Positions 1 through 64,000 of a stretch of 64,000 bases of DNA are shown here, piece after piece; position 1 is the stretch's first letter, and each line of letters begins with the position of its first letter. This DNA is from Eledone cirrhosa (taxonomy: Eukaryota). Location: NCBI GenBank assembly GCA_964016885.1, contig OZ024743.1, forward strand, positions 311,116,001-311,180,000, in the 5' to 3' direction. The position numbers and the translations under genes were made by a program. Below the pieces are notes generated by a model. That model had not been told where the DNA came from. It did not search any database and was given only the letters and a program-made list of their open reading frames with translations.

Positions 1-365
1 TGCGAATTAAGCTCACTCGATATGCAAATTAGGCTGTTCAGCCGTTAATATGCACAGGGAAAGTATATACTTTCAGACGTTCAATCATCTGGCAGGAAGG
101 TATACGGTGCTGACGATTACTAATAAGCTTGAAACTAGTACATCGTTCCTTTGTCAGTGTTGAACAAAAGGGCAACGATGGTTGCTAAACACTGTACGGC
201 TTAACTCGGGATGTTTGTTTACAAACAAACCGAGCATTATAATAAATGTTCGGTAAATCCATACGTACATATATATATATATGTGTGCATGTATGTATAT
301 ATATATACATACTACTGTACGTCTGTATACATATATGTATGTACGTATAAATACTTATATATATG
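1..365 (+). mobile_element. Retrozyme-like repeat monomer (partial at window edge) with hammerhead ribozyme
   Basis: Same sequence as the monomers at 45635-46430 and (reverse complement) 57357-59195 and 60575-61200; octamer at 22-29, hammerhead at 104-146. Confidence 0.8.
104..146 (+). ncRNA. Minimal type I hammerhead ribozyme
   Basis: acggtg-CTGACGA-stem II (slightly decayed)-GAAA-ctag-TA-catcgt; stem I acggtg/catcgt pairs; palindromic stem III ACTAGT; GUA cleavage triplet. Confidence 0.75.
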
Positions 366-778
366 TGCGTTACACAGTCTTTTAAATTATTTAGAATTGA
401 AGCATATCAATTTGTCCCTGGATGTTTACTGAGGAGAGCAGGACATGATATTCCTACACTGATTCATCTCGAAACATATTTGGATTTTAAAGTTTAAACT
501 TATCTACGGAACAGGTTTGATTTTGAAATTTAAATGTGTCTAAACATCATAGCCATTTGGCAATGCAGTTCGTCTTTGTTGATTTATTATTTTAAATCGA
601 TATGGACAAACTGTAGTATAATAATTAGTATACTTTATTCTGGCTAAATTTTCTTTTGCAATATAAATACAGATGTGTTGGTATCTGTGTTTCATCATAT
701 ATATTAGTTTATACACGGCTCAGAGGTATTTCCTTCTTCGAGCTAATTCCATTGTAAAAGAATTCATTACACTTAATA

Positions 779-781
779 ATA

Positions 782-856
<75 letters not shown>

Positions 857-929
857 ATATATATATATACGTATGTATGTGTGTATATATATATATGTAT
901 ATATATATATATGTATATATGTATGTATG

Positions 930-1002
<73 letters not shown>

Positions 1003-1009
1003 ATATATG

Positions 1010-1041
<32 letters not shown>

Positions 1042-1155
1042 CGTATGTATGTGTATGTATGCGTATATATATATATATATATAAGTGTGTATGTATGCGT
1101 ATATATATGTATATATAGATGTATGTGTATGTATGTGTATATATGTATAAATATA
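779..1155. repeat. Compound (TA)n/(TATG)n microsatellite, representative of dozens in the window
   Basis: Direct reading; such tracts generate the YIYIYI ORFs. Confidence 0.97.
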
Positions 1156-1327
1156 TAGTATTATATTAGGAGGAGGTTATAGTTCACTTGAAGCATTGTG
1201 TAATGGGGTATAAACGTTTGAATATGTATAATAAAGCCAAAACAATGCAGGTATGGACATAGAAAAAAGAATGCAATTGCAAAAGATATTGTTGATAAAT
1301 CGTCTTTTACCTTAGATTTATTTAAAT

Positions 1328-1366
1328 GTCCTTAATTTTCGAGATAATATCTCTTCTTCAGAGGGA
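1328..1366 (-). ncRNA. Degenerate minimal hammerhead in the 3' region of the Penelope element
   Basis: Reverse complement ttccct-CTGAAGA-a-gagat-att-atctc-GAAA-at-TA-aggac; stem I weak. Confidence 0.5.
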
Positions 1367-1758
1367 AATAAAGGTCTCAAACCAGCGTTCTAAATATCTT
1401 ACCAAGCCATGCTGACAGGAAATAGTATAGAGTATCTGTTCTATCTCTAATGTCAAAGAGTTAAAATTATGTGGATAAAGAGTAGTTTCCCTTTAACAGG
1501 GGTTTGTTTAGGGTTTTTTTTTAATTAATTTTTTTTTTTTTATATACATGCCTGTTTAAGTGTGTGGGAGAATGCATGAAGGTGTAAGTATGTGAGTGTG
1601 TGTGTGTGAGTGTGAGAAGATAAGTCTATTCGTAACTGTGGGAGATAGGTGTTATCTGGTGTTAGAACTGGTTTTGTGTGTGTATGTGTGAGAGAGAATA
1701 AGTGGAGGTGTAAGCGTGTGTGTGTGTGGGGTGTGTAAATATGGGGCTAGAAGCCGTA

Positions 1759-4010
1759 TCAGGTTATAAATTGGGTGCTGAGTTGTAGTCTATTATTGAT
1801 TGGTGGTTGTGTTTTATCTATAATTAGTGATTCCTTAATTCTAAGATTGCCGAGGTTTCTTTCCTTAGTTTCTATCCTAACTGTTATCGTTTTGTCGGTG
1901 TTTTTGCATTTAACTAGGTGTTTCTTAAATGAGGAAGCGTTAGTATTGAGGTGTTCTTTTATTCTTATGTGGAGTGGTCTGGTGGTGCTACCTACGTAGA
2001 AGTTGTTGCATTTTTCACACTCTAGTCTGTATACGACGTAAGCCTGGTGGCATAGGTCTGTGTCGTTGATGGGGCAGTTGGCTAGTCTGCAGCAGTTGTC
2101 ATGTCTGGTGGAGTGTCTTTTGGTTAGCTGTCCGCGTAGAGAAGGACCTGAGTGGGCCAGTTGGATATCTAGTCCCTCTCGTCTGATGGCTCTGCGGATG
2201 GCTGTTGTTGTTTCTTCACTGAAGTGTGGGAGCTTCAGGAAGCAAGTGTTAGTGCCTCGGGTGTGGTGTCCTCTGTTCTTTCTGGCACGGTTTGTGGTGG
2301 ATGTCGTGTATCCGTTCAGTTTGAGTACTTCCAGGAAATGTGTGGTGTGTGTGTCTCGGTCTCTAGCGTCGGTGCATTTGTTCCGGATACGTGCCAGTTC
2401 GTTCTTTATGTATCCGAACTTGGCACCGAGTGGGAGGGCCGATCTGAAATGTACGAACAGGTCGCTGCTGGCGGCTTTTTTATAGAAGCAGGTGTGGATG
2501 CTGCCTTCCTCTGTTACCCTGAGTTGGAAGTTCAGTAGGGATAGGGATCCCCGGTCATCGGGGTGTTCCATGCTGAACTTTATACTGGCGTCCATGCTGG
2601 AGAATGTTGTGTATATTTTATATGCCTCCTCACGGGATGATGTAAGGATGAGTATGTCATCTACATATCGGGTGAAGAAGTCATGGGAGTGGCAGGTGTT
2701 GAGGGCTCGGCATTCTAGCTGGTTCATGTAGGTGATGGCCAGCAGGCCCGATAGGCTGGATCCCATGGGTAATCCTGTTGTCTGTCTGTATATGTGGTGG
2801 TGGAAGGTGAAGTACGTGTTGTCTACTGTGAAGGACAAAAGCTGGTGTATGTCCGTCGGGTGGAGGCCGTACCAGTGGATGTCCTCTGCGACCACGCAGT
2901 CCGTCAATAAATCGACAGCTGGATAAGCGGGGACTGTAGTGTAGAGGGAGACAACGTCTAGGCTAAAAGCGTATTTATTTAGTTTAAGTTGTTCTGGCTG
3001 GAGTTGGTGTAGTCTACGTATAACTTCGTCGGAGCTACTGACATGCCCGGGAAAGGTGAAGAGTAGAGGCTTGAGGACCTGGAAGAAGAGCCAGGAAATT
3101 TTGTATAGGGGTCCTTCTATGCTAGAGACGATGGGTCTTATTTGCGTCTTAGTACTATTCTTGTGGGTCTTGATGAGGTGGTAGAAAGTGGGCAGTCTGC
3201 TATTTCTAGTGGTGTAGTTGAGCTTAACTTTATTTGGGAGTTGTCTTCTCCTACAGATATCGAACCAAATGGAGTTGGTCTGTTTTTCGATCTGGGCTGC
3301 AGTCATGTCCGGGATCTCTGTGTATAATTCATTGTCGCTTAGGTGTTCAAAGGCTAGGTTATTGTATGTGGCTTGAGAGATGATGCAAAACTCTTTACCT
3401 TTGTCGGATGGTAAGTATATAAGTTCCCTATTCCGTAGGTTGTTCAGGGCGAGTTGTTGTGTCCTGGAGAGGTTTGGGGCTATCGTCTTCTGTTTCCGTA
3501 AGATGTTAAATACGGAATGTTTTAGACTCGAGAGTTTTTCTTCAAGCTAGCGGTTGGCAGGCGACGGAGAGAGTGGGCGATCTATTTGGTATATCGGGAA
3601 TCTGGGTTTGATGGATTCCGTGGTGTTGTTGTCGAGAGTCGATATCCATTTTAGTTGGTAGGCAGCCCGACAGAAATTCGTTTCTATGTCGAGCCATAAT
3701 TTGTCGTCCAGTCTCTGTTTCAATATGAACTTGGGACCCAGGCTGAGGAGGTCTAATTCCTCTCGAGAGAGGTATCCTGTCAAGTCTGTGACGAGGTGTT
3801 TTGCGTCAGGTGTGTTGTTGGTCGGGGCGCCGCTAGGTTCGGTGTTGGTACCGTCTTGTTCACCTCTGTTGATGTTTAGAGTTGGGATGTTGTTAAGACA
3901 GTTGGTCGTCCTGAGTTTGAGGAATTGTTGCGTTAGTCGTATTTTCTCGTAGTCTCGGCGATGGTGGTATGACCTGTCTATAGTGGCGGAGATGACTCTG
4001 GACAGAGGTT
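1759..4010 (-). pseudogene. Penelope-like RT/GIY-YIG ORF with one in-frame TAG (3547-3549)
   Basis: LLSLGPKF, PSDKGKEF, RPIVS, SLDVVSLYT, GLPMGSSLS, RYVDDIL; GIY-YIG VVYRLECEKCNNFYVGSTTRPLHIRIKEH. ORFs 3547-3783 and 1759-3306 are in the same frame and the frame stays open upstream to ~4010. Confidence 0.9.
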
Positions 4011-4079
4011 CTATTATTATTATTATTACTATTATACTTAGGGAAGGTGATGCTACCTATAAAAAGACACGTATCAATG

Positions 4080-4308
4080 GTTTTCACTTGAATTTATTAT
4101 AAATTTCCTGTTGGTTGGTTAGTTAGTTCGATAACCGGTGGTTGTTTATATATATTGCCAAAGATCTTTCCTCAGTGACTGGGTGTTTATTTTTGTCTCT
4201 TTTTTGCTCTGCCCTACACCATCTTGTTTTTGTGACGATATATAAACAACCATCCGGTTATCGCACCAACCAACCAACCGGAAATTTTAAATAAATTGAA
4301 GTGAAAAT
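4080..4308. repeat. Imperfect inverted repeat (MITE-like or pLTR fold-back)
   Basis: ttttcacttgaatttat...gataaccggtggttgtttatata (4080-4155) is the reverse complement of tatataaacaaccatccggttatc...aaattgaagtgaaaa (4240-4308). Confidence 0.7.
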
Positions 4309-4417
4309 AAATAGGTACTTGTGTTTTTATTGGCAGGATGACCTTGCAAAAGTATAATAATATCTTTTTCAACACACGTTTTTCGATAAGAATTCTTGCA
4401 ACACAAATTGAAAAACG

Positions 4418-4444
<27 letters not shown>

Positions 4445-4448
<4 letters not shown>

Positions 4449-4910
4449 ACGAAGGAAATGTGGTAAGGAACCAGGTGGACTATAACGCAAGGGAATAGTA
4501 ACCAGAAATTGTTTTTTTTTTATATTTTTAACATTCTTGGTATTCTTCTTTATATTTACTCCATATTGATTTACTTGTTGTTTCGACTTCCTCCCCCTCC
4601 CTAGTATACATGCTTGACCTCCTGCCCTGCTGTAGTTGGCACTATCAACGCACGACTGGGTTTCCTCAACTCCCTCTCCCTCTCTCTTCTACTGGCAGAT
4701 TCAGTTAACCCTTCCTTCCACAAATTGCCATGATAGAATTATGTCTCAACAACAAACTTTTGACCAATCCTTGTGACAATCACTTTTACCATATATGGAA
4801 TTACCTCCTGAGAAGCACTGCTATTCATATACCAGGATAAAAATTTTCATTTAGTCCAGAATTAGCCGTCGAAACGGCTTGAGCTCAACCGTCGGGGTCC
4901 TACTCGTTCC

Positions 4911-4912
<2 letters not shown>
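4445..4912 (+). mobile_element. ORF-less Penelope-type pLTR remnant with hammerhead (4803-4898)
   Basis: Homologous to 52606-53460; acctc-CTGAGAA...tagccgtc-GAAA-cggct...aaccg-TC-ggggt. Confidence 0.65.
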
Positions 4913-4971
<59 letters not shown>

Positions 4972-4975
4972 ATAT

Positions 4976-6781
<1,806 letters not shown>

Positions 6782-6808
6782 ATATATATATATATGTATG
6801 TATGTATG

Positions 6809-6846
<38 letters not shown>

Positions 6847-6848
6847 TG

Positions 6849-6965
<117 letters not shown>

Positions 6966-6966
6966 G

Positions 6967-7050
<84 letters not shown>

Positions 7051-7056
7051 TTTGAA

Positions 7057-7317
7057 GGCGCATGGCCTAGTGTTTAGAGCATTGGGCTTGCAATCGAAAG
7101 GTTGTGAGTTCAATTCTCGGACCGGGTGATGTGTTGTTTCCTTGAGCAAGACACTTTATTTCACGTTGCTCCAGTTTACTCAGCTGTAGAAATGAGATCA
7201 GTAGGTCCTGGCCTGCTCGCCCAGCCAGTGGGATGGCGTTATCTTATGGCTAAAACAGCACGAAAAGTGGCGCCGAATGGACGCCCGACAGACTGGTCGG
7301 TCAAGGTGATCAAGGTG

Positions 7318-7320
<3 letters not shown>
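7057..7320 (+). mobile_element. tRNA-derived SINE with LINE-like 3' tail ending in TA
   Basis: A-box tggcctagtgtt, B-box gagttcaattc, body ccttgagcaagacacttt; tail ggtcggtcaaggtgatcaaggtga also at 49027-49120 (minus). Confidence 0.8.
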
Positions 7321-7364
<44 letters not shown>

Positions 7365-7546
7365 CGGACTTCTGCTGTTTCCATCTACCAAATTTACCCA
7401 ACCCAAAGCTTTTATCAAAGGTATCACGCAGTTTGAAGGAACCTGAAACCACGTCATTGCTAAGGTAAATCCCTAATCACAGAGGCATATATGCGAGAAC
7501 AATTTAGAGAATAAAATATCAAGCTGTTATATATATTTTTGCTGAC

Positions 7547-7755
7547 CTTATCTTTCCACGTATCATTCATATACTTGTGTAGAAGATGAGCAAATTCATG
7601 AGTGAGGATATTCTCTGTGCCTTGATAAATATCGGTTGGTAAGCAAAGAACTGATTCCATATTGGATAGACTAATTTCGTTGGTTAAACCAGCAACTTCT
7701 GAATATTTCCTACCATCGAATGTACACGTGTTATTGCAAATACCGTCACACGTCT
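7547..7755 (-). CDS. Exon of host zinc metallopeptidase-like gene (HEXXH motif)
   Basis: Polypyrimidine tract and ttgcag acceptor; AAG|gtcagc donor; (E)TCDGICNNTCTFDGRKYSEVAGLTNEISLSNMESVLCLPTDIYQGTENILTHEFAHLLHKYMNDTWKDK. Confidence 0.85.
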
Positions 7756-8154
7756 CTGCAAAAATGAAAAGAAATAACTTACATTTCAAATATATATTGT
7801 GCTGACAAAGCCCTGAAGTTTTGGGGGCAGACACAATAGTCTGAACACTAAGCCACACACTTTCACTAGTGAATTCACTACAAATTGCAGCAGTACTACT
7901 ATGTCACTAAACATTCGTTGGACCTGCATAGAAAAATCATCAACAGATTGTATATTCATTTGTTGTATCTGCATGTTAGCATTAATAAATGTTTTAAGTG
8001 AGGTCATTTGATCTTCTACCATTGAATCTAGTATCACAGAACCCTGTCATTGATTCACTGATGGGTTTGATGTCATTGAGTTGTTACACTGATCTTGAAA
8101 GGTAGTTAGATTAGAAGGATTTGATGGATGTGAACTACTTGTAGGATTATTTGA

Positions 8155-11100
8155 GTAAAATATTTGAAAAACTTTCAGGATAAAATTTGAGGAAAATATT
8201 TTAACAATTTTAAGGAAACTTTTAAAGAATGTTTTTTTTTTTTTGAAAGCTTTTGCAAATTTTGTGAAAGCTTTTGAAATATTTGAGAGGAATTTCAAAG
8301 AAAATTTAGTTGAAGATGTTTGAACATTTTGAGAAACATTTCCAAGAAAAAATGTTTCATACAACTTCTTTTCGTGGAAATATTTAAGAAAGATTTTAGA
8401 GAAAAGAATTAAGAAATTTTCTCGAGAACATCTTGATAAAAATTGTGGAAAATATCTCAACAATGTTCAGGAAAATTTTAATGAAAGATTTTAGGAAAAC
8501 CTTTGCAATTTTGGGATACGTTTTGAGTAGAATTTTAAAGAAAATTTTAGAAATATTTTAAGGAAAATTTCGAAAGCATTGTGAGGAATATTTTGGAGAA
8601 ACGCTTTAAATTTTTTAAAAAACAAAATTATAATAATTATGAGAGGATATTTGTTGAAATGTTTTATAAAATTTGGCGAAATATATTTATTAAGGTTTGG
8701 GGAGAGTTTTGAGCAAAACATTTGAAAGATTTGTGGAAACTTTTGAAGGAAATTCGGTTGAAACTTTCTCAAAAATATTTTCATAAAATATTTTTTAAAA
8801 TTTAAGATAATATTTGAAAACATTTCAGAAAAACTTTCAAGAAATTTTCGGGAAAACTTTTGCAATTTTTGCGAAGGCCTTTAAAGAAAATTTCGTTGAA
8901 AATGTTAGAAAGATTTTGAGAATTATTTTAATGAAAATTTTGAAAACATTGTGAGGAATATTTTTGAAGAAACAATTTAAATTTAAATAAACAAAATTGA
9001 TAATAATTACGAGGGGATATTTCTTGAAACTTTTTAGAAAATTTTGGCAAAATATGTTTTAGTACATTTTAGGAAGATTTCGAGAGAAAAATGTTAAATT
9101 TTTATGGAAAATTTTGGAGAAAGATTTTGTTGAAATTTTCGGTAAGATATTTTGATAAATTTTAAGAAACGTTTAAGTAAAATATTTCAGAAATTTTTAC
9201 AAAAATGTTAATGTAACTTTTTAGGTAAACGTTTGCAATTTTTGTGAAAATGTTTCAAAATTTTGAGAATTTAATGAATATTTCATTGCAGATGTTAGAA
9301 TAATTTTGAGAAACATTTTAATGAAAGTTTTGTAAACGTTGTTTGGAATATTATTTGTAGAACGCTTTAAATTTTTGAAAAGATAACTTGATAGTAACTA
9401 TGAGAGGACATTTGCTGCAAGGTTTTATAACATATTAGCGAAATATTTCTAGTATATTTTAAGGGTATTTTGAGACAAAATTTGACAAAATAGTAGAACA
9501 TTTTGAGAGAATTTTTGTAAAACTTATCTAAATATTTTGTTAAAATACTTTGGTAAAATATCAAGAAACATTTCAGGAAAATATTTGATATATTTTCAGG
9601 AAGAATTTAAAGAAAGTTTTTATGAAAACTTTTGCAAAAGCTTTGAAAAAGTAGAGTTAAATTATAAAGGAAATTTCGTTGCTGATATTTGAATAAATTT
9701 GATAAAATCTTAGAACAGAATTCAAGAAATATTTTTGAAAAACATTTTCATATAATTTGAAGAAAATATCGGAACAATTTTCGAGAAAGTTTAGAGTGAA
9801 GTTTAAAGAAAAGTTTCACAATTTATGTGAAAATTTTGTAAGTTTTGAAAAGAATTCTAAAGACTATTTTGTTGAAGATGCTAGATTAATTTTGAGAAAT
9901 ATTTTAATGAAAATTTTGAAAACATTTTCAGGGATATTTTTGAAGAAACGTTTTAAATGATTGAAAGGAATCTTGATAATGATAATTGTTTCTACTTTTG
10001 GCACAAGGCCAGCAGGATTTGAACTCAGAATGGAAAGGGCAGTAACTCTATGCATCAAAGTATGGCGTCCGACCCTCTACCGATACTGCCAATCCACCGC
10101 CTTTGATAATAATAATTGTTTCTACTTTTGGCACAAGGCCAGCAATTACCCAGTGTATTACTGATACTTTATGTTATCGACCTTGTAAGAATGAAAGGCA
10201 AAGTTAACCTCGGCCCTTGATAATAATAATGAGAGGCTATTTGTTGAAACGTTTTATGAAGTTTTGGCGAAAAATGTTAGTACACTTTCAGGAAAATTTT
10301 GAGAAAAACCTTTGAAAGGTTTCTGAAAAGTTTTGGTGAGAAATTCTGTTGACATTTTTAACAAAGATATGAGGAAAATATAGAAATGTTTTAGGAAAGC
10401 TTTTGAAAATGTGTGACAATATATAAACAACCATCCGAGTTAAATCATAATGGAAAATTTTTGAAGAAAAGATTGGAGAATGTATGGAAAATTATTGAGA
10501 GAAATTCTGTTGAAAATTTCTTGAAAATATTTTGATAAGATTTTAAAAACAAATTGAGAAAATTATTTGAAAAATTTTCAAGAAAATTATGAAGAAAGTT
10601 TTTAGAACTTTAGTAATATTTCTGAAAACTTTTCAAAATTTTCAGAGGAATTTTAAAGAAAATTTCGTTGAAGATGTTTTTAAAATTTTCAGAAATATTT
10701 CAAAGAAAATTTTATCAAGCTTTTTTATTTTGAAAATTTTTTTTAAGTTTTAAAGAAACATTCTGGAAAACATTTTCATAAAATTTGAAGAATCAAGAAT
10801 ATTTTTTAATTTTTAGCAAATATATTGGAATATTTTAAAAAGTTTTGAGAAACATTTCCAGGAAAAATTTCGCAAATTTATTCAACCGCTTTTATTGTGT
10901 GAAATAATTCTATTTTGAAAGAAAATTTTAGAAATTTCTTTGAAGATATTTTTTAAAATTTGAGAAACATTTTAAAGAACATTTTGAAAATTTCTTCAAT
11001 CATCTTCCTTTTGTGAAAGTTTTTAAGTGAAATTTTGAGAAGAATTTTAAAGAAAATTTCGATGAATATGTTTGAATAATATTGATAAACATTTGAAAGA

Positions 11101-11965
11101 ATTTTGAATTTTAATTAATATTTTCACAAGAATTTTAAAAGAAATTTCCTTGAAGATGTTTGCAATTTTTTAGAAATATTTTGAAAAACTTTTCTGATTT
11201 TCTTTTTAAACCTCTTCATTTTGTGATAATGTTTAAGTAAAATTTTAGAAAAAGAAAATCAAAACTTTTCTCGAAAACATTTTGATAAAATTTGCGGTAT
11301 TTGAACAATTTCATGAAAATATTTGTGAAATTAAAAAAACAAATTTAAGAATTTTGAAAAAAATTTCGTTGAATATGTTTGAATAATTTTGATAAACATT
11401 TTAAAGAAAGTTTTGAAAGAATTTTTATGAATATTTTGGAAGAAACGCTTTAAATTTTCGAAATAACACTTCATAATAATTATGAGAGGATATTCATTGA
11501 AACTTTTATAAAACTTTGGGGAAATATTTTTATTAAATTTGAGGAAAAGTTTGAGAAAAACACCTGAAATTTTGCGGAATTTTATTAAGAGGAAATTTGT
11601 TGAAATTTTCTCTAACATATATTGGTAAATTTTCGTTAAAGGAGTTTGAAAATTTTGAGAAACATTTTAAAGAAAATTTTCTCAAATCTAAAGTAAATTT
11701 TAAGAAAATAAATCAAGAAATTTTCTCGAAAATATTTTCATAAAATTTGAAGAAAATATTTGAGAAAATTTCAGGAAAAGACATTTTTAAGGAAAATCTT
11801 TCTCAAAATTATTTTTACACCTTCAATGAAATTTTCTTTAAAATTCTTTTCAAAGTTTTCAAAACTTTTTACAAAAATTACAACAATTTTCCTAATTTTT
11901 TGTTGATATTTTCTCGAAAATATTTTGATAAACGTTTATAGAAAGTTTTGAGGAAAATATTTGAA
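8155..11965. repeat. ~3.8 kb degenerate AT-rich satellite-like array
   Basis: Recurrent motifs such as tttgagaaacattttaaagaaaatttcgttgaagatgttt and gagaggatatttgttgaaa; SINE pieces inserted at ~9985-10215. Confidence 0.8.
9985..10215 (-). mobile_element. Octopus-type SINE, rearranged
   Basis: Head ggcggtggattggcagtatcggtagagggtcggacgcc and tail ctggccttgtgccaaaagtagaaacaat, both reverse-complemented; tail duplicated. Confidence 0.75.
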
Positions 11966-12447
11966 CGAGTTGGAACGAGTTGGAACGTGCTGTGTATATA
12001 TTGAGTCAGTATCATTTACTTTGAATCAGCTCAACCTTGTTTGTGTAATTGGTTAGACGCAAACTGAATGTCCATTTGATAGACTGTACCCGAAATAAGC
12101 ACAAGCCTTGTCACATGCATTGCCACGCTGAATTTCCTTACAAATTACGCTGTGGATCACGTGTCTGTAGAATACTTAACTACTTGCAAAACAGACAGTT
12201 CCGTTGATAAAATAAATTGGAATATGCATCGTCGTATTAGTGTATAGCAAGGCTGGATCGTCGTTTCAATTACATTTTTTCTAAGGTGAGTTGGCTGTAG
12301 CAACATAAAATTAAGTGCTTTACCGAAGGACAATACGTACCACTGGAAATTGAACTCATAATAATAGGCGAAACATCTTAACTACTAAACCACGTGCCTT
12401 CACGCTTTAAGAGTATACAATAATATATTTGAAGTTACTAGCTTGGA

Positions 12448-12552
12448 GATCCAGTCGGACCAATTGGAGATGATTGCTGCTGACGGGACCCACTGGAAGG
12501 GGTGTTTGAGGACTCAGCCCTCGCGATTCTCAGAGGAAGAAGAAGAAGAAGA
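12448..12552 (+). mobile_element. RTE/L2-like LINE 3' end with (GAA)n tail
   Basis: Similar to 42060-42270 on the minus strand (ctgctgacgggacccactggaaggggtgtttgagga). Confidence 0.5.
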
Positions 12553-12594
12553 CTATTGAAAGCTTTAATACTGATGTATATTCCATTTACTGAA

Positions 12595-12865
12595 GGCTCG
12601 TGGCTTTGTGATTAGAGTGTTAGGATCACGATCGTAAGGTTGTGAGTTCGATTCCCGATGGAGCATTATGTTTTTAACCATGTCACCTTATGTTACATCG
12701 CTCTAGTGCACTGATCTGAAAAACATTGGATGTATCTGTAATTCAAAGACCAAGCCTAATCAAACTTTGTGTGACGCTAAATCGCCATGGGAATTACGTC
12801 AATATTACACGTGCCTGTGGAATGCTGAATCACCTGCATATCAATTTCAAGTGTAGGCTGAACAA
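12595..12865 (+). mobile_element. Decayed tRNA-derived SINE
   Basis: ggctcgtggct...gagttcgattcc; body shared with 30757-31090 and 35293-35610. Confidence 0.65.
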
Positions 12866-13827
12866 CAACTGAAATAATTATTCTCAGAACTTGCTTAGTT
12901 GTAAAAACTAAAAATAGTAAAATTTGTCAAATTTTTTCTCTAGATTTAGAAATATACTTGATAAATTATAGAAGTTTACCAGCAAAAACGAAATAAAAAA
13001 TATCATATGCAACATTGTTTGCAGTTTGTTTCATAATTTCATGAAATATAATAACTTTTGAAGTGTTCAACTATTTTGCTTTGTTTTGATTTACTTTCCA
13101 ATTGCTGGCCTTGTGCCTAAATAAGAAACCATTATATATACACATAAGGCGGTGGATTGGCAGTAATCGGTAGATGGTCGGACATTCAAAATTCCATTTT
13201 GAAAATTTCTAAACTAAAGAAAGAATGAAATGAGTTCCATATCCAATTCTAAATATTTCAGATAATTCAGAGGTTGTAAAATGTTGAACGAGTGATACTT
13301 ATACAGTTAGTAGCTTTCTATAAATATATATCATGTTGTTGTTGGATTTCTCTCAGTTCCAATGACAAATGTTTCAATTGTTTGATCATTTGAACAGCCT
13401 GCTAGTAAAATTAACGTGCAAGTGGTTGAGCATTTTACAATAACATGTAGATTTAACGTAGTTTTCAGGAAAATTCCTTGGATAGTCAATTTGTGACAAA
13501 ACTGATCAATTACAAATGCAATTCACTTTTTCTAGTCCTGTTGAATATAACAATTGTAAGTAAAGTGACTTACTCAAAGACACAACGTACCTGTTCGGCA
13601 ATCAAAGGTACGACCTTACAATCGTGCGGCGAACACGCTAAGTGATCAGCTACGTGCCATAACTGTAAAATGTGAAGACTGAGTGATATAATTAAATCGT
13701 ATAAGTATATATCAAGTAGGAACAGTCTAACAACTGAGCCACACACCTTCACAATAAGATAGTAAGAGGTTGGGGTTGTGGTTAGAGTTGAAGTTAGGGC
13801 TGGGGTTGGGGTTAGAGGTTTACTTAC

Positions 13828-13981
13828 CGAAGCATTCAGGTTTGTCAACCAAATCAGCATTCTCTGGATATACCGTCAATGTCTCGGCTATGGTAAATAG
13901 ACCAACACCATGAGAGTGTGAAACATTCACGAACAACTCTCTCGGCATGTACTGTGTGATCTTGGAAAGGGTTAAACATGT
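13828..13981 (-). CDS. Upstream exon of the HEXXH metallopeptidase-like gene
   Basis: ttcgttcag acceptor, G|gtaagt donor, 154 nt open frame TCLTLSKITQYMPRELFVNVSHSHGVGLFTIAETLTVYPENADLVDKPECF; phase-1 end matches the phase of exon 7547-7755 (G+AG=Glu). Confidence 0.85.
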
Positions 13982-14166
13982 CTGAACGAATGAAACAAAA
14001 TCACATTTTATCGATTCATGTATAAAAAAACAAGCTTTTGATCTTAAGAAGAGAAAAAAATTATTTTGAAAGGAAAGAACAAATTACGTTTGATTTAAAC
14101 ATTTTCTTTTTTCTCAGAAGACAGTAGGTCAAAGATTGTGTAGTACTTATAACCTCATATATATAC

Positions 14167-14210
<44 letters not shown>

Positions 14211-14475
14211 GATAATTGCTTCTGTCTGACTCAGGAGACAATCTCTCATGGAGTTGCAACGTCTGATGTGGTTGTACTGTCCTGTTTTAGAAGTTCAGAC
14301 TCTGTTACAGTTACTGCATTTGAAGTCCGTCGGTCTCTTTGAATGCTAACAATGCTCTCTCCCATATTCGCTCGGCATCATCCTCCTCCTCCTCCTCCCT
14401 CTCTCCTCTGAACGCTTTCTTTGACACTCCGTCTCCAGCTGCTATGGTCTGTAATGTTGTTATGTGTACCCAAAT

Positions 14476-14652
14476 TAGTGGAATGGCAGTAATAGGTAGC
14501 GCCTCGGACAACATGCTTTGTGACATAAAGTTACGGCCATTTACGTTCTGATGTCAAATTCAGCCGGAGTTACCTTTGCCGTTACAAAAGCAGTTACGCA
14601 CTTTTCCCCTTCCCTTCAAATTGCTGGCCTTGTGCCAAATAGAGAAACAATT
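14476..14652 (+). mobile_element. Decayed Octopus-type SINE
   Basis: tggaatggcagtaataggtagcgcctcggac...ttgctggccttgtgccaaatagagaaacaa. Confidence 0.7.
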
Positions 14653-14887
14653 GTGGCGTGCCCCAGTATATTATTCCATCCATACTAATAAAACTGAATG
14701 GAAATTGATATCTTCAGCAAATGCAAGTGGTGAAAACAATTGACTTATTTCGATCTTATTATCTCATCAGCGAAATGTATGACTTCTGTCGGAAACGTTG
14801 AACCCTCCTCCACTACTTCCAAGCGTGAAACTGAGATAATTGAGTATTTTTGCATTCCTGTGGATTTTGTTCTGTTCCATTTATTTT

Positions 14888-14975
<88 letters not shown>

Positions 14976-15149
14976 TATCAGTATATATATAAAATATATA
15001 GACTTGCTTACAAATAACCTCTCAATATAAAAACACTAAAATTTTCCTTCGGTTTAAGTACACAACACATCTCCTGAGAGTTCCTTACAACTTGTGCAAT
15101 GACCACATAGAATATATAATGAGTTAGAACAATGAAATATTACTTACTT

Positions 15150-15237
<88 letters not shown>

Positions 15238-15639
15238 AATTATGCATCCAAACTAATCGAAGGGGAGAGATAAGTGTTTAGTTATGAAAATGATATACCA
15301 GTAGTGAGGGGGGCAGTGTGTTCAATGCGTATTAGATGTAAGACAAGAGAACAATGTGAGTAAGCCAGAGAAATAATGTCAAGCAAAAAATTGTATAAGG
15401 AGAACATTAATATAGAAATTAAATGTTTAAGAAAACAATACCAAATTCTTGAACAAATATATTTAATGGCTGACAATTGTTTCGGAAACCATATCAGTAT
15501 TCAGCACATACGGATAATAATTATCGATTATAAAATCGATAATAGTAAGTGAAAATAAAAAGAAAAGTTTGATATGGTTCTCAACAATATATATATATAT
15601 ATAAATATATATAATGTTGAGAAGTGGCACACGAGTTGA

Positions 15640-16170
15640 TATATATTAAGAAAATAAGAAAAAAAGTAGAAAATGGTAATAGGATTTTCTCATAGAATAA
15701 AAGCAAAACATTTTTTTAAAATAATTTATCGTACAGGTTTCAACTGAGAATTATTTCGGTTTGTTCATGCTACCGGAAATATGATAAAAAGTATATAATA
15801 AAATGAAGGGGTATATTAATTATTAGCGGGTATTAGAGAACGTGGAGGGTTTGGTGGTAGTAGCAGCTAAAATAGAGAGTGGGCTTGTTCCCTATTACTG
15901 TCAGACTGTGAACTTTTAAATATATGTAAACTATCTTCTCTAATGCCATCCTCTAATTAATATACACCTTAATTTTAAATGTATGGAAAATATGTTCTTT
16001 AATACAACTTCTAATTAATTACACCTTAATTTTATCATATTTCCTGTAGCATGAAGAAGCCGAAATAATTATCAGTTGAAACCGGTACTATAATTTGCTA
16101 TTTAAAAAGTGTTTTGCTGTTATTCTATTACCATTTTTTCTACTTTTTTCTTATTTTTCTTTCCTTATAT
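15640..16170. mobile_element. Old fold-back pLTR remnant with degenerate hammerhead (16045-16092, +)
   Basis: Diverged inverted arms; tgtagc-ATGAAGA-agccga...tcagtt-GAAA-ccgg-TA-ctata. Confidence 0.55.
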
Positions 16171-16178
16171 ATATATAT

Positions 16179-16240
<62 letters not shown>

Positions 16241-16292
16241 GTGTGTATGTGTGTGTGTGTGTATATATAAAAGAAGTTAATATCCCCACTGG

Positions 16293-16426
<134 letters not shown>

Positions 16427-16738
16427 ATTATATTTCTCACCCTAGCTCAGCTGATACATAAATATAAGTATGCACACACACACACAGAGCAAAAATTATT
16501 ACTGGAATTCTATAAGAATCCAGCTTCTATAATTTTCGGCTCTGATGAACGCCAACAGACGGTCAGCTTCTCTCACTTCTTTCGCGGAAAAGAAGTGACA
16601 TAGTCACTACTTTAAAACTGATAGCGTATGGTCTTCTAAATATTTTTAATTAAACATACGGTATATTGCCAAATATACTATACATACATTCATGTATACA
16701 TCGGTATTTCAGAGCACCTATCCTAATATATATATATA

Positions 16739-16769
<31 letters not shown>

Positions 16770-16774
<5 letters not shown>

Positions 16775-18148
16775 ATTAAATAAATGGAAACTATATTTAT
16801 AAAACCATATTTATTTCATTATATATATTTCAGGGATATCATATTAACAATATGTTATGCCTTCTTCAGACAAAATACAATATAAACAGTCTTATAAATA
16901 AATAGATACGACATACCTTTCAATCGACTTGCATTTGTGAAGTTGATTTGGCAGTAAAAAATATTGTGGACAGTTGTAAAAAGAAAGAGAGAAAGAAAGA
17001 AAGAAAGAAAGAAAAACGAAGAAAAAAGAAGAAATGTTGCTGCAGACATAGATTGAACTCAACGTTTAAATATAAATTTAAATTTAAAATGTAGTTATGT
17101 TTGATTTGATTTCTAATTATTTATGAAACTAGCCGATAAATCTTTCGATTTCTTCTTTTTATTAAAACATTCTTTTTATTAAAACATTCTTCATGAATAA
17201 TTAAACTACCCTAAAAGCTGATGCTCCAAATATATCGAATTAAATTTTACACTAGATAAACTTCTATATTAAATATAAGAACATATGTAGACCAAATGGG
17301 TATCCTAAACTTTTGGAATGATTTCTGCTAGACAGGATTTGGTAAATAATTTTTGTTTTATCTGTTTCGACTCTGATGCTTATGATGAACTTGGCAGTAT
17401 ATCGTCAATTAAATTTGAAAGGCTGATCTTTGGCCGATTTGGGTGGCATACTATGTTTTATTTTTATTATTTTTTAATATTTTGTAATATTTTTATTTTT
17501 AATATTAAATGTTTTAGTTTTCTGTTTATTTATTTATTTTCTTGTCCCTGATATTTTTATTTTTATTTTTATTTTTATTTTTATTTTTATTTTTATTTTT
17601 ATTTTTATTTTTATTTTTATTTTTATTTTTATTTTTATTTTTATTTTTATTTTTATTTTTATTTTTATTTTTATTAATATATTGAAATCTGTTCTCTATT
17701 TCTGCTTGATCGACAATCATGTAGAGTAAAGACAAGAATAGTATTGTTAAAATTAATATAGACTCTATATATATGTGTATATATACACACATATATGTAT
17801 ACTTGAATTTTTATAGCACAATGAGAATGTTTTCGTGTGAATTGGGAGTTTGTTTATAATTATGATATAAACATATGAATTTTTAAAAACTAGACATAAG
17901 ATCATTACTTTTCACACATTATAGATACATGTCTCATTCATGAATACTGATATTTACATTATAATGCCTGTTTTATACGAACTAATATTTTCTACATGAT
18001 GAAACATAGGGTTTTAAATTCTGCCTCGTTTATGTCTGGTTATTTTTCATTTTCTCTTTTTCTTTTTCTCTTTTCTCTTTTTTCTCTCTATATAACGGCT
18101 ATTTTCTCTCTTAACTACATACATCTCTCTTTACATTAATACTAGAGC

Positions 18149-18179
<31 letters not shown>

Positions 18180-18595
18180 ATGTATCAACTGATACTCAAC
18201 TACCTAGTTTCTCTATCTATCTCTATCTATCTCTTTCTTTTTTTCCTCTCTCTATATGTCTCTCTCTGTTTCTTTACATGAAGTTCTTCTCTTTATCTAT
18301 ATTTCTATATCTCTCTATATTTAGTCACATGCATTTCTTCTTTTTTCTTCGTTTTTCTTTCTTTCTTTCTTTCTCTCTTTCTTTTTACAACTGTCCACAA
18401 TATTTTTTACTGCCAAATCAACTTCACAAATGCAAGTCGATTGAAAGGTATGTCGTATCTATTTATTTATAAGACTGTTTATATTGTATTTTGTCTGAAG
18501 AAAGCATAACATATTGTTAATATGATATCCCTGAAATATATATAAGGAAATAAATATGGTTTTATAAATATAGTTTCCATTTATTTAATATCATA
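16770..18595. mobile_element. Inverted-repeat-bounded element (arms 16770-17035 and 18335-18595), each arm with a hammerhead; internal (TTTTTA)n at ~17553-17675
   Basis: Near-identical inverted arms; 18487-18552 tattttgt-CTGAAGA-stem II-GAAA-tatata-TA-aggaaata. Confidence 0.7.
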
Positions 18596-18772
18596 AATAT
18601 ACTCCAAATATTTGTTGAGTGCTTTTATATCAGTTATAAATATTTACTCGTTGTTAACCCAACAATTTAAAAATAACTTTCCATATATATATACAATCGA
18701 ATCGAACATTATTATTCATGTTCGATATAATCCATACGTACATATGTATATGTATATATATATATATGTATA

Positions 18773-19960
<1,188 letters not shown>

Positions 19961-20015
19961 CTTCCACTCGTGTAGGACACCTCGGTTATTTTTCATTTTG
20001 TAAAAAAAACCTCAC

Positions 20016-20151
<136 letters not shown>

Positions 20152-20189
20152 ATAAATATATATATATATATATAAATATATATATGTAT

Positions 20190-20263
<74 letters not shown>

Positions 20264-20265
<2 letters not shown>

Positions 20266-21827
20266 TGGTAAACGGAATAGAAAATGCTGACAAATTGTTC
20301 ACAGTTGAAAAATGGTTTAATTAGGAATAAAAGAGTATTAGTGATTGTATGGGTTAGTATTCAGTTGTGGTTTTAAGTTTTTAAGTTTTTACCGGTTGCG
20401 CATTTCTAAATGCTTTTCAAAAATAATTTTGAGATAGAGTGTCCTTGCTGTTCGCTCTGATCTGATTAGTTTTGGGAATTCTACCTGTTTTTATGTTAAA
20501 AAAGTGGCTCCAGCGTTATTTTTGTGTTGCAAAAATGCTTGTGGTCAAAACAATTTTGATTGGTCGGTAGAGGTCATGTGAATGTAAAAAGTTGATTTTG
20601 CGCCAAGACTGTTTACGTTAAAATTAATATTCCCTACAACTTAGCCAAGAGAATCTGTACTATAGTCTCCAATAAAAACATCTGCTACTTACGGCTACAA
20701 GAACTAAAAGACACACTCATAGGCAGGGACTACCCTGCATCACTAATTGACAATGGAATCCAACGTGCCCTAAAACTCAGTACCCAGGACCTTAGACACC
20801 CTAAAGTAAATCAACCAAAACTAAAAGCTCTTCCATACATCTCCACACACAACCCCCTCAACAATGAGGCCTTTGACACCATCCTCCAGAACATCCCTGT
20901 ATTGAAAAAGGACCATAGAATGAACCAAATTCTACGAACACACGATATCATAAAGAGCAAAAGACAATCCAAGTCAATGAAAAACATCTTAACACATGCC
21001 AAAGTACTGCCAACCACAACAACGAAACCCACAGTAAAAAAATGCGATAGACCCAACTGTGGCATTGTATCAACCTAATAGAGGGTTCGGAATTCTATTT
21101 CAAAGATGGACAACGTTTTATAGTAAAACACAATTTCACATGTGCATCGGAAAATCTAATATATGTATTAACTTGTTCAGGTTGTCGAGAGCAATACATA
21201 GGCCAGACGAAAAACAGCCTCCGCCAACGCATGACTGTCCATAGATCCCAAATTAAAATACGGGAATACAGGAAAATACCACTGAGTGAACACATTGATA
21301 CCTGTGCCGCCCAAAATCATCCCAACTTCAGAATCTTTCCCCTCTACAAATTTAAAGATAATGCCACCCACACCCAGCGCATCAGCAAGGAATCTTACTT
21401 CATTAACAAATACGGACCCCGTCTAAACACTTCTCCCTAAGACGAACCCACAACATACACACGTCAACATACATACCTACATCAGCACACATCTCTACCC
21501 ACATATAAACACAATGACACACGTAAACACACATGCTCTATGATGCAATACAAAATAATCTATGTGCATATATATGTATGTATATATGTATATATATATA
21601 TATATGTAGTGAATATATGTATGTGTGTATATATATATATAGTGCATATCATTTCACACCTTTTATTAAGATTTTTGATGTTCTATTAAGAGAACCGATT
21701 TTACTGAAAAAATCGAATAATGTACACCATTTTACCAGGGGGAAAAAAATACTGGTCCACCCACACACACACACAGACATATATACACAAACACATACAC
21801 ACGCGTACATCAACATACAAAGAGACT

Positions 21828-21864
<37 letters not shown>

Positions 21865-21905
21865 TTCTCCGTATATAATATCTTTTGACCTTCGAATGAC
21901 TCTGC

Positions 21906-21988
<83 letters not shown>

Positions 21989-22069
21989 ATCTTAATAGCC
22001 ATTTGACACACATCGCTGCTGGCCATTGTCGCAGCATCGAACACCTTACTACTACTACTACACACACAC

Positions 22070-22117
<48 letters not shown>

Positions 22118-22654
22118 ACACACACACATATTTGTTGTGAACGAGTCATTTCTCAATCTTGGCGCAAAACCAATTTTTTATCCACATGACCTCTACCGAC
22201 CAATCAAAATTGTTTTGACCATAATTTTTGCTGGAGCCACTTTTCTAACATTTTAACATAAAAACAGTCTTGGCGCAAAATCAACTTTTTACATTCACAT
22301 GACCTCTACCGACCAATCAAAATTGTTTTGACCACAAGCATTTTTGCAACACAAAAATAACGCTGGAGCCATTTTTTAAACATAAAAACAGGTAGAATTC
22401 CCAAAACTAATCAGATCAGAGCAAACAGCACGGACACTCTATCTCAAAATTATTTTTGAAAAGCATTTAGAAATGCGCAACAGGTAAAAACTTAAAAACT
22501 TAAAACCACAACTGAATACTAACCCATACAATCACTAATACTCTTTTATTCCTAATTAAACCATTTTTCAACTGTGAACAATTTGTCAGCATTTTCTATT
22601 CCGTTTACCAATATATAATAACTTGTGTGTTACACCTCTATTCTTTTAACTATA

Positions 22655-22660
<6 letters not shown>
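20264..22660 (+). mobile_element. 5'-truncated Penelope-like element (probably Neptune-type) with inverted 5' pLTR
   Basis: 20264-20612 is the reverse complement of 22263-22615; ORF remnant between; CA-rich 3' UTR; TA tracts on both sides. Confidence 0.88.
20626..21440 (+). pseudogene. Penelope C-terminal thumb/GIY-YIG endonuclease, frameshift near 21065
   Basis: IPYNLAKRICTIVS; KCDRPNCG-C; FTCASENLIYVLTCSGCREQYIGQTKNSLRQRMTVHRSQI; ESYFINKYGPRLN. Confidence 0.85.
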
Positions 22661-22719
<59 letters not shown>

Positions 22720-22725
<6 letters not shown>

Positions 22726-23270
22726 ATGAGAAGAAAGAATACTGCGTGGTTGCACATGGGTTACATATGATAAAAATAGTCCTTCGTCAGTGATTTTCCA
22801 ACCCTCATTGGTATTTCATCGCTTTAAAATTCATATACCTCAGGTTGGTGTGAGCAATAGCTAAATAAAGCTATTGGGACAAGTAAATCGCATAAAGCGA
22901 GCGAGACAGTAAACAAACAAGGAAGGATAGCAACGCAAAGATAGTAAAAAACAAGCGCATGGGGATCCGGTCAGCTTAAGCTGTGTGGATTTCATGAGCG
23001 GGGGAAATATAGACCGTCAGACGTGAGTGAGATGTAAGCAAGAAGAGAACAAACTACAGGCCAAACGGGAGGAAGTGAGAAGGGGAGAAGCAGAGAGTAA
23101 GTGAGTGGAAGTGCGAGGAAGAGGCCAGTCGAGAGAAAGTGTAACTGACAGAGGGGGCGAAAGAAGGTGAGAGAAACAGAGAAACGCAGCTGAGGAAAAT
23201 ATATATAAAAAACATGAGAAGAAAGAATACTGCGTGGTTGCACATGGATTATATATGATAAAAATAGTCC
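22720..23270 (-). mobile_element. TA-flanked repeat with direct terminal duplication (pLTR-like family; also 32885-33230 and 47795-48775)
   Basis: aacatgagaagaaagaatactgcgtggttgcacatgg occurs at both ends; shared tagtccttc(g/a)tcagtgat. Confidence 0.7.
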
Positions 23271-23301
<31 letters not shown>

Positions 23302-23763
23302 GTTTATAGCTCTGCTATCTTCTTCATATCCATGGAGCACTTGTCTGCACAATATGGAAGTTGCGTTTCGCTAATTTCTACCCGCTGAAATGCGATTCTC
23401 GCTAAATTTATATTTGTATTAATCTCCCAAGTCAAACGATTAAGCAGTTAATTTTTTTTTTGCGGGGGGGGGGGGGCTTTTTAGTTAATTCTATTGACTG
23501 ATTAATCGCTTAAGTTTATTTTTAAAACAACTCGGTAGAGAGCTTAATTCGTTTTGTGCGGTATTTGCAAATGTTTGCAGTAACTACACATGCTGAATTC
23601 ACTGGCCAAAATAGGAGTTTTCTCTCCTTAGAATCTCACATGTGCATTCATAACCTGCGAGATTCTGGCGCAAGAAGAACAAAAACCTGTTGAGAAAGCG
23701 ATGCCTTGTTCGATCATTATACCAAAAGCTTATTTTTTATAATCAGACAGTATTATTGATTTA

Positions 23764-23955
23764 GGTGGTGGATTGGCAGTATCGGTAGAGGGTCGGACGC
23801 CATGCTTTCCAGCATAGTTACGTCCGTTTACGATCTGAGTTCAAATCCCGCAGAGGTTGATTTTGCCTTTCATCCTTACGGGGTCGATAAAATAAAGTAC
23901 CAGTAATGCACTGGTAATTGCTGGCCTTGTGCCTAAAGTAGAAACAATTATTGAT
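23764..23955 (+). mobile_element. Octopus-type tRNA-derived SINE
   Basis: ggtggattggcagtatcggtagagggtcggacgcc, B-box gagttcaaatc, core tttgcctttcatccttacggggtcgataaaataaagtaccag. Confidence 0.85.
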
Positions 23956-24241
23956 TTAGGTGTTGTAGAAACCCAATTTCGGAGTATTCCATCTTCCCCG
24001 AAGGGTCCGGGTAAATATTTCAATCATATCTCATTTTGTTTGACCCGTTTAGCCTGTTTGCTTTTTTGGCTATGGTGGTTAATGGCTTCTTAACCATCGT
24101 CTCAGCGTATATGACCATTTTAACTTATGTTTATAGCTCTTGTATCTTCTTCAGACCCATGGAGCGCTTGTCTGCACAATATGGAAGTTGCGTTTCGCTA
24201 ATTTCTACCCGCCGAAATGCGATTCTCGCTAAATTTATATT

Positions 24242-24277
<36 letters not shown>

Positions 24278-24319
24278 CATACATACTTATATACATACAC
24301 ACACATATATACATATGCA

Positions 24320-24635
24320 TATATACGTATGGGTTATATCGAACATTAATAATAATGTTCGATTCGTTTGTAAACGAACGGCCCGATTTGAAGCTGTTCC
24401 GTGCTGGTGATCGACGTGACCTGTTTCTTCAATACTGGCTTTGAGGAACAATCACCATGTTTCTGGGTCATTACCCCTCATCAGGACTGTATACCTCTAC
24501 GAGTCTGTTGAACGGTTGAAAATATATAGTATTTTCTTAAGTACACATCAGCTGAGTAGCCTCATTTGTATACCGAGCAAGGCGAGTTACGGCTAGCCTT
24601 GCCGAATATTAAAAATAAAATTACAATTTTATTTA
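24320..24635 (-). mobile_element. Diverged subfamily of the retrozyme-like repeat, hammerhead at 24448-24490
   Basis: Collinear with the minus-strand monomers (cgaacatt..aatgttcg hairpin, gtttgtaaac, ggaac..gtttc..tcag..gtatacc, ctgagtagcc..atttg); partial copy at 46890-47035. Confidence 0.7.
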
Positions 24636-24641
24636 CAAACA

Positions 24642-24849
<208 letters not shown>

Positions 24850-25254
24850 CATATATAGAAAGAGTGAAGAATAACATGGTCAACAGTACAAAAAAGGGTT
24901 TTATTTATAGTCTAACAATTTTATCACTGATTAAGTTGTCTAAATATGCTGAACACTTGGAGCTGTGCCACTCAATTTTAAATAGGTTGTTAGCTTAACC
25001 AGATCATCAGAGAAACTGTTATATGTTCAGTATTTACGAATTCAAATTACAGCATCATTGGTAGTATTAATAAAGATAGAGAGAGAAAAAAAGGAAGGGA
25101 GATAGAGAGAAAAACGAAAGAAAAAGGAGAAAGGAAAAAGAAAGAGAAAGATATAGAGGTAAAAGACATAGAGAAAAGAGGATAGAAAGAGAACAGAAAA
25201 GGATAAAGAAAAAATAATAAAAGTTAAAGAAAAAGAAGAATAAAGGGAAAGATA

Positions 25255-25430
25255 ATTGTTTCTACTTGTAGGCACAAGGCCAGCAATTTACAGTACATTA
25301 CTGGTACTTTTTTTTATCGACCTCGTAAGGATGAAAGGCAAAGTTAACTTGAACTCAGACTGTAAAGGGACGTAACTATGCTAGTAAGCATGGTGTCTGA
25401 CGCTCTACCGATTCTGCCAATCTACCACCC
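25255..25430 (-). mobile_element. Octopus-type SINE between the inverted pLTR and ORF remnant
   Basis: Reverse complement of the SINE head and tail seen at 23764 and 41159. Confidence 0.75.
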
Positions 25431-25689
25431 TTGGGAAAATAATATCAACAATAAATCCGATTGAAAGCATATCATTACGATAAAAGACATAATAATAATG
25501 ACAGAAATGATGGATCTACCAGTGAAAAATATGGGTTCAAATCCTGTAAAAATCCACCGAACAACCCACATATCGATGCCTTTGAACTTGACCTCATGAA
25601 CATGATAAAAGAAATTAAATTCAATAAATGAACGCATCACAACAAGCTGCAAAATAACATCAATTACTCCTAAAAAAATTGCGTAACTC

Positions 25690-27730
25690 CAATGGTAAAA
25701 GCAGACAAACATCAAACGTATACACCATGAGCCTTAATACAAACATCAACTTTATACGCTGGGAATTACATAAAAACCTACAAAGTCTACACTCAATAAC
25801 GTTAACAGGGAAGGACTTAACAGTAAAAAAAACTTAAAATATCTGATAGAACCGAACCTCTAACCCCTTGTAAACCCACTTTTAATCTGAAGGATCATAA
25901 ATGCAACTTCGATACTGACCCTACTATTAGATTAATATGCTCATCAAAATCTGATATAGGCAAAATTAGTAAATATATACTAGAAAAAATAATACCACAA
26001 ATTAAAGAAAAACTAATAATTAAGCTCTGGGGTAACACTAATGAAGCAATAGATTCGTTTAGCAAATTCGACAATAAAGAATATTCCGACTTCATACAAT
26101 TTGACATCAATGACTACTACTCTTCTATTTTCCCAGTAACCCTAAATAAGGCACTAACCTTTGCACAAAAAAACTCTGACCTATCACCAGATGAAATTAA
26201 AATAATACTAGCTGCTAGAAGAACAATCATTAGGTTCGATAATAGTTACTGGGAAAGAAAAATAGACAAAATAACTTTGATATCACTATGGGATCGAGCG
26301 ATTCAGCTCAAGTAACGGACATTGTCGGAATATATATAGCACATATCTTGCATAAGGAATGTGATAACCTACAGGGAGGAATTTATAGAGATGATACATT
26401 ACTTTTAGCTAAAAACCTAAATAATCAAAACTTAGAAAGATTACGGAAAAAGATTAGAACATTCTTCAATAAATTAGGCCTAAACATCACTTTTAAACTC
26501 AACTCTAAAAAAAGCTAACTTCTTAGATGTATCACTTAACCTGAACACAGTACTAATAGACCCTTCCATAAAAATAATGAAAATCTAGCTTACATTAATG
26601 ATAACTCTAATCACCATCGCTCCATAATTAACTCCATAGCACTTAGTATATCCCTTAGAATCTCGCGCTTATCGTCTAATCTGGAGATGTTTAACGAACA
26701 CGCTAACTACTACAACATAGCTTTACTTAAGGCAGGCCATAAAGAGCGACTCAAATACATACCAGATACTAAAAATAACAACACACTTAACAGAAATAAC
26801 ACTATCTACACCTATAGAAGCAACAAATCAACGACTAAACATAGAAATTGGCAACGAGCACCAGAATTAATTGAACCGAATACTAATATAAGGACCACTA
26901 GAAACTATAGAAGATGCAGAGATAGAAAATACTTATGGTTCAATTCAATATTTAACTCCTCTATCAAAACAAAAATACCTTATAATTTCTTTAAATTAGT
27001 CGACAAACACTTCCCTAAACTTCATAAATACCATTTAATAGAAATACTATAAAACTATCTTACTCCACTGCCAACAACATAGAATCGCACATACATAAAA
27101 TTAACTATAAGAGAATTTCTAATATAAGTAGCCCGCAAACAAGTACCATGACACCAAATATAAAACACAAACACATAACATCATAACAACCAAACACACA
27201 TCAGAACACATCACGACAATACATCAACAAACCCAATTCTCAGTCCTTGCATAACAAAATACAAAACCTTATCGAGGAACCGGCACATAGGAATGTATCA
27301 AAATGCAACTGTCATCTACCTGATAAATGCGCATTACAAAATAGATGCCTGGAGTCAAATATAGTGTACCTATGTACTATAAATTCAGGCAACTTAGCAT
27401 GGCACTACATAGGTTCGTCAGCGGGGCAGTTCAAGAAAAGGTGGCATGTCCACAGACACTCTATAAATAACTGGAAGCTTATGAATACAACAACGCTCGC
27501 CAATAAAATCTGGCAGCTCTAAGATACAAGCCAGGAATACAGAATCAGCTGGATGAAGTTATCAACTGCAGTAGCCTATAGAATTGGCATGTCTCACTGT
27601 GGTCTTTGTAATATGGAACTATTCCAAACTTTAAAATACAACAAAATGCTACTTAAGAGCAAAATTGAAAGAACTATTTTCTGTAGGCATAAAACAGCGA
27701 CCAAATTTGATAACTTTAGACCAACTTAAT
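25690..27730 (+). pseudogene. Penelope RT/GIY-YIG pseudogene with several frameshifts and stops
   Basis: KADK, RLICSSKSDIGKIS, FIQFDINDYYSSI, MGSSDSAQVTDIVG, IYRDDTL, CNCHLPDKCALQNRCLESNIVY, HYIGSS. Confidence 0.85.
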
Positions 27731-28910
27731 TCATCCCATCTATTCTACAACTCAAATTGTATCACTTAAATCTATTATAATAACCTATTATTATAATCAT
27801 TATTATTATTATTATTGTCATCATCTGTCAATGAACCAACATCATAACCTCTTATATTTTATATTTTATATTTTCTCTCTTCCATTTTCTATGTTTCTAT
27901 TTCTCTCCCTAAATTTATTTCATCTCTTACATTTTATCTTATCGTATTATTTTCACTTCTAATATAACTTACAATTAATTAATCAAATAATTATTTAATT
28001 ATCTAATTAATTTATTAAAATAACCTATACACACACGAATATATTTAACATTTTCATGTTTATACCTTCATATCTCTATGTTTTGACCACCAACACCACA
28101 ACTACTCTCAATAATCTTACTATGTTTAGTTTTCTTCGCACATATAAACATTTTTTATTTATTTATTTTCCTATTTTATATTGTTTTGTATCATCGTCGA
28201 TATAACTTATGTATTAGCCTTTATTCATTTATTGTTGATATCATTATTGTTCCCTTTATTCTTCTTTTTCTTTACCTTTTATTATTTTTTCTTTATCCTT
28301 TTCTCTTCTCTTTCTATCCTTTTTTCTCTATGTCTTTTATCTCTATATCTTTCTCTTTATTTTTCCTTCCTCCTTTTTATTTCTTTTTCCTCTCTATCTC
28401 CCTTCCTTTTTTTTCTTCTCTCTCTATTTTTATTGATATTAATAATGATGCTGTAATTTGAATTCACAAATACTGAACTTATAACAGTTTCTCTGATGAT
28501 CTGGTTAAGCTAACAACGTATTTAAAATTGAGCGGTACAGCCCCAAGTGTTCAGCAATTTTAGACAACTTAATCTGTGAAACAATTGTTAGACTATATAT
28601 AAAACCATTTTTTGTACTGTTGACCATGTTATTCTTCACTCTTTCAATATTATTACTCCAAGATAAACTTACATAGGAATACAAGAGACCTCATAAACTC
28701 GCTACCTACGTAAACCTCTTGATGAGTCAAACAACGCCGTACGCTAAAACTATCCATAATACAAAGTATTCACAACCTCTAACTGGATTACCTATAACGA
28801 TATTTTGTTATCCCTTATATACATACATACATACATACATACATACATACATACATACATACATACATACATACATACATACATACATACATACATACAT
28901 ACATACATAC

Positions 28911-30120
28911 GGTCCAGAGTGTCGCATCATATCCCTCCGACAACATCTATGAACCTCCAGGCTTAGAAGCCCATCAATTTGGCAAATCTATCTGCATGAG
29001 ACAGATAAGATCATGAGAGTTGGGATTAACTCCTTGAAAGATACTCCCTGTATGATAATCAAAACTCACACCTAGGGAAATTGCTCAGTAATACCACAAT
29101 GAATCCATGGATGAAAAACTGCATGCTTATCAGCAAAATATCATGCATGGATATGTTGCCAGAAGAATCCAGTGTGAGAGTAATATAGATAAGCAAAGTC
29201 TATCTTGGACCAACAACCGTTATATTGGCTCTCCCTTTGAAGGATATACTTTTGCATTCCAAGAACAGGAAATCAATACAAAATACTTGATTCCTAAAAG
29301 ATATAGGGATACAGGCAAAACACCTAGATGTGACAACAAATGCAGACTCTACAGAATTAACATCGAAGATGTTACCCATGTCATAAGCAGCTATCCAATG
29401 ATGTCATCGCGATACTATCTACCAAGGGGCATGATGTAGTGACCAACACCCTATATAATGAAATCCGTATAAAAGATAGCGCTGACAATAAACATATCAA
29501 AATTTACTGTAATTTGGAAGACATATACATACATAATATGAAAGAGTACTGGTGAAATGTTCCAGTCAAAACCCCAATAAATGCAAGCATAACAGGCTAG
29601 ATATGGGACAAGGAAATGAAGGAATTTACAGTGGTGGAGGTTAGCCGCCCAACAGATGCCAATATGATGTTAAAAAGGAGAATATCTATGCAGAACTAAT
29701 GCGGAATCTGCAGCTACTCCACCCTGACTATACCTTTAGAATTTTGGGGCACTGGGATATGTTAGTAACTGCTTCAAAACAAATCCTGAAAAAAAGGGCT
29801 TCACAGAACCAGAAAGAACACTAGTTAGGAAATTACACGTACAATCCATTAATGGAATTCAAACAATTCTGTATCTAATAACTGCATGTACACATGTACA
29901 GATATAAAGCATTTGCACATGCACACATATAACTCAAAACATACACCACCACACATACAATAACATCCATACGTGCACATACACACACATGCATGCAGAC
30001 ATGCATACATATCTACCTAGTTGATGTTGTCTAAATTCCAAGAAAGAGTCTTGTGTCTATATTAGAAACCGAATTTCTCTCTATTGGTAAAAATCTATGA
30101 AATCATAAAACCAGAACATA
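28911..30120 (+). mobile_element. R4/Dong-like non-LTR retrotransposon 3' fragment (RLE-type), decayed
   Basis: FAFQEQEINTKY, CRL..EDVTHVISS.PMMSSRYYL; flanked by (TACA)n. Confidence 0.75.
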
Positions 30121-30547
30121 CATACGTATATTTGTCAACGTATATATATAACATCTCAATGAAAAGAGATCGCTAAAAATATCTCATTCAGAGAAGCAAA
30201 TACATATAGAACCTCTTATAAAATCGCTGAGGGGTATATTACTGTAGATGCATCTTTCCCTACGGATAAAACAAAAGATGCTTCTACAGTAATTACAGTA
30301 ATCTACCAGGAATAAAAAAGAAATTATGCTTCTACAGAAAGTACAGTAATCTACCTGGGTATAAAAACATTATCCTTCGACAGTAATCTATTCCTTAATG
30401 ATTTTGTGTTTAAGATGTTACATATAGATACAGAGAAAGGGGAGAGAGAGAGATAAAAAAAGAAATACGATGGTGACAGTGATTATGAGTAACCATATGC
30501 TAGTAAACACTATAATTGTAATGGTATAATTCATTGCTGTAACAAAC

Positions 30548-30661
30548 AGATGTCATGTCTAATTGATATCTCCTTTGGGCAATATTCAGATCCACTCGAG
30601 AAAAAGTTGGTATCATTGAATCGTTATGAGAATATCCACATGGGAGATTTTTAAGGTTGCG
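30548..30661 (-). CDS. Possible further upstream exon of the metallopeptidase gene
   Basis: Open frame RNLKNLPCGYSHNDSMIPTFSRVDLNIAQRRYQLDMTS after a pyrimidine tract in unique sequence; splice sites weak. Confidence 0.3.
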
Positions 30662-30756
30662 CTCCGAATATAATGGAAGGAAACAATATAATGCAAAGAA
30701 ATGGAACAAATATATTTCAGTAATTTTCAATATATCTTCTCTCTGGATACAACGAA

Positions 30757-31090
30757 GGTGCATGGTTTAGTAGTTAAGATGTTCACCTTCAAATCACGAT
30801 CGCAAAGTCGTTAGTTTTATCCCAACCGGTGCCTTGTGTCATTGAGAAAGACACTTTATTCTACATTACTCCAGTACACTCAGCTGATACATATTAGTTG
30901 TAACTGTAAATCAAATAGTCAGTCAGCCAACCTTATCGCTCACTGTGTCAAGATGGCTCTCCCTGAGAACTATGTCAAGAATGCACGTATATGTGAAATG
31001 GTCAGAAACTTGCACCTTCATTAAAGGAGCAATCTGTTGTTGTTTGAACAACTGGACCTCTCGCAGTCGCAACCAACGGAGATCCGACAT
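30757..31090 (+). mobile_element. tRNA-derived SINE (same family as 7057 and 12595)
   Basis: ggtgcatggtttagtagttaagatg...tgtcattgagaaagacactttatt...ctccagtacactcagctg. Confidence 0.7.
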
Positions 31091-32675
31091 GAAAACATCT
31101 GTATATCCTTATAACATCATTGACTCGGCATTGGAATCTCATCGTAAAAGTAGTCCTTGTTTTTTTCAACTGACAGTAGACCGTCTGAGGAAGGAGCCCC
31201 GCGGGGTGTGGTGGCTGTTACAACGCGTGTCACTTAACAATTGTCGACGGAAATGCTTTTGCCATTTTGTCTGCTGGGTGCAACCGAAACACTGTAGAGT
31301 CTATGACATTCTCCCCTTCCTCCATTCTTTTGTCCTTTCCATTTCTTTTCCTATCATTTATAGCATTCATAGTCTTTTGCAATGCTACTTTCTTTTTCTA
31401 TACGTTTGACTAACTATTAAATTCTTTATTATTTAAAAGGTAAAAGAAATTATCAAACGCCGCATGTTTCGGCCTCCCACCTTCCCGAAAACATGATTTG
31501 GTGCGCTAATTAAATAATTCTGTTCATAGTTGTTGTTGTTTGAGAGCATTTGTCTTTGATCAATCTTAATTTCATGTAAATTATGTCCAAATTAACAATA
31601 TATACAAATAGGATAGCACCTTCGATTTATAAAAATGTCTCTGTCATTAGTCTGGTTTTCATTTCAAAATCATTTGGGATTTAAAATAATAATTTAAAAA
31701 CTGCTAATCCTAGTAGACATCAGCCTACTAAGATTGGCAGTTGGTATCTTTTAGATAATTCACTGCTCTATCTCTGACCAGTATCACGATAATCGTATAA
31801 CTTACCACAGTAATCGCTCGTTCATAGACGTCAGTTGTTGCAGCTATTCGAATGTTGACCTCATCAGGTTTGAAAAGTAAACAGTTCCCGGAGCGTGTAA
31901 GATATCGGTATCGAAAGTTTGTTGGTTTCACAGAGTTTCTTTTATTGCTACTAATGATAGTGGAAAGTAGAAATATATGATAATAAAATCACGATTGATA
32001 AGAATATTACATATGAATTACAGTAGAAATGTGTACACACGTATATATTGTGTGGGTGTTTAAATATGTATATATAATTTTAAGATAGTGCAGAGATGTA
32101 ATAGCTTTCTCTGGTTTGCACTGGATGCTATTTTGCGGCGTCCCAGTGTGTCCCAGTATCTGTGCAACATACCACTCAGCGAACTGATGACGCAGAAGTA
32201 CCTTACCTCTCTCAGTTCGAAGACCGTCCTGCGTGGTGTAGAGCTACATCCTGCATGAGGTATCTTTGATACGGCTATCATGAGATAGTTTAGCAGAACA
32301 AGTCGGATCTAAAAGAGTAAGCCTCGATTAAAATGTTGCTTGTATTATAGTAAGCACTAGTTCGTGTGACGACCATCAGCTTAATTAGATGTCCTGGGTG
32401 TCGCGAACACCAGTGGCATCACAGATGATCAACTATTAGCTCGACAATGGGTTGGCACAAATGCTCCAGTTAGCAGAGAAATATATGACTATGCAGGTGT
32501 GGTGAACCGCATGTATTATAGCCATTAGAGAAAGCAAAAATGCTTCACCTTTGTTTGAGGGATGACTCAAGAAGAACAGTAGGCATTCTCAAAAATGGAG
32601 CACTTAGCTCCCAGGGAAGGAATTTTAACCAAGCGACGATTTGGGGAGGAATCGAAACTGGGAAAGATTATCTTT

Positions 32676-32870
32676 CATTGTGTATATATCACATGAAATA
32701 CCAATATACCCAACAATAGTGTATATTGTGTATATATCAAATGAAATACCAATATATCCAACTACAGTATATATTGTGTATATATCAAATGAAATACCGA
32801 TATATCCAACTATAGTGTATATATCAAATGAAATATTAATATACCCAACTATAGTGTATATTGTGTATAT
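32676..32870. repeat. ~42 bp minisatellite (about 4.5 copies; one more partial unit at ~33255)
   Basis: gtatatatcaaatgaaataccaatatacccaactatagtgtatatt repeated. Confidence 0.9.
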
Positions 32871-33224
32871 ATATATATATATATATAAAACATGAGAAGA
32901 AAGAAGAATACTGCGTGGTTGCACATGGGTTACATATGATAAAAATAGTCCTTCGTCAGTGATTTGCCAACCATCATTGATATTTCATCGCATTAAAAAT
33001 CATATACCTCAGGTTGGTGCGAGCAATAACTAAAAAAAGCTATTGGGACAAGTAAATCGCGTAAAGCGAGTGAGACAAGTAAACAACATAGAAGGATGAA
33101 AGCAACGCAAAGATGGGAATAAACAAGCAACATGGTTATCCGGTCAGCATAAGCTGGGTGGATTTCATGAGCGATCAAGATACAGACCGTCCGACGTGAG
33201 TGAGATGTGAGCAAGAAGAGAACC

Positions 33225-33263
<39 letters not shown>

Positions 33264-36200
33264 AATGAAATACCAATATACCCAACTATAAAGGTGGTCA
33301 TCAATTAACAATTCACAAAAACAACTGCAGCTTCACACTTAATGTTTATATTAGTGCGGTGTCCGAGTGAAAATTACCATATCACAATTCAAATACCTTG
33401 GAGAAATATGACCTGGATCTCCGCGAAAAACTGTATTACAAATAGAAAATTGTATAAATATAAGTTTCACACAATAAAGACAAGAGAAAACATATGTTCA
33501 CCTGATAAAAGATTATCTATAATTTAAAGCCTCTTTATATTGTGTGTATTCTACTATTCAGATGTCGTTTCACACCGGTAAGCTAGATTTAAAATTGGAA
33601 TAGCTGTTAACATATCTTATGTGTTATGCACAGAAATTTTAATTAATTACAATTACATTCTAATGACGGGAACAAGCCTTAACTAAATAACTATCTAGTG
33701 TCAAAAATGGCAAGGGGGACAACCCCGATATTTGAATAACTAAAATTTATTAAATATGGGGAGCAGTGAGGAATGAGTCGAGTGTTTAATAATATGGTGA
33801 CAACTGAGGATATGATTCGGTGTTATCAGACTTCATGTCAAGAGAGATATAGTTTTGAGGGTGAATAAATTCTGAGTGATGAAATAACTTAGAGTAATGA
33901 CTGGGATGAACTACTGAGGGACTTATATTTTACTTTAGCTCTACATTCGTTGTATCATTTTGAAATTGACTGAGAATTCTACATATATGACTATATATAA
34001 ATGAAGATCATGACTTCAAGATTAATTCAGAAATCATGATTAAAATGTTAGACATAATTATGCATGCATGGCCCCGTAACTCCCGCATGGGGAAGTTGTT
34101 GGGGCGTGGTATTGACATACGGCGTTTTAGGACATATTTTAAATCTGACGGAGTCCATCTCCTGTCCAGGTTTGAAAACAGCATATTTCTTCCAGAGATG
34201 GATAAAGAGTGAATGTATGGAAGGGAGAAAGAGATATAGAGGGTTAATTGACCCCAGTACGAGCTTGGTATTTTTTTATCGACCTCAAATGGATGAAAGT
34301 CAAAGTTGATCTCGGCGGGATTTCTTCTTAGAGAACAGAGATCCGAAATGAATACCTCAAAGTATTCTATCCGACGTTCTATCGGCTCTATTAATTCGCT
34401 GCCATAGATGAAATGATAGCCTTGTTAAAACTAAAGAATATAATCAAATGTTTTAGTATATTTACTTTTAAAAAGCTAATAATTCTTTCTGACTTGGCTT
34501 AAGCGATTAGCCAAAAAATAAGATTTTGGCTTGGATTAAGGACGTACACTTTTGGTTTTATTGTTGTTATAATATTGCTTTCATTGTTGCTGATTTAATG
34601 TGTAATTGAATTACGATTTCCTTCAAACAATACATTCAACAACGCTGGCAAGCCTTGAAAGAATCAACAGCAGAAATAGAGGCGACAGAACGATTTACAT
34701 AGATGCAAAATGCAAAATTACCTTTTTTTAATGAACTGCTACCGAAATAGTTTAAATGTTGCTTGAATTCCTAAAAATATATAACCATATCTGAAGTAAA
34801 GAATTCGTATGTAACATTTGCGAATACTCGACACTAATGACTGAAATTAGTAACAAAAATAACAAGTGTGTGGTCCCGTAACTCTTGAAGGTGTGGTTGG
34901 GAGCCATATCTACATACGCCGTTTCTAAGGCAAATTTTTAAAAACCTGATGGAAGGATAGTGAGTGAGAAAATGAAAGTAACAATGATGTTTAGATGAAG
35001 AATCGACCTCAATACTAGACTGGTACATTGTTATGGACCTGGAATGCATGAAAGGCAAATTTGACCTCGGCGGGCAGGAATGAATACCGCAAAGCATTCT
35101 ATCCGAAACTCTAACGTCTCTGCTAATTCGCTGCCTATAACAAAATAATATATTTTAGAATAACAAGTGTTTTATTTCACGAAGAATGTGTAAACTTCAT
35201 GCATCAGCCATGCAAGAGGAATAATATTGTTTCTAACATGGAATGAAACATCACGATCTTCTGTAAGCCAGAAGCTTACATCGTGTTCATCAAGACGTGG
35301 TTTAGTGGTTAAGGTGTTGAGTTTACGATCGAAAAGTCATTAGTTCTATTCCAGGCGGCGTTTTGTATCCTTGAATAAAGCACATTATTTTACGTTTCTG
35401 CTGATCAGCTGGAAAAAAATCTGTTCTATCTGTATTTTAATGGTTCAGTTGTGTGACAATGTTTTACGCTGAATTTTCCTGAGAATTTCGTTAATGTTAC
35501 ACACATTTCTGATACGCTCAGTCAGATATTTGAGCTTTAGTTTCACTAACAAACTGTTCCGTTTATCTAACAACTAGAACACTCGTCGTCGTAAGTGACG
35601 GAGATGTAACATACTTTTATCTAAAGACTTTCCATAATAATTTAAAATAAGAATCTGTGTTAAGTTTTGTTCGAATCGTTAGTTTGATAGTGGGAAAGTT
35701 CGTTATTTCACTAATTTCCTCCAAAGATCTTTCATTAAAAGTCTAGTCACGAAATGGTTATGGGTACACACGCCTATGGAATACTAAGCCAATTACACGT
35801 TAATTTCACGAACAGCCTATTCCTTTCATTAGCATCACCAGGAACACTCTACCTGGTAACCGACGGAGGTTCAACGATTTCTTGTTCCACCGTGATTGTC
35901 AAATAAATGAACAATATAATATTTTTATTTTTATTTTTATTTTGACGAGCACTTACATTTAGCAATTCAAATTTATTATTATGAAAAAAAACAACGCATA
36001 TATTTAATGTTGAATATATTGCAGGCAAATAAGCAAGTAAAAATGTTTTCAGGAACATAAATTATTGAAATGTTAACATCTAACATTTAAAAAAATATTT
36101 CTTTTACTTATATTTTCATCAAATTTATATTCTCAACTAATGTAATAAATACTTTTTGTTCTCACAAAAGCTTCATTTTTTTGTGTTTTCGTTTGGTTTC

Positions 36201-37645
36201 CTTTACATTCGATGAGATAAGAAATGCTTTATTTAACCAAAGAAATAGACAAAATATTTTTGGGGGCAATGTGTTTTATATTTTATACAATGACGACGTC
36301 AGGAAGTCCTTTAAAATAGAAATTTAAAAATCTGTTTCTTGAGAAAAATTAGTAAATACATCGGGTTCAATTTCAAGCTGGCATATTTTCTTATACACAC
36401 ATACACACTCACACACGCGCGGGTGTGTGTGAGTGTGCGTGCCTATTTTATTAGTGTGTGTGATAAACACACTAAATATGCACTGAATTAAGGACTCGTA
36501 TACATTGTATGGAGTCAATATAAGTATCGTTATTAATGTTTACTTCCATGTTTTGTCGATGATACTAAAGTTTCAAAGCAATTTTGAAAACCCAGCTCGA
36601 CGAAACTTGAACTCAGATCGCAGTGAGCTAGAACAAATAACATATAACATATAATTTAATACGACGTCCTAACTATTTTACCCAATTCGCTGCTTAATGA
36701 TGAATTATCTACCCTTATTATACTATGCCAGACGCATCTGTTCTTATAACGATATCTTACATGGACATAAAACCTCAGATTCATACCCTAGTAACATAAC
36801 ATGAATTAAGGATTATGCTGTTTCCAAAGGTTGTTAATGTTGTTCTTTATGCCTATGGGTCCTTCAGTTCTGATGGATTCATAAGCGTAACGTAGTGATA
36901 TGTGACGTGTCTTGGGCAGTTATACCTATCGAAGCCCATCTTTCTTCAGGTCTGAACATTGCCGATTTCTTCCGGATATATAGAGATTGAGAGCGAACGA
37001 AGGGAAAATAAATTGAGACACGATCGATCGCAGTACTAGACTGTTACTTTACTTGTCGACCACGAAATTATGAGAGACAAAGTTGACTTTGCGAGGACTT
37101 GAACTCAGACTGTGAACGACTACTTGGAGGACCCCGATTAGATTCAAGTTTCGTGCTAATGTTTAGCCAAAGGTCATGCTAACCAAACAAGCCGATGATT
37201 AAAGGTATTTCAGCCATGAACAGGCCGTCTTTTTAGGTGTATGTAGAGTCGCAAAATCAAATTTATTCAACACGGTAAGGTGTTGGTTACAGGCAGCTTT
37301 AGCTGCTATTTTTAACAGGCCAAATGACCACGTAAGGCTTCCTCGTTTGCTCGACTATTAATAAATAAAAAGAGTCCGAAATGAAAAGGTTTCAGTTAGA
37401 AATTAAAGGTTATGACATAGAGTTGCGCCTACTTCATGACTAAGCTTACCACTCTGACTATTATTTATATACTTACTGAATTCCACTAAATCTCCTTCGT
37501 ATCAATGGTGGGGGAGCTAGTCCGAATGCTGCAAAGAGATGTAAAACATATTTATATCATCCTTTTTACAGAAGAATTTAATTCAAATCATTTTAACAAA
37601 TAATTGTGTAATACTGTCAGCATTTAAAGATCAATGTTTTATATT

Positions 37646-37830
37646 GGAATGAAGTGAAAACTAATGTTTCGCGTAAGACACTTCGTCGTGGTACAATCCC
37701 TCTAAATATACAGAGACACCTTGAGAAGGAAGCTACTCACCAATGAAGTGAAAACTAATGTTTGCTGCAAGACAATTCATCGTGGTACACTCACCCTAAC
37801 TATGTACACCGCAGAAGGGAAGCTACTCAT
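37646..37830. repeat. ~96 bp tandem duplication
   Basis: aatgaagtgaaaactaatgttt...gaagctactca occurs twice. Confidence 0.8.
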
Positions 37831-38748
37831 CACACTTTCCGTCTACTAAATGTCACTCACAAAAGTTTAGTCAACCTGAGTCATGGTACCACGTTGTGGG
37901 AAGAAAATCGAAAAGATGTGGTTATGAAGTGAACTCCGTAACTACACAGCCATGGACTTGAATCTCTTATACACCTATCCTGTGCAAATATGTGGCTTTC
38001 TGCCCACATGAGACATAAAAATCAATATTATTATTCAATAATCTTAAATTCTGAAAGTGTAAGGAACGTTACTCCTTATTTCCTTATTTCAAGCAATTTA
38101 ATATGTTGAATTTAACGCTAGAAGTTGACATATAACTTAAGTTAATGACGTGACATTGGCTGTTCACATAACACCATTCTTAAATCAATGAGAGCATTTT
38201 AGTTAATTACGAATGTTGTAATGCCATAAGGAAACATCGATCAATCAGTTATATACAACAATGTTACCAAAGGTTTGTGTTTGTTTCTCCTATATAACGA
38301 CCCGCTTTATATTGAAATCATTATAAAACCACCTGTATCTAATTTTACGCTGTAACATTGACATCTTAATGATATACCAATGATTCATTACATGCAATAT
38401 TTTGATATTATCTTTACACAACTACAAGTATATATAACCTTACACTACGGATGTAGCCTGTCACAAATATGCAGTTGGTCCCTATCTTCTTCTTCTTCTT
38501 ATTATTATTATTATTATGGACGCACATGTGTGAAGACAGTACAAATCTGCGGAGGAAGAGTTTCGTAACTTTAAGCTGTTTTAAAGTGTCATTTTTTGTA
38601 TTTTCTTGTCGTTAACGAAACTTAAGGTACACATCTTGATTTAAAGAGAAGGATACCTCTCAATATTCGGGCTTTAAGCCCGTATATTCAGATTTAATTT
38701 CTAAAAACTTCGAAAAAAAAAAAAAATCCCCCCCCCCCCAAAAAAAAA

Positions 38749-39804
38749 ATGGAAATTTTCGAACTTGAAACGGTAAACAACGTTCAGGTTAAAAGTTTAA
38801 AGGCAGCCACTGTAGATTTCACCACGACTACGAGGGCTACAGTCATGCCTGTCGTCCACTCTACTGAATGTGAAGGCAAAATTCAAAGGCTACGATCACA
38901 ACCTCCTGTGATAGCAGCAGTATCATCTGAAAACGACATCATCACCACCACCACCATCGCCACCACCACCACAACAACAACAACTCAGAGCAATAACGAC
39001 AGTAACACCGACAGCTTCAATGTAAACACGGATGGCGGAGGCAACAGCATCAACAAACAAAACAACAACAACAACACCAATAACAACAGCAAGAATGACA
39101 ACACCAACAATAAGAGCATCAGAAGCACCACATTTGCTGCAGCAGCAGCAAAAACAAAGCGCTTATTGAATATTGATATTGATATTAGGGATAAAGACGA
39201 ACAGTTGGCCCAAGCGTGGAGGCTAATTAAACGGGAGTAGTCCTGGGAAAACCTGACCATGCCGGACGAGGCAATAGCGGTCATGCAAAGGAGGACGGTG
39301 TACTTTCGATGTATTTCGGTGCAGACACGAAAAGTAGAACTTGCGAGCCAAGCAGAGGTCGAGGCTGCTTTGGAGTACATCGGAAGTAACATAGAGTATA
39401 AAGCAAGAGGCAAACAGTTCGGTACCATCTCGGTACTGTTCAAAACCGAGGCCCTCGCTATTAAGCACTCGGTGACCCCCTGCAGAACGGAACGCATTAT
39501 CATGCATCCGTCCTACATGGGTAAAAGGACAGTAAAGGTCCGCATTCCCAGCATCCCACCAGGAATGAACATATGGTGGCTGCTGGGATGCGTAATCGAG
39601 GAGGGGACAGACACTACCCTCCTGGATATCAAAAGGACAGAGAGAGAGGACTGGTCCGGAATGGATTTGGAGATTCTTCTCCAAATGAAACCGGAGGACA
39701 TGAACAACATCCCAGATTTTGCCCGCCTGCAGGACGGGACAACAATCCAACTAATCTTTGACGGAAGAAGGCCACGCTGCTTCGTCTGCGGGGAAGCCTT
39801 CTGA
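38749..39804 (+). pseudogene. LINE ORF1 (Tx1-type, zinc knuckle) with in-frame TAG at 39238-39240
   Basis: ORFs 38749-39240 and 39259-39804 are in frame; MHPSYMGKRTVKVRI...GRRPRCFVCGE. Confidence 0.75.
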
Positions 39805-39964
39805 CCTCAGCGCAAAAATGCAGGGGGTCGCAAACCTCCTTTGTTGCCAACGCTAGTGTCAGCACGGAAAGCTGCACCACCACCACCACCAAAAACAACA
39901 AAGACACGGACACCAACATCAAAAACAGCCGGATCACCACCAACACCAAAACTAATCCAAGGGG

Positions 39965-40718
39965 ATTGAGCTGCAGTCCTGGGTCAAGAAGAGACCGAAA
40001 CTGGGTGACTGGCACCTGGAATGTTGCCAGGCACTCACTGCTATCTACCAAGCGGGAAATGCGATCAGTGGAACTTCCACTCTCGAGTTCTATAGAGGAT
40101 TAGTGGTTGGCAAGTGCGATGACGCACTCGGAGAAGCTTTGGGCCTCGACGAAGTCGAACTGACCAGTCTGTACCGGAGGACTTTTGAGCCGGGGACGAT
40201 GGACAATTTCCAGAAATCCCTCGCTTGGCAGTGCTACCGGGGGGGGGGCTCTGCCGGTTCGGGATAAACTCTACAGGCACGGAAGTGCTGTCAGACGGAC
40301 CTGCCCAAGATGCGCACAGAACGACGAAACCGTTCTGCACGCACTTGTCCAATGTCCCTGCATTACTACCTTGTGGAGTTATGTCGAACAGTTACTGTCG
40401 CGTGTGGAACGAATCCGGCTATCGGCTGAGTCCATAGTGGAGATCGACCCACCGCCTTCCTTAGGTCAGGAAGAGCAGGAAATTTTCCTCTGTCTGGCGG
40501 CAGTTGCGAAAGAGGTTATATGGTGGACAAGGTTAAAAGGACTGAAGACAGACACTTTTCTCTTCGGCCGAACCCTCATCAACTTCTTCAAGTTTCACCT
40601 GGAAAAGAAAGTGAAGGTGGAGAGAGAAGTGCTTCCCCCCAGTACATTTGCTAAAAGGTGGGTGAATGTGGCTAGAATGACTCGTGTGAATGGGCCTACT
40701 CTGATCATGCGCCTATAG
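39965..40718 (+). pseudogene. LINE ORF2 C-terminal zf-RVT region, frameshift at poly-G ~40220
   Basis: DNFQKSLAWQCYR/ALPVRDKLYRHG..TCPRCAQNDETVLHALVQCP. Confidence 0.8.
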
Positions 40719-41112
40719 GCTAGCTAACTTGAGGAGAGGGGTGCTCTCCTTGGGTGCCCTAGAAGTGCAGGGTGGTTCAGGATTGGTGGGGTACCCGAAT
40801 CACCCCAGGGTCGTCCACCCCCTATCGGGGAATTTATTTTGTTATGTTTATGCATAGTTATTTTATATTTTTATATCTTCATTGTTAAATTAGTCTTGCC
40901 ATTGTGCACTTTTACTCGACCTTATTGTAAACCCCCACTGTCCCTATCTTTGTATTGTCCCCTACATGTCGGCCCTTGTGGCTAATAAATGAAATCATTA
41001 TTATTATTATTATTATTATTACACGCAGAAATGCCCAATTGTACCGTCCTGTATTGTCCTGCACTGTCCTTAATGTCTACTTTATGTAAACCCTTGTGGT
41101 TAATAAAGAAAG

Positions 41113-41157
<45 letters not shown>

Positions 41158-41158
41158 G

Positions 41159-41371
41159 AGCGATGGATTGGCAGTATCGGTAGAGGGTCGGACGCCATGC
41201 TTTGACGCATAGAGTTACGGTCCTTGCCATTCTGAGTTTAAATCCCGCCGAGGTTAACTTTGCCTTTCCTCCTTACGGGGTTTATAAAATAAAGTACCAG
41301 TAATAAACTGGGTTGTTGCTGGCCTTGTGCCAAAAGTAGAAACAATTATTATTATTATTATTATTATTATT
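41159..41371 (+). mobile_element. Full-length Octopus-type SINE with (ATT)n tail
   Basis: Head, B-box, conserved core and ggccttgtgccaaaagtagaaacaattatt tail. Confidence 0.88.
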
Positions 41372-42041
41372 GTTCTTTGAGTCTCAGTCATTGATGTTAT
41401 CTAACTGGAAATTTTGTTGAAATGAATATCAAGCCACTACCTGCAGACTCCGATATTCAGGACGTATCGGAGGGTTCTTGCTGTTTCCAGCAAGCATGCC
41501 TTTTGAAGTGTTCCAAAAAGCGGGTCGGGACCAATTTTCTTTAACCATCCTTGGAAACTCTTTGAGATAGTACCTAGTGCGCCTATGACAATCGGGACCA
41601 CTTTGACCTCATAGCAGTTCCAAATCCTTCTTACCTCCCACTTTAAGTCCTGGTATGGGTTAATTTTCTCCCTCTCCTTCTCTTGCACTCTCGTGTCGAA
41701 TGAGCAGGCTACATCCACAATCAGGCACGATCTTTTTTCCTTGTCCAAAACCACCAGGTCAGGTCTATTGTGTTCCAGTTTCTTGTCCGTCTGTATATCT
41801 AAAATCCCACAGCACCTTCACCTGATCGTTTTCTATCACCGACTCTGGCTTATGCTCATACCACTTCTCAGAATGTGGTAAATTGTTTACTTTGCATAGG
41901 TGCCAGTGGATCACCCTGCCCATCACATCATGTCTCCAGCCTTTATAGTGAGTCTGGGCTAGGTGTTTACATTCGGATACAATGTGAGCCACAGTCTCCT
42001 CTCTCTCTCCACAGATCCTACACAGTGGGCTAGCCTCCTCC
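41372..42041 (-). mobile_element. R4/Dong-like LINE 3' fragment (CCHC + restriction-like endonuclease) between (TAA)n tracts
   Basis: PLCRICGEREETVAHIVSEC...WRHD, VLWDF, RPDLVVLDK..CLIVDVACSFD, VVPIVIGALG; one frameshift. Confidence 0.85.
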
Positions 42042-42059
42042 TTATTATTATTATTATTA

Positions 42060-42270
42060 TTACTGGGAGAGTCGTGGGGCGGAATCCCCAAACACTCCTT
42101 TCAGCGTGTCCGGTCAGAAGCAGCCGTCGCCAATTATATCGCCTGGATCTCCAAGTGAGAATAGCCAAGCTCATGGATGTTATTCAACCATCTTACTCGT
42201 GGCCTACTCCTGGGTTGGTTTTGCCCGTAAAATTTGTCCATCGATTCTTTCCTGAAACATTCTAACTATA
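42060..42270 (-). mobile_element. RTE/L2-like LINE 3' end with (TAA)n tail
   Basis: GRPRVRWLNNI-like remnant; similar to 12448-12552. Confidence 0.55.

Positions 42271-64000: not shown

What the first reader, a model, noticed from the sequence alone, without database searches (positions are those of the whole stretch)
24320..24635. Diverged sister subfamily of the retrozyme with all three hammerhead stems re-written
Seen: this segment is collinear with the main monomer, yet its hammerhead reads acagtc-CTGATGA-g-gggt/aat/gaccc-a-GAAA-catg-GT-gattgt. Stem I (acagtc/gattgt), stem II and the stem III palindrome (CATG vs CTAG) differ in sequence but keep pairing. This copy has G at U16.1, so it is probably dead. 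Partial relatives lie at 46890-47035 and 18695-18745. Inference: multi-site covariation means long-term selection on the RNA fold and an old, diversified family.
Basis: partly seen in the sequence, partly recalled or inferred. Interest (0 to 1): 0.72.

Follow-up and report, generated by a model that had tools for sequence, protein, structure and literature searches.

The report
Fossil sister subfamily of hammerhead retrozyme
This is one damaged copy of an older, scattered branch of a very common non-coding repeat that likely jumps through a self-cutting RNA; comparing it with the younger branches shows the RNA fold, a promoter-like block and the insertion ends were kept while about 30% of the letters changed, which is a clear but largely expected example of a known kind of element.

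Summary
Confirmed. Window 24320-24634 (minus strand) is a decayed copy of a distinct subfamily ('B', roughly 1,000-2,000 dispersed copies, estimated) of an abundant type I hammerhead non-LTR retrozyme lineage in this 3.0-Gb animal genome. B is 70% identical to the young tandem family A1 over the whole unit. The G at U16.1 is private: 27 of 29 other copies read GUU and 82 copies carry an exact intact hammerhead. Between family majorities, stems I and II and distal helices change in compensating pairs, and helix III stays palindromic. Within B, copies decay neutrally (core 2.3% vs background 3.7%, P=0.19), so selection acted on source elements, not on these copies. B also keeps a block like the host U6 upstream region and the same two Penelope-type insertion ends as A. 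One oddity: the base of stem II is A.A in B, not a pair. No cleavage or expression was shown. The scan had already reported the younger families, the promoter and the ends on other DNA; I tested them for B. Covarying animal hammerhead repeats are in print. New member of a known kind.

The parts
24320..24634 (-). Decayed, end-truncated single unit of retrozyme subfamily B
   Evidence: 93% to B majority over 316 columns; 16 of 310 substitutions
24613..24634 (-). AU-rich hairpin plus T run; the place where many B insertions end (site 2)
24564..24571 (-). Octamer-like promoter motif, damaged in this copy (one G to A change)
   Evidence: invariant in 7 of 7 family majorities; similar motif at about -77 of host U6 genes
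24523..24528 (-). TATA-like box 35 nt after the octamer, inside a hairpin
   Evidence: spacing 34-37 nt in 9 of 9 family blocks listed, one of them with a decayed box
24443..24497 (-). Type I hammerhead: extended stem I, core CUGAUGA 24484-24478, stem II 24477-24464, GAAA 24463-24460, palindromic helix III 24460-24455
24455..24455 (-). Private G at conserved U16.1; predicted to inactivate this copy
   Evidence: 0 of 29 other aligned B copies carry G here; A15.1-U16.1 mutants at least 10-fold slower (PMC3088659 passages)
24338..24363 (-). 3' hairpin, conserved with a compensatory change in family A
24645..24857 (.). (TA)n microsatellite flank (second flank 24236-24325)
46887..47038 (-). 5' half of another B copy, stops just before the catalytic core
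   Evidence: 94% to B majority
18692..18744 (+). 3' hairpin fragment of a B copy
   Evidence: 94% to B majority
57439..59307 (-). Young family A array (one A2a and three A1 units) with an inverted partial arm at 59198-59307
45634..46425 (+). Family A3 partial tandem, the A branch closest to B (74%)

Best explanation
The segment is a damaged, likely inactive copy of subfamily B, an older and likely extinct branch of a family of non-coding repeats whose source copies are predicted to have cut themselves with a type I hammerhead and were likely pasted into (TA)n tracts by Penelope-like retrotransposon enzymes. Shown: homology, copy number order, intact majority hammerhead, compensatory changes between families, neutral decay within B, two fixed 3' ends, inverted partner arms. 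Inferred: a U6-like block inside each unit drove transcription starting just before the ribozyme; read-through of tandem units gave multimers in which two hammerheads paired through the palindromic helix III and released unit-length RNA, possibly circular; a Penelope reverse transcriptase copied it. Only source elements that kept fold, promoter and ends left descendants, which is why families covary while individual copies decay.
For: Family: 2,126 first-look candidates, 40 scored, best others 88-91%; 196 matches to 28 fixed hammerhead letters vs 0 control; 726 CATG-type cores vs 13 control, about 68 of the first 100 listed B-type by eye. B is a star-like clade apart from A, D and G. Covariation: 10 family-pair tests, fewer broken pairs than null at P<0.05 in 7, more compensatory pairs in 9 (B structure on A1: 8 compensatory vs 3.2 expected, P=0.006); 92% of 176 cells paired vs 73+-2% shuffled, 11 of 16 pairs changed on both sides, slid controls 31-46%. 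Palindrome: of 60,958 cores of this geometry (39 control) the four purine-purine loops total 299, listed ones nearly all point mutants, against 18,862 for the S-S class, first 100 all CGCG. Two clean B hammerheads co-fold as the double hammerhead, -37.4 vs 2 x -16.3 kcal/mol. Age and decay: 34 pattern-picked B pieces median 7.9% from majority vs 1.9% for 77 A1 pieces; CpG 13.5% vs 3.7%; core and stems not better kept than background (P=0.19, 0.46). Ends: 38 of 41 scored 3' ends in two bins about 50 nt apart, and in 5 of 5 loci with two opposed B arms one arm ends at each site. A Penelope-type ORF (RT plus GIY-YIG) lies in the window.
Against: No cleavage, RNA or circle was shown. Stem II opens with A.A in 94 of the first 100 listed intact B cores, a mismatch at a normally conserved pair; only U.U is described as tolerated in the passages read. 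Full same-strand dimers are rare in B (1 locus, L166, among 64 pieces) although retrozymes are defined as tandem repeats. 3 of 10 broken-pair tests were not significant and the tests share sequences; the structure was drawn from the same sequences. 28 of 61 loci gave no scorable end, site-1 calls rest on short AT-rich matches, and one site-2 call (L163) is probably internal. The window's Penelope element shares no sequence with the families, so the partner is not identified. The T run that would stop polymerase III lies before the promoter, so the model needs read-through.
Confidence: 0.85

Rival explanations
1. B is the solo pseudo-LTR of an extinct autonomous Penelope-like element rather than a free non-autonomous retrozyme.
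For: Mostly single units with a partial repeat and inverted arms match Penelope insertion structure (PMC8557442 passages); Xenopus retrozymes resemble PLE pLTRs (preprint).
Against: In the part that was shown, Penelope-like ORF pieces near B or A copies had no fixed position or strand; the window's intact PLE has a different, minimal hammerhead and no similarity; B has a full canonical hammerhead and its own promoter-like block. No genome-wide search for B joined to an ORF was run.
Confidence: 0.08
2. B's source had a weak or dead ribozyme (A.A at the base of stem II) and spread passively as a promoter-bearing SINE-like passenger of Penelope enzymes; the fold is a relic.
For: A.A in 94 of 100; few tandem dimers; 8 of 9 Xenopus dimers did not cleave in vitro (preprint).
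Against: B's lineage kept all core letters, the loop II motif and paired stems through 30% divergence; family G, 59% identical, also mostly has A.A; young abundant A1 has U.U there.
Confidence: 0.05
3. B copies were domesticated and their hammerheads are under host selection.
For: Core substitutions are slightly fewer than background (8 of 351 vs 225 of 6064).
Against: Not significant (P=0.19; stems P=0.46); strong CpG decay; this copy is broken in core and promoter.
Confidence: 0.02

Closest known systems
Metazoan non-LTR retrozymes (Cervera and de la Pena 2020, PMC7229834; passages and Discussion read)
   Same: 150-450 bp non-coding unit, low GC, canonical type I hammerhead, several ribozyme families per genome, co-occurring PLEs; axolotl Amex1 has a palindromic weak helix III and Amex2 a U.U mismatch at the base of helix II.
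   Different: B is dispersed and decayed, seldom tandem; has A.A at 10.1-11.1; no expression or circles shown; cephalopods are not named in the main text searched (supplements not seen).
Vertebrate non-LTR retrozymes as PLE derivatives (Li, Clavereau, Pollet 2026, 10.64898/2026.07.22.740005; parts 1-3 of 5 read)
   Same: Many families per genome, variable monomer proportion, proposed mobilisation by PLEs.
   Different: There pLTR homology is shown; here no homologous autonomous partner was found (only the window's PLE was compared).
Dolichopoda pDo500 hammerhead satellite (PMC2837043; abstract read)
   Same: Compensatory changes in hammerhead stems and a conserved core in an animal repeat, read as selection.
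   Different: There across populations and species; here between co-resident subfamilies, with neutral decay inside B.
Newt satellite 2 (Coats 1994, not held; seen only as cited in PMC2220036; dimer mechanism from PMC6155905 passages)
   Same: Internal snRNA-type promoter and dimer-dependent hammerhead.
   Different: Reported as polymerase II; the block here resembles the TATA-containing host U6 upstream region; transcription untested.

Membership tests
Type I hammerhead ribozyme | Core C3 U4 G5 A6 N7 G8 A9, G12 A13 A14, A15.1-U16.1, H17 | tested here: met
   Met by the B majority; not met by the window copy (G16.1)
Type I hammerhead ribozyme | Stem I (6 bp plus looped extension) and stem II (4 bp) paired, with covariation | tested here: met
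Type I hammerhead ribozyme | Pair at 10.1-11.1 | tested here: not met
   A.A in 94 of first 100 listed; U.U exceptions are in print
Type I hammerhead ribozyme | Short palindromic helix III allowing a dimer | tested here: met
   described as usual for metazoan hammerheads in PMC4209133 passages
Type I hammerhead ribozyme | Self-cleavage | not testable with these tools
   needs in vitro assay
Metazoan non-LTR retrozyme | Non-coding 150-450 bp unit in many copies, no LTR | tested here: met
   about 400-bp unit
Metazoan non-LTR retrozyme | Tandem units each with a hammerhead | tested here: inconclusive
   Met by sister families A, D, E; in B 1 full dimer among 64 pieces, otherwise a unit plus partial repeat
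Metazoan non-LTR retrozyme | Linear and circular RNA expressed | not testable with these tools
   no RNA holder listed
Penelope-mobilised element | Microsatellite targets, partial tandems, inverted 5'-truncated arm, terminal extension at one end | tested here: met
   against PMC8557442 passages
Penelope-mobilised element | Homology to the pLTR of an autonomous PLE | tested here: inconclusive
   none with the one PLE compared; genome-wide not tested
U6-type (snRNA) promoter | Host upstream element and TATA at matching spacing | tested here: inconclusive
   2 of 12 fetched U6 loci have the exact octamer at -76/-77, 5 a one-letter variant, 5 have other upstream DNA; TATA at -28 to -30 in 12 of 12; spacing 38-39 in the two exact ones vs 34-37 in the repeats; function untested

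The most novel reading that the evidence does not exclude
B and its sisters form a natural mutagenesis series of a self-promoted retrozyme: each unit carries a copy of the host U6-type promoter, cuts only as a palindrome-paired dimer, tolerates A.A, C.A or U.U in place of the conserved 10.1-11.1 pair, and is read by Penelope enzymes from two structure-defined ends. If B cleaves, A.A is a new natural hammerhead variant, and the loss of tandem arrays would explain why a subfamily dies.
Probability: 0.35. Interest if true: 0.65.

Novelty: new member of a known kind. Interest (0 to 1): 0.4.

Why it matters
It turns a single broken copy into comparative evidence that the hammerheads of this very large family (at least 60,958 cores of one geometry) were functional in the source elements, and shows which parts a retrozyme lineage must keep: ribozyme, palindrome, promoter-like block and two ends. 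That gives direct bench targets for open questions on how animal retrozymes are transcribed and mobilised. It also warns that strict hammerhead descriptors that demand a 10.1-11.1 pair, and Rfam here (0 hits), miss these families. The class, the palindrome and stem covariation are already in print, so surprise is moderate.

Tried and rejected
Rfam: no hammerhead match at gathering score; the 150 of 278 E-value matches shown were microsatellite or palindrome artefacts. Expression: no RNA holder listed; only DNA-like contigs of one sample were laid. RNA-editing scars: A>G exceeds T>C on the ribozyme strand of B (123/5627 vs 69/4696, P=0.008) but A>T exceeds T>A as much (P=0.003), so not taken as editing. 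Promoter-less copies starting at the predicted start: 5 of 37 5' ends lie at 124-146, no clear peak. Absence of T4 runs in the predicted transcript of A and B: seen in 6 of 6 A and B units printed, not in D or E, too short to be significant. Random 590-kb sample: A-clade and G hits but no true B copy, consistent with a rarer family. Pfam on 6 ORFs: 1 gave RT plus GIY-YIG, 5 nothing. Alternative register placing G-U at 16.2-16.1 in the window copy was rejected: it gives a non-cleavable NUG and the family alignment fixes the register. Coats 1994 and Luzi 1997 not held. Literature searches for octopus or cephalopod retrozymes, for A10.1/A11.1 (0 papers) and for retrozyme plus U6 or polymerase III (none of 12 listed on retrozymes) found no description; Repbase, Dfam and paper supplements were not seen and may hold the element.

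Full report
Setting. The window lies at G000:C4:311116001-311180000 in a 3.0-Gb animal assembly rich in (TA)n tracts. That it is a cephalopod is my recall-based guess and other agents' wording, not a result of any call.

Observation. On the minus strand 24497-24443 reads as a type I hammerhead exactly as described, with G in place of U16.1 at 24455. The segment aligns over its full length to the 420-bp tandem family at 57364-59115 and its relatives. The two partial relatives are B fragments, 94% identical to the B majority. Rfam does not detect any of these hammerheads at gathering score.

The subfamily. A genome search gave 2,126 first-look candidates; of 40 scored the best other copies were 88-91% identical. 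In 29 other aligned copies (three are one segmental triplicate) U16.1 is T in 27, C in 2, G in none, and H17 is T. The intact 43-nt hammerhead occurs 82 times and its 28 inner fixed letters 196 times, with 0 control matches. From about 490 B-type cores with 16 fixed letters intact (726 x about 0.68) and 5-8% decay I estimate 1,000-2,000 copies. A tree of 157 pieces separates B (star-like) from A1, A2, A3, D and G; majority identities of B are 69-74% to A branches, 55% to D, 59% to G. B is older: median 7.9% from majority for 34 pattern-picked pieces, 1.9% for 77 A1 pieces (most picked by likeness to a young copy), with CpG decay 13.5% vs 3.7%. One full same-strand dimer was seen among 64 pieces.

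Covariation. Against A1, stem I changes at 3 of 6 pairs (G-C to A-U, U-G to G-U, G-C to C-G), stem II at 2 of 4 (A-U to G-C, C-G to G-C), and helix III only in its two loop letters. With the structure taken from one family alone and tested on another, 7 of 10 tests had fewer broken pairs and 9 of 10 more compensatory pairs than a substitution null at P<0.05; the tests are not independent and not tree-aware. On 11 real copies from A, B, D and E, 92% of cells paired vs 73% shuffled and 31-46% slid; the structure was drawn from these sequences. All 7 majorities fold better than shuffles (z -2.6 to -7.6, 40 shuffles each). A clean B copy folds with stems I and II formed (z=-3.9); the window copy does not (z=-0.9). 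Inside B (27 copies) core and stems decay like the rest. So selection worked on the source elements between families, and the genomic copies are fossils.

Helix III. The geometry CUGANGA-N14-GAAAC-NN-GU occurs 60,958 times (39 control). The first 100 listed had only palindromic loops (TA, GC, one AT). AT totals 726, the S-S class 18,862 with the first 100 all GC, the four purine-purine loops 299. TA and the other classes were not counted separately. Two clean B hammerheads co-fold into the double hammerhead. This is the known dimer mechanism (PMC4209133, PMC6155905, PMC3088659 passages).

An oddity. Position 10.1-11.1 is A.A in 94 of the first 100 listed intact B cores, U.U in A1 and A2, C.A in A3, G-C in D. 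U.U is reported as tolerated; one search found no paper with A10.1 and A11.1.

Promoter-like block. An octamer-like motif (name recalled) is invariant in 7 of 7 majorities and is followed by a TATA-like box 34-37 nt later. Host U6 genes carry the same motif at -76/-77 in 2 of 12 loci fetched (of 48 found), a one-letter variant in 5 and unrelated DNA in 5, with TATA at -28 to -30; 13 letters of B match locus L210 exactly. By that spacing a start would fall at the GGCAG just before extended stem I (inference). I noticed the motif and spacing before calling the scan's notes; the U6 comparison was prompted by them. A newt precedent is cited in PMC2220036. The first T run lies after the AU-rich hairpin and before the next promoter, so unit-length RNA needs read-through.

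Insertion ends. In 61 B loci, 33 gave 41 scorable 3' ends; 38 fall in two bins about 50 nt apart, and in the 5 loci with two opposed B arms one arm ends at each site (a sixth locus has an A-type opposite piece). Family A ends at the homologous two places, 56 nt apart in the reference used, its hairpin region being 9-12 nt longer. Microsatellite targets, partial tandems, inverted arms and a one-sided tail are Penelope hallmarks (PMC8557442 passages). An RT plus GIY-YIG ORF lies at 1762-3546 but shares no sequence with the repeats. This test followed a lead from the scan.

What is known. Non-LTR retrozymes, multiple hammerhead families per genome, palindromic helix III and compensatory stem changes are published (PMC7229834, PMC4209133, PMC2837043, preprint 10.64898/2026.07.22.740005). 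No cephalopod retrozyme turned up; supplements, Repbase and Dfam were not seen. The scan has reported the younger families many times; a sequence look-up with this copy returned nothing.

Verdict. Observation confirmed, interpretation supported with the limits above. New member of a known kind; interest 0.4.

Noticed in passing
window 1762-3546 (-), hammerhead-like core at 1361 (-): 595-aa open frame with RT and GIY-YIG domains (Penelope-like element) and a minimal hammerhead-like core about 400 nt downstream.
   Followed up: partly
L036, L070, L074, L085 (family G): A relative 59% identical to B keeps the promoter block and mostly the A.A mismatch but, read by eye, has a 3-bp helix III with a tetraloop and GUC site: a possible switch between dimer-type and monomer-type hammerheads in one lineage.
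   Followed up: partly
G000:C1:319893995-319896432: Four A-type stem II cores in one two-armed insertion carry the AT loop of B instead of TA: an apparently independent palindrome-preserving change.
   Followed up: no
L190-L209 (e.g. L193, L195, L204, L208, L209): Lone canonical hammerhead cores with AT loop and paired stem II whose flanks look unrelated to each other by eye: very old relics or conserved single-copy ribozymes.
   Followed up: no
L082 9200-10000: Another two-armed hammerhead family (H) with the same octamer-TATA spacing but a different helix III.
   Followed up: partly
L128 (G000:C28:110000001-110010000): A random 10-kb stretch is wholly an A1 array of 24 units.
   Followed up: no
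window 52600-53460 and 53600-53960: Long near-perfect inverted duplications of microsatellite-flanked repeats, in keeping with two-armed Penelope-type insertions.
   Followed up: no
G000:C19:31780605-31840331: Tandem cluster of variant U6 genes at about 1.8-kb spacing; 5 of 10 fetched have the upstream element replaced by another repeat.
   Followed up: no
window 8144-11987: About 4 kb of degenerate AT-rich 11-12-nt repeats, then a short 10-nt tandem.
   Followed up: no
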